A model generated the notes under the pieces. It was not told where the DNA came from, did no database searches, and saw nothing but the letters and a program-made list of their open reading frames with translations. From Heptranchias perlo (Eukaryota): a stretch of DNA of 64,000 bases. Each line of letters starts with the position of its first letter. Positions within the stretch are counted from its first letter, which is position 1. Both the position numbers and the translations under genes were made by a program. Shown one piece after another: positions 1 to 64,000 of this stretch. Location of the stretch: contig NC_090328.1 in the NCBI RefSeq assembly GCF_035084215.1, positions 127,286,001 through 127,350,000 on the forward strand. Reading direction: 5' to 3'.

Positions 1-745
1 ACTTGCTCTCTGATTTTTCCTGCCAAAGTGCATAACCTCACATTTTCCAATATTGTATTGCATCTGCCAAATCTCCGCCCACTCACCCAGCCTGTCTATA
101 TCCCCCTGTAGGTTTTTTATGTCCTCCTCACTCTCCACTTTCCCTCCCATCTTTGTATCATCTGCAAACTTTGATACGTTACACTCGGTCCCCTCCTCCC
201 AATTGTTAATATAGATTGTAAAGAGTTGGGGACCCAGCACCGACCCGAGGAACACCACTGGCTACTGGTTGCCAGTCCGAGAATGAACCATTTATCCCAA
301 CTCTCTGCTTCCTGTTAGATAACCAATCCTCCACCCATGCCAGAATATTACCCCCAATCCAGTGATTCTTTATCTTGAGCAATAATCTTTTATGTGGCAC
401 CTTGTCGAATGCCTTCTGGAAGTCTAAATACACTACGTCCACTGGTTCCCCTTTATCCACCCTGTACGTTATGTCCTCAAAGAACTCAAGCAAATTTGTC
501 AGACATGACTTCCCCTTCGTAAAGCCATGCTGACTTTGTCCTATTAAATTATGTTTATCCAAATGTTCCGCTACTGTCTCCTTAATAATAGACTCCAAAA
601 TTTTACCCACCACAGATGTTAGGCTAACTGGTCTATAATTTCCAGCCTTCTGCCTACTACCCTTTTTAAATAAGGGTGTTACATTAGCAGTTTTCCAATC
701 TGCCGGGACCTTTGCCGAGTCCAGAGAATTTTGGAAAATTATTAC
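1..745 (-). mobile_element. CR1 LINE fragment (RT domain), runs off the window edge
   Basis: DWKTANVTPLFKKG, NYRPVSLTS, QHGF, YLDFQKAFDKVPH and SGVP motifs in ORF 206..877. Confidence 0.9.
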
Positions 746-972
746 CACCTGCACGTTCCCCTCCAAGTCACACACCATCCTGACTTGGAAATATATCGCC
801 TTTCCTTCATCGTCACTGGGTCGATCTTGGAACTCCCTACCTAACAGCACTGTGGGAGAACCTTCACAGCGGTTCAAGAAGGCGGTTCACCACCACCTTC
901 TCAAGGGCATTTAGGGATGGGCAATAAATGCTGGCCTTGTCAGCGACACCCACATCCCATGAACGAATAAAA
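746..972 (+). mobile_element. 3' fragment of LINE family B (same family as 51902-54937)
   Basis: Matches the 3' end of the long copy, ending CATCCCATGAACGAATAAAAA. Confidence 0.85.
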
Positions 973-2315
973 AGAAATTGTTTTTCTCAGAATATGCATG
1001 GTGAATTGATGGCTACAAAATTATTGATGGCAACATTGGTAACATTGATTCTGGTTAAGTGATTCAATATCAATTATATCAATTTACAATGAGGCATATC
1101 ATTTAAGACACAACATGTAAACGCAGGGGTAGAATTTCTGCGATGCTTCCCAATCTCCTGCCGTAAGGTTGGTGGAAGATCGGCGCAAACTCCAGAGAAA
1201 CAGAATAAATGGCCCTTTCTCTGGAATTTCTGTCAAAGTTACAGTGGGGTATGAGAAGAACCCCGCAAACATTACTGGCGACAATGTTTACCACTAGTTT
1301 GCATACTCCTTAGCATTCATAATGATGCCAGTATAAATATGAATCTTAATTAACTGACAGCATATTTATAAATACTTTACAGATATACAAGTGGGATTTT
1401 CATATATAATTCCGAAGTATTTCACTTTTTCTTTCTGCAGATCAACCGACATCACAACAATTCTAAGAAGAACTGATGTATCCTGATAAAACATGAGTAC
1501 CATCACAACCAGTACTAGCACCAGAGCAAGAGCACCAGAACATCCAAACACAATCTGCAAAGTCTCCACCCCAACAAGAGCACATGTTAGTGTATGAAAA
1601 TGGAATATGTCCAGGGAAAGAAATAAATGCAAGTGTACTCTTTAGCATCCAAATGACACGACACATTGCCACTTCCCCCTCTTTTTCAGGAAGGCCTCTG
1701 AACAAAATGTGGGAACAGCCCTTTAAGGTTGACTATGCAATAAAGCACGTGTGGTATGAACTCTGTCAACGTAAAAAGTGTGCTGCACTTGAGGATTCAA
1801 GAGATAAATGTCTATCGTGCCATCCTGGAACCCAGCTTTGAAGGACTTTAGTCTGCTCTGCATTTTAGTGTGACTGGAATAGGTGCTGGCCTGGAGGAAC
1901 CTATGTGTGGTGCTTTAGCCAACTTGGTGATGGCACGTGTCTACTCACATTGTTAATTTAACTGAGTGAGGGATAGCTTGTAGTTTGGTACAAGGGAAAA
2001 GATAGGATAATATTTTAGGTTGTGACATTTTGCCAGTACTCACATTTTGTGTGCTGATGAAGAGTCTCCACTTGAAAAATTAACATCTATTTTTTCATTC
2101 CAGATGCTGATGGATCTGTGTATAGTACCAGCTTTATTCTGCCTTTTTTCCCCAGATTTCTTTTTGTCTATGCAGCAGTACATGATTGATTGTAAAATGT
2201 ATGGACAGTCATCTCATACAGGGAGTTAATGCTATTGATCTCATGGTAACAATAATCCTCACAGTTGCTGGTAACATATTTGCAACGACCAAGAATGATT
2301 TTAGATCTGTGCATA

Positions 2316-3030
2316 ACTATCATAGTCATAGTATGGGACAGCAGAGGAGGAGGCCATTCAGCCCATCGTGCCTGTGTCGGCTCGTTGAAACAGCTATCCA
2401 ATTAGCCCCACTCCCCTGCTCTTTCCCCATAGACCTGTGAATTTTTAAGCTTCAATTCCCTTTTGAAAGTTACTATTGAATCTGCTTCCGCCACCCTTTC
2501 AGACTGTGCATTCCAGAACTCGCTGTGTAAAAAAATGTTTCCTCATGTCGCCTCTGGTTCTTTTGCCAATCACCTTAAATCTGTGTCCTCCGGTTACCGA
2601 CCTTTCTGCCACTGGAAACAGTTTCTCCTTATTTACTCCATCAAAACCATTCATGATTTTGAACACCTCCATCAAATCTCCCCTTAACTTTCTCTGCTCT
2701 AAGGAGAACACCACCAGTTCCTCCAGTCTCTCCACATAACTGAAGTCCCTCATCCCCGGTACCATTCTAGTAAATCTCTTCTGCATCCTCTAAGGCCTTG
2801 ACATCCTTCCTAAAGTGTGGTGCCCAGAATTGAACATAATACTCCAGCTGAGGCCTAACCAATGTTTTATATAGGTTTAGCATAACTTCCTTGCTTTTGT
2901 ACTCTATGCCTCTATTAGTAAGGCCAAGGATACCATATGCTTTGTTAACAGCCTTCTCAACTTGTCCTGCCACCTTCAAAGATTTGTGTACGTAAACCCT
3001 GAGGTCTCTTTGTTCCTGCATTCCCTTTAA
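2316..3030 (-). mobile_element. 5'-truncated CR1 LINE (RT C-terminus, 3'UTR)
   Basis: LYKTLVRPQLEYYVQFWAP and LRGDLMEVFKIM motifs; CR1-type 3'UTR with short repeat tail. Confidence 0.85.
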
Positions 3031-5699
3031 AATCGCATTCTCCTCAAATTGGCTGGATGGCTTATTTCAGTCATCACCATCCCGTAATAATTAGTTTAAT
3101 TGGCATTTGAATACTTGTATAGTGATGCATTATAGCAATGTTTAATTAACTTCAGAATGTACAAGTTTGTGGTCATCACCCCAAACAAGGTTAACACAAA
3201 ATAACCAACCCATCGTAAGCACTAAACAGATTGGTTCTGAAGATCTGTAGCCACTTTGGTGAAATTCAGCCTAGGACCTCGATATGCTATGTCCCAACCT
3301 AAAGTTGTTGATGGCCTGTTGGGTGTGGAATCTTCATCTGCCCCAAACATGGCCATCGGCGTAGTAGAAAGGGGGACTGGCAATAGGAACTCCCCAAGTC
3401 AGGTGTTGAGGCTTCAGGGCGCAGAAGAGGGAACTGACATATGGTTGGCAGACGTACTTCTGGTCAAACCAGGAGTACTTAGTCAAGCAAGGGCAGAAGT
3501 GTGGACCACCTGGAGGCCCAGACCGGCACAGAGACTTGGACCACTAAAAATAATTGCCTGAACTTCCCTAGAGGTTCTTATGCCATTTCTCTAGAATTTC
3601 CGCCGATCTTCTGCCAAAAATATGGCGGGAGATTGGGGAACCCCTGCATAAATTCAACCCTCATGTACTTATTTTTAATTGTACAGCGGCCCCCTTACAC
3701 ATGGGGCCATTGGGGGACAGCTTCATATTCTTTCTAGGGGGAGGGCCCTGATGCACACCTTCCACCACCACCTCCCAATTCCAGTGGGACCAACTTCGCC
3801 CGACTTTCTGGCCACCCTTGTAAGGCGGGCATCCTGGTTGCACTTCAATGGTATGAACCCCACCCCGCCATTGGAATTTTAATTACGCAACCGCCTGACC
3901 CCAGAAAGTTCAGCAGCGTCAGCAATGGAGGTACCCAGCAGGCACAATCCTGGAAAAAGTGCCGGGATCGCTGCCACCGTGGATCTTTGGCCTCATTATC
4001 CTTGTTTACTGCACAGTAATAGAAAGGACAGTGATGTGGTCTTTATTATCCCCAAAAGTGGATAATTAAAACAGATATTCTAGTTATCTCGAGTCATAGA
4101 TGTTCATCATGAAGATCTTAAAATTGATCTAAAATTTCAACACTGCCCTCAAGTGTACAAATGTAGACGTTACAAAGGATAACAGATAGAAAATGGACAA
4201 AAATAAAAACAGTTAAGGATTAATCTGAATAGGATTCAACTTTAGTTGCTTATTGACATTAAAATATTTATTTTTCTTATACTTTTTTCATTATACATTT
4301 ATCTTGCTGTTCTAAATTTATTTTGTCTCTGTCTCTTATTAAAACTTACTATGGTCCACAGATCCTATTGGCCTGGATTGTCCTCTGAATTACCACCCAT
4401 TTTGGGCCAGATTTGGGCTACTAACCACAGTAAAAATGTGTATTTAAAGGCTACTGCCTCAAAACTGCCACAAAAAAAATGCATCTGCATTCTCCTCACA
4501 AAAAATGCCACTTCCCTTTAGGGGTTGCCAGAAGCCTGCTCCACTGCATTTAAATGTAGTCAAGGTGGTCCAGCTAATCCCTCCACCCTATTCCCCTCCA
4601 TTTCTGCCCCCAAACCTACCCCAAATAATACCGCCGCTGTATCAGCAATGATAAGTGCTGCTGCAAGGCATCTTTGCAGTGGCTATTTTGTGTGCTGCTC
4701 CCAAAGATTGCCTGCTTAGTGATCTTTTAGTAGTTTAGGAGTTGAGCCAGGACTTCTGGCGTTACTTTCACTCAGCTCTGCTTAAAGTACAGCTTTTCAC
4801 TCTAGATACAGGTTTCTCAATGGGAATACATTTAATTTAATGTATGAAAAAGAGAAGAATTACAACATGCAAGAGGCTAGGTAAGAGTCAGACATCATGG
4901 AAAGTATCCCTTTCCTGAACATAGGCGTTCATTCACCAGAGTCTATAGTCCAAGAAGATCTTATTCAACCATCCTCACAACATGAGGAGGGTGCAGAAGA
5001 GGTGGAACAGGAGAGCCAGCAGCATGCTGCTGGAGAAAGGAGAGCACAATTGCTCACCAAAACATTTCACGAAATAGATGTTGATTCACCAAATAAAATC
5101 ACCTGCTTGTTCTCCCTTGCTCCACGCCGTTACATAATCCCTCACTTTCCAAGAACTCTGTCAAGGTCTTTCATAAAACAGAAGTCTACATTTCCCCTGC
5201 CATCATCCAATTCCCAAAAGTTGAAATCATACACAGGAATGAACTCACAACTCTATGTGATCAAGCTGACTTTAATTTAAACAAAAACATTCATTAGAAA
5301 GTCCTAACAAAATCAAACTATCTTTTGCAACTACTTCTTAACACCATGACTAATTTTATGCCAAATAATTTACTCACTCTAGTTACTTATCTACTACTCC
5401 TAACAAGTGTTGCCTGAGTGAGATATGGTTGAGCAGCAGATGACTGGGATGGTTCCCCAGGATATGAAACCTGAAGTGACTCTTGTTTCAGGGTAGCTGC
5501 TGTCCCAGGGGAAGCAACTGCCTGCAGCCTGGCACTTGCAGTAGCAAGGTGTGCTGGCCCCATATGTGAAGTTCATGTGGAAGCACTGAGGCGTGTTAAA
5601 TAAATGGGCTCACTGACGTTCTCCAGAGAGACAGTGACATCTGCACCCACTCCTTGCAGCCCACTGGTGCCGAACATACTTTCTGAGGTGCTCCCCAAA

Positions 5700-7528
5700 A
5701 GTGTTTTATAAATACATTAAGAGCAAGAGGATAACTAAGGAAAGAGCAGGGCCTATTAGAGACCAAAAAGATAACCTATGTGTGGAGGCGGAAGATGTTG
5801 GTATGGTTCTTAATATTTTGAATCTGTCTTCATAAAAGAGAGGGACGATGCAGACATTGTAGTTAAGGAGGAGGAGTTTGAAATATTGGATGGGATAAAC
5901 TTAGTGAGAGAGGAAATATTAAGGGGTTTAGCATCTTTGAAAGTGGATAAATCACCAGAGCCGGATGAAATGTATCCCAGGCTGTTAAAAGAAGCAAGAG
6001 AGGAAATAGCGGAAGCTCTGACCATCATTTCTCAATCTTCACTGGATACAGACGTGGTGCCGGAGGATTGGAGGACTGCTAACATTGTACCATTGTTTAA
6101 AAAGGGAGTGAAGGATAGACCGAGTAATTACAGGCCAGTCAGTCCAACCTCGGTGGTGGGTAAATTATCGGAATCAATTCTGAGGGATAGGACAAACCGT
6201 CGCTTAGAAAGGCACGGAGTAATCAAGGACAGTCAGCATGGATTTGTTAAGGGAAGGTCGTGTCTGACTAACTTGATTGAATTTTTTGAGGAGGTAACAA
6301 GGAGTGTCAATGAGGGTAGTGCATTTGATGTAGTCTACATGGGTTTTAGCAAGGTTTTTGATAAGGTCCCACATGGCAGACTGGTCAAAAAAGTACAAGT
6401 CCATGGGTTCCAAGGGAGAGTGGCAAGTTCGATCCAAAATTGGCTCACTGGCAGGAAGCAATGGGTAATGGTCGACGGGTGTTTTTGTGACTGGAAGGCT
6501 GTTTCCAGTGGGGTTCTGCAGGGCTCAGTACTAGGTCCCTTGCTTTTTGTGATATATATTGATGATTTGGACTTAAATGTAGGGGGCATAATTAAGAAGT
6601 TTACAGATGATACAAAAATTGGCCGTGTGGTTGAAAATGAGGAGGAAAGCTGCAGACTGCAGGAAGATATCAATGGACTGGTCAGGTGGGTAGAAAAGTG
6701 GCAAATGGAGTTCAATCCAGAGAAGTGTGAGGTAATGCATTTGGGGAGGGCAAACAAGGCAAGGGAGTACACAATAAATGGGAGGAGACTGAAAGGTGTA
6801 GAAGAAGTGAGGGACCTTGGAGTGCATGTCCACAGATCCCTGAAGGTAGCAGGACAGGTAGATAAGGTGGTTAAGAAGGCATATGGAATACTTCCCTTTA
6901 TTAGACGAGACATAGAATATAAGAGCAGGGAGGTTATGCTAGAACTGTATAAAACACTGGTTAGGCCACGGCTTGAGTACTGTGTACAGTTCTGGTCACC
7001 ACATTACAGGAAGGATGTAATTGCACTAAAGAGAGTACATAGGAGATTTACGAGGATATTGCCAGGACTGGAGAATTTTAGCTATGAGGAAAGATTGGAT
7101 AGGCTGGGGTTGTACTCTTTGGAACAAATGAGGCTGAGGGGTGATTTATTGAGGTGTACAAAATTATGAGGGGTCTAGATAGAGTGGATAGGAAGGACCT
7201 ATTTCCCTCAGTAGAGAGGTCAGTAACCAGCGGGCGTAGATTTAAAGTGATTGGTAGAAGGATTGGAGGGGAGCTGAGGAAAAAAATGTTCACCCAGAGG
7301 ATGGTGGGGGTCTGGAACTCACGGCCTGAAAGGGTGGTAGAGGCAGAAACCCTCAGCTCATTTAAAAAGTACCTGGATGTGCACTTGAAGTGCTGTGACC
7401 TACAAGGCTGTGGACCAAGTGCTGGAAAGTGGGATTAGGCTGGGTGGCTCATTTTCGGCCGGCGCGGGCACGATGGACTGAATGGCCTCCTTCTGTGCCG
7501 TAAATTTTCCATGATTCTATGATTCTAC
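5700..7528 (+). mobile_element. 5'-truncated CR1 LINE with largely intact RT (427-aa ORF 5886..7169)
   Basis: Full RT motif set; (ATTCTATG)n tail at ~7510-7527; candidate 9-bp TSD AAGTGTTTT at 5699-5707 and 7529-7537. Confidence 0.92.
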
Positions 7529-7539
7529 AAGTGTTTTGT

Positions 7540-9200
7540 TTAAAGCATCTATTGCAACACTGTTAGCTGCCATTCCTGAAGCCACCAATGTCTGAGAAGC
7601 TATTCCTGTTGTCTTGATGCTGCAGCAATATCCTGGGCAGTCACAGTCTCCAGCATGATTGGCAGGTCATGAGGAATTTCCTGCAATGTGTTGCAGATGC
7701 AGATAGTGGATTCTTCCCACTTATCAAACATCTGAACCACATTTGTAGAAATTGTCTCCACTCCTTCCACATCGGAACGATGCTCCCAAATTATTGTTCT
7801 TTTAAAGACGAGGCCTCTGAGATCAGGTTTCATATGCTCCTCAGCCGAAGGCAGTCGTTTCTGCCTTCTCCATAAAGGAAGGGCAATCTCCCTCTCTTCC
7901 ACTCCCAGGTCCTCATTCTTACCAGTACTCAGTGATTCACCCAGTGACAACCTTTCTGACAGTTAAACTAATTTCTCATTAGGGAGTGTCTCTGTCTTGG
8001 TACTTATGCAGTTAAGATGTCAGGACAGATGTCAGAATTGGTGAGGACATGGCAGCAGCTGTGAATCTGGAAGTGCCTGGCCTCTTCCTCCAAGGCAGCC
8101 CTCCCTCATGACGTGGAACAAAGAAGAGCTTGTTTAGCAGTGCACACAGTGACATTTGCTCTTAAAGAAATATCAGGTCAGTGTAAAGGCACTGCAATAC
8201 TTTGAGAAAGCACATGAAGCTGAAACTACATATGATGCACCTTGCCCAGCCTTTACCAACCTTCTCGTGCCAGCTCTCCTACAGGCTCTCCTGTACATCT
8301 GTCTATTGTCTAATGTCTCCTCTTTCTACAAACTCAGGGTTTTCGGTAATGATGTTCCTTCGGTGGGGCTGGTTGTATGCCACTTTTTCCTTTCAAGGAG
8401 AGAAGATGATGTTACAGGTCATGGAGAGTTGTCCCATATGAGATCATGCATACCATGATGATGAGAGGTAAAGATGCCTTGTCCTTTTAAATGATATGTC
8501 CTTGAAGACTAGCAGAAGTCCTTGTGGCAGATAAAGTGAGTTGAGAGAGTGGTTTTGAGTAAAGAAAGTGCTTGAGTTTTTGGAGAGGTTGCCCTTTGCA
8601 GAGGTAAATTTTCCTGATACCCAGATGCTGAGAGAGAAAAAAAGTATGATAGGTACGGAGGTGAATGAAGCTGAATTAGTGATAAAGGATGTGTATTGGC
8701 AGCAGAGCCTTGACTTATTTAAGCTACCCTTGCAAAGTCATTGAACTTCTTCCTGCATTTTGTGTTGGTTCTTGGGTGGGGGGAGGGGTAGGCGGGGGTG
8801 GTGGTTGCAATGACTAACTGTGTCACCACCCTCTAGACAGTCTGCATACTTCTCTTATATGGCCTCTTGCTTCAGTGCCCAGACGGTTCCTTCTGGTCCT
8901 CAATTGTGCCAGCTGGATCTTCACAGTTGTATTGAAATCTAGGGGCCCTTACAGCTCCTGACACCACCAAGGCTCCTGTACCTTCTGGCATCTTGCTGAA
9001 AAGGAATGCCATGGTGTAACTAGATGCAGCCTTTTAAAGGCTACATCAGAACTGTACTTCCCTCCCTCCCTCCCAGAGGTGGTAAGCCAATGAAGAGCAA
9101 TTTTCTGGCCTCAAAACCACCGTGCATGGCGAATGAGGGTTCTGGGCAGAAACTGTGGCAGGTTAGCAGTGGTTTCACATTGATAAGCACTAGGAACACC
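7540..9200 (-). mobile_element. Degraded PIF/Harbinger Myb/SANT-gene remnant
   Basis: Minus strand at ~8720-8762 reads KCRKKFNDFARVA, the same motif as the Myb/SANT remnants at ~16690 and ~42290; boundaries uncertain. Confidence 0.4.
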
Positions 9201-9487
9201 CCTTCCACATACCTGTCAACGAGAAAAGAATCCAGGCCGTTAGGTCAGTCATAGTTTGCTTTTTGTCAAAACAAGCATTGTTTTTCACATCACTCCACAG
9301 AGCTGGCAATTCATGTCACTATATTTCATTGACTGTCATACTCTTCATTTTGTGAAAACAAGCTCAACTTCCAACAGACTTTTGATAAAGTTCCACGCAA
9401 AAGATCATTTTACTAAACTCAAAGCAGTGGGATACAGGTTAACTTCTGGGAATGGAAAAAAAGACTGGCTGAAGGGTAAAAAACAAT

Positions 9488-11203
9488 GACCTAGAAATTA
9501 GGAGCATATTCCCACCCCGCACTCCCTGCGCAGAATACTTACCCTGCCCATGAATGGTAGGGTCAAAGGAGCCCCATATATTGAGCCTTGGACCTCATAT
9601 CCACACTAACAACGCAATGGAAGGCGGCCATGCAGCTAAGTGGTGGAAGTTCAGGCTGCTTTTAATGCCGCAGCGGTCCACAGGTAAGTGATGGCCTTGG
9701 TGGGAGCAATTGGTGGCCAGGCGGTGGGCTGGGGGGGTAGCGTAAGCCAGCAGGAGCCCACGGTATTGGTGATCTCAGGGCTGGGGGGCGCGGGAGGGGG
9801 GGGGGGGGAGGCGGGGGCGATGAGATCAGGGGTCGGGGAGCCTTTTTAAAAATTATTCGTTCATGGGATGTAGGCGTCGCTGGCAAGGCCAGCATTTATT
9901 GCCCATCCCTAATTGCCCTTGAGAAGGTGGTGGCGAGCTACCTTCTTGAACCGCTGTAGTCCGTGTGGTGAAGGTTCTCCCACAGTGCTGTTAGGTAGGG
10001 AGTTCCAGGATTTTGACCCAGCGACGATGAAGGAACGGCGATATATTTCCAAGTCATGATGGTGTGTGACTTGGAGGGGAACGTGCAGGTGGTGGTGTTC
10101 CCATGCACCTGCTACCCATGTCCTTCTATGTGGTAGAGGTCATGGGTTTGGGAAGTGCACCGTGGCTGCAGTGCATCTTGTAGATAGTACACACTGCAGC
10201 CACGGTGCGCCAGTGATGGAGCGAGTGAATGTTTAAGGTGGTGGATGGGGTGCCAATCAAGCGAGCTGCTTTGTCCTGGATGGTGTCGAGCTTCTTGAGT
10301 GTTGTTGGAGCTGCACTCATCCAGGTAAATGGACAGTATTCCAATCACACTCCTGATTTGTGCCTTGTAGATGGTGGAAAGGCTTTGAGGAGTCAGGAGA
10401 TGAGTCACTTGCCGCAGAATACCCAGCCTCCGACCTGCTCTTGTAGCCACAGTTTTTATGTGGCTGGTCCAGTTAAGTTTCTGGTCAATGGTAACTCCCA
10501 GGATGTTGATGGTGGGGAATTCAGTGATGGTAATGCCGTTGAATGTCAAGGGGAAGTGGTTAGACTCTCTCTTGTGGGAGATGGTCAATGCCTGGCACTT
10601 GTCAGGCGCAAATGTTACTTGCCACTTATGAGCCCAAGCCTGGATGTTGTCCAGGTCTTGCTGCATGCGGGCACGGACTGCTTCATTATCTGAGGGGTTG
10701 CGAATGGAACCTGGCGGTCAGGGCTGGGGAGTGAGGGAGATGGGGGACCAGAGTAGGAAGGAGATTGGGGGTTGGGGCCAGGTAGCCTACAGGTCGGAGG
10801 TCGGGGATCTCTGGGCCGGGAGCATCGTCAATCGGGTGGGGTTTTCATGTGTGGTTGGGAGGTGCACCCCTGCTCTTTCCAGATCCATATCAAGGTAAGT
10901 AACTTACCTTTTCTCGTCGCAGGCATTCTGCAGGATTGGTTTCCCCGACTGCATCTTGCAAAGGTGCTGGCTGCCTCAGGGCTAACCAATTTTGCAGCGA
11001 GGACCTCAAGCAGGCATTCGGTCCGTCGTTTGCAAATCCAAGGGCCTAATATCTGCCTCAGGCGTGGGCAAAGGACACCTCCTGTTTGTCCTTACCTATT
11101 ATGACGCAGTTCTGGTCGGAAGTGTGCATGCACTTCCTGCCTGCTATTTTGGGGACTTCGGAGGCCATGAGAAACAGACGCTACGTGGCCCAATTTCTAG
11201 ACC
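9488..11203. mobile_element. GC-rich MITE/non-autonomous DNA transposon interrupted by a family-B LINE
   Basis: Imperfect terminal inverted repeats GACCTAGAAATTAGG / CCCAATTTCTAGACC, similar to those of 19316-20021. Confidence 0.55.
9848..10710 (-). mobile_element. 5'-truncated LINE family B copy
   Basis: MQQDLDNIQAWAHKWQVTFAPDKCQ and AAPTTLKKLDTIQDKAARLIG, near-identical to ORF 51966..53453. Confidence 0.9.
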
Positions 11204-11224
11204 AATGAGTACTTGTTAAAGGAG

Positions 11225-12500
11225 TTATGCCAGACTGGGGAGAATTACTGAGTTGGGTGGCTCAGGGCTCGATGCTGGGATCGTGACTAATTACAATTTT
11301 CATAAATGAAACTCAATACAAAGTGGTCAAATTTGCAGAAGATACCAAACTAGAAGAGGAGTGGAATCAGAAGAGGCAGGTCACAAATGACAAAATGAGT
11401 TGGACAAGATATGTGAATGAGCAGAACAGTCGCAGATGAAATTTAATGCAGACAAGTATAAAGTGCCACACATAGGAAGGAAAAAGTAGACAACATGTGT
11501 ACTCCATGAATGGCGTTGAAGTAACTAGGAATGAAGAGATCTAGGAGTCTTAGTAGACTTGACACTAAACATGTCCAACCAATGCAGCAATCAACAAAGC
11601 CAATCGGATATTGAACTACATAGACAAAACAGTAGAATATAAAGTCAGAGGAGATAGTAATCAAAATGGAGCTTCCTGGTCAGAATACTGCCTCTAATAT
11701 TGTATCCAGTTCGAGTTGCCAAGCAACAACAGAAATATTCAAGTGTTGAAGCAGTGCAGAGATGAGCTATGAGACTGATCCCTAGAATCAGGGGTATGAG
11801 TTATGAAGAAACACTAAAGAATTTGGGCTATTTAACATAGAAAGAAGGCATCTGAGTGGTGATTTTATAGAGCTTTATAAAATAGTTAAGGGGATAGAAA
11901 AAGTTAACTGAGAACGTTCCATTAAATTAAACTGTCGAATAGAAGTAGTCGACAGTTCAACCTAGTAAACAGCAATTTTAAGAATTATATAAAGAAATTC
12001 TTTTCTGCACAGAGTACTGTTGTTTTTGTATCTTCATACTCTTCCCTTGGAGAAGGAAGGATTTGCAGGCTTATTAACAGTCTGGCAGGCTACGATATGA
12101 AAGCTACTTCCACAGCCGTAACTATCCTTGTAACAGCCGACAGTCCTATACAGGAGGAAGGCTTTATGGGCTCCCACAACCCTTACAATGAGGGGGAGCT
12201 TCCCTCACCCGCTGGACGCGAGGGTCCGGCTGGATGTCAACCCAGATTTCAGAGCTGGAGCTGCAGTCTCTACTCGCCAGGATTACCTGGAATCGGATTC
12301 AAACCCTACCAATTCTGACTCAGAGGCGGAAACGCGCCAACTAAGCCATCGGCTCACTCCACAACGGATGTTGAACATGTGGAATAACCATCCAGATGCA
12401 GTAGTGGAGGCAAGAGCCCTAGAATCATTCAACAAACAATGTTGAAATTTTAGGATCTCTCTGAATGGATATTAAGACAAGCCAAATGGACTTCCATAAT
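11225..12500 (+). mobile_element. Old degraded CR1 fragment split by a SINE
   Basis: Decayed QGSMLG, KFAEDTKL and FNADKYKV motifs; CR1 3' sequence resumes at ~12361. Confidence 0.65.
12017..12357 (-). mobile_element. tRNA-derived SINE
   Basis: Minus strand has A box TGGCTTAGTTGG, B box GGTTTGAATCC and an A-rich CAA tail at ~12017-12030. Confidence 0.65.
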
Positions 12501-14306
12501 TATCTTGTGAACTTGCGATTTCTCAGAAAATGTTAATGGTTCTAATGGTCTGATCTCATGTTACTGCATCTACTTTTGATGGTTCCTGAAAAGTCACATT
12601 ACATGAGAGTAAATGCACCAAGGTGTTGATAGAATTCAGGAAAATTTGGGTGAATTCTCAGTGTGCAAAATAAAGAGGATGAATAAAACTTACATTTTAA
12701 CTGCTTGCATGACAAAAGTGCACAATATTAAAACACAAGTATACAACACCAACATGCATAGCCCCCACTTATAATTTGTAACAATATTAACATAAATAAG
12801 GAAATTTAGGCAACTCAAATGTATTTTCAATTTATGTAAAAATATTGCTCTCTAGGGTAATTGTCATTATAAAGACCAACATGAGTTTCAGACAATTAAA
12901 AGCAATTCACTGCCTGATCATTTGTAAATCGAGCATTGCTATCTTCTTAAATGATTTTCAGAAAACATTATCATTTGAATAATACAGTTGCTGGTATTAT
13001 TGATGAGCCAACAGTTGCTTGTACCAATGATGAGATAATTATGTTTTCCAGGCATATCTTTACGTGCATTTATCCTTACACGTATGCATAATCTGAATTA
13101 ATTTCAGTTTAATGTTTAATGGAGATTGTAAACCTCAACATTGGAAGATACTTTGACTGACAGACTATTAGAAGCTCTTCAACCATCAGTACACTTCTAC
13201 AAGGATTCTCCAAAAATGTTCTGATGAAATGAATACTGATCCATTTTAAGTTTAATACTTAGATTTGTGCATTGCACATTTATGGACCAATTGCAACGCT
13301 ATCTTAACTGTCTTCAGACAGTGTGTATGCTTATGAATTTTAAAAATTGCATTTGCACAAATATCTCCATTTGCACAAATAATTCCTTCTAAATTAAAAG
13401 TGTAAATACAAATTGTAAATTCTCGTTACAAATCCGTTGAACCTCAATCCAAATGTTTTGAATGTGCTTGCTCATCACATACCCACAATGGTTGTCATGG
13501 AAACTATGACCCTCTGATGCTTTTTCACATTATGCACGAGCACAAACAATCAAGTTGCACCTTTTCTTTTAATGCAAATTATAAAATTTATGTAGGAATA
13601 TGTAGTCAAAATATGAAACAAAAATGTATTCATGTGCAGAAATTTGGCAGAAAATCACAAATAACAGGGGCGATTTTAACCCTACCCGCCCAGGTTACTT
13701 ACCAGCTCTGGAGACGCTGGGAGCCGACCATTCGCAATTTTAACCTACTGAGCAGGCAACATGGACACCCACCAAAAACCGGTGGAACACTTTTTTATAT
13801 ATGCCGTATTGGCTTTCCCGCCAGGTGAAGACAGCAGGGAAGAGGATTGGGGCAGGAAGAGGCCCAAACCGGTAAGGTTTTTTACTTTCCTTGTGGGGCC
13901 AAGATGAGCTCCTGTTCATCTTCATCACCATCACCTGGCAGTGGTGTTCTATTGATCTCTTCCTGCCAATTAGGATTGCAAAGTTGGGTAGCATTCAGCA
14001 GATCATGCTGATCCTGGGGCCTTGCTGATTATAGCGGTATGTCATCTGAACTGTCAAGGCATCTCAAGTGCTGCTGTGTGTTCAATAATGACTCTGCTCT
14101 TGCACCTGTTTACAGGTGTTGTAGATGTGCTATTATCTATGGCTCAAGAGCATATCCTTAATCTCAGAGAAAGCAACACTTTGTAATGGGGACATGATGA
14201 ATTGCCTTACAATTGAGGCATCATAACTACTGTCTATGAAATGGGCATTGATCTTGGTAACCCTGTGCTGATGGTCATAGACAAGCTGAATGTTGACAGA
14301 GTGTTA

Positions 14307-17187
14307 GGGGTCGATTTTAGGATGGCCGAACGGGTGTGTTCGTGGCGGGGGGGCTCCAAAAATTCGCGAGTCCCAGGATGGGTCCGGAGTCCGGTTCCAA
14401 CCCGCCCACTTCCAGGTTCTCCAATGATGCGCGTGCAGCCCACGCATGCGGGACTCCCACCGGCAATTAAAGCTGGCGGGATCCTAATTAAACCAATTAT
14501 TTTGATACTTCAGGTCGTTAGCAGACCTGACTGGGAGGTTATTTTAGGAGGGGTGGGATTTTCATCTAAACTGAGCGTGTTTCCAGTACTGGGGGAAACA
14601 CTCCCAGTTGAAATAGACGTGTTGCAGCCACCAGCCTGTGGGAGCTGCAAAGGTCCATTTGACAGGTGGTGGGGGGAGACCCTCATTGCAGGAGGCCACT
14701 CTGTCGCTTTGGACAAAGTTTGGCCTGCGCTACCGGCCTCATAACACTAAAATTCACCAACTTGCAACCTCAATCCCGTTGTGCAGACACATTTACCTAC
14801 CTTACGGACCCCCTCAAACGTACATCTTCCGGATGGGGGCCGCCATAGCTGCAGTCATGACCTCCTCGGAGGACGAACAGCATCACCAGCCTCGCCGGCC
14901 ACCTCTGACACGAGGAGCTCCACAACACAGTGCTGTGACACATCCTCCTGTACAGCAGAAGGGAGGACAACCACAGAGAGAGATGCGTCGCAGAAGGCAC
15001 TACCCTTGCCACAGGGTCCACAAACCGAGGCTCAGCTTCCTGGACCTCTCTGAGCAGCAGTGCACACGGAGGCTCAGAGACACTCGACATGTAGTCGTGG
15101 ACATCTGCAGCCTCCTTCATGCCGAGCTGCTTCCGGCTGGCCCGAGCACCATCTTCTTACCTGTCGCTGTCAAAGTCACCGATGCCCTCAACAACTTCTC
15201 CTCCGCATCCTTCCAGGGTGCCACCGGGGACATCACCGGCGTCTCTCAGTCGTCTGCACAAAAGAGCCCTGAAAATACACCTGCACCCACTCTGCAGTGA
15301 CACAATGGGCTTCATTTTAGCATCCGCTGTCGGGTGCATTCCTGGCGGGGGGGGCTCTGAAAATCGGGGAATCCACGAGCGGGTCTGGAGCCCGGCTCCA
15401 ACCCGCCCACTTCCGGGCCCCAGTGACGCGCCGACGTGCGCGCGCAGCTCCCGCATATGGGAATCCCGCAGGCAATTGAAGCCAGTGGGATGCCACTTGA
15501 AAATATTTATTGTGCTATTTCAGGTCATTAACTGACCTGATTAAGGGATTATGTGAGGAGGGGTAGGATTTTATAGACAACTGGGACTGTTTCCCAGACT
15601 GGGGGAAACACTCCCAGTTCAAATGGACGTGTTGCAGCTGTCAGCCTGTGGCAGCTGCAAAGATTCATTTGACAGGTGGGGGGGGGGGGGCTGGGGAGAC
15701 CCTCACTCATTGCAGGAGTCCACTCTGTCACTTGGGAAAAAGTTTGGCCTCCACCACCCTCCTCCTGACAAGAAAATTCACCAACTTGCACACTTACCCT
15801 GAGGTCCAGAGACATGTACCTACCTTGCGGACCCTCTCAGATGTATATGCCGTATTGTCTTTCCTGCCAGATGGGGGCCGCTGTAGCTGCAGTCATGACC
15901 TCCTTGGAGGGCGAACAGCATCACCATCCTCACCAGCCTCGCCGTCCACATCTGACACGCGGAGCTCCACAACAGTGCTGTGACACATCCACCTGCACAG
16001 CAGGAGGGAGGGCAACCGCAGAGAAAGATGCGTCGCAGAGGGCACTGCCCTCACCACAGGGTCCACAGACCGAGGCTCAGCTTCCTGGACCTCTGAGCAG
16101 CAGTGGCAGGTTGAGTGAGGCAGTCCTGGTAACATCGAGCCCAATGGGTGGCATCAGGTATGGGTCTTCAAAGTGCTCCTCAGGAAAGGGCATTATTGCA
16201 CAAGCCAGTCAAGAATGGCCAAGATGTGGCAGTAGTGGTGACAATATAATATGTAATATGAGTTGATCAGAAATCAAATATAAGTAAAAAACCGTGACAA
16301 ACCCTCAAACACCCTTGTGCATCCCCTTCATGCTCACGACATGTTTGCCTTGTGCTTCCTGCTGCACAAACATGATGTGTGGCTGCAGCACAAGTAGTGG
16401 CAGGTTGGGAGAGGCTGACCGAGAAAGAGATGCATCAGAGGGTGAATATGAGATAGAGCCATGAGATTTTATGAGGATTGGATTGAGTGGTAGTGGTGGG
16501 ATGAGTACTGGGGAGGTAAGTAAGCGCAGGTAAGATGAGGATGAGCTTTGAGTGGGTGTGAGGAGTGATGTGATAGAGTAGTGTTGGCAGTGCAGAAGGA
16601 GATGTGAGGTGGGAGTGGTGATGTGGCAGACGGAGTGTAGGGGAATGAGTAAGTGTACTCACTTTGGCTGACCTACTTAGGTCATTGAAGCGCCTGCTGC
16701 ACTGTATGCAGGCGCGTTATATGTTGGTGGTGCTGGTGACCTCCTCTGCCACTTCGAGCCAGGCCTTCACAGTGGCAGAGGCAGGCCACTTCCTCCCGTC
16801 CGCCGGGGAGAAGATCTCTGTCTTCCCTTTCCTCCTCCTCCTCCTCCTCCTCCTCACCCCATCCAGTAGGACCTGGAATGAGGCATCAGTAAACCTGGGA
16901 GCAGCCTTTCCCCTGGGCTGCTCCATGCTGTAATTTTGGCTCCTTCCTGCAGCATCAGTCAGTGAAGGACTACCCCTTTAAATAGGACTCCTCCAGCTGA
17001 CAGCCTATGATGCGGGTGCTCGGTCCGCCCGCTGCGCAGCTTTCCAGCGCGAAACCCGGAAAACCAAGGTAAGTGGCTTCAATTTACTTGAAATTGTGTG
17101 GGGAACCCTCCGATTTTACTGGGCGGGTTACCCACGTGCCCAGTCGACCCCCCGCTGCCAACCCACCTCCCTCCTAATATCGGGCCC
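14307..17187. mobile_element. PIF/Harbinger DNA transposon derivative: HARBI1-like transposase N-terminus (+, duplicated) and Myb/SANT gene (-)
   Basis: TTA TSD at 14304-14306 and 17188-17190; 16-nt TIR GGGGTCGATTTTAGGA vs GGGCCCGATATTAGGA; LPVAVKVTDALNNFSSASFQGATGDITGVSQS; MEQPRGKAAPRFTDASFQVLLDGV...KAWLEVAEEV. Confidence 0.85.
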
Positions 17188-17336
17188 TTAGTCTTTGCTT
17201 GTAAGACATAACCGTAGTGTGCTGTAACCCTGAGGCAACATGGGCACCACCAGTAACTTCCTGCACTTGGGAAATCCTGCCATTTTGAAAAAATGCAGGT
17301 TCCTTTCATGTTGTTGTTAGATAGCCATGGTGAAAC

Positions 17337-17694
17337 CATCCACAGGATGCACTGCAGCAACTCGCCAAGGCTTCTTCGACAGCACCTCCCAAACCCGCGA
17401 CCTCCACCACCTAGAAGGACAAGGGCACCAGGCACATGGGAAGAACACCACCTGCACGTTCCACTCTAAGTCACACACCATCCCGACTTGGAAATATATC
17501 GCCGTTCCTTCATTGTCGCTGGGTCAAAATCCTGGAACTCCCTTCCTAATAGCACTGTGGGAGAACCTTCACCACAGGGACAGCAGCAGTTCAAGAAGGC
17601 GGCTCACCACCACCTTCTCAATGGCAGTTAGAGATGGGCAATAACTGCTAGCCTCACCAGCGACGCCCACATCCCATGAACGAATAAAAAAAAA
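17337..17694 (+). mobile_element. 3' fragment of LINE family B
   Basis: Collinear with the 3' end of 51902-54937, ends GAACGAATAAAAAAAA. Confidence 0.88.
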
Positions 17695-17934
17695 TGATGT
17701 TATTGCTTGCTCTGGCAAACCAGGCATCACTCAACTGCTTGACACATCAGTGAACTGCAGATTGACTGATTTTGCTGATATCCCATGTGCCATCCAGAAA
17801 TGAGCCTGAGACATAAAAGTTAAGAACTGTGATGACCCAGCATTTGGCTGTGCAGTGCCCATGGAAGAGTCTGGCTGGAGGTCACATTGCAGCATGTGGA
17901 ACTTCTCTGTCGCAGCCTTTCTAATGAAACATAA

Positions 17935-18112
17935 CCCAAGAAAGAAGCAAACTTTTATATATACAGTGCCGTTCTGTCCTTAGGATGTCCCAAAGCACTT
18001 TATAGCTGATCAATTATTTTTGTAGTGTAGTCACTGTCAGCAAATGCAGCAGCCAATTTGGACACAGAAAATTCCCACAAACAGCAAATGAGATAAATGG
18101 CCAGATAATTTT
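17935..18112 (-). mobile_element. 3' part of SacSINE1/DeuSINE-like SINE
   Basis: Matches the 3' half of 56495-56958 (CAAATTGGCTGC...CAGTGACTACACT...TTTGGGACATCC). Confidence 0.65.
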
Positions 18113-18216
18113 GAAAACAGACTTCCTCAGACAAGTCCCGTTAAGTCCGGGTATGAGGATAATGGATGGTGTGGGCTGTCTGCACCTTAAATAATCTCAT
18201 CTGTCTGACATTTCTA

Positions 18217-18826
18217 TTTTTTTTTTATTCGTTCACGGGATGTGGGCGTCGCTGGCAAGGCCAGCATTTATTGCCCATCCCTAATTGCCCTCGAGAAGGT
18301 GGTGGTGAGCCGCCTTCTTGAACCGCTGCAGTCCGTGTGGTGACGGTTCTCCCACAGTGCTGTTAGGAAGGGAGTTCCAGGATTTTGACCCAGCGACAAT
18401 GAAGGAACGGCGATATATTTCCAAGTCGGGATGGTGTGTGACTTGGAGGGGAACATGCAGGTGGTGTTGTTCCCATGTGCCTGCTGCTCTTGTCCTTCTA
18501 GGTGGTAGAGGTCGCGGGTTTGGGAGGTGCTGTCGAAGAAGCCTTGGCGAGTTGCTGCAGTGCATCCCGTGGACGGTACACACTGCAGCCACGTGCGCCG
18601 GTGGTGAAGGGAATGAATGTTTAGGGTGGTGGATGTGGTGCCAATCAAGGGGGCTGCTTTGTCCTGGATGGTGTCGAGCTTCTTGAGTGTTGTTGGAGCT
18701 GCACTCATCCAAGCAAGTGGAGAGTATTCCATCACACTCCTGACTTGTGCCTTGTAGATGGTGGAAAGGCTTTGGGGAGTCAGGAGGTGAGACACTCGCC
18801 GCAGAATACCCAGCCTCTGACCTGCT
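18217..18826 (-). mobile_element. 5'-truncated LINE family B copy
   Basis: YKAQVRSVMEYSPLAWMSAAPTTLKKLDTIQ; poly(A) tail at ~18217. Confidence 0.9.
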
Positions 18827-19315
18827 CGTCTCCTTGAACTAAATAACATAAATGTAATGGGATTCCCATAGGGAAATTCACTGTGCAAATTGCACTAACT
18901 GAAAATGGCAATGACAACCTTCTTGACACAGTCAAGAAAAACATTGGCCTCAAATAAATAGTAAAAACATTCCTTTTCCACGGCCCCCTTAAATTATTCT
19001 CACAAAAATGGCAGTTCCCAACACTAGCAATCTATGATACTCATTTTATTTGGGCAGATGTTGAATTCCTAGCATGAAGGCCAGGAATCTGGGTGCGTGC
19101 TCATTTGAATATATTAAACGACCATTAGCATACTTAAATGGGGCTCTCACCTGAGCAACAGTTTCTCACAACAGTGTCCTGTCCAACTTTAATTTACATC
19201 GATTGAATGAAGATCTGGTGAGAACAATCTCCACCAGCAGGAGTGTAAATATACTGTAATTTCACTATGGAATACCTACATCTACACGTGCACAAGAACC
19301 TGTTATGGAAACATA

Positions 19316-20021
19316 GGCCTAGAAATTCGGGAACTAACCAGCCTACTAAGCTCCCAATATGGTGGGCAGGAGTGCACATTGGGAACATTTAAAGGCCTGA
19401 ATAATTTATTCAAATTAGGGTCCTGCGCGTCTTGCAGGAGCCATTTTTGATTTTCGAATGACCCAGCGCTTCACTCGCCAAGTGCGGAACTCACACAGCA
19501 TACTTGCTTGAATGTGGAGATGGGAGGAGCAGGAGTGCTCCTCCTGACCCCACATTAAAAGAACGCGGGCCGCTTCCTCAACCCGGCCACCATTCTCCTC
19601 CCTCCGCCCCGAACCCCCCACCTCCCCGATAACCAATCACTCCCTCCAGCCGCCGATCGCTCCCCTAGCCACCAGTACCTCCCGATGCAATCCCCCACCC
19701 TTCCCGGACCCGATCGTCCAGCCTCCCGGACCCGATCGCCCAGCCTCCCGGACCCGATCGCCCACCCTTCCGGACCCGATCGCCCACCCTTCCGGACCCG
19801 ATCGCTCACCCTTCCTCACTTACCTGAGGGCCACAGCGATACCAGCAGCGGCCCGATCTTCAATTACGCTTTGCTGGCAGCTCTGTGCAGCTCGCCGGCT
19901 CCGTCGAAATGAGGTCTGAGGCTTAATATCAGGAGTGCCTTCAACCTCACCATTCAGGTGCAAGGATTGTGCCCTGCGCGCCCCCAACGCCCAAAAATTG
20001 GCACATGTGAATTTCTAGGCC
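19316..20021. mobile_element. MITE with 13-bp perfect TIRs
   Basis: GGCCTAGAAATTC at 19316-19328 and GAATTTCTAGGCC at 20009-20021. Confidence 0.75.
19703..19812. repeat. 22-bp tandem repeat x5 inside the MITE
   Basis: Unit (C/T)CCGGACCCGATCGCCCA(C/G)CCT, directly abutting copies. Confidence 0.9.
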
Positions 20022-20204
20022 AAACACACCCAGTAGCAATAAAAACTGGCCCATCTGTTATTAAGCGCATTCATTGTACATGAGAGTTATGAGCCGAGTA
20101 TTTTGAGAAAATAACATTACTACCGTTACATTTTTCTCAAATTTTACAAATTCACCATCATGTGACAAATATAGATTCTGAAAATTTACATAACTGTATC
20201 GTAC

Positions 20205-20352
20205 CAATTATATTTTTTCTTTTCTTTTCTAGTTTGGACTCAATTATCTCTTGCGTCCTTGCCGATGATGTTTGAGCGGAAAAGTTGATGTAAACCGGGA
20301 CATAGCCAGCCTCATCTTGGATTACATTCAGCAAGCTTCGTGCAACCACAGA
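20205..20352 (-). CDS. DNAH6: DNAH6 exon (SVVARSLLNVIQDEAGYVPVYINFSAQTSSARTQEIIESKLEKKRKNIIG)
   Basis: 148 nt, CAG acceptor, GTACGA donor, phase 0/1; NFSAQTSS motif. Confidence 0.94.
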
Positions 20353-21266
20353 CTGTAATAAGAATAAAAATGTTTATGAAAGTATCTACCAAATCTTTCA
20401 AAATGTAAAGATTACTCACCTAATAAGTGAATGTGTCTAATAAAAAATGTAAATAAACTGTAGCCCAGTGGTGTTGTGCCAATTTTAGAAGTGCACATCT
20501 AGGCAGATCTGGGTGGGGGGGATGCTCCCCAGAAAAATTGCTTTTTAACCTTTTGCAACTTTTGCAGTAGAATATATTACATTCTTTAGTGCAAAATGCA
20601 CCAAATGCTGCACTGTTTACTGGCCAGAAGGAAAATGTGCTTGAAAACTGAATCCAAAGCGTCTGCAGAGCTCCAAAGCCATCAGGGTCCTATTTAACAT
20701 AAGTATGTTGGATCTTGATGACACCATCGAGACTTGACTGCAATTTTTACTCGGAGGACTGAGCAGAAAACAACAGTGAGTTTCCTGCCAGGCTAACCCA
20801 GTGAAGAAGTGGATCGGGGCCAGAAGAGGACCACACGCAAATTTTAGGTCTGCCCTGCCGCAATTTTAACTCCCTCCCAATCGTTGGGACCCCTGTGGAA
20901 GTGGTGGGCAGCTAGTCTCAGCGGGCAGCCTCCGGTCCATGCAATTTCCCGCATCTTCCCACCAGATACAACGACTATGGAGTTGTTGACTAATCATAAG
21001 CAATCAATTTCTATCAATTAGTCTACAACAGACCCAGAAATGACACGAGGGAAATTCCAGTGGTGGAGAGCTTTGGGAACCATCCAAAGTCACGTCCCAA
21101 GCATGTTACACTTGCCACGTCATATCTCAAATTACTCATACTGTGTCCCAAATTGTTATTTTCTGAAAGAAATCTAATTTGTATTTGAATTAATCAATAC
21201 TAACTGCTTCTACCATCGCTTTAGGGTGTCTGTTTCATAGATTGACCACACACTCACTGAAATATT

Positions 21267-21914
21267 GGCCTCGATTAACCGCGCCCCCCAATGGGCGGGA
21301 GAGGGTCGGTGTGGGTGTTAAAATATCAGGATCGAGCAACCGGACCCCATTCCTGGCTGTTGAAATTTTAACAAAGACAAATCAGGCCATCGGCGAGGAT
21401 CCCGCAAAATGCAGGCTGGGCCTTAATTAACATTCAATAATCGTGGCCTGACGACATCATCGGCACCACAACTTTTGTAATTGAAGGGGATTCCCAGCAG
21501 CAGATTCAAGGCGGAAAGCACCGACTGTCCAAAGTAAGTGCTAACGATCAGCTCCTTTTAGCACTCCTTGTGGACCAGGAAGGAGCAGAAGTCCTCCCCC
21601 GCAGGCCTCCCCCAGCCCCAACTCTGTTCCCCAATCCTTCTGCTTCCCCCCACAAACCCCCCCACCCCCGCCAACCCCAATGGTGGCTCGGAGCTTCTGC
21701 TTTCCTCCCTACTGACCGCTTCCAACCACTTGTTACAGCCAGCCAAATTGACCGCCCGTCGGCCAGGCTGTCAATTTGGCCGGCTGTCAGGTGGGAGTCT
21801 GCAGAACATTATTTAAATGAGGCCCTGCCGATCCACGACCCTGACCTTGCCAGGTTCTTCCCACATTTCCAGACTCAACCGCACCCTCCCCAACTCCCCA
21901 TTAATATCAGGGCC
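21267..21914. mobile_element. GC-rich MITE inserted in an old CR1 3' fragment
   Basis: 3-bp TSD ATT at 21264-21266 and 21915-21917; GGCC termini; left part similar to 48692-49347. Confidence 0.65.
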
Positions 21915-23261
21915 ATTGTTCCCGCAGATTAGTTTTGAATTTACCCACCTTCAAGTGCAGGCCATATCCTCTGGTTCTACTGTCCGGACTGGGTGAAATA
22001 GCTAGTCATGGTCTACATTATCTAGCCCCTTTAGAATCCTAAGAACAGCAATCATTTCACCTCTCATCTTTCCTTTCTCCTTCATTGCCATTCATTTTAT
22101 CTCCATGACCCTTTCCCTCTCCTTCTACCCCAGGGCTGCTCCTATCTCAGTGCTACCACCAATGGACAGGAAAACAACTCTTTCCCCTCAGTACTACTCC
22201 CTTGCACTGCTGCTGCAGGGATCCCCGTCTTGGCATACTGGAGGTAGAACACTCTCAGATCATTTAGTGGTGAATAAAGTTAATTTAATACATCTTTGAA
22301 TTCTTTTTCTCTCGAGAGTTTCCACTCACAGAGCACTGGAGAGCAGACTGAGAGACGGTCCAGTCAATTAGTGGCAGCGGCACTCAGAGAGCACCACTGA
22401 TGCTAGTGGGGCCTGCTCTCGTTTATTAATGGCAACAACACTCGGAGTGGCACTGACTATTAGCAGCAGCATCACTTGGGGAACAGCGCTGAGGCGAGAG
22501 GGGCCTGTTGCTATCTAGTAGAAGCAGCAGCACTCAGCAAGCAATACTGAGGGGAGAAGTGTACGTTGTCACTTTCAGCGGCAGAAAGGTCAGCTTATGC
22601 CTCTCTCCTGAAATTAGAAATGGGAATACAGTGTACACTACTGACTATACCACCTGCTGTAGCATCACCAAAACAAACTTATTGGGAAGAGATAAAATAC
22701 GCAAGATATTGATTTTAATAAATAATTCGATATCAAGAAGCATCTGAGCAGTAGCTTGTGGAAGTCAATGCATCAGCGATCTTCGCGTACTTTCAGGTTA
22801 TTTAACAGTGAATAAAATTAATTTAATACAACATTGAATTATTTTGCTGTATTTCTAAGCAAAGGATTGCTTCATTTTAATCACTGGATAAAGTTCATTT
22901 CTTAATACTTTATTCTTTGCTTTCCTAAGACTACATAACTGAATTTACAGATGGTCTGCCGCTCATCACTCCATGCATCCAAACTTTTAGTAACAAATTA
23001 AATGATGATGAAACGTATCAATGAAAACTTATTGATACGATACAATGAATTCTCAGCAGGTGCATCGGGGTGCAGTAAGTCAGTACATCAGCTGTGCACC
23101 AACCTTGCTGCATGAGCTGGTACGGAAGTGGAGAACTAAATATAAGGTAATAATCAGTTTTATTCATCAATCAAAATGAAAAATAATCCTCTTCTTAGTA
23201 AAATAATTAAATGAAGTGTAAAATGAACTTTACCGACTGTTAAATGGCCTGCAATAGAGCA

Positions 23262-25052
23262 GTAGAAGCACCAGAGAAAGTGCAAAAAAGATTTACAAGG
23301 ATGATAAAGAAATAATTCATAATTCTCATCAAATATACATTCCTTGAGGAATAAAATCTCAGAGGGAACAGTGATCCAACCATGGCTAACTAGAGAAGTT
23401 AAGGATAGTATTAGATTAAAAGAAGAGGCTTACAATGTTGCCAAAAAGTGTAGCAAGCCAAGGGATTGGAAGGGATTTAGACATCAGCACTGGATGACCA
23501 AGAAATTGATAAAGAGGGAGAAAACTGAATGTGAGAGTAAACCAGCAAGAAATATAAAAACAGATTGTAAGAGTTGCTACAAATATGTAAAAAGGAAGAG
23601 ATTAGCGAAAGTAAACATGGGATGAGGGGACCGAGCGTTATGTATCCAAGTTTGCTGATGATACAAAGCTAGGTGGGAAAGTAAGTGGTGAGGAGGATGC
23701 AAAGAGAGTGCAAAGGGATATAGACAGGTTAAATCAGTGGGTGAGAAGGTGGCAAATGGAGTATAATGTGGGGAAATGTGAAATTATCTACTTGGTAGGA
23801 AGAATAGAAAAGCACAATATTTTTTGAAAGGTAAGAGACTAAGAAATGTTGGTGTTCAGAAGGATTTGACTGTCCTTGTACACGAATCACAGAAAGTTAA
23901 CATGCAGGTACAGCAAGCAATTAGGAAGGCCAATGGTATGTTAACCTTTATTGCAAGGGGGTTAGAGTATAAGATTAAGGGGGTCTTGCTGCAATTATAT
24001 AGGGCTCTGGTGAGATCACACCTGGAGTACTGTGTACAGTTTTGGTCTGCTTACCTAAGGAAGGATATACTTGCCTTAGAGGGGGAACAATGAAGATTCA
24101 TTAGATTGATTCCTGGGATGAGAAGGCTGTCCTATGAGGAGAGGTTGAGTAGAATAGGCCTGTAGTCTCTGAAGTTTAGAAGAATGAGAGGTGATCTCAT
24201 TGAAACGTATAAAATTCTTGGAGGGCTTGAGAGGTTAGATGCTAAGAGGCTATTTTCCCTGGCTGGAGAATCTGTAACTAGGGTTTATAGTCTCAAGATA
24301 AGAGGTCAGCCATTTAGGATCAAGATGATGAAAAATTTCTTCACTCAGAGGATTGTGAATCTTTGGAATTCTCTACCTCAGAGGGCTGAGTCATTGAGTA
24401 TATTCAAGACTGCGATCTATCGATTTTTGGACACTAGGAGAATCAAGGGATATGAGGATAGGGCGGGAATGTGGGGTTGAAGTAGAAGATCAGCCATGAT
24501 CTTAATGAATGGTGGGGCAGGCTCGAGGGGACATATGGCCTACTCCTGCTCCTATTTCTTATGTTCTTATGATACCAGAACTGAGAGGGTATAACTGTCA
24601 GGAAAGACTGAACAGACTGGGGCTCTTTTCTCCAGAAAAGAGAAGACTGAAAGGTGACCTAATAGAGGTTTTTTAAATTATGAAGGGGTTCAATAGGGTA
24701 GATGTAGACGTAGAGATGTTTCCACTTGTGGGGGAGACCAAAACTAGTGACCATAAATATAAGATAGTCACTAATAAATCCAATAAGGAATCTGGGAGAA
24801 ACTTCTTTACTCAGAAAGTGATTAGAATGTGGAACTCGCTGCCACAAGAAGTAGTTGAGGCAAATGGCACAGATACACTTAAGGGGAAGCTAGATAAATA
24901 CATGAGGGAGAAAAGAATAGAAGGATATGTTGATAGGGTGAGATGAAGTAAATAAAGTGGGAGGAGGTTTGTTTGGAGCATAAACACTGGCATAGATCTG
25001 TTGGGCCGAACGTCCTGTTTCTGTGTTGTAAATTCTATGTAATTGTATGTAA
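23262..25052 (+). mobile_element. Nested CR1 pair: host CR1 3' fragment (23262-23306 and 24572-25052) interrupted by an internally deleted CR1 (23307-24571)
   Basis: Host reads AGATTTACAAGGATGATA|CCAGAACTG across the insert; ATGATA duplicated at 23301-23306 and 24569-24574; each element has its own tail. Confidence 0.8.
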
Positions 25053-25559
25053 TAGAAAGAGCGGGTAACTTAAAAGTAAAACATTCAGAGAACACTCAAA
25101 ATAGATATTGTAAAAGCAAGGCTACTTTGTTTTCTTTTCCTTTTACACCACTAAGCATGGGTGAGCTAATGTACAATTTTACAGAACAAGAAACTTAGCC
25201 TTTTATATATGTAGAATAGGGAATAGCTGGGAGTTATTTCCAAGCAGTAAGCCTTTAAGGGGTTCAGATGGCATTGTTAACTGAGAAATGCAGTAGCAAG
25301 GATTTCATCCCTGGACTAGCTACAAAATACTTAAGTCAGGATATTTCTCGGAGCTACTCCCGCTCCGCTGGCAAAACTTTGCCAAAAGTGTGACAGAAAA
25401 CCGCTTGACGCACATAAATGGAATTTCTGCCACTCTTCAGGCGAAGTTATTCTAGCATGAGCGGGAGCAGCTCTGAGGAATTTCCTGGCCTTAGCTAATG
25501 GAAAGGCAAAGGCACACTCCAGCTCATCGGGGGAAGGGCTCGTCTTAAGGGTGAGCCTC

Positions 25560-26782
25560 AGATACTAGGGGATTGCTGCACTGTCGGATAGCACGTCTGC
25601 CCTCTCAGGAGGATGTAAACTATCCCACAGCATTATCCGAAGAAGAGTACGGCAGTTCCCCTGGTGTCCAGGCCAACATTCATCCCTTAATCAACATAAT
25701 TAAAAAGAGATTATCTGGCCATTTTTCTCATTGTTGCTTGTGGGACCTTGTTGTGCACAAATTGGCTTCCACATTTACCTACAGGCCAAATTTTAACCCT
25801 GCCCATCTGAAGCGCACTTCCCGCTACATTCCCAACATGCTCTTGCTCACCGCCATTTTAACCGTGCCGCTTTCAGGAAAGGCTGCAGCCACATGATTAT
25901 ATTAAAATTGGAGACCTGTGACAGAATTAGGACCCCCTTTGCAATTTTAATTCAAAATCACGGAAGTCCCACCGCATGCTTGACCCACTAGTAAAACCTA
26001 ACAGGATTGGTGTTTCAGAGCCACTGAAGCTGTATGTAAAGGGGCACTCAACTGCAGGTCAATGGATAATAGGATCTCTTTGCTGTCTCGTTTGCCAGGA
26101 GAGTGTCCAGCTTCCAGATAATTCTTTCCCACATTCTCTACCTTATCACCCTCAGAAAGCTTTCGGTTCTTATTATGGGTGCTGTTATTGGCAGTTTCTT
26201 CTGAATGGAGGAACACTTGGAGGAAGAGAAGCAGCAACTGCAGAGGCAGCCTCAACAGACTCTGCAACCAGCAACAACAGCAGCTGTGCCGATCAGAAGA
26301 GAGCAGGTGAGGGAAGCTGCATGTAGAAGACCCTATCCAGCACACAGGGTGTACAGGCTGAGTCACTTGCTTGGATCTATCGGAAGAGCAGTGCAGCAGT
26401 CGGTTGCGCTTCTTCAGCCAAGTCACAGACCTCTGCAGCCTCCTGCAACAGGACCTCCTGCCTGCTGGACCAGGGGACCATGCATTGCCAGTGGCTCCTT
26501 TCAGTCTGCTACAGGGGACCATCAGCCGGATCTCCTAGTCTGCAAGTACACAGCTGCACTAAGCAAGTTGTTGACACCCTGTTTGCTAAGGCTCAGCAGT
26601 TAATATTGTCCGGGTCTCATGCCAATGCGTCATGGGGGCTTCCCACCTGCCCGATGTCACGAGTTAAAATCAGGGCTTACATTATAACAGTGACTACACT
26701 TCAAAAGTACTTCACTGGCTGTGTAGCATTTTGGGATGTCCTGAGATAATGAAAGACACTTCATGATGCAAGTTCTTTCTTT
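25560..26782 (+). mobile_element. SacSINE1/DeuSINE-like SINE split by a Harbinger-derived insert
   Basis: SINE body CAAATTGGCTTCCACATTTACCTAC resumes as ATTATAACAGTGACTACACTTCAAAAGTAC after the insert. Confidence 0.7.
25783..26677. mobile_element. Non-autonomous PIF/Harbinger element with transposase remnant
   Basis: 3-bp TSD TAC (25780-25782, 26678-26680); imperfect TIRs; RRPYPAHRVYR and IASGSFQSATGD in ORF 26205..26603. Confidence 0.7.
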
Positions 26783-26961
26783 ATGTGATTCCTTTGAAAT
26801 TTATTGATAATTGATTACTAGAAAATAATGGCAAGTAAATGTTATAATGACCTATAATAGCCCTGTTGTGAAATCACTTTTAACAAATTATAATCTTGTT
26901 TATACAAACTTAGAAAAGATAAACCCTTTTCACTTCAGTCAATTATCCTTACAGATGATAA

Positions 26962-29900
26962 TAGAATCATAGAAGTTTACAACATGGAAACAGGCCCTTT
27001 GGCCCAACATGTCCATGTCGCCCAGTTTATACCACTAAGCTAGTCCCAATTTCCTGCACTTGGCCCATATCCCTCTATACCCATCTTACCCATGTAACTG
27101 TCCAAATGCTTTTTAAAAGACAAAATTGTACCCGCCTCCACTACTGCCTCTGGCAGCTCGTTCCAGACACTCACCACCCTTTGAGTGAAAAAATTGCCCC
27201 TCTGGACCCTTTTGTATCTCTCCCCTCTCACCTTAAATCTATGCCCCCTCGTTATGGACTCCCCTACCTTTGGGAAAATATTTTGACTATCTACCTTATC
27301 TATGCCCCTCATTATTTTATAGACTTCTATAAGATCACCCCTAAACCTCCTATTCTCCAGGGAAAAAAGTCTCAGTCTATCCAACCTCTCCCTATAAGTC
27401 AAACCATCAAGTCCCGGTAGCATCCTAGTAAATCTTTTCTGCACTCTTTCTAGTTTAATAATATCCTTTCTATAATAGGGTGACCAGAACTGTACACAGT
27501 ATTCCAAGTGTGGCCGAACTAATGTCTTGTACAACTTCAACAAGACATCCCAACTCCTGAATTCAATGTTCTGACCAATGAAACCAAGCATGCTGAATGC
27601 CTTCTTCACCACCCTATCCACCTGTGACTCCACTTTCAAGGAGCTATGAACCTGTACTCCTAGATCTCTTTGTTCTATAACTCTCCCCAACGCCCTACCA
27701 TTAACGGAGTAGGTCCTGGCCTGATTCGATCTACCAAAATGCATCACCTCACATTTATCTAAATTAAACTCCATCTGCCATTCATCGGCCCACTGGCCCA
27801 ATTTATCAAGATCCCGTTGCAATCCTAGATAACCTTCTTCACTGTCCACAATGCCACCAATCTTGGTGTCATCTGCAAACTTATTAACCATGCCTCCTAA
27901 ATTCTCATCCAAATCATTAATATAAATAACAAATAACAGCGGACCCAGCACCGATCCCTGAGGCACACCGCTGGTCACAGTTTGAAAAACAACCCTCTAC
28001 AACCACCCTCTGTCTTCTGTCGTCAAGCCAATTTTGTATCCAATTGGCTACCTCACCTTGGATCCAGTGAGATTTAACCTTATGTAACAACCTACCATGC
28101 AGTACCTTGTCAAAGGCTTTGCTAAAGTCCATGTAGACCACGTCTACTGCACAGCCCTCATCTATCTTCTTGGTTACCCCTTCAAAAAACTCAATCAAAT
28201 TCGTGAGACATGATTTTCCTCTCTCAAAACCATGCTGACTGTTCCTAATCAGTCCCTGCCTCTCCAAATGCCTGTAGATCCTGTCTCTCAGAATACCCTC
28301 TAACAACTTACCCACTACAGATGTCAGGCTCACCGGTCTGTAGTTCCCAGGCTTTTCCCTGCCGCCCTTCTTAAACAAAGGCACAACATTTGCTACCCTC
28401 CAATCTTCAAGCACCTCACCTGTAGCTGTCGATGATTCAAATATCTCTGCTAGGGGACCCGCAATTTCCTCCCTAACCTCCCATAACGTCCTGGGATACA
28501 TTTCATCAGGTCCCGGAGATTTATCTACCTTGATGCGCATTAAGACTTCCAGCACCTCCCTCTCTGTAATATGTACACTCCCCAAGTTCCCTAACATCCA
28601 TGCCTTTCTCAACCGTAAATACCGATGTGAAATATTCATTTAGGATCTCACCCATCTCTTGTGGTTCCGCATACAGATGACCTTGTTGATCCTTAAGAGG
28701 CCCTACTCTCTCCCTAGTTACTCTTTTGCCCTTTATGTATTTGTAGAAGCTCTTTGGATTCTCCTTTGCCTTATCTGCCAAAGCAATCTCATGTCCCCTT
28801 TTTGCCCTCCTGATTTCTCTCTTAACTCTACTCCAGCAATCTCTATACTCTTCAAGGGATCCACTTGATCCCAGCTGCCTATGCATGTCATATGCCTCCT
28901 TCTTCTTTTTGACTAGGGCCTCAGTCTCCCGAGCCATCCAAGGTTCCCTACTTCTACCAGCCTTGCCCTTCACTTTATAAGGCATGTGCTCACCCTGAAC
29001 CCTGGTTAACACACTTTTGAAAGCCTCCCACTTACCAGACGTCCCTTTGCCTGCCAACAGACTCTCCCAATCAACTTCTGAAAGTTCCTGTCTAATACCA
29101 TCAAAATTGGCCTTTTCCCAATTTAGAATTTTAACTTTTGGGCCAGACCTATCATTCTCCATAGCTATCTTAAAACTAATGGAATTATGATCACTGGTCC
29201 CAAAGTGATCCCTCACGAACACTTCTGTCACCTGCCCTTCCTTATTTCCCAAGAGGAGGTCAAGTTTTGCCCCCTCTCTAGTCGGGCCATCCACATACTG
29301 AATGAGAAATTCCTCCTGAATACACTCAACAAATTTCTCCCCATCCAAGCCCCTAATGCTATGGCTGTCCCAGTCAATGTTGAAAAAGTTAAAGTCCCCT
29401 ACTATTACCACCCTATTTTTCTTGCAGCTGTCTGTAATCTCCTTACATATTTGCTCCTCAATTTCCCGTTGACTATTTGGGGGTCTGTAGTACAATCCTA
29501 TCAAAGTGATCTCTCCCTTCTTATTTTTCAGTTCTACCCATATAGACTCAGTGGGCGAACCCTCGGATATATCCCCTCTCACTACTGCCGTGATGTTCTC
29601 CCTAATCAAGAACGCAACTCCCCCTCCTCTCTTACCTCCTGCTCTATCTTTCCTATAGCATCTGTACCCTGGAACATTGAGCTGCCAGTCCTGCCCCTCC
29701 CTTAGCCATGTTTCAGTAATAGCTATAACATCCCAGTCCCATGTACCCATCCATGCCCTGAGTTCATCTGCCTTGCCCATCAGACTTCTTGCATTGAAAT
29801 AAATGCAGTTTAATCTAGACTTCCCTTGGTCTTTGCCCTGCTTTCTCAGACCATCTGTCCGGTCATGTTTTGTACACTCTCCTTTACTGCCTTTTGTTTC

Positions 29901-30566
29901 TGTCACCACTTTACTTCCCACTGACTTCCTACATCGGTTCCCATCCCCCTGCCACATTAGTTTAAACCCTCCCCAACAGAACTAGCAAACACTCCCCCTA
30001 GGACATTGGTTCCAGTCCTGCCCAGATGCAGACCGTCCAATTTGTACTGGTCCCACCTCCCCACGAAACGGTTCCAATGGCCCAGGAATTTGAATCCCTC
30101 AAGCCACGTATTCATCCTAGCTATCCTGTCATTCCTACTCTGACTAGCCCATGGCACTGGTAGCAATCCTGAGATTACTACCTTTGAGGTCCTACTTTTT
30201 AGTTTAACTCCTAACTCCCTAAATTCAGCTTGTAGGACCTCATCCCGTTTTTTACTTATATCGTTGGTACCTATATGTACCACGACAACTGGCTGTTCAC
30301 CCTCCTCCTCCAGAATGTCCTGCAGCCGCTCCGAGACATCCCTGACCCTTGCACCAGGGAGGCAACATACCATCCTGGAGTCTCGGTTGCGTCCGCAGAA
30401 ACGCCTGTCTATTCCCCTTACAATCGAGTCCCCTATCACTATAGCTCTGCCACTCTTTTTCCTGCCCTCCTGTGCAGCAGAGCCATCCACGGTGCCATGA
30501 ACCTGGCCGCTGCCACCTTCCCCTGGTGAGCCATCTCCCACAACAGTATCCAAAACGGTATCCAAA
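26962..30566 (-). mobile_element. Near full-length CR1 LINE: ORF1 C-terminal SGNH-esterase domain and ORF2 (APE endonuclease, RT) in three pieces
   Basis: VIGDSIVRG and VVVHIGTND (esterase); YFNARS, IAITETWL, VGDFN, SDHN (APE); RT motifs; (ATTCTATG)n tail; 7-bp TSD ATGATAA at 26955-26961 and 30567-30573. Confidence 0.95.
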
Positions 30567-30653
30567 ATGATAAATTGCTTTAAAATAAACGCTGTTGCTT
30601 TGATTCTGTTTTTAATGTAATTAATGCAGAAAATATGCCAGAAAGCAATATAC

Positions 30654-30875
30654 CTTGCCCACTCCAGTTGTTCCAGTGAATAGAACAGAGTGCTTAACAG
30701 CAAGAAGTTTTTCCATCAGATAGCCAAAACGCACAGTGTCTGTTGTGGGAACAAGCATCTCAAAAAATGGCAATTCACTGGCATACTTAAAACTGGGAAT
30801 AATTCTGTCCCAAGGGTCTAGTCGGTTGTTATCAAAGTCCATGTAGAAGTTCCACAGGTCACCTGATGTTGGTAT
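30654..30875 (-). CDS. DNAH6: DNAH6 exon with AAA3 Walker A start (IPTSGDLWNFYMDF...LVPTTDTVRFGYLMEKLL...FTGTTGVGK)
   Basis: 222 nt, TTAG acceptor, GTATAT donor. Confidence 0.94.
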
Positions 30876-31419
30876 CTAAGGAAACATGATAAAGACTTTT
30901 CAAAAGCTGTGAGCATTATTGTTAATGAATACTCCACAGAAAGCTCACCAAAATCGTATTTGTGAATCTTACCCTAGCATCAGTTAGCTGGCTCGATAAG
31001 AAACAATTGAATTTTAAACATTCAGATAATAAAATGAAAACTATAATAGAACTGTTACAATGGAATTGAATTTTGAATCACTCAGCTCACTGCTAAAGCA
31101 GGGGAACACTCTTAGTATCCAATACTCTCACATTATCACTCTAATTTCTGAGTACCGTGTGGGAAGACAGTGGCTGCAATGATCTAGGTATGGGGGAAGA
31201 GAGGTTGGTGAGCTAAAATAGCATAAAGAGTATGTTCAAAGCTCCTCAAGTAATGTATCTGCAGTACTTAATTGATAAAAGCCTGCAAATCTCCACACAT
31301 GATGTTGTATTGCTTCTGTATATTATGCACAGTTAATTTCTGTGATTAACATGTTCATATTTTTAGCAATTAATTTTATTAACGTGTTAATCGCGGAAGT
31401 TACATGGAAGGGAGGCGGC

Positions 31420-31705
31420 AGGGCAGGAATGGGACACTGGGTAGGGGGGGGGGAGCCTGAAAGAAGAGTAAGAAGGCTGAGGGAGGGAATGGGATAATGG
31501 GAGGGAAAGCCACAGAGTGAAGGGCACAGGGTGAGGACGGGAACGAGTTACCGGAAGGAAAACCCAAGAGAAGAAGCAGCAGGGCAAGGGCGGGAATGGG
31601 ATACTGGGAGGGAAAGCCTGATAGAGGAGGCAACAGAGTGAGGAAAGGAATGGGATACCGAGAGGGAAAGCCTGAGAGAGGGGGCAACCAGGGATGAGCG
31701 GGAAT
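31420..31705. repeat. Degenerate GA-rich minisatellite, ~53-60 bp period, ~6 units
   Basis: GGAATGGGA...GGGAAAGCC recurs at ~31426, 31486, 31539, 31592, 31647, 31700. Confidence 0.65.
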
Positions 31706-31857
31706 AGACAAACCTGAGCCATTTGGAAGCAGAGTTCAGGATGGAGCAGGTTGCCATCCATTCAGTTACACCAAACATTCCACTCAGGAATTCACTGGGT
31801 GGGGAGTTTCCGCTTGTTTTGCACCCAGATTCCAATGTAATCTGGCCGGAATCGGCC

Positions 31858-32695
31858 AAACAACAACAACAACAATTTACATTTATATAATGCCTTTAAC
31901 GTAGTAAAATGTCCCAAGGCACTTCACAGGAGTGTTATCAAACAAAATTTGTCACCCAGCCACATAAGGAGATATTAGGACAGGCAACCAACAGCTTGGT
32001 CAAAGTGGCAGGTTTTAAGAAACGTCTTAAAGGAGGAGAGAGAGGTCGAGAGGTGGAGAAGTTTAGGGAGGGAATTCCAGAGCTCAGGGCCCAGGTAGCA
32101 CGGCCACCAATGGTGGAGCGATGAAAATCGGGGATGCGCAAGAGGCAAGAATTGGAGGAATGCAGAGATCTCAGAGGGTTATAAGGCTGGAGGAAATTAC
32201 AGAGATAGGGAGGAGCAAGGCCATGGAGGGATTTGAAAACAAGGATGAGAATTTTAAAATAAAGGCGTTCCCAGACCGGGGGCCAATGTAGGTCAGTGAG
32301 CACAGGGGTGATGGGAGAATGGGACTTCTTGCAAGTTAGGATACAGGCAGCAGAGGTTTGGATGAGCTCAAGTTTATGGAGGGTGGAAGATGAGAGGCCA
32401 GCCAGGAGAACGTTGGATTAGTCGAGTCTAGAGGTAACAAAGGCGCGGATGAGGGTTTCAGCAGCAGATGAGCTGAGGCAAGGGCGGAGACAGGAAATGT
32501 TACAGAGGTGGAAGTAGGCGGTCTTGGTGATGGAACAGATATGTGGTCGGAAGTTCATCTCAGGGTCAAATAGGACGCTAAGGCTGCAAACGGTCTGGTT
32601 CAGCCTCAGACAATAGCCAGGGAGAGGGATGGAGTCGGTGGCTAGGGAACGGAGTTTGCAGCGGAGACTAAAGAAAATGGCTTCAGTCTTCCCAA
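31858..32695 (-). mobile_element. L2 LINE 3' fragment
   Basis: LTDLHWPPV..FKILILVFKSLHGLAPPYL..YNPLRSLHSS (L2 ORF2 C-terminus); (GTT)n tail. Confidence 0.85.
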
Positions 32696-34469
32696 CCAGT
32701 GCAAAAGATCAGGGAATTTAAAACGTAGGTGAATTACACCCAAAGCCACTTGCGCTTGTTTTTTCTGCAATCTATTACACTGGTTCAAAATCCAATTCGC
32801 TCAAATCAGGCCCCGCCCACAAAACTGGCCACACTCCCCCAGGCCGAAATTGCAAGTTTCCGCGATTGCGCTGGTTCGGGAAGGCTGATTTTCTTAGGGG
32901 CACAGACACTAGTAGGCATATTTTAAAAAATATTTAATTTACTAAGTAGGTGACAAATTTACACCAATGAAACTAGTAAATGGTTCAGTATATTTTTTGA
33001 AGTCATTTTCAGTGATTTTATATCAGGTTACTCACAGGTGGAGTACTGGGCACTTATTAAAAATGCTTATTTTTGGTGATAAACCTATTTTCAGCTGTAT
33101 TAATAAAACTGCACCAGGTTACCACTCTTAAATACATCAAGGAATACTTTTTAATGGAAAGAAAAAAAAGCAACTATTATGATCTATTACGCTGGTCCAT
33201 GGAAAATCTTACGTTTGCGATTATACAAATTAATTTTAGTGGAAACTTGAAGCGTAACCTAACCAGCGCAATATCAAACGCTTTTTGGGTGCAATTTCCC
33301 TATTGTGCCCAAAGCGGAAACCCTACCTCATTACCTTTACTAAAGATTGGGAGTGATTTGAAAAGTAACTTTTTCTTTTGTTTTCAGGTAAGAGATTTGT
33401 GAGAACTTCTGACTGTCTCTGTTTTATACTGTTAATTATAACAAGTATAACCACCAATGCTCCTTGTACTAATTTATCCAGTTTATAATCAACCTTTGTC
33501 CCAGCAGACAAATCACCCTCTGCTAACAGTAAAAATAAGGTTGAGATATTGGCACACAAGCCAAAACAGACACCAATATAACCAACATGGCAGCCAGAAT
33601 TTATAATAGTTAAGCTGGCACATCAATACTTAGCAATGCCGGTGACAATGGTTTCAATTAAATATGCGATTAAAACCAAGATTAACTGAGATTAAAATCT
33701 GGCTTGATGTTCACATCTGGTCCGTCAGTGTGCATTTAAACTTTGTGACGCTCTCACAGAAGCCTACGTTTTGTTCTCCAGAAATAAAATGCATATAGGT
33801 ATATAATAAAAGCTGTATTTGTTCAGTTATTAAATTCAGAAAACAAAAAAGTTAAATAATTCTGGTTCTGTAACTAGTAGAGAAGGAGCAGCCATGGGAA
33901 GCATTGTCTGAACAAAATACTCCCATCTTTCTTAAACAATCACAATATCTCCTGTCCATTAAGAAGCATCCTCATCATTGTACAGTATTTTTACTTCTGG
34001 AGATCCAATATTTCAATCCTTTGCTGATTAAAGGTCAGCCTGCTTGCATCCTGGGATGGCTCTATTGATTTGCTTAGGACCTAGCTTTTCAGAAGGCTCT
34101 ATGGATTAAAACCAGTAATGGTTGTGTATGCAGTAGTACCCAGCCAATAATATTTTTTCATGGCTCAGGCAGCTCAAGGTCAGCCCTCAGGATGGTTTGA
34201 AGCAACACTCCCTTCAACATTCATCGAGCTATTCGAGGCATTGCAGGCTGTCCTTATTAGTTTAAAACACAAGAATCATCCAGTGTTGGAGCAGAGACCT
34301 GAACTGTTGTTTATCAAGAAGGCTGAAATTACTGTACAAAAAAAATTAGGATATCTCCTTACACTTAGCAGATTAAATTACTTTCCATTTAAGGAGAGAA
34401 ATGGGGAGCACTTTTGAGAGCCAATGCATATCTGACAAGTTACGAAAAACAATTTATTTGTCCACTTAC

Positions 34470-34613
34470 CTTAGCCTCAGGATGATCCTCAAACTGATGT
34501 CGCACAAATGAATCAAAGGCATCCCAATAGTTTTCAGTTAAATTTCCTCCAACAGACCAAATATAACAGAAGACAAATGTCTGAGAAATAACACTATTCA
34601 ATTGCGAAGCGTC
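34470..34613 (-). CDS. DNAH6: DNAH6 exon (DASQLNSVISQTFVFCYIWSVGGNLTENYWDAFDSFVRHQFEDHPEAK)
   Basis: 144 nt, AAG acceptor, GTAAGT donor; WSVGG motif; too short for the ORF track. Confidence 0.92.
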
Positions 34614-34922
34614 CTTTAAAAAAATGATAAGATTATATTGTTAGTTTTAAAGAGTGAAACAAGCTAATAACTTTCATTCAGATTCAGAATTTTTCTCTAT
34701 CTTGAAGCATGAAGCTTGTAGCACATTTCAAGCTATTTACTTTAACTCAGTTACAATTACCACTGAATTATTATATGCCCACTAACACAATTCTAAAACA
34801 GAATGCAACTTGTACAGTTGGTTAACTGTCAAAATCAATCCTCTGAGCTGTTACCATATTTTGGAATTCATTTCTATAACACATTTTAAAAACAATTCAA
34901 TAATGTAGCAAGTTTCAAAGTA

Positions 34923-36222
34923 TGAACATACAAAAACAAAGGACAGAAAAAGGCCAGCTGGTCCATCAAACCTGTCCTATACTGTCATGGTGTGATTCCT
35001 GCACACCATGACCCCCATCTGCTCCCCACGCCCACCAGTCACACAATCTCTTGGGAAAGTCAAAAAAAAAAGAGAAAAAATCTTAGGCCAATTTAACGGC
35101 AAAAAACCCTTGGAAATTCTTCTCCAACTCATAAAGGTGATCTCCAAGTTCCAGGAGACTGTGGTGACTGGGAAACACATCCCCCCAAAACTCACCTACC
35201 TTCTTTATGTAGTTATGTCTGCCACACTTGGGAACTCATCCAGCTCCCTTTTGCAGCAAATCCGCATTCGCTGCACGTGCTGGCAATTTGTTCCATAGCT
35301 CAGTGATTCTCTGTGAAAAGAAGTTCACCCCACCATCTAATCTAGTTCTATACTTACATAACTTACACTCAAGTCCCCTGGTCCTCACTAATTTACCTAA
35401 CTCAAATAGCCTATTCACAGGGGTTAAATCTAATCCTTTTATGATTTTGAAGAACTCAATTAAATCACCTCAAAGTCTATATATTCTAAAATAAAAAGCC
35501 TCAGCCAGTCCTCTAAGCCTATTGTGGTATCTAAGGGCCTTTGAACTAGGTATCCATCTCGTGATCCTCCTCTGAACCCTTTCAAAGGCCTCTATATCAT
35601 CCACCATGTGATGGGGCCAAAATGACATAGCCTAACCCTAACCCGAAATAAAGCTTAACAAAGGCCTTCGATAGAAAATATAGCATTTCTTGTCCTGGCA
35701 ATACATCTTAACACTCTATTTGCTTTTATAATAGTCTTGCAGCACTGGTTGGTGGATTTTCAGAGATTCATGCACTGTAACACCTAGGCTTTCTTTTGCT
35801 CAGTAGCTTTGGACATGCAACCCTGCATGGTGTATACATGCTTGGCATTGACGCTACCCATGTGCATAACACTATATTTAGGGGCAGATGCAGGCTATTC
35901 CCCCACATTGCATGTAGATCTGCCTGTAATCTATTTTTCTCATCTAAGGTCCATACACCCCCGCACATATCTGTGCATCATCTGCGAACATGCAAACAAT
36001 TCCCCAGATGCTTTCATCCAAATCATTGATAAAGATGAAGAGTAATGTTCCCAACACCGATCTCTGCAGAACTCCACTAGTAACCAGTCCCCATGCAGAT
36101 CCTTTAATAACTACCTTCTGTCTGTGAGAATGCAACCAATTCCTTATCCGATCCAAAATGTGCCTGCTAATCCCACAGGACTCAACCAATATTTATTAGC
36201 CTATTGTGTGGCACCTTGTCAA
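34923..36222 (-). mobile_element. Old CR1 (3' part); its 5' part continues at 39905-40140
   Basis: SGVLQRSVLGTLLFIFINDLD..FADD; the split KAFDKV motif rejoins across the 36226-39904 insert. Confidence 0.8.
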
Positions 36223-36225
36223 AAA

Positions 36226-39200
36226 TGCAAACGTGACTCCAGGATGGTATGTTGCCTCCCTGGTGCTAGGGTCAAGGATGTCGTGGAGAGGCTGCAGGGC
36301 ATTCTGGAGCGGGAAGGTGAACAGCCAGTAGTTGTGGTCCATATCGGTACCAAGGACATAGGTTAAAAAAAAAGGGATGAGGTCTGGCAAGGTGAATTTA
36401 AGGACTTAGGAGATAAATTAAAAAGCAGGGCCTCAAAGGTAGTGATCTCAGGATTACTAGCAGTGCCACGTGCTAGTGAGTATAGGAACAGGAGAATAGA
36501 CCGGATGAATGCGTGGCTGCAGGGATGGGATAGGAGGGAGGGATTTAGATTCCTGGGACATTGGGACCGGTTCTGGGGAAGGTGGGACCTGTACAAGCGG
36601 GATGGGTTACACCAGAGCAGGATCGGGACCAATGTCCTCGTGAGGGTGTTTGCTACTGCTGTTGGGGAAGGTTTAAACTAGAGTGGCAGGGGGATGGGAA
36701 CCTGAGCGGGGAGTCAGAAGGGAGTCAAGATGAGAGCAGCAAGAGAGGGGAAGACCCAGGGGAAATTTACAATACAAATAGTACAAACAGTTGTTCAAGA
36801 ACAAGTGAAAGGGAAAAGCGTAGAGCAGCAGAAAGAAAGTGTACTTTAGGCACTACAGATAAAGTGAAAACGAGAAGGCGTAAAGCGATTAACCCAGCAT
36901 CAAAGCTGAAGGTCAGGCTAGGGTGTGTGGCCCAACTAAGAGTTCTATATACAAATGCACGGAGTATAAGGAATAAATTAAATGAACTACAGGTTCAAAT
37001 TCAAATTGGAGGGTATGACATGATAGCTATTACTGAGACATGGCTGCAGGATGGTCAGGATTGGGAACTAAATATATCGGGTTATAAGGTCTATAGGAGA
37101 GATAGGGAAAATGGGAGGGGGGAAGAGTAGCCTCAGTGATTAGGGATGAAATCACTTCAATGATAAAGGAGGATATAACGAGAGGTAAGCAGCCAACAAA
37201 GACCTTATGGGTTGAATTGAGAAATAGGAAAGGATCTAAGACTATAGTGGGAGTTGTGTATAGGACCTCTGGCAGCAGCTCTGAAGTGCTAGATTGTATA
37301 AATGCAGAGATTAGACAAGCGTGTAATAAAGGCATAGTGGTCTTAATGGGGGACTTTAACCTTCACATAGATTGAGAAAAGCAGACTAGCAACTGTCAGA
37401 AAGGTAGTAAATTTCTTGAGTGTGTCCGGGATAGTTTTCTACAGCAGTATGTCCCAGAGGCAACAAGGGGGCAAGCCACACTAGATTTAGCAATGAGTAA
37501 TGAACCAGATTTAGTTAACAGCTTAACTGTGCGTGAACATCTATCCAATAGCGATCATAACATGATCGAGTTCAATGTTCTAAGATTCTAGACTTGGGTG
37601 GGATGAGACAGAGACTGTCCACAGCAAACTGGGCAAATCTGTTAATGGGTAAAACGACTGATGATCAGTGGGAAATGTTTAAAGAAACATTTAACGTGAT
37701 ACAGAATCGGTTTATACCCCTGAGGGGCAAGAACACTACTTGCCAAAAAAAACTAGCCATGGACAACTAAAGAGGTAAGGGACAGTATAAGACATAAGGA
37801 AAGGGCATACAAAAAGGCAAAAAATGGCACAGATCCTGACGAATGTGAAAGATACAAAGATCAACAAAGGGTCACAAAACAGATAGTAAGAGCTACAAAA
37901 AGAGTATGAAAAGAAACTTGCAAGGGATATCAAAAAGAGGGTGGTCAGGAGCAATGTTGGCCCCTTCAAAACTGAAAGTGGGGATATTGTCATTGACAAT
38001 GGGGAAATGGCGGACATGTTGAACAATTACTTTGCGTCAGTATTTAGTGGAGAAAGAGGATAGCATGCCGGAAATCCCAAGAAAACTAATATTGAATTGG
38101 AGACAGGGACTCAATAAAATTAACATAAGTAAAACAACAGTAATGAAGAAAATAACAGCACTAAAGAGTGACAAATCCCCAGGACCAGATGGTTTCCATC
38201 CCAGGGTTTTAAAGGAAGTAGGTGAGCACATTGCGGATGCCCGAACTATAATCTTTCAAAGTTCTCTAGATTCAGGAACTGTCCCTCTAGATCGGAAAAT
38301 TGCACATGTCACTCCGCTTTTTAAGAAAGGAGAGAGAGGGAAACCAGGGAATTATAGACCAGTTAGCCTAACTTCTGTTGTGGGGAAAATGCTGGAGCCT
38401 ATAATTAAGGATAGGGTGACTGAACACTTTGAGAATTTTCAGTTAATCAGAGAGAGCCAGCATGGATTTGTGAAAGGTAGGTCGTGCCTGACAAACCTGA
38501 TTGAATTTTTTGAAGAGGTGACTAAAGTAGTGGACAGGGGAATGTCAATGGATGTTATTTATGTGGACTTCCAGAAGACATTTGATAAAGTCCCACAGAA
38601 GAGACTGTTAGCTAAGATAGAAGCCCATGGAATCGAGGGAAAAGTACGGGCTTGGTTAGGAAGTTGGCTGCGCGAAAGGTTACGGAGAATGGGGATAACA
38701 GGTAAGTACTCACATTAGGAACATAGGAACAGGAGTAGGCCATTCAGCCCCTCGTGCCTGCTCCGCCATTTGATAAGATCATGGCTGATCTGTGATCTAA
38801 CTCCATATACCTGCCTTTGGCCCATATCCCTTAATACCTTTGGTTGCCAAAAAGCTATCCATCTCAGATTTAAATTGGCAGGATGTGACTAGTGGAGTCC
38901 CGCAGGGATCTGTCTTGGGGCCTCAATTATTCACAATATTTATTAACGACTTAGATGAAGGCATAGAAAGTCTCATATCTAAGTTTGCCGATGACACAAA
39001 GATTGGTGGCATTGTAAGCAGTGTCGATGAAAACATAAAATTACAAAGCGATATTGATAGATTAGGTGAATGGGCAAAACTGTGGCAAATGGAATTCAAT
39101 GTAGACAAATGTGAGGTGATCCACTTTGGATCAAAAAAGGATAGAACAGGGTACTTTCTAAATGGTAAAAAGTTAAAAACAGTGGATGTCCAAAGGGACT

Positions 39201-39904
39201 TAGGGGTTCAGGTGCATAGATCATTGAAGTGTCATGAACAGGTGCAGAAAATAATCAAGAAGGCAAATGGAATGCTGGCCTTTATATCTAGAGGACCAGA
39301 GTACAAGGGGGCAGAAGTTATGCTGCAGCTATACAAAACCCTGGTTAGACCGCACCTGGAGTACTGTGAGCAGTTCTGGGCACCGCACCTTCGGAAGGAC
39401 ATGTTGGCCTTGGAGGGAGTGCAGCGTAGGTTTACTAGAATGATACCCGGACTTCAAAGGTTAAGTTACGAGGAGAGATTACACAAATTGGGGTTGTATT
39501 TTGTAGAGTTTAGAAGGTTAAGGGGTGATCTGATCAAAGTTTATAAGATATTAAGGGGAACAGATAAGTGGATAGAGAGAAACTATTTCCGCTGGTTGGG
39601 GATTCTAGAAGTAGGTGGCACAGTCTAAAAATTAGAGCCAGACCTTTCAGGAGTGAGATTAGAAAACATTTCTACACACAAAGGGTGGTAGAAGTTTGGA
39701 ACTCTCTTCCGCAAACGGCAATTGATACTAGCTCAATTGCTAAATTTAAATCTGAGATAGATAGCTTTTTTGGCAACCAAAGGTATTAAGGGATATGGGC
39801 CAAAGGCAGGTACATGGAGTTAGATCACAGATCAGCCATGATCTTATCAAATGGCGGAGCAGGCACGAGGGGCTGAATGGCCTACTCCTGTTCCTATGTT
39901 CCTA
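36226..39904 (+). mobile_element. Near full-length CR1 (ORF1 esterase C-terminus, APE, RT), multiply disrupted
   Basis: VVVHIGTKD; LYTNARS; IAITETWL; MGDFN; RT ORFs 38032..38718 and 38840..39628; (TTCCTATG) tail. Confidence 0.92.
38716..38875 (-). mobile_element. Short CR1 3'-end insertion, inverted copy of the host element's own 3' end
   Basis: Reverse complement of ~39743-39904 with about 3 differences by eye; interrupts GKYSH|WQDVTSGVPQG. Confidence 0.88.
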
Positions 39905-40140
39905 AAGGCTTTTTGAACATCATAATAAGCAATATTGACCAGGCTACCTACAACTGCCAACCTAGTGACTTCCTCAAAAAATTCAGTCAGGTTGGTGAGA
40001 CATGACCCTTTTTTTCCAGAAGCCATGTTAACAGTCTCTCTGGCATGGTGGTTGTACAGTGCATCACTAATGAATCCTTCTAGCAATTTGCCTTTAACCA
40101 AAGTCAAACTAATGAGCCTGTAATTTCCCAGTTCAGGCTG
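39905..40140 (-). mobile_element. 5' remainder of the old CR1 at 34923-36222
   Basis: GNYRLISLT, SCLTNLTEFFEEVT and YYDVQKAF motifs. Confidence 0.78.
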
Positions 40141-41284
40141 AGTCAGAGACCAGAGCAGTATTAGCAGGAGTAGCACGCTTTAGTTCATGTCGGGCCTTCT
40201 CGCTTAACTTTCTGTACTCCTCAAAGGTCTTGACCAATGTAGAAACAGAGAGTGGTGCAGTGACAGTCAAAACTTTCCGTGATACAATGGAGCAATGGTT
40301 GGTGTCAGTCACTGCTGAAGTGTTGTCAGTGCTGTAATGCTAGTGTGATCAGTACTTACTGGGGCAATGCTCAAAGCATTTCCTTTTTTCGGAAGGATGG
40401 TGCCGGTAGCAACCAAAATCCCAGTGGCATTACCAGAAGTCAGAGAAATCGGTGCCATTTGCTTAGCAACAGTGCTGACTGGGTGATGCAGCCATAGTCA
40501 AAGCAAGGTCGCTCCGAGTCAGGGTGGGACCAACTGTGGCCAGTGGCACCTCCTTTGATTCATCTGTCAGTTGATGCAGGCCAAGAAATCCAAGCAGATC
40601 TACATGAACTAATGTCATGCTTTGGAGAACTACTGGTCACAGCCATCTGTCATCAATAACATTTCAAATCCAATTTTAGTCATGGCTTAAAGAAAAAGTT
40701 GAAGAGTTATGAAAACTGAAGATTTTTTGAAGAAATGTGATTAATATGAACAAATAAAATTCATTGTATTTCTTCAAATGAAGGAGTACAATCTCTCAAT
40801 AACTAGCAATGCACTGCAAATACATAAGTTGTCATACTGGATTATACAAAATGGGGTAATTTTGCAAGGCTCATGTTGGCAGCGCAGAATTTCACTAAAG
40901 GAAAATATGGGTCAGAGAATCCGTACTGTAGTATTTGTTACAGATCTACAGTAGATATTGTTTCAGTGGTTCAGTGACACTGATCACTCCCTACAATCAG
41001 GAGTACATTTTTGCTGCCCAATATCTAGCTAAATAATAGCTTTAAACGAAGATCATAACATTGACTCCTTACTGTATGTACTGGATACTATGATCTTGCA
41101 TGTGCCATTAAGCACATCCTCCTGTCTTTATGGAAGGTGGACTGAAAAGCACCCTAGGGAGACAAGACTAACTATGAACCAACGTATTGCTTTGTTTTAC
41201 ATGAAATAAATGAATAAACAGAATATAGTTTCCCAGTGAGATACAGCCAATTCCTACTGCTCTTATACCATAAAATAACAATTC

Positions 41285-42978
41285 ATGGTTTAAAAATTGG
41301 GCTGTGCAGCGCCCGTTGTTTCGCCACTATGTGGCCTATTGAAGTGCCAAGATGGCATCTTGGCGGCGCACGCACTTTTCTAGCGTGACTTGCGCTGGAC
41401 ACCATCTTGGTATGGGTATTAGCACATGCGCAGAGAGCGAACGCCGGCAGCATGGAAAGTAGGGAGAAAATGTGTACAGTGCGTAATGCTGATTTAATGT
41501 GATAGACACTATTTTGGAACTTAATGCTCAACTCAATGCAACGCACAGTCTTAACCATGACCATCTGAACATGTCTTCATGTCTTAGACGGCCTGGAGGA
41601 CCCCCCCTACCCCCAACCAGCACTATTTAAAGGGACCATGCAGGAGTTACAGGTTAGTTGCCAGATCATTGCTTTCGGCTGCTGATGCATTTGTAACTGT
41701 TTTTGGAGGTCTCCTAGACTTGAATCCTAGGACCTGGGGACATAGCCGAACATTTCGAGCTGGGACATGCAGAAGTGAAATTAGGAAACTCTTCTGCACG
41801 CAAGGGGTGGGAGAAGTTTGGAACGGTCTCCTTCAAAACGGCAGCTGATGCTAGCTCAATTGTGAATTCTAAATCTGAGATTGATAGATTTCTGTGAACC
41901 AACGGTATTAAGGGAAATGGGGTTAGGTCACAGGTCCACCATGATCTCATTGAACGGTGGAACAGGCTCGAGGGGTTAAATGCCACCGCCACTTGCTGCC
42001 TCCTGTTATGCGCCACCTTCTCCTACAAGAAAGCGGGACGTGTGTCTGGGTGATGTGCCTGTCATGGTTGAATAGCTGCCAGTGTGACCTGTGAATTGTG
42101 GGTGGGCGGCTTGCAACAGTGGTAATGTGTAAGGGTAAGAGGAGGCATCTGAATGGAAGGGTTGAGTACTGATGGAAAGAGTTTGTTGGCATATGGGTGA
42201 TGGGGGGTGTGGTGCGTGGTGCAGTTGGTAGGAGACGCCACTTGACAGTTGACCTTATTCACCTTGACCACTCATGTCAAAGCATTGAACTTCTTCCTGC
42301 ACTGCATCCATGTTCATGATGCTGTGCGCCTGGCATTGACTTTGTCCCCCACTCCCCCCCACTGCCTTTTGGGCATTTGTCTGGAGGGCCTCTTGCCACC
42401 ACCCCGCCCCCCACCCCCACCCCCACCCCCGTGGATATAGGATGCCCCTCCTTCCATCCACCTCTTGCACCGAGGCCTCTATTGCCTCATCAGAGAACCT
42501 TGGTGCACGCACTCTCACAGGCCTGGTACAAACTCAGATCGGCAGATTGGTGAGGTCTGGCATGCAGATTGGAGGATGTGGGATTTAGTATTGTGCAACC
42601 TTTATTCAATGTTTTAACATAACTCATCAGTTTGTAAACATAGGGACGGGACCTGCATCTGTGTTTTATGTGTGCGATGTCTGATCTCCGTTCAGACTCC
42701 GTGTAGACAACAGACTCTTAATTTCAGCAAATAACAGGTACCGACTACCTTTAAGAGATTTTAAGAGATATCCTCCCTTTAAGAGATTGGGGCTCCCCCT
42801 GCTAGGGAAAGTGTGTATTTCCTTGAATCGTCGTGTCTGGCCTAGTTTTTAGGTAGTTAGGTAAGTCCTCAGGCTGGACGAATGTCTCATCCAGTTTGTG
42901 CAGGAAGCACCGGGCACAGGTTAATCGCGGATCGCGATACCTGCACCTGGTTATGGGAGTTAACCAATTTAACCCCTG
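41285..42978. mobile_element. PIF/Harbinger derivative with Myb/SANT remnant (-), containing a CR1 3' fragment (~41755-41985, +)
   Basis: RAPRFSDEAIEASVQEVDGRRGILYP and WMQCRKKFNALT on the minus strand; boundaries approximate. Confidence 0.6.
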
Positions 42979-43621
42979 ATGTGTCCCTGTCATCAGAAAC
43001 TTACTTTTAAGTTAACTGGTATTCACTTTAGGATACAAGCAGCATGGGTTCACTCTGCTGTACTTAAGCCTGTGTGTATTTCTAACTCAGGCACACTCTC
43101 ACTAATTTGGATGCCCCTCCAGAGGAAAGAGAGAAACCAAAGACTGTCCTCTGATTGCTCCTTCAACTTTGGGTGTGAAAGACTGGTCCACTGCGCTGTC
43201 AAAGTTATCACCTTCAATGAAAAGCTGTCCTCTTGGTGTGGAAACTTTTGGTACCCGTATATCTGTTTAGCTAAGCCTCCCACTGGGCATAACGATTGAA
43301 AACCATCCAGGCACCATGGTGCAAACTGCTACATGAAGTATGCAATGACTTCACATTGTTTTCTAATCAACATGCTAAATGTATGGTTAAAAAAACGTAC
43401 CTTTGGGAGTCGATCCTTTGTAAAGGGAATCTAACCTTTTACTAATAACATAACATTAACAAAAGCAAAATATTTTCTAGGCCGTATATGTAAAAGTCCC
43501 AACATACTAGCATTATAGTTGTATCTATGACTGGTGCTTGCATCTATAGCAAGGCTCCATACCAGCGATACAGCCTTGTTAAGCTACCCATACAGTATAT
43601 TTCAGACATTATCTCACTTAC

Positions 43622-43804
43622 CATGTAGAGGTCTGGACCTCCCCTTCCCAGCAGTAAAGATTCAAGGAGACAGCAGAGAGTAGTGACCTTACTAATGTCG
43701 ACCTGAGAGATGGCCTGTGTGCATTTCTTGTTAGCGAAGTTCAACCCATGTTCAACACAGTTTTGAAAAAGTTGCATCAGGTGCTGGCGTGGTTCATAAG
43801 GTAT
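43622..43804 (-). CDS. DNAH6: DNAH6 exon (IPYEPRQHLMQLF...QVDISKVTTLCCLLESLLLG...LYM)
   Basis: 183 nt, CAG acceptor, GTAAGT donor, phase 0/0. Confidence 0.9.
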
Positions 43805-44104
43805 CTGAACAGAAATTAAATATTTATTTGGAATGCCACTGATTTCTTTTCATTTCAGAAACAGCATCCTTACGATCCAGAGACATTTTGTGGAATTACT
43901 AGGTTACACTGTGTTACTTTATAACTATTTATACAGCCCATGCTGAATACAATAATATAAATAATCAAAATAAACACTAATAGCGGAACCATTTTAAAGT
44001 CAATTATAATAGTGTGAATTATTTTAATGTAGCTATTGATGCTAAAGCCCATTGCAAAAAGGAGCAAAACAAGGATAATTGCAAACACATGTTTTACCAA
44101 GCCA

Positions 44105-44263
44105 CTGTCTTCAAACCCGTTCCCTAGCCACCGACTCCATCTCTTTCCCTGTCGACTGTCTGAGGCTAAACTGAACTGTTCATAACCTCGGCGTCCTGTT
44201 TGACCCAGAGCTGAGCATCCAACTCCATATCCTCTCCATCACCGAGACCACCTACTTCTACCT
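44105..44263 (+). mobile_element. L2 fragment
   Basis: Similar to the reverse complement of ~32510-32690. Confidence 0.6.
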
Positions 44264-44264
44264 G

Positions 44265-46650
44265 GAATCATAGAAATTTACGGCACAGAAGGAGGCCATT
44301 CAGCCCATCTTGCCTGTGCCGACCGAAAAAGAGCCATACAGCCTAATCCTACATTCCAGCTCTTGGTCTGTCGCCTTGTAGGTTACGGCACTTCAAGTGC
44401 ATATCCAAGTACTTTTTAATAGCGATGAGGATTTCTGCCGCTACCACCCTTTCAGGCATTGAGTTCCAGACCCCCACCGCCCTCTGGGTGAAAAGATTCT
44501 CCTCAACTCCCCTCTCATCCCTCTATCAATTACTTTAAATCTATGCCCCCCCACCCCGGTTATTGACCTCCCTGCTAAGGGAAGTAGGTCCTTCCTAACC
44601 ATTCTATTCAGGCCACTCATAACTGTAGAAACTTAACTGGTCCAGCCACTTAAATACTGTGGCTACAAGAGCAGGTCAGAGGCTGGGTATTCTGCAGCGA
44701 GTGACTCACCTCCTGACTCCCCAAAGCCTTTCCACCATCTTCAAGGCACAAGTCAGGAGTGTGATGGAATACTCTCCACTTGCTTGGATGAGTGCAGCTC
44801 CAACAACACTCAAGAAGCTCGACAACATCCAGGACAAAGCAGCCCGCTTGATTGGCACCCCATCCAACACCCTAAACATTCACTCCCTTCACCACTGGCA
44901 CACTGTGGCTGCAGTGTGCACCATCCACAGGATGCACTGCAGCAACTCGCCAAGGCTTCTTCGACAGAACCTCCCAAATCCTGCGACCTCTACCATCTAG
45001 AAGGACAAGGACAGCAGGCACATGGGAACAACACCACCTGCACGTTCCCCTGCAAGTCATTTACCATCCCAACTTGGAAATATATCACCTTTCCTTCATC
45101 ATCGCTGGGTCAAAATCCTGGAACTCTCTACCTAACAGCACTGTGGGAGAACCTTCGCCACACGGACTGCAGTGGTTCAAGATGGTGGCCCACCACCACC
45201 TTCTCAAGGGCAATTAGGGATGGGCAATAAATGCTGGCCTTGCCAGCGACGCCCACATCCCATGAATGAATAAAAAAAATAATTTTACACAGCTCAATTA
45301 AATGTCCCCTCAGCCTCCTCTTTCCAAAGAAAATAACCCCAGCCTATCCAATCTTTCCTCATAGCTAAAATTTTTCAGTCCTGACAACATCCTTGTAAAT
45401 CTCCTCGGTACCCTCTCTAGTGCAATCACATCCTACTTGTAACGTGGTGACCAAAACTGTATGCAGTACTCTAGCTGTGGCCTAACTAGTGTTTTATACA
45501 GTTCTAGCATAACCTCCCTGCTCTTATATTCTATGCCACGACTAATAAAGGAAAGTATCCCATATGCCTTCTTAACCACCTTATCCACCTGTCCTGCTAC
45601 CTTCAGGAATCTGTGGATATGCACTCTAAGGTCTCTCTCTCTCCCTCTACACTTCTCAGTATCCTACCATTTATTGTGTATTCCCTTACCTTGTTTGCCA
45701 TCCCCAAATGCATTACCTCACACTTCTCTGGATTGAATTCCATTTGCCACTTTTCTGCCCACCTGACCAGTCCACTGATATCTTCCTGCGGACTACAGCT
45801 TTCTTCCTCACTATCAATCACACGGCCAACTTTTGTATCATCTGCAAACTTCTTGATCAAGCCCCCTACATTTAAGTCTAAATCATTGATATATACCACA
45901 GAATGCAATGGACCTAGTATTGCACCCTGTGGAACCCCACTGGAAACAGCCTTCCAGTCATAAAAACACCCGTCGACTATTACCCTTTGCTTCCAGCCAC
46001 TGAGCCAATTCTGGACCAACTTGCCACTTTCCCTTGGATCCCATGGGCTTTTACTTTTCTGATCAGTCTGCCATGTGGGACCTTATCAAAAGCCTTGCTA
46101 AAGTCTATGTAGACGACATCAAACGCACTACCCTCATCGACCCTCCTTGTTACCGCCAAAAAATTCAATCAAGTTCGTCAGACACGACCTTCCCTTAACA
46201 AATCCATGCTAATTGTACTCGATTAATCTGTCCCTTTCTAAATGACGATTAACACTGGCCCTCAGAATTGTTTCCAATAATTTGCCCACCACCGAGGTTA
46301 GGCTGACTGGCCTATAATTACTCGGTCAATCCCTTTCTCCCTTTTTAAACAACGGTACAATGTTAGCAGTCCTCCAGTCCTCCGGCACCACACCTATAGC
46401 CAGAGAGGATTGGAAAATGAAGGTCAGAGCTTCCGCTATTTCCTCCCTTACTTCTCTTAGCAGCTGGGATACATTTCATTCGGATCTGGTGATTTATCTA
46501 CTTTCAAAGATGCTAAACCCCTTAATATTTCCTCTCTCACTATGTTTATCCCATCCATTATTTCACACTCCTCCTCCTTAACTACAACGTCTGCATCGGC
46601 TCCCTCTTTTGTGAAGACAGACGCAAAGTATTCATTGAGAACATGGTTCT
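44265..46650 (-). mobile_element. 5'-truncated CR1 (same subfamily as 5700-7528), interrupted by family-B LINE
   Basis: MDGINIVREEILRGLASLKVDKSP matches ORF 5886..7169; RT motifs; CR1 tail at ~44265. Confidence 0.88.
44625..45279 (+). mobile_element. 5'-truncated LINE family B copy nested in CR1
   Basis: AGQRLGILQRVTHLLTPQSLST...; poly(A) tail; ATAA duplicated at both junctions. Confidence 0.9.
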
Positions 46651-46903
46651 GTACATCCAAATGACTTTTAAAGAATCTACCTGATTCAGCTGATAATGGC
46701 CTAGACACAAAATAGCCAACCGTGACACTTGAAGCTGGCAGGAGTGAGTTAGAATTTACATTCAACAGAGCTAACAGTGCAGGCAGAGCTGACGTTAGGG
46801 ACCAGGTAGGTTAAGTGAAAACATAATGTAGGATTAATTTTTTTGAAAAGGCCAACTTCATTCCACCATACTTAAATGACAATTTATAAATATTGTAGCT
46901 TAC

Positions 46904-47026
46904 GCTATCTGAAATGCTAGCCATCCATGTTTGTACATATGGCATCCATTTGAGTTCCTCTGCATCAATGTAAACCATTCCACACCTGCTAACAGTGGCA
47001 GGAGAGGCCACCTTCAGGTCTTGTAC
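46904..47026 (-). CDS. DNAH6: DNAH6 exon (VQDLKVASPATVSRCGMVY...WMASISDS)
   Basis: 123 nt, CAG acceptor, GTAAGC donor; ASPATVSRCGM motif. Confidence 0.94.
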
Positions 47027-47673
47027 CTGGAAGATAACAGAAATATTTTGTCATAAATTAGCCATATATTTCTGCTATTGATTAAACTGCTGTGTTATAC
47101 AACAATCAGAATGTATTAATAACAATGTGACTACAATAACAGGTTTTAGGATTTGTGATTAATATCAATTTTTACATGCTTGCCACAACAATTTAAATAT
47201 ATTATATGATACACTTTAAAGGTATGTAACAAACATCACAAATGAAAAATACATTTTACTGACCATTTTGATAAAGCCACATGCAGACATTACAATGTAT
47301 TTTAAAATAAAATGAATGGGTTAATGCCTCCACTGAAATAGCAAAGAGGAATATCTTATGAATATATTAAGTGTTTGTTGATATGACCAACAGAAATTTC
47401 TAGGCTACGATAATGAAAACATCTTTTCATTCAATAGGAGTTCAATTTAAAAATTGAACTATTAATAAATATTTTTACAGATTTTAAAATATGGTCACCA
47501 GTTCACTTACTCACTGCTGATACTAATGAAAAAAACATTCACATGGTTAATCTCTGAGAGATTGTTAAACCATTGCAGGTAAGAAACTTTGACGTTGCAA
47601 TTCCACAAGGGTCCCACTGGTGTGGTGCCACAGTCTTGAGACATGTATAGTCAATAGGTTTGGAATCACCTAC

Positions 47674-48229
47674 CTCAAAGACCATATGAATATATGGTGT
47701 GAGTTTAATCCGTTCACTGTTTGCGAGACATAGCATCTTGTTATCATCAAGTACTGTATTCATATTCTCAATCCACAGTGCATCAACGGGACCATCACTG
47801 ATAATCCATTTGTGTTCTTCAGTTTCATCATTCACAGCTGCACGGACACTAAGTGCCATTAGCCCATCGTTCCATTCCAGTGTCAAGCTATTTATTTCAC
47901 CATACAGTTCACCCATCGTGATTGATTTGGGGTTTAGCACATACGTTTTCACAGGCTGATATGATGGGTCTATCTCACCAGCACTATGCAAAGTTCCAAG
48001 AGTTTCTGCCAGAATCTGGTAAACAGTAGTTTTGCCACTTCCAGTAGGCCCAACCAGCATAACACCATGGCGTACAATCATGGTTTCGTACAACTGTATG
48101 ACCTTTACAATCATAGTAGGGACAGGTTGCAGGCCACGGTTAAGCATGACTTCAATAGTCGTTTGCTGGAATGAACCATAATCATGATCTGGAATAACAA
48201 CTCCCGGAAATAAGTCTGACAGGATTCCA
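47674..48229 (-). CDS. DNAH6: DNAH6 exon with AAA2 (GILSDLFP...VRHGVMLVGPTGSGKT...DGPVDALWIENMNTVLDDNKMLCL...FE)
   Basis: 556 nt, TTTAG acceptor, GTAGGT donor, phase 2/0; lies within ORF 47539..48258. Confidence 0.96.
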
Positions 48230-48501
48230 CTAAAGGGAAAAAAGAAAAACTTCACCATAGTCTATCGTCAAATCATTCTGAAACAAATATATCATTCAAT
48301 AAACTAAAGATACTTTATATCTTATTATTGCACCTGTGCGGTCAATTTTACTGAAATCTTCTGAAGAACAAATCCAATTTGGAATTTTTAAGTTTTAAAT
48401 GAAATAGGGGCAGCATCCCAAAAGGATGTGAACAGACTAAAAAAGGATAGTGTTGGATTACATAATAATGATAATTTTAAAATAAAGGACCCGCAATGTA
48501 C

Positions 48502-48609
48502 CTGAAAAGCTGTGTATCATCTGACAGAAATTTTGGTAGGTTAGAATCTCTTAAGGCTCTAATCAACACAACATCCTCATCCAATTCAGGGTTCTCCCTC
48601 TTCAGTGAC
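48502..48609 (-). CDS. DNAH6: DNAH6 exon (SLKRENPELDEDVVLIRALRDSNLPKFLSDDTQLFS)
   Basis: 108 nt, TTAG acceptor, GTACAT donor, phase 2/2. Confidence 0.93.
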
Positions 48610-48691
48610 CTAAGCAGAAAAAGTGTAATGGGAATATGAAATTGTCTCCAAAGCTTATAAATGCAACTAATTATACATCATCAAAAACAAT

Positions 48692-49347
48692 GGTCTCAAT
48701 TTTAACACCGCCCCCCCCACAAACCACTACCACCAACGGGCGGGAGAGGAGGGGGTCAGTGTTAAAATATCAGGATCAAGCAACCTGACCTCATTCCCGC
48801 CCCTTTAAACTTTGAAGTGCAGGAATCAGGCTATGGACGAGGCTCCCATTAAAAATCGTGGGATTCCCGGCAGCTGATCCAAGGCACGAGCTGCCGCCTC
48901 CCCAATGTAAGTGACTCTTTCAGCACTCTTTGTGGGCCAGGAGGAGCAGGAATGCTCCCCACAGGCCCCTCAAGGAAGCCTTCGGCCCCCTCAGGATCCC
49001 CAGCCCAGCCATCCCAATTGCCAACCTCCCCCCAGCCCTCCCGATTGCCGATCTCCCCCACCCCATCCCCTCCTGATCGCCGCCTGGTGATCCCTTCCCA
49101 GTATCTCCGACTCACCCCACTGTTGTCTGACCCACTGTCTCCAATTCAACCCCCCCCCCCCACCCCCGCCGACCTGATGTCCGACCAGCGATCTTTCCCT
49201 CCCTCTGCTGCTCTCCCCAGCTGCGGCCTGGTGCCACAAGCCTACCCGCCCGACAGCCAGCCGGCCTCTCCATCTCAATCCATATTTCCGGGTTTCCTGG
49301 CAGCTAAACCTCTGCCCCTGCCCGTTCCCCGTAAATATCGGGGCCTA
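48692..49347. mobile_element. GC-rich MITE related to 21267-21914
   Basis: Shared GGGCGGGAGAGG..GTGTTAAAATATCAGGATC.AGCAACC and internal GGAGGAGCAGGA motif. Confidence 0.6.
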
Positions 49348-50074
49348 TGTGTCTTCTCCATTTGGGTTGCACATCCAACCCGACACATTATTTATCTATG
49401 TTCCTGCCTTTCTCTTCACCTGTTACCATCAACTATTCCAGACAATAACAACTCCAGCAACTTCCTTGCGGTTCCTCAATAAGGTATGTTAAATTTTTCA
49501 TGGATTAAGCAAATCAGTCAAAGAATTTTTGTGGTTTCAGGCCAAATCCTTAACACTCCCATTTAGTTAAACAGAGTTGAAAAACACAAAAGTTTTGATA
49601 ATTGCTTTTAAAATCATTAAATTGGGTAAAAGTTGTAAAGATTCATGTTACAGGTATGCCAGTTGAGAGCAGGACCTGCTTTGAGCTTAGTTATACTTCC
49701 AGCACTGCATTGTCTCGACCTGCAGTCAACAGCACCTGAATGCTAATTAAATTTTTGTGTTAGCAAAATGATTGTGTAAAATAAATAATTTTGCAGTCAA
49801 TTATAATCACTTTTTCTGGGGTAGGGTGCTTTAAAAACAAGGATTTTTTAAATAAGTTTTTTATCTGGCATCTTTGGATTGTCAGTGCACTTTGAGCATA
49901 TTAATGTCAAATATTATGATGTGTCAAAAGACAAAGAAATACATGTTTTATTGATACTTTCTGGTCTAAAAGAGCACCGCTTCTGTGTTCCTTAAGACTA
50001 ATATCATAACATTGACTTAACACATTGCCCATTCATTTCCAGAACCCAAATTCAGCTTCATTCTGAAAGCCCAT

Positions 50075-50256
50075 GAGGTAGATTTTCAACTTGCTGCCTG
50101 TGGCACAAAACTGGTGGTGCAGATTGGCCGACCATTATAGAAACCACCCGGTTTTCATTCCAATCTATTTTAATCAAAATCGGGCGGTTCCTTTAATGAT
50201 TGGCCAATCTGAACCACCAAGTTGTATGCCCAGGCAGCAAGTTGAAAATCTACCCC
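50075..50256. mobile_element. ~180-bp palindromic MITE
   Basis: Perfect 24-bp inverted repeat 50077-50100 / 50231-50254; imperfect pairing extends to the centre. Confidence 0.85.
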
Positions 50257-50323
50257 CGTAAGTCTATTTTTTCCATTTTTTTAAAAAAAGTCAAAATTAA
50301 ACATTTTGAATTTGTTTGCTTAC

Positions 50324-50472
50324 CCAGCCATGACAAGCACGGACTTGACTGCTCTCATACCAAAGTCATAGTGATCCTGCTGGGACAGCTGCTCACTACA
50401 TAATTTGTACATCTGAGTCATCTTTCTGGCCAAAACCTTACTGGATTCGAAACCCTCCGAATACAGAATGAC
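50324..50472 (-). CDS. DNAH6: DNAH6 exon ([17 protein letters not shown]...[23 protein letters not shown])
   Basis: 149 nt, TAG acceptor, GTAAGC donor, phase 0/2; HYDFGMRA motif. Confidence 0.94.
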
Positions 50473-50494
50473 CTATAATATACAAAAAAACAAA

Positions 50495-51525
50495 TAACTG
50501 GAAGGCAGGGATCCCCCGGGGATCTGTGCTGGGGCTTCAATTTTTCACTATGTTTATCAATGACTTAGATAAAGAAATAGAGAGCCATATATCCAAGTTT
50601 GTTGACGACACTAAGTTAGGTGGCACAGTAAGTAGGTAGTATAGATGGGAGCAAAAAGTTGCAAAGGAACATTGATAGATTAAATAAGTGGGCAAAACTG
50701 TGGCAGATGGAGTTCAATGTGGTGAAGTGTGAGGTCATCCACTTCGGACCTAAGAAAGATAGATCAGAGTATTTTCCAAATGGTAAGATGCTCGGAACTG
50801 TGGAGGAGCAGAGAGATTTAGGGGTCCATGTACAGAAATCACTAAAAACTAATGGACAGGTACAAAAATAATTAAAAAGGCTAATGGAACGTTAGCCTTT
50901 TTCTCAGAGGGGCTGGAATACAAATGGTTGGAAGTTATGCTACAGTTGTATAAGGCAAGGCTCCGGTTAGATCACATTTGGAGTACGGCGTTCAGTTCTG
51001 GGCACCGCACCTCAGGAAGATATATTGGCCTTGGAGGGGGTGCAGTGCAGATTCACTAGACTTATACCGGGGCTAAAAGGGTTAAATTATGAAGACAGGT
51101 TGCACAGACTACGCTTTTATTCCGTTGAGTATAGAAGATTGAGGGGTGATATAATTGAGGTGTTTAAGATGATTAAAGGATAGGGTAGATGGAGAGAAAC
51201 TATTTCTTCTGGAGGGGGAGTCCAGAACAAGAGAGCATAACCCTAAGAACAGAATTAGCCCATTCAGAGATGAGGTCGGGAAGCACTTCTTCACACAAAG
51301 GGACAAAGTGTAGTGGAAATCTGGAAAACTCTCCCTCAAAAAGTTGTTAGTGCTAGGTCAATTGAAAATTTCAAAACTGAAATTGATAGATTTTTGTTAG
51401 GTAAGGGTATTAAAGGATATGGAACCAAGGCAGGTAAATGGAGTTAAGATACAGATCAGCCATGATCTAATTTAATGGCGGAACAGGCTCGATGGGCTGA
51501 ATGGCCTACCCCTGTTCCTATGTTC
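50495..51525 (+). mobile_element. 5'-truncated CR1 (RT C-terminal half, 3'UTR)
   Basis: GIPRGSVLG.., FINDLD, KFVDDTKLGG, WQMEFNVVKCEVIHFG; (TTCCTATG) tail. Confidence 0.88.
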
Positions 51526-51901
51526 CAAGGAATGCATAAACAATAGCGCAAGATCCGCATATATTTATTTACTAAATTACTTCATGTTAACAATTTTGAC
51601 CAGCTGAGAAACAAAATGTTATAGACTCCAAGCTCTTCTCATTAAAGGATTGGTGAGCAGTATACATTGCTGAAAGGCCTAGCTAATGTTGTTTAGTATT
51701 CAAGTGAAATCTGAGGCGCTGGCGCCAGTGGAAAAAAAATTGACTTGTCAATATATGCTTTCACAGTACAGGTTTTCTGGATAATTATATTGCAATGTAG
51801 TGACCATGAACTCATGAAACCCTAACTTCATTAAGCTGGGCCAAGCAAGAGCCATACCATCAGTTAGAAGCTCTGAGATAGGTTCAATCTCTGGTCTGTG
51901 C

Positions 51902-54900
51902 TTTTTTTTTTATTCGTTCACGGATTGTGGGCGTCGCTGGCGAGGCCAGCATTTATTGCCCATCCCTAATTGCCCTTGAGAAGGTGGTGGTGAGCCACCT
52001 TCTTGAACCGCTGCAGTCCGTGTGGTGACGGTTCTCCCACAGTGCTGTTAGGAAGGGATTTCCAGGATTTTGACCCAGCGACAATGAAGGAACGGCGATA
52101 TATTTCCAAGTCGGGATGGTGTGTGACTTGGAGGGGAACGTGCAGGTGGTGTTGTTCCCATGTACCTGCTGCTCTTGTCCTTCTAGGTGGTAGAGGTCGC
52201 GGGTTTGGGAGGTGCTGTCGAAGAAGCCTTGGCGAGTTGCTGCAGTGCATCCTGTGGATGGTGCACACTGCAGCCACTGTGCGCCGGTGGTGAAGGGAGT
52301 GAATGTTTAGGGTGGTGGATGGGGTGCCAATCAAGCGGGCTGCTTTCTCTTGGATGGTGTCGAGCTTCTTGAGTGTTGTTGGAGCTGCACTCATCCAGGC
52401 AAGTGGAGAGTATTCCATCACACTCCTGACTTGTGCCTTGTAGATGGTGGAAAGGCTTTGGGGAGTCAGGAGGTGAGTCAATCGCCGCAGAATACCCAGC
52501 CTCTGACCTGCTCTCATAGCCACAGTATTTATATGGCTGGTCCAGTTAAGTTTCTGGTCAATGGTGACCCCCAGGATGTTGATGGTGGGGGATTCGGCGA
52601 TGGTAATGCCGTTGAATGTCAAGGGGAGGTGGTTAGACTCTCTCTTGTTGGAGATGGTCATTGCCTGGCACTTATCTGGCGCGAATGTTACTTCCCACTC
52701 ATGAGCCCAAGCCTGGATGTTGTCCAGGTCTTGCTGCATGCGGGCTCGGACTGCTTCATTATTTGAGGGGTTGCGAATGGAACTGAACACTGTGTAGTCA
52801 TCAGCGAACATCCCCATTTCTGACCTTATGATGGAGGGAAGGTCATTGATGAAGCAGCTGAAGATGGTTGGGCCTAGGACACTGCCCTGAGAAACTCCTG
52901 CAGCAATGTCCTGGGGCTGAGATGATTGGCCTCCAACAACCACTACCATCTTCCTTTGTGACAGGTATGACTCCAGCCACTGGAGAGTTTTCCCCCTGAT
53001 TCCCATTGACTTCAATTTTACTCGGGCTCCTTGGTGCCACACTCGGTCAAATGCTGCCTTGATGTCAAGGGCAGTCACTCTCACCTCACCTCTGGAATAC
53101 AGCTCTTTTGTCCATGTTTGGACCAGGGCTGTAATGAGGTCTGGAGCCGAGTGGTCCTGGCGGAACCCAAACTGAGCATCGGTGAGCAGGTTATTGGTGA
53201 GTAAGTGCCGCTTGATAGCACTGTCGACGACACCTTCCATCACTTTGCTGATGATTGAGAGTAGACTGATGGGGCGGTAATTGGCCGGATTGGATTGGTC
53301 CTGCTTTTTGTGGACAGGACATACCTGGGCAATTTTCCACATTGTCGGGTAGATGCCAGTGTTGTCGCTGTACTGGAACAGCATGGCTAGAGGCACAGCT
53401 AGTTCTGGAGCACAAGTCTTCAGCACGACAGCCGGGATGTTGTCGAGGCCCATAGCCTTTGCTGTATCCAGTGCACTCAGCCGTTTCTTGATATCACGTG
53501 GAGTGAATCAAATTGGCTGAAGACTGGCTTCCGTGATGGTGGGGATATCGGGAGGAGGCCGAGATGGATCATCCACTCGACACTTCTGGCTGAAGATGGT
53601 TGCAAACACTTCAGCCTTGTCTTTTGCATTCACGTGCTGGACTCCGCCATCATTGAGGATGGGGATGTTTGCAGAGCCTCCTCCTCCCGTTAGTTGTTTA
53701 ATTGTCCACCACCATTCACGACTGGATGTGGCAGGACTGCAGAGCTTTGATCTGATCCGTTGGTTGTGGAATCGCTTAGCTCTGTCTATAGCATGTTGCT
53801 TCTGCTGTTTAGCATGCATGCAACCAGTTTTGAGCTGCTAGATCCATTCTGAATCTATCCCATTTAGCACGGTGGTAGTGCCACACAACACGTTGGATGG
53901 TGTCCTCAGTGCGAAGACGGGACTTCATCTCCACGAGGACTGTGCAGTGCTCACTCCTACCAATACTGTCATGGACAGATGTATTTGCGACAGGTAGATT
54001 GGTAAGGACGAGGTCAAGTAAGTTTTTCCCTCGTGTTAGTTCGCTCACCACCTGCCGCAGGCCCAGTCTGGCACTCTGCTACCGAGCCACTCTTGGTGAT
54101 GGACATTGAAGTCCCCACCCAGAGTACATTTTGTGCCCTTCAGTGCTTCCTCCAAGTGGTGCTCAACATGGAGGAGGACTGATTCATCAGCTGAGGGAGG
54201 ACGGTCGGTGGTAATCAGCAGGAGGTTTCCTTGCCCATGTTTGACCTGATGCCATGAGATTTCATGGGGTCCAGAGTCAATGTTGAAGACTCCCAGGGCC
54301 ACTCCCTCCTGACTGTATATCACTGTACCGCCACCTCTGGTGGGTCTGTCCTGCCGGTGGGACAGGACATACCCAGGGATGGTGATGGAAGAGTCTGGGA
54401 CGTTGGCTGAAAGGTATGATTCTGAGAGTATGACTAGTCTGTGGGACAGCTCTCCCAATTTTGGCACAAGTCCCCAGATGTTAGTAAGGAGGACCTTGCA
54501 GGGTCGACTGGGCTTGGTTTGCCGTTGTCGTGTCCGGTGCCCAGTGGTCCGATGCCGGGTGGTCCGTCCGGTTTTATTCTTATTATGACTTTTCGTAGCG
54601 AGATTTTACAACTGAGTGGCTTGCTAGGCCATTTCAGAGGGCAATTAAGAATCAACCACATTGCTGTGGGTCTGGAATCACATTTAGGCCAGACCGGGTA
54701 AGGACGGCAGGTTTCCTTCCCTAAAGGACATTAGTGAACCAGATGGGTTTTTACGACAATCCGGTAGTTTCATGGCCATCAGTATTTTAATTCCAGATTT
54801 TTATTTAATTAATTGAATTTAATTAATTAAATTTAAATTCGCCAGCTGCCGTGGCGGGATTTGAACTCATGACTCTGGATTTTAGTCCAGGCCGCTGGAT

Positions 54901-54937
54901 TACTAGTCCAGTAACATAACCACTATGCTACCGTCCC
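51902..54937 (-). mobile_element. Longest LINE family B copy: tRNA-derived head, SINE-like core, single APE-RT ORF (disrupted), stem-loop 3'UTR, poly(A)
   Basis: APE motifs VLLTNIWGL, ILSESYL, GGDFNVHH, LLDLVLTN, RSEH; 495-aa RT ORF 51966..53453 (NYRPISLLS, QFGFR, ALDIKAAFDRVWH, QGSVLGP, FADD); head at 54841-54937. The RT is clearly distinct from the CR1 copies; its clade (CR1/L2 supergroup, possibly Zenon-like) is inferred. Confidence 0.9.
54857..54930 (-). promoter_or_regulatory. Type-2 RNA polymerase III internal promoter in a tRNA-Thr(AGT)-like head
   Basis: A box TAGCATAGTGG (54930-54920), B box GAGTTCAAATCC (54868-54857), anticodon arm CTGGA-CTAGTAA-TCCAG. Confidence 0.75.
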
Positions 54938-55886
54938 CACAATCTACCAACCTTAAAATGTAAAAGGAATTCAAATTACCATGAGAAACACATTCTGGCC
55001 TAGTAATTGGATCACACTGTGCCTGGTTTACAGGCACAAAACGGGCACCTCAGTGGCCAATATGACAGGTGTTGGGTGGCACTCATTCTGCGCCAGAAGT
55101 ATGCTGCCTACCATATTGGTGAAGGATCCTCCTTAAAAGTCCAGGGCGTTACGACCTTTCCATATGCCGTGCCTGCTGAGGTCAGTTTCTTGAGGTGCTT
55201 AAAGTGACCGCTGCAGACTGCCACCAGAAAGGTCAGATGAATATTTTTACCTATCTTATTGTGGAGCTGGGAGGAGCAGAAGTGCTCCTCCCAGCTCCAC
55301 ATTAAATCCGTGGGCTGCTGCCAGCCAACGCTCACCTCCTCCCAATTGCCACACCCCCACACCCCCAACCTAGACTCTGCTTAAGATCCCAGTGCTTCCC
55401 TGGGCTACCGAGCTGCCCCTGGGCCGCGATTGGTGCCTGCAGCTTGAAGGTAATGAGCAAATGAGGCCGGCGGACCAAATTCTCACGGTCTTGCCTCCAA
55501 TCACTTTTGACCCGTGTGCTGCACTCTTATCGTGCCCCAATTCGGGCATGGTTCAATTTCTAGGTCTCTGTTTCAGCTTAATGCACTTTCTGAAGTTTAT
55601 AGAACACAAAAGAAAAGTTACAAAAGATCTGTAACCTATTTTCTCTCTCTGTCACACACATGGTCTCACTTGCTAAAAGCACTTTACCTGAATAAAATTT
55701 TTGAAATTTGTCCTCTTGCTTGCCTTCAAATAATTATGAAAAACAATTCAGCAGAAACTGATCGAAGTTAAAGAAAATGTTCCATCAGTGCAGATGATTT
55801 AATGGTACTGATCCTATTATTGCAACTATGTTGACCAATGAAAAAGGAAAAAGCATAAAAGAAAAGTATCTCAACAATTCAATTAC

Positions 55887-56054
55887 CTCAGCAATAAGGG
55901 CGTAGTTCGGAACCATCATTGCAATCGGTCTAAAAAGAGCCTTTAAGTTGTCTGGTAGTTCTGTTCTTCCAGCATAACCAGGGTTCATAGTGATGAATGC
56001 TGCGCAAGACATAACCAACTTGATTTCTCTACCTTCAAACATGAAACGGGAGAG
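55887..56054 (-). CDS. DNAH6: DNAH6 exon ([13 protein letters not shown]...[24 protein letters not shown]...YALIAE)
   Basis: 168 nt, CAG acceptor after a long pyrimidine tract, GTAATT donor; [15 protein letters not shown] motif. Confidence 0.95.
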
Positions 56055-56494
56055 CTGCAGAAAAAAAGAACAAAAAAAAAACTTATATAACACTTACTTT
56101 ACTTTCAATTTTCTCTTCTGATTGTTTTCCCTTATATCATCCTTTCTCGAAGGTGGCAACTTATGATTGGTTGTACAGGGTTCAGAAACCTCAATAGCAA
56201 TTGAGCAACCCTCATTCTACATCTCTGAAACTCGCCAAAAAAGGTTAGCAGGCTATTTAAACATGGACTGCATTGCAATCAGGCCCAATTATTTCCTCAG
56301 CCAACGTTCACACGTGGAACACTTACAGAGAATTACATAGAATTTACAGCACAGAAACAGGCCATTAGGCCCAACAAGTCTATGACGGTGTTTATGCTCC
56401 ACACAAGCCTCCTCCCACCCTACTTCATCTTACCCTATCAACATATCATTTCTAATAAGGATCAACAGACAGCAATCAAGAAAAAGGGGAAAAA

Positions 56495-56958
56495 AAACTT
56501 GCATTTATATCATGCTTTTCACATCCTCAGGATGTCCCCACAGCCCACTAAATACGTTTGAAATGTATTCACTGTTGTAATGTAGGGAAATGTAGGTTAC
56601 AATTTGGCTTGTACGTAAATGTGGCAGCCAATTTGCGCACAGTAAGGTCCCTCAAACAACACTCAAGTAAATGACCAGATAATCTGTTTTCATGGTGTTG
56701 GTTGAGGGATAAATGTTGGCCAAGACACAGAGGGAAATCACCTGCTTTTCTTCAAGTAGTGCCATGGGATCTTTTATATCAAACTGAGACCAAGGTTTAA
56801 CATCTCATCCAAAAGACGGCACCTCTGACAGTGCAGCTCTCCCTCAGTACTGCACTGAAGTGTCAGCCTAGTTCATGTGCTCAAGTCTCTGGGGTAGAAC
56901 TTGAACCCATGAACTTCTGACTCAAAGGTAAGAAACGCAACCACTGAGCCCAGGCCAA
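56495..56958 (-). mobile_element. Near full-length SacSINE1/DeuSINE-like tRNA SINE with L2-type tail
   Basis: GGCTCAGTGG A box, GGTTCAAGT B box, CAGTGCAGTACTGAGGGAGAGCTGCACTGTCAGAGGTGCCGTCTT core, TATAAATGCAAGTT tail similar to the L2 tail at 31858; family name from recall. Confidence 0.78.
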
Positions 56959-58224
56959 CACAACAGTGGAATCGGGCTATTATTTTCCCCTCATCTAATG
57001 TAGGGACACAGAGGCCAAATGTATCATCACAACTTCTACAGCAAAGACTGGCTAATTCAACACAGTCCACAGATCATGAGGGTAAAATTCAACTCTGGTA
57101 GGGACGCAAAACGGGTATAACGGGCGGCCGATCTGCTTTTGCTTGTTTTGTGATCCCACCCAAGTTGAATTTTACCCCCCATGTGTTTTTTTAAAATAAA
57201 ATTGTGTTTTTTTAAAAACATCTTTGGTTTCTCTCTCACAGCATGGACAATTCAGCTGCTACAAATGTAGGCAAGCAACCTGTTACCAGACGGTTGCCAA
57301 TGTTACACTTGCACAATCATGGAGGCAAATCTATATTCTACTATTAAGTTGTGATAAATATTATTATAGCAATGCATAACACTACCAAGCTGTGCAATTT
57401 GTAACTCACTACTATGGTATTTTAAGAGACTTACAGGGTGGGGAAAGTACAGGTTAACATAAACCTTACAGTTAATGATTGTAAAACTTTTTATAAATTT
57501 ATGACAAAAGTTTCAGTAAACAGGTAGATTGTGGGACAATACAGCATCCAGCTGCATTGTACAAAATCAAATCAAATAAAAATTCCAGAACTTCATTTCA
57601 ACAGGATAACAAACACTGATACATGTGAAAAAGTTTTGTTTGGCCAAATGTGGCTGATAATATGATTCCTTTATGATCAACCAGGAGAACTTTTTTTTTA
57701 GTGGAACAAATTTTTATATTCAGTATACATCTAAGTGAAGGCTCAGTGCTAGGAAATGTCCCATTTCGTCACTCCATGCACCCAGTTTCAACATGGCAAC
57801 CACCTACTTAGGAATGGATGCCAACTTTATATAGGTAATAAATACTCCAAAGAACATGTTTTTTCCTGTGTTAATATGAAAAAGGGAAGGTCATCTGAGA
57901 AAGATACCAGGCAGTGTTGAATGTTGGAGGTGTAAAGATTGATAGACATTCTGAAATTTAGCTTGGCAACCTTTCGGAGAAATTTGAAGAACTCAGATTA
58001 AATAGGGATGGCAGAGATCATGATTGGGTAAACTACATGGTAAGTGGACCTTGCTGGGCTATTTCTCATCTATGCTTTCTTATGTTCTTAAACATTCTCA
58101 GGTCAGGCAGCATGTAGCATTAATGCATAACAAAGCTCCCTATTCTTTGTCCAAGAAATATGCCTATGCCTCAAATCCAACCTGAGAAGGACTGTCATTA
58201 CTACTCTAATTGACATATTTGCCT

Positions 58225-58905
58225 CATAGAATCAGAAATTTCATCACTGAAGGAGACCATTCAGCGCACTGTGGCAGTGCCAGTGCTAGCTCCACATCAG
58301 TACTATTTACCTATCTACTCTAATGCTATTTTCCTATTCTTTCTCTTGAATCTTTACTATTTTTCCAGTTCAAGTGTTTATCTATTCCCTCTTAAATACT
58401 AGGATTGACTTGGCTTCAATAGCCACTTACATTAATTTGTTCCATATCCTAATAACCCTTTTCTTGAAAACATTTCTTCTAACTTCCCCCACTAAACTTT
58501 TAATACTAATCCTAAATTCATGCACATTTCTTAACAATTCATTCACTAGTGAAAATAAGCTTACACTACATATCTTCTCAAATCCTTTCAAAACATTACA
58601 TTTATTATATTTCCCCTTAACCTTCTTGGCTGTCGTGAATACAGTTCTAATTTTCCAGTATCTCTTCATAACTGTATCCTCGCATTCCTGTATCACCCAC
58701 TAAATCTACGTTGCGCCTTTCCCATGGCTCCGATATCTTTTTCTATAATGTGATGCCCAAAATTGAAAATAGTACTTCAACTGTGGCCTAACCAATATCT
58801 TCGTAGTGTTGTGCATCGCCTTCCTGGTTGTGTATTCAATGTGCCTCCATATAAAACCACGAAACCATGTGTAATTTTTATGGCTTTTTCTACCTTGAAG
58901 ATTCA
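58225..58905 (-). mobile_element. Old degraded CR1 3' fragment
   Basis: LVRPQLKYYFQFWASHYRK and RVIRIWNKL motifs. Confidence 0.7.
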
Positions 58906-59056
58906 TTGGGATTGTATGGCTAGTATACTGTAAGAAACAGTATTTTTCAGGCTGTTCAGATTGTTAAGAGCCTCAACAAAACTGTGTCCACGTAATTGTC
59001 AACCTTCAGCTAAAGACTGCTTAAATCTTGTCATAATAGTGCGTCATGAAACACCA

Positions 59057-60058
59057 GGGGCATAATTTTAGCATGGAGGGGAAAGGGAGTGGGGGGAGGG
59101 TAATTGGACGCGAAACCCAGAAGTTGAGTTGCCGTGTTAAGGTCAATAAATTTTACTTCTGGGCTTCACGCCCAGCAGCCAGCCTGATTAACAGGCAGGC
59201 TGACTGGTGGGAAGGCCAGGGATTGAAGAATAGGGAGGAAGGGATTGTGGGCCGTGGAGGCTGATGCCGGGAGGAGATCGGGGAGTGGGGGGGTGATGCT
59301 GGGAAGAGATCAGAGGAGATCGAAGAGGTTGCAGAGACTGGAGGTTGGTCGAAGAGGCTGCAGAGATCGGAGGTCGGAGGTCGGTTGAAGATCGGAAGAC
59401 GAGATTAGAGGTCGGTCGAAATGGTTGACGAGATCAGAGGTCGGTTGAAGAGGTTGAAGATCAGAGAAGAGATTGGAGGTCGGGTGAAGAGTCGGAGATA
59501 GGAGGGTCCACCATCGGTGGGGGGGCCACCATTTGGGGGAAGGGAGGTCCAGCATTGGGAGGAAGGGGTCCAGCATCGTGGGGGGGGGATCCGGCATCAG
59601 GGGAGGGAAATTGGCCAATCGCAGGGTCATGTCATGCCAGGTGAGGTTGTTGGGCCTGGAAGAAGCACTCCTGCTCCTCCTGGTCCATAAGCTGTGCAAG
59701 AAAGGCACTCACCTCATGGATCCAGCCCTTCCAACCTCCTTTCACTTGATGTGAATCGCAAGCGATGGGAAACCCGAACAGGTAAGGTTAAAGTTTGTTT
59801 TACTTTCGTAATACACAAATAATTAAGTACCTCAACTATTTCAATGAGGTACATTGCCCCTTTAAGTATTGGCCCGCCGGCTTTAAGTGGGGTCTGGACT
59901 TCCAGGTGTCTGTTGCACGTGCGCGCATCCATAAATGCGTCTGGGTCAAACCTGGAAGTGGATACGTTGGAGCCGGGATGTGCCCCCGTTCCAAAAATCC
60001 ACTATTTTTACTGCCCACGAACCCCACCCACCCGTTCTTGGGGATGGAAATTACCCCC
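59057..60058. mobile_element. GC-rich MITE-like element with degenerate GATCGGAGGTCGG repeats
   Basis: GGGGCATAATTT / AAATTACCCCC termini; internal GGAGGAGCA hairpin at 59651-59687. Confidence 0.5.
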
Positions 60059-60994
60059 CATGTCTTCATTATTATCTAATGTTTTCAGTGTGTCATGACA
60101 TGGGAAACTATTAGTTGCCAGTCTCTATTTTTGTTGAATGTGCAGGAGTTAACAGATTGATTGATGTGTGGGCCCAAAAAGGGAGGAGGGGGGCTCAAGG
60201 TCCTATAAGAACTGATGGGTGGTTGTAACATATATAAATCGAGACTTAAAGCATACTAGTTAGAATATTCTCGGTACGCCTGGACAGCTCAATATCTTAT
60301 CACAGGGTTGAGTTTGATCACCTCAGGACCCTTGTCAGTTGTATCCCAACATCTTATAATTGTGCTATTGTATTTTAACATCTTTTGCTACTTATCTTGT
60401 ACAGTAACTCTTAATAAAACCTTGTGCTTGTACCAAGACTTGCAGCCTTTTTGATTAAAGACTGAACCGTAAACAAAGAGTTTACATATACCTATTTAAA
60501 GTGTTCGAAAAATTCTCCTTTTTGTCTATCACCAATGCACTGTGTCCTGCTTTCATCACTTGACTCTGCTACAGTGAACATGAAAGCCAGTTTACAGAAT
60601 ATTCACACAAGAGTTGATGCAAGACATATATGAACCATTCAGTATCAGATGCATGTGATCTGACAGATTTTACATGCTATGTCCTGCACATTACAGAAGC
60701 AGACATTAAGTCATATATGACCTTTTAACATCTTTTACTTGCTGAAGACTATAGGAGTGAATTTCTGTGGGGTTCTCCCACTCATCCACCATAATTTCAG
60801 TGGAAGAGCTGCAGAAATCCTGGGAAAATGGTGTAAATACTGTACACGCTGCTTCTCCAAAGTTTTTGTGGCTCTTCTGCCAAAATGACGGCAGATGATC
60901 GGAAGAGCCCCCGTGGAAAATCACCCCTATATTATCAGGCAAAATTGTGATCTGCTAATTATCAAGCTTGACTAGTATCAGAATAATGTGCTAC

Positions 60995-61132
60995 CTTTGC
61001 TGCTTTCGCATTTCTGATGGTGATGAGCTGCTGAGCAATGACAGAAAGTACTTCAATATCAATCCGATTGAACTCATCAAAGCAGCACCAGGCTCCTGAC
61101 TGAGCCAAACCACTGAAGAAACGTCCCATCAT
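60995..61132 (-). CDS. DNAH6: DNAH6 exon with AAA1 Walker B ([31 protein letters not shown]...AAK)
   Basis: 138 nt, CAG acceptor, GTAGCA donor, CFDEFNR motif. Confidence 0.95.
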
Positions 61133-61376
61133 CTGCAGAACATAAACTTAGTTATTGTGCATTCACAATATAAACTTACTACATAGTATGAAGGCTGTTC
61201 ACCAAAAGAAAAATGACTTTGTGAATGAAAAGTTTATGTCTTGTTCCTTGTTAAATCTAATATAATTTCCATTGTTACATCCTCTTCTGAATGCATTATG
61301 ATGTATGCTTAAAAAATTGGGGTATTCTGTTTTCATAGTCAATGAAATTCCTGATCTTTGCTGATCATTAACTCAC

Positions 61377-61538
61377 CTTATAATCTAAGCCTTCAGAGCA
61401 ATTAAAGACCACACACTGGATGGCCAGAGCCTTAGCAAGATCTTTGGTAGTTTCTGTTTTACCAGTACCAGCAGGGCCAGCTGGAGCTCCTCCTAGATCT
61501 AGCTGTAGTGCTCCCATGAGGCAGAGGTAACAGCGGTC
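61377..61538 (-). CDS. DNAH6: DNAH6 exon with AAA1 Walker A ([36 protein letters not shown]...DYK)
   Basis: 162 nt, TTAG acceptor, GTGAGT donor, P-loop GPAGTGKT. Confidence 0.95.
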
Positions 61539-62240
61539 CTAAGATACCAAAGACAACTTAATCAGGTACATTTCTGAACATATTACATACATTGCACAAA
61601 AAGATTAATATAGAATTAATACGTTTTTCATTAACAAAATAGGTTGGATAGTCATCCTGGTGGGCAGCATGATTTCTTGCCAGCAGTACAGACAAACTAT
61701 TCTTGATTTGTAGTTTTGTATTTTTCCCTGCTGGCAGTAATTCTCTTATTCAAATATGCAAATAACTTTAGGTTATTATTCGCAGTCAACATTGGCAGAG
61801 TGGAGAAAATAGAAAGTCTGTCCAATCACTGCAGGCAATTTCAGACTTTAAATAAATAAATTGTTGGCCCACTGAATGAAATCTCAACACAGTACTGGAG
61901 TCTTGCCTTGCTATGCCGAGGACTTCAGACTTGCCTAATGGAAGAGGTTTTGCACATTTTTTAAATTATAGTTCAGGATAAGATAAATCTATCACAACTT
62001 CATATTAAGTGATGGAGCACACACTCAAGATTCAACATTATCTCCTTGCTACCAGTACCAAAGGGGGAGTTTGAAAGCGTAATGATGGTTCTACTTTTAC
62101 CACTGATACCAGCTTAATTTTCACACTGCGCCCACTACTGCCAGCAAAAATATCCAGCCATTTTACTATTAGTGCTCTTTCTATCATTTGCTCTCCATTT
62201 TAAATTTTGGGTAACTATCATCTTAGCTGAATATACTTAC

Positions 62241-62396
62241 AGTAAGTGGTGTAATGACCAGGCGAGGCGATGCTCCCAGATACTCATAGCCATATGTGTA
62301 ATTAGATAAGGCCATCATAGCCACACAGTTATCCGTGTCAAGATCCCAGTAATAGCGCAGCTGCCTCTGCCACTCAAAATTATTTACTGTATCCAC
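62241..62396 (-). CDS. DNAH6: DNAH6 exon (VDTVNNFEWQRQLRYYWD...YEYLGASPRLVITPLT)
   Basis: 156 nt, TAG acceptor, GTAAGT donor, phase 0/0; dynein YGYEYLG-RLVITPLT motif. Confidence 0.93.
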
Positions 62397-62597
62397 CTAC
62401 ACAAACGTTAAACACTGAATATTACTAACAGAAAAACTATCAACTTAAACAAATTCCTTTCACATTGTTAAATGGCTTGGTATCCCATTTTCAAGTGACA
62501 TTAAATGTAAAATCAAAATATAAGGGGGATTTTAACTGCCAGCTGGTATCTGGTGAGAAACCGCCAGTTTCAGTTAGATTCCCACCACCTGCGGCAG

Positions 62598-63476
62598 AAT
62601 GGCTCAGGAGGACTGCGACAAAATACAGGAAGACATTAATAAACTTGCAGAATGTGCACGTAATTGGCAAATTAATTTCAATATAGCTAAGTGTGAGGTA
62701 TTACGTTTTGGTAGGAAGAATAAGTGGGCCACATACTGCTTGGATAATAAGAGTCTAAATGGGGTAGAGGAGCAGAGGGATCTGGGGCTACAGATACACA
62801 AATCACTAAAAGTAACGATGCAGGTTAATAAGGCTATAAAAAAGGTAAACCAAGCACTGGGGTTCATTTCTAGAGGGATAGTATTGAAAAGCCGAGAAGT
62901 TATGTTAAGCTTGGTTAGACCATACTTGGAGTACTGTGAACAGTTCTGGTCTCCACATTATAAAAAGGATACAGAGGCACTGGAGAAGATGCAAAAACAA
63001 TTTACTAGGATGATACCAGAACTGGGAGTTATACCTATCAAGATTGAGCAAGCAGTGGCTCTTTATCTAGAAAAGAGAAGACTGAGGGGTGACCAGATAG
63101 AGGTCTTTAAGATTGTGAAAGGGTTTGATAGGGTGGACGTAGGGAGGAAGTTTCCACTTTTGGGGGAGACCAGAACAAGGGGCCATAAATATAAGATAAT
63201 CACTAATAAATCCAATAGGGAATTCAGGAGAAACCTTTTTACCCAGAGAGTGGTTGGGATGTGGAACTCGCTACCACAAGGAGTAGTTGAGGCGACTAGC
63301 ATGGATGCATTTAAAGGGAAGCTAGATAAACACATGAGGGAGAAAGAAATAGAAAGATATGCTGATAGGGTTGGATGAAGTTGGGAGGGAGAAGGCTCGT
63401 GTGGAGGATAAACACCAGCATGGACTTGTGAGCTGAATGGCCTGTTTCTGTGCTGTACATTCTATGTAATTCTATG
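62598..63476 (+). mobile_element. CR1 3' fragment (RT C-terminus, 259-aa ORF, tail)
   Basis: WQINFNIAKCEVLRFG, LVRPYLEYCEQFWSP; TTCTATGTAATTCTATG tail. Confidence 0.88.
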
Positions 63477-63479
63477 GCA

Positions 63480-64000
63480 ATTCCGATTCCCAGATCCAAA
63501 TAGTTTGTGTAAATGGTGAACAACAGTGGTCCAAGGACTGATCCTTGTGGAACACCACTTCCCACCTTTTGCCAGGCTGAGTAACTACCTTTAACCCCTA
63601 CTCTGTTTTCTGTTTTGTAGCCAGCTTGCTATCCATTCTGCTACTTGTCCCCTGACTCCACATGCTCTGACCTTAGTCATGAGTCTACTATGCGGTACCT
63701 TATCGAAGGCCTTTTGATAATCCAAATATATTACATCTGCTACATTACTCTTGCCTACCCTTTTTGTTACTTCGTCAAAGAATTCAACAAGGATGGTAAA
63801 GCATGACGTTCCCTCCCAAAATCCGTGCTGACTATTTTTTATTATATCTTCAGTTTCTAGATGTTTTTCTATTACATCTTTGAGTAAGGATTCCATTATC
63901 TTTCCTATCACCGACGTTTAGCTAATTGGTCTATAGATCCCTGGACTGGTTCTACCTCCCTTTTTAAATATAGGAATCACTTTAACTGTCCACCAGTCCT
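63480..64000 (-). mobile_element. CR1 RT N-terminal/central fragment, runs off the window edge
   Basis: SQHGF, YLDYQKAFDKVPH and SGVPQGSVLGPLLFTIY motifs. Confidence 0.88.

What the first reader, a model, noticed from the sequence alone, without database searches (positions are those of the whole stretch)
51902..54937. Candidate Pol III-transcribed, protein-coding retroelement: tRNA/SINE head fused to an ORF1-less APE-RT LINE
Seen: on the minus strand the element begins GGGACGGTAGCATAGTGG with tRNA-type A and B boxes. It continues through an AT-rich linker and a ~170-nt SINE-like core (CTGGTTCACTAATGTCCTTTAGGGAAGGAAACCTGCCGTCCTTACCCGGTCTGGCC...). It then passes into the endonuclease-RT frame, with no tail or TSD in between, and ends in a stem-loop 3'UTR and poly(A). 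There is no room for an ORF1. Established: LINEs normally use Pol II promoters, while tRNA heads define non-coding SINEs. From memory the core resembles a conserved SINE central domain (possibly the MetaSINE domain; needs checking). Inference: this is one autonomous family with a SINE 5' end, and the matching short SINE would be its internal-deletion relative. This copy is dead (small deletions, a TGA at 53508-53510), but five 3' copies in 64 kb show the family was prolific. I cannot check whether it has been described.
Basis: partly seen in the sequence, partly recalled or inferred. Interest (0 to 1): 0.9.

Follow-up and report, generated by a model that had tools for sequence, protein, structure and literature searches.

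The report
Shark LINE with a tRNA promoter
This is a dead copy of a very common shark jumping gene that starts with a tRNA-type promoter and avoids the T-runs that stop RNA polymerase III, so it is likely copied into RNA by the enzyme that normally makes only non-coding RNA, even though it codes for a protein.

Summary
Confirmed, and not a chance fusion. The window holds a decayed copy of a 3.33-kb family: tRNA-type A/B-box head, AT-rich linker, 143-nt core, one 973-codon endonuclease-RT frame, stem-loop, short A tail. 39 of 39 other scored copies share the head-ORF junction; 20 of 20 copies found from the protein side are collinear with it (12 reach the head, none has an ORF1). It is the elasmobranch Zenon LINE: seven published consensus sequences (sharks and a ray) begin with the same head, which that paper's text never mentions. 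New evidence for Pol III: the sense strand has no TTTT and few TTT (ORF 5 vs 12.7 under synonymous shuffling, P=0.001), unlike two CR1 controls and 79 of 80 distant LINEs, and the A/B boxes persist across species while the spacer drifts. No AUG lies in frame before the endonuclease; an out-of-frame AUG uORF overlaps its start. Against: no RNA data, TTTT absence alone is weak (P 0.01-0.11), and the companion SINE often has T4+ in its linker. The core is not Meta. The scan noted the same family once on other DNA.

The parts
51902..54938 (-). Whole element: decayed full-length copy of the tRNA-headed elasmobranch Zenon LINE (intact unit about 3.33 kb)
   Evidence: identity to published Zenon 5' ends read by eye
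54856..54938 (-). tRNA-derived head; anticodon-like loop reads AGU in the Rfam alignment; anticodon arm is duplicated in the spacer
54920..54930 (-). A box TAGCATAGTGG
   Evidence: 7 of 7 elasmobranch consensus sequences fit TRGCNTAGTGG (by eye)
54856..54868 (-). B box GAGTTCAAATCCC
   Evidence: 6 of 7 consensus sequences fit GRGTTCRAATCC (by eye)
54751..54855 (-). AT-rich linker with a short palindrome, free of TTTT
54608..54750 (-). Conserved 143-nt core shared by the LINE and the short SINE-like relatives; not Meta or UCON3; weak Deu-like resemblance; no unusual fold (z -0.8)
54434..54661 (-). AUG-started upstream frame (75 codons here, 76 in most copies) in another frame, overlapping the start of the EN-RT frame; no Pfam match
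51966..54605 (-). Single APE-endonuclease + RT frame, no in-frame AUG before residue 250; broken here by deletions and a TGA at 53510-53508; 973 codons in intact copies
51912..51965 (-). 3' UTR stem-loop (with AATAAA in its inner loop), shared with the short relatives
51902..51911 (-). A10 tail
744..977 (+). 3' fragment of the same family (87%)
9853..10710 (-). 3' fragment (90%)
17335..17694 (+). 3' fragment (94%)
18217..18827 (-). 3' fragment (97%)
44627..45279 (+). 3' fragment (93%)

Best explanation
This is a dead copy of an autonomous, ORF1-less Zenon (CR1-group) LINE of sharks and rays whose full-length unit begins with a tRNA-derived A/B-box head, and that head likely works as its promoter, so that RNA polymerase III likely makes a 3.3-kb protein-coding RNA. 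Shown: the head-core-ORF-tail unit moves as one piece, has intact 973-codon copies under purifying selection, starts at one fixed base, and is depleted of T-runs on the sense strand. Inferred: TFIIIC binds the boxes, Pol III starts at the G 8 nt before the A box, reads through the T-run-free body and stops at the first T-run in the flank; the uncapped RNA is translated without an in-frame AUG (near-cognate or cap-independent start behind the conserved core, or coupling to the overlapping AUG uORF); EN-RT binds the 3' stem-loop and inserts by target-primed reverse transcription with short (4-7 bp) or no target duplications. Internal deletions keep promoter and tail and so give ready-made SINEs.
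For: Junction recurs: 40 of 40 scored matches (39 other loci, of 2688 candidates) span head to EN, with unrelated flanks in the 29 inspected. 35 of 39 run to the A tail. Protein-anchored, head-blind search: 17 of 53 matches have a stop-free 973-codon frame; 20 of 20 fetched are collinear with the head-bearing copy, 12 reach the head, 8 are 5'-truncated inside the same sequence, none carries another 5' region. Shared changes are 26 syn/18 non-syn against 388/848 for private ones. T-runs: whole unit TTT+ 8 vs 22.0 expected, TTTT+ 0 vs 4.4; ORF TTT+ 5 vs 12.7 under synonymous codon shuffling (P=0.001) while TT, A3, C3, G3 are normal; the other strand has 19 TTTT+. 27 of 35 and 18 of 20 copies have no TTTT; the 13 TTTT events in 64 copies are private but for one pair. 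Controls: two ORF1-bearing CR1 families of this genome have 7-14 TTTT+ per 3 kb (15 of 15 copies); 79 of 80 distant LINE loci have them. Seven published shark/ray Zenon consensus 5' ends keep the A box (7 of 7) and B box (6 of 7) while the spacer varies, and show no TTTT in the 400 letters visible; hagfish (2) and coelacanth (1) Zenons lack the head and have T-runs (by eye). Target duplications >=5 bp in 9 of 31 copies vs 1.7 for mismatched flanks.
Against: No transcript, polymerase-occupancy or cap evidence was obtained. TTTT absence by itself is weak: P=0.0135 (base shuffle), 0.03 (third-position model), 0.09 (synonymous shuffle), 0.11 (dinucleotide model), and it is one lineage. 11 of 19 short SINE-like relatives carry T4-T10 at one shared linker site; if the source SINE had that run, head-bearing RNA was made through a terminator (A-tails also turn to T after insertion in 6 of 54 LINE copies, which may explain part of it). 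In those short copies the boxes are no better kept than the spacer (83%, 81% vs 87%; neutral decay, and L032 has a variant B box). One distant LINE without a visible head also shows T-run depletion (L213, 10 vs 30). No translation route is shown: core folds no better than shuffles, no canonical slippery heptamer in the overlap. The extra 5' G could also come from a cap.
Confidence: 0.6

Rival explanations
1. The head is a captured SINE relic that now serves as an ordinary 5' UTR; an internal Pol II promoter in head, linker or core drives a capped RNA, and T-run scarcity comes from C-rich codon use or another constraint.
For: LINEs are generally held to be Pol II-transcribed (PMC5786205); extra 5' G in 40 of 52 copies could be cap-derived; AATAAA lies 45 nt before the tail; shared T-run in the SINE linker; capping would solve translation.
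Against: Box conservation across sharks and a ray with a drifting spacer; TTT depletion survives codon-preserving shuffling and is specific to T; 5' end sits exactly where a tRNA-type Pol III start is expected; still no in-frame AUG.
Confidence: 0.2
2. Split labour: Pol III makes the RNA that is copied, but the protein comes from host Pol II transcripts that run through intact copies (or the tRNA-like head is a cleavage signal that frees the unit from longer RNA).
For: Explains T-run avoidance and the fixed 5' end without needing translation of uncapped RNA; many intact frames exist (17 of 53); this copy lies in the sense direction of a dynein gene.
Against: Purifying selection on the ORF in the source lineage fits use in cis; no in-frame AUG helps no capped route either; the head does not fold as a cloverleaf.
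Confidence: 0.17
3. A LINE landed by chance in or behind a SINE at this locus.
For: None beyond the window copy being dead.
Against: 39 other loci with the same junction and unrelated flanks; 20 of 20 protein-anchored copies collinear; same start in five other species.
Confidence: 0.01

Closest known systems
Elasmobranch Zenon LINEs (SquAca_Zenon-1/2/3, CarCar_Zenon-1, RhiTyp_Zenon-1, ScyCan_Zenon-1, HypSab_Zenon-1; PMC13343379, preprint 10.64898/2026.01.13.699120)
   Same: Same family: near-identical head, core and ORF start in the first 400 letters visible (by eye); 2.9-3.3 kb, no ORF1, A tail.
   Different: The paper's main text has 0 occurrences of tRNA, polymerase, promoter or start codon; head, T-run avoidance, missing AUG, uORF and companion SINE are not described there. 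Only 400 letters per sequence were visible.
Lepidopteran Zenon and its internal-deletion derivative Persaeus (PMC6740152, passages read)
   Same: About 3.3 kb, single ORF, A tail, successful short derivatives made of 5' and 3' ends.
   Different: Persaeus is stated to lack tRNA homology and a Pol III promoter; here both long and short forms carry A/B boxes.
RTE-1_DAn and relatives (one sentence in PMC5786205)
   Same: A LINE that holds a tRNA-like sequence.
   Different: RTE clade; mentioned only as a source of accidental hits, no position or promoter claim. Shows that tRNA-like sequence in a LINE has a precedent.
tRNA-derived SINEs with conserved bodies (Meta, UCON3, Deu) and bipartite LINE-derived SINEs (PMC5786205, PMC7245038, PMC4824008)
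   Same: tRNA head, conserved middle, LINE tail.
   Different: Those are non-coding; here the coding LINE itself carries head and middle, so the SINE is one deletion away. Core is not Meta or UCON3; Deu resemblance is weak.
R2 retrotransposons
   Same: Works alike in principle: a LINE whose RNA is not a Pol II mRNA (depends on rRNA transcription with a 5' ribozyme, PMC5786205); uncapped, AUG-independent translation is recalled, not checked.
   Different: R2 has no own promoter, is site-specific and uses another endonuclease; no ribozyme family matched here.

Membership tests
Zenon (CR1 group) | Single ORF with APE endonuclease and RT | tested here: met
   P0001: RVT_1 E 5e-39, Exo_endo_phos_2 E 1.3e-13
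Zenon (CR1 group) | No ORF1 | tested here: met
   344 nt before the frame; 0 of 20 protein-anchored copies have another 5' region; only a 76-codon overlapping uORF without Pfam match
Zenon (CR1 group) | Poly-A tail | tested here: met
Zenon (CR1 group) | RT groups with named Zenon references | tested here: inconclusive
   No named Zenon protein was available; tree places P0001 in a 17-row clade (98/94) of unnamed and amphioxus proteins apart from this genome's canonical CR1s; identity with published Zenon 5' ends read by eye
Canonical CR1 | ORF1 plus microsatellite tail | tested here: not met
   Control families have both; this family has neither; RT 32-34% identical
tRNA-derived SINE (SINE2) | tRNA-like head with A and B boxes | tested here: met
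tRNA-derived SINE (SINE2) | Short and non-coding | tested here: not met
   3.33 kb with 973-codon frame; met only by the 18 short head+core+tail relatives among 29 loci
tRNA-derived SINE (SINE2) | Transcribed by RNA polymerase III | not testable with these tools
   Indirect only: T-run depletion, box conservation
MetaSINE | 66-bp Meta domain | tested here: not met
   Meta consensus shown in PMC7245038 Fig. S4 has no visible likeness to the core (by eye, no score computed)
UCON3-domain SINE | UCON3 domain | tested here: not met
   Alignment in PMC7245038 Fig. S2 unlike the core (by eye)
DeuSINE | Deu/Nin domain | tested here: inconclusive
   Core scores above shuffles (p<0.05) against 7 of 8 Deu-like copies found in held loci, but alignment is gappy, the copies are related and were picked with a motif that resembles the core
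V-SINE / CORE-SINE | V or CORE domain | not tested
   No reference sequence seen in any call; from recall they are unlike the core

The most novel reading that the evidence does not exclude
Shark and ray Zenon is an autonomous retrotransposon transcribed by RNA polymerase III from a tRNA promoter: a 3.3-kb, terminator-free, uncapped RNA that is translated in cis into a 970-residue protein without an in-frame AUG, kept since before sharks and rays split, and that spawns SINEs by simple internal deletion.
Probability: 0.45. Interest if true: 0.92.

Novelty: new variant of a known kind. Interest (0 to 1): 0.74.

Why it matters
The SINE/LINE divide rests on promoters: Pol III makes short non-coding RNA, and a review of SINE origins states that SINEs cannot encode a protein (PMC5786205). 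A Pol III-driven coding LINE with thousands of full-length copies, many intact, would be a natural long Pol III mRNA and a test bed for cap-free, AUG-free translation in vertebrates. It also gives a direct route for SINE birth (delete the ORF) and a possible source for conserved SINE middles. Intact natural copies make the key tests simple reporter assays.

Tried and rejected
Expression: no RNA holder listed (23 of 24 rows hold the stretch, none on record as RNA); laying contigs of 4 runs from 4 coded organisms covered 30 of 30 bins and showed core-to-tail joints in all four, but no listed piece bridges head and ORF, and contigs give no start, strand or level. No relatives in viral contigs. 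Distant LINEs in metagenome contigs (24-41% identity): 0 of 80 with an A+B box upstream by pattern, many lack their 5' end; relaxed ARAGORN gave only noise; an Rfam scan of 17 of them was not run. Ribozyme or known RNA family in head/core: none. Stop read-through from AUG-GCC-UAG-CAA in the core: rejected, a second stop follows in most copies and the frame relation differs between species (by eye). Canonical slippery site: none in L032. Four core motifs in main texts: 0 papers. Literature searches for a Pol III-transcribed or tRNA-headed LINE (listings and abstract starts only) found no such description; Repbase, Dfam, SINEBase and subscription journals were not searchable, the whale-shark paper and the BovB paper were not read, and supplements of PMC5499810, file 1 of PMC4824008 and the preprint could not be seen, so the companion SINE may already be named. 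A SINE-derived 5' end on BovB is recalled only.

Full report
Observation. The minus strand from 54938 to 51902 holds, in order, a tRNA-like head (A box 54930-54920, B box 54868-54856), an AT-rich linker, a 143-nt core, an endonuclease-RT frame (54605-51966), a 54-nt 3' UTR and A10. The head matches Rfam tRNA only weakly (20.3 bits) and is no tRNA gene. Against the intact copy L032 the window copy is 97.6% identical, with nine deletions and CGA>TGA at 53510-53508. Five more 3' fragments lie in the window. The nearest coding stretch, about 0.85 kb upstream on the same strand, matches the dynein motor (PF12774, E 1e-24), so the copy is probably intronic.

It is one mobile unit. A head-to-EN query in the own genome G000 (3.25 Gb) gave 2688 candidates; all 40 scored matches span the junction. 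The 29 other loci inspected have unrelated flanks and the same start. Of 39 extended loci 35 run to the A tail, about 3.33 kb; four have frames of 962-973 codons. Queries that hold no ORF sequence give the same: 28 of 29 (head+core) and 26 of 29 (core only) continue into the ORF. The reverse test, a search with an amphioxus protein (P0022, 40% identical), scored 53 matches, 17 with a stop-free 973-codon frame; all 20 fetched are collinear with L032, 12 reach the head, 8 are truncated within the same sequence, none has an ORF1 or other leader. Target duplications are short: 5 bp or more in 9 of 31 copies against 1.7 for mismatched flanks, none found in 8. Changes shared by 8 or more copies are 26 synonymous to 18 non-synonymous, private ones 388 to 848; 19 fixed differences picked from the other-organism table are 11 to 8: the source lineage was under purifying selection.

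What it is. A survey of CR1-group elements (preprint 10.64898/2026.01.13.699120, parts 1-4 of 6 read; journal version PMC13343379, passages and supplement rows) reports ORF1-less, A-tailed Zenon elements in five elasmobranchs. Its Supplementary Table 2 lists seven such sequences (white shark, whale shark, catshark, spiny dogfish x3, a stingray); the first 400 letters, all that could be seen, show the same head, core and ORF start (by eye). So the family is known as sequence and the head predates the shark-ray split (roughly 270-300 million years, recalled). The main text never uses the words tRNA, polymerase, promoter or start codon. The two hagfish and one coelacanth Zenon rows do not begin with such a head, and moth Zenon derivatives are stated to lack one (PMC6740152, passages). 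My RT tree (33 rows) puts the protein among 37-48% identical unnamed and amphioxus relatives, away from this genome's canonical CR1s; no named Zenon protein was on hand.

Evidence on the promoter. Pol III stops at T-runs (established knowledge), so a 3.3-kb Pol III unit must avoid them. The window copy, 27 of 35 and 18 of 20 further copies, and 6 of 10 older copies have no TTTT on the sense strand, against about 20 AAAA runs; the 13 internal events in 64 copies are private but for one pair. In L032, TTT+ is 8 vs 22.0 and TTTT+ 0 vs 4.4 under base shuffling; in the ORF TTT+ is 5 vs 12.7 when codons are shuffled among synonyms (P=0.001) and 5 vs 16.5 under a third-position model, while TT, A3, C3 and G3 are not depleted. 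TTTT alone is weaker (P 0.0135-0.11). Two ORF1-bearing CR1 families of the same genome have 7-14 TTTT+ per 3 kb (15 copies counted of 20 fetched), and 79 of 80 distant LINE loci have them (most are AT-richer, and one, L213, is depleted without a visible head). Across the seven published 5' ends the A box fits TRGCNTAGTGG in 7 and the B box GRGTTCRAATCC in 6, while the spacer varies in sequence and length (about 41-52 nt), and none has TTTT in the visible part (by eye). The first TTTT downstream of a copy is within about 300 nt in most cases. These are signatures, not proof: no RNA evidence was obtained.

The short relatives. Recent internal deletions with different breakpoints exist (L074, L122, L126). 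A diverged element next to L135 led to 5698 candidates; of 29 loci, 18 are head+core+tail elements of about 400-440 nt (mostly 76-81% to L032), one lacks the tail, and 10 are older full-length LINEs (91-95% over their length). Short and long forms start at the same base, the short forms have varied tail junctions, and some keep a few bases past the core that match the other species' LINE sequence there (by eye), which fits repeated internal deletion of a LINE that already had the head. Against the Pol III reading, 11 of the 19 short copies have T4-T10 at one linker site; A-tracts turn to T after insertion in 6 of 54 LINE tails, but whether the source SINE had the run is open. The core is unlike Meta and UCON3 (PMC7245038 supplement, by eye) and weakly like Deu-type copies (7 of 8 at p<0.05, biased test). 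How the LINE first got head and core, probably by template switch from an older tRNA SINE, is inferred.

Translation. The frame has no Met before residue 250, past most of the endonuclease, and stops close it upstream in nearly all copies, although the 35 residues before the first endonuclease motif are basic like the N-termini of relatives. An AUG in the core opens a 76-codon frame that overlaps the start (open past the first motif in 38 of 45 copies, which young copies would show without selection); 6 of 7 published sequences have an AUG in this same off frame just before the start (by eye; frame checked only in the ray). No canonical slippery site, no unusual core fold, no ribozyme match. 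A cap-free, AUG-free start or uORF coupling is therefore inferred, not shown.

Verdict. Real, recurrent and ancient. The family is a published Zenon; a tRNA-like stretch in a LINE has one passing precedent (RTE-1_DAn; PMC5786205, parts 1-4 of 5 read). My searches found no description of a Pol III-driven coding LINE, within a library that lacks Repbase, Dfam and most subscription journals. The T-run result with controls is the added evidence. Pol III as working promoter 0.6; Pol II with a relic head 0.2; split labour 0.17. New variant of a known kind; interest 0.74.

Noticed in passing
window 55788-56093 (-): Coding stretch matching the dynein heavy-chain motor (PF12774); the element lies downstream on the same strand, probably in an intron.
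   Followed up: partly
window 27070-30017 (-) and 36890-39790 (+): Two canonical CR1 families with ORF1 and microsatellite tails; the first is young (40 of 40 scored matches 99-100%). Their ORF1 regions are about 80% alike while ORF2s are about 65%, hinting at an ORF1 swap.
   Followed up: partly
46 full-length copies (L031-L069, L231-L249): Deletions of 5 nt or more cluster at the 5' end: 39 of 69 in the first 900 of 3330 nt, many with 1-8 nt microhomology; may reflect template jumps late in reverse transcription.
   Followed up: partly
L135:137-846; L251-L279: Abundant older SINE-like family with this head, core and tail (5698 candidates); no name found; shared T-run in its linker unexplained.
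   Followed up: partly
window about 7 kb before the right end on the - strand; L032, L133, L243, L244, L254, L261, L276: Deu-type tRNA SINE copies (SacSINE1-like by motif) found by two short motifs.
   Followed up: no
L213:971-3556: Distant LINE in a metagenome contig with strong T-run depletion (TTTT+ 10 vs 30, TTT+ 50 vs 82) and no A/B box found; L167 has 0 vs 2.
   Followed up: no
P0002, P0010, P0013, P0014: Pieces of this ORF (78-83% identical) are built into predicted shark proteins in public databases, probably annotation artefacts or exonisation.
   Followed up: no
tails of L034, L058, L061, L062, L069, L249: A tails partly turned into T runs right after GAAT (6 of 54 copies).
   Followed up: partly

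Follow-up and report, generated by a model that had tools for sequence, protein, structure and literature searches.

Runs of four or more T (T4) stop RNA polymerase III (Pol III); one minus-strand repeat of the Heptranchias perlo genome does without them over its entire length of three kilobases. The repeat lies at positions 51902..54937 of a stretch of 64,000 nucleotides (contig NC_090328.1, positions 127,286,001 to 127,350,000; hereafter the window, to which all window coordinates refer). The question raised by this locus is whether a protein-coding LINE can be a Pol III transcription unit and, if so, how its RNA would be translated. The usual view assigns the transcription of LINEs to Pol II and that of SINEs to Pol III (PMC2666806; literature is cited here from the accessible part of each source). 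IGR IRESs have been raised as a possibility for the translation start of LINEs that lack ORF1 (PMC3894237), and the conserved central domain of SINEs has been called unexplained (PMC5499810). Whether SINEs may arise by a single deletion from a tRNA-headed LINE is a further question that the element raises.

The element and its family

Anatomy and sequence identify the element as the elasmobranch CR1-Zenon LINE, present here in a damaged copy. Zenon is defined by the absence of ORF1 and by a poly(A) tail (PMC13343379, Stuart et al. 2026), and the element, about 3.3 kb long, has one endonuclease-RT frame (973 codons), no ORF1 and a poly(A) tail. The APE-endonuclease and RT share this single frame (51966..54605, minus strand; Pfam Exo_endo_phos and RVT_1), which is broken in the window copy by deletions and frameshifts; intact natural copies carry it as one frame of 968-973 codons with both domains. 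It is followed by a short 3' UTR (51902..51965, minus strand) without an internal terminator, where AATAAA is fused to the A-tail. For comparison across species we used the Zenon consensuses in the accessible supplement of PMC13343379, examining by eye the first 400 nt of each of the seven from elasmobranchs (white shark, stingray, whale shark, catshark and three dogfish); those without a head come from two hagfish and one coelacanth. The first 400 nt of the element are, by eye, nearly identical to SquAca_Zenon-1 and CarCar_Zenon-1, and nothing in its sequence sets the element apart from the published family. CR1-Zenon LINEs have also been noted in whale shark (10.1101/443036).

We take the family to be young and abundant in the host genome, because the 150 places scored in a protein search, out of 77,698 candidates, were all 98-100% identical over the endonuclease. 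From these 150 we used a set of 80 protein-picked copies, the first chromosomal ones in the list with unplaced contigs excluded, and 32 of the 80 have an open frame of at least 960 codons. A nucleotide search of the host genome with the 5' 638 nt of the element returned 2687 candidates, of which 40 were scored and 39 fetched; most of the fetched copies span about 3.3 kb up to the A-tail, and 28 of the 39 contain no T4. An older subfamily in the same genome has the same head, domain and frame, its commonest letter differing from that of the young subfamily at 213 of 3316 columns (20 older copies). TSDs are mostly absent or short, reaching at least 5 nt in 6 of 52 full-length copies. The closest homologous named proteins (P0003-P0011) are 35-43% identical, and a search of IMG/VR found no relative of the element. 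Contigs of four sequencing runs span all 30 bins of the element and are uninformative on strand, start and expression.

Several smaller observations concern the copies and their surroundings. Internal deletions of 5-40 nt are common in the 5' region and the frame among copies L031-L069 when set against the window copy, which suggests error-prone reverse transcription or template jumps. Pieces of the Zenon frame, at 72-95% identity, occur in the annotated shark proteins P0002, P0056, P0075, P0077 and P0088, and are likely to be gene-model artefacts or exonisation. Within the window, an exon of a dynein heavy chain gene lies at 47539-48261 (minus strand; Pfam AAA_6 and AAA_5), on the same strand as the Zenon copy, which likely sits in an intron of that gene. 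Canonical CR1 copies with long open frames are found at 5814-7169, 27040-29981, 36549-39628 and 62578-63378.

A tRNA-like head with A and B boxes

The 5' end of the element is a tRNA-like head with a duplicated anticodon arm (54845..54937, minus strand). It scores 20.3 bits against the Rfam tRNA family, under the gathering score of 29, and ARAGORN called no tRNA gene in it. The head contains an A box, TAGCATAGTGG (54920..54930, minus strand), identical in 40 of 42 covering copies, and a B box, GAGTTCAAATCC (54857..54868, minus strand), identical in 52 of 53. We take this A box to match the type 2 Pol III consensus, and internal A and B boxes near the 5' end to be the mark of a type 2 unit.

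The family itself begins with this head: 36 of the 80 copies, all of them picked by their endonuclease match, start exactly at its base 1, and 42 of the 80 start within 8 nt, the others being scattered truncations. By eye, it also stands at the start of all seven elasmobranch Zenon consensuses in the accessible supplement and is missing from all three hagfish and coelacanth ones. The A and B boxes are intact across five species, four sharks and one ray (partly by eye, from the same material). The base at -1 is G in 46 of the 52 full-length copies. Reverse transcription of the cap is a feature of L1, and this G may be either a copied cap or the element's first base.

Downstream of the head lies an AT-rich palindromic stretch, seen as a self-inverted match and followed by an internal AATAAA (54797..54838, minus strand); the stretch is free of T4, as are 47% of its shuffles. 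Two internal AATAAA hexamers are kept, the one at element position 133 by 52 of 60 copies and the one at position 372 by 78 of 78; the CR1 of the window has none. Two AATAAA inside the first 400 nt would be hazardous for a Pol II transcript.

A pattern search for a parent tRNA gene gave only element-type heads among the 100 matches listed of 1137. The anticodon arm is duplicated in tandem (window 54875-54912, minus strand) in the Heptranchias perlo lineage and in dogfish; by eye, in the accessible consensuses, the second arm has diverged in white shark, whale shark and catshark, and stingray has a single arm.

An AUG-less frame behind a near-invariant domain

The first Met shared by the copies is codon 250 (78 of 80), downstream of the endonuclease. 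Nine AUGs lie further upstream, each ending at a stop or out of frame, and none reaches the endonuclease-RT frame. As with the non-AUG start of type 6 IRESs, the frame opens directly 3' of a structured domain of about 155 nt, a candidate IRES (54609..54762, minus strand). The domain (element positions 187-343) is near-invariant, with 8 commonest-letter differences between the young and old subfamilies, and by eye it is nearly identical in four sharks and one ray in the accessible consensuses. It ends in a 3' hairpin with a 7-nt anticodon-like loop, CUAGCAA (54612..54637, minus strand), present in both the MFE and the centroid fold. The AGC of this loop is complementary to an invariant in-frame GCT (54597..54599, minus strand), the predicted position of the translation start.

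In the linker behind the domain, 5 of the next 6 bases differ between the subfamilies and GCTA is unchanged. Relative to the endonuclease, the GCT keeps the frame in 10 of 10 old copies with correct anchoring (2 others were mis-anchored and dropped, and 18 were not measurable) and in 8 of 8 measurable young copies. In the accessible consensuses it likewise keeps the frame, by eye, for white shark, stingray, catshark and whale shark; dogfish Zenon-1 has it off frame by one base, and a deletion removes this part from the two remaining dogfish entries. Whale shark keeps the frame with a linker shorter by 1 nt, so that the frame would be set at or after the GCT. We predict that the element is translated cap-independently from the folded domain, without cap and AUG, an IRES mechanism being less certain than Pol III transcription.

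Of known systems, the type 6 (IGR) IRESs of dicistroviruses come closest to this arrangement, above all the short classes 6d and 6e. Type 6 IGR IRESs are 142-205 nt long, their 3' pseudoknot (PKI) mimics anticodon-codon pairing, and their first codon is GCU, ACU or similar (PMC10275262, PMC10516663). The element measures about 165 nt from the start of the domain to the GCU and shares with them a predicted 3' hairpin, its anticodon-like loop, a variable A-rich linker and a non-AUG start, predicted at the GCU or beside it. A second pseudoknot, formed by AGGG and CCCU, may close just before the last hairpin, as in type 6 IRESs. Unlike these IRESs, the element is a cellular retrotransposon, its loop-codon pairing comprises 3 bp only, its candidate pseudoknots lack support from covariation, and no Rfam IRES family matches it up to E=5.

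Taken alone, the domain folds no better than its shuffles (z -0.12), and the whole 5' 384 nt folds better (z -3.9). The candidate helices for PKII and PKIII are near-invariant across the subfamilies, and loop AGC and GCT are invariant in all families compared. The closing pair of the hairpin is A.C in the young subfamily, G-C in the old one and A-U in stingray (by eye), and one pair of an AAGG/CCUU helix is changed on both sides in whale shark; covariation thus amounts to little beyond these two double-sided changes. A U[G/A]A[U/C]C 5-mer, a candidate L1.1 motif but short enough to occur by chance, lies upstream in most families and not in the young subfamily.

By analogy with PKI, we tentatively suggest that the loop AGC pairs with GCU as an anticodon-codon mimic, a proposal to which we give rather less than even weight. 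Held with a similar degree of reserve is a reading that keeps the Pol III RNA and dispenses with the mimic, GCU being either the first codon decoded from some other IRES fold or part of a factor-dependent near-cognate start. GCU is indeed the usual first codon in type 6 IRESs, preceded by ACC or CUC in HalV and APLV1 (as far as the accessible sources go), and loop U33 is variable, T standing there in no more than 77 of 103 young copies. In most families the triplet that precedes GCT (ACC, ACT, ATC) could, by eye, pair with a GGT that lies upstream and is invariant, but the CTC triplet of the young subfamily cannot. A start without the mimic also sits poorly with the joint invariance of loop AGC and GCT, and no near-cognate start codon is conserved between the subfamilies.

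Depletion of T-runs on the sense strand

The preliminary description of the locus had reported that the plus strand contains no A4+ run, and the sense strand accordingly no T4, across 51912-54937. This was borne out: the plus strand is A4-free over 51740-54954, a gap of 3215 nt that is the longest in the window (the next being 1539 nt). Its by-eye counts for 51912-54937, about 10 AAA and about 17 T4+ runs on the plus strand, came to 10 and 18 when recounted. The five short family-B copies, said to lack sense TTTT, have 0 sense T4, and the CR1 at 26962-30566, said to be rich in them, has 13, at the positions named.

The further claim, that zero TTTT independently supports the promoter, proved weak, as 6-8% of composition- or codon-matched shuffles are also at zero. 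Against mononucleotide shuffles of the window copy the expectation is 4.4 (P=0.009). Dinucleotide shuffling leaves the count below expectation (0 vs 2.5) short of significance (P=0.06), and synonymous-codon permutation of an intact copy does the same for T4 (0 vs 2.1, P=0.08). The firmer signal is the depletion of TTT, with 5 in the intact copy against 12.5 expected under this codon permutation (P~0.001); runs of A, C and G have no deficit matching it. All 32 intact frames, which are not independent copies, hold 4-7 TTT against 11.8-14.9 expected by codon permutation. Phe in the intact frame is encoded by 3 TTT and 16 TTC, and NNC codons are generally preferred (156:229). The comparison with CR1 is uneven in base composition (T 0.24 vs 0.21), but the four CR1 frames used as a control have no TTT deficit under the codon test.

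The depletion extends over the family. T4 is absent from 65 of the 80 protein-picked copies, the rest having private or tail runs. A T4+ run in the family consensus had been named as counter-evidence; only one TTTT site is common to 2 of the 80 copies, and none to more. Among 20 copies of the older subfamily no TTTT site occurs in at least 25% of copies, and decayed copies gain T4 singly. Sequencing-run contigs have 239 majority differences, and none of the 40 listed makes a sense T-run longer than 2. By eye, TTTT is missing from the first 400 nt of all seven elasmobranch Zenon consensuses in the accessible supplement, whereas all three headless Zenons have T4+ runs.

For a wider comparison we collected 80 metagenome loci and kept the 72 with a frame of at least 400 codons, dropping 8; these relatives are distant (25-41% identity). 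T4 is present in 71 of the 72, and 9 of the 10 relatives with T of at most 0.26 carry at least three T4 runs. For TTT, the observed/expected ratio of 0.40 in Zenon is lower than in any of the 72 relatives, whose minimum is 0.73. Phe makes up 1.95% of the element's protein and 2.8-4.6% in 12 relatives. Rfam returned nothing in the 20 of the 80 relative loci that were scanned.

Avoidance of T-runs is not absolute, since 61 of the 80 young copies carry TCTTT at element position 560, a derived state; TCTTT is about 50% efficient as a terminator in B2 transcripts in HeLa (PMC8466645). Moreover, changes that make TTT are not rarer among shared than among singleton variants (1/9 vs 13/112), a test of low power. 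The proposal that the sequence has been selected for readability by Pol III, with the tRNA head as promoter, stands with this reservation as the best-supported reading. It is favoured because of the TTT depletion, the Phe codon use, the sharp 5' end, the intact A and B boxes, the contrast across species and the internal AATAAA; of the signs supporting it, the T4 count carries least weight.

Zenon could instead be a Pol II LINE that has captured the 5' part of a SINE as its UTR, the head being a passenger or accessory and the poverty in T coming from C-ending codons and low T content. Such an origin, which we consider unlikely, agrees with zero T4 lying within the codon and dinucleotide nulls (P 0.06-0.08), with the NNC preference, with the tolerated TCTTT, with the terminal AATAAA and poly(A), and with the G at -1. 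It leaves unexplained, however, why the TTT deficit remains with codon usage fixed and is the lowest of 73 frames, why the boxes are intact in five species, why two AATAAA stand within the first 400 nt, and why none of nine upstream AUGs reaches the frame. A good deal less probable is a T4-free stretch due to chance and uninformative on the polymerase. The P values under matched nulls would allow it, but the TTT depletion recurs in all 32 intact frames (again as non-independent copies), the older subfamily has no widely shared TTTT site either, and Zenon consensuses with a head contrast with those without.

One of the distant LINE relatives, L172 (3018 nt, 29% identity), has no sense T4 in its whole contig, with 5.6 expected in the frame; its 5' end is missing from the contig. 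Its freedom from T4 counts against our reading, but it may be another LINE of the Pol III type, or a chance case among the 72.

A proposed route of expression

From what is directly seen (the anatomy, the A and B boxes, the sense T-run depletion and the lack of an AUG before the endonuclease) we infer Pol III transcription and the translation start. The element is probably an autonomous Pol III-transcribed LINE driven by its tRNA-like head, with an AUG-less frame predicted to be translated from the upstream domain. Pol III would start at the head, read through the whole of about 3.3 kb because T4 runs are absent, and stop at the first T-run of the flanking DNA. The uncapped RNA would recruit ribosomes via the 155-nt domain, and translation would begin at or just after the invariant GCU. 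Pairing of the hairpin loop AGC with GCU, like PKI of dicistrovirus IGR IRESs, would be the least certain step. Target-primed reverse transcription from the tail would follow, per LINE biology.

That an upstream AUG feeds the frame via stop read-through, frameshift or splicing is very improbable: an in-frame AUG does stand at 318, with a UAG two codons further on, and the one at 289 opens an overlapping +1 frame, but the young subfamily and dogfish have a second in-frame stop (TAA), the old subfamily has GTG in place of ATG, the whale shark linker puts both AUGs into a different phase with respect to the protein, and no joint from the 5' region into the frame start is among the 15 of 592 joints listed.

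Zenon would in this light be a known family with a seemingly undescribed expression strategy. The words 'tRNA' and 'Pol III' have 0 occurrences in the accessible text of PMC13343379, as have 'tRNA' and 'promoter' in the accessible part of its supplement, and neither part describes the head, the T-run depletion or the AUG-less start. A literature search, made outside subscription journals and Repbase reports, turned up neither an autonomous LINE driven by Pol III nor this head. New here are the absence of Met until codon 250 and the opening at GCT behind a near-invariant domain with an anticodon-like hairpin at its end. A recently active LINE of high copy number, its Pol III head intact, its coding strand poor in T-runs and its frame lacking an AUG, would be a protein-coding Pol III unit that occurs in nature. 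The translation start in ORF1-less LINEs, the role of the SINE central domain and the origin of SINEs by one deletion all become testable in this one element.

Short derivatives and relation to SINEs

Pattern matching in the host genome gave 68 SINE-like elements that have the head, the domain and the tail and lack the frame. Their breakpoints vary (L180-L229), many falling just after GCTA, and they are likely to be internal-deletion derivatives of the Zenon LINE. SINEs derived from tRNA, among them B2 and other T+ SINEs (PMC8466645), resemble the element in the tRNA-like head with A and B boxes, the central conserved domain and the LINE-type tail in which AATAAA precedes the A-tail. Unlike them, the element has an endonuclease-RT frame, intact at 973 codons in intact copies, ten times the length and no built-in terminator. 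Persaeus SIDEs derived from lepidopteran Zenon (PMC6740152) are, as here, short derivatives that retain the 5' and 3' ends of the LINE and have lost the frame; according to the accessible part of that source they have no tRNA homology or Pol III promoter, whereas the derivatives described here are structurally tRNA-SINEs.

A more far-reaching version of our proposal, which we advance with considerable doubt, places Zenon on a SINE programme as a whole. Pol III would make a 3.3-kb uncapped mRNA, a factorless IGR-type IRES with the mimic would start its translation, and SINEs would arise by internal deletion, keeping the ribosome-binding domain for capture of the RT. If true, the domain would represent an IRES akin to type 6 that is cellular and belongs to a vertebrate, and would provide a working model for the conservation of the SINE central domain.

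DeuSINEs such as SacSINE1 (PMC5499810, PMC7245038) are shark SINEs that likewise combine a tRNA head with a conserved body, but the Deu motifs of the published alignment are unmatched inside the Zenon element. We rejected the SacSINE1/Deu-domain label, since two Deu motifs (PMC7245038 Fig S4) do not occur in the element even with 3 mismatches allowed. The original DeuSINE paper or the supplement of PMC5499810 may name the SINE head. The 3' flank of one copy (L034:517-589, minus strand) carries a different repeat, in which a Deu-domain motif is matched exactly. Contigs from the sequencing runs of three other organisms contain the same kind of deletion joint as the SINE-like elements.
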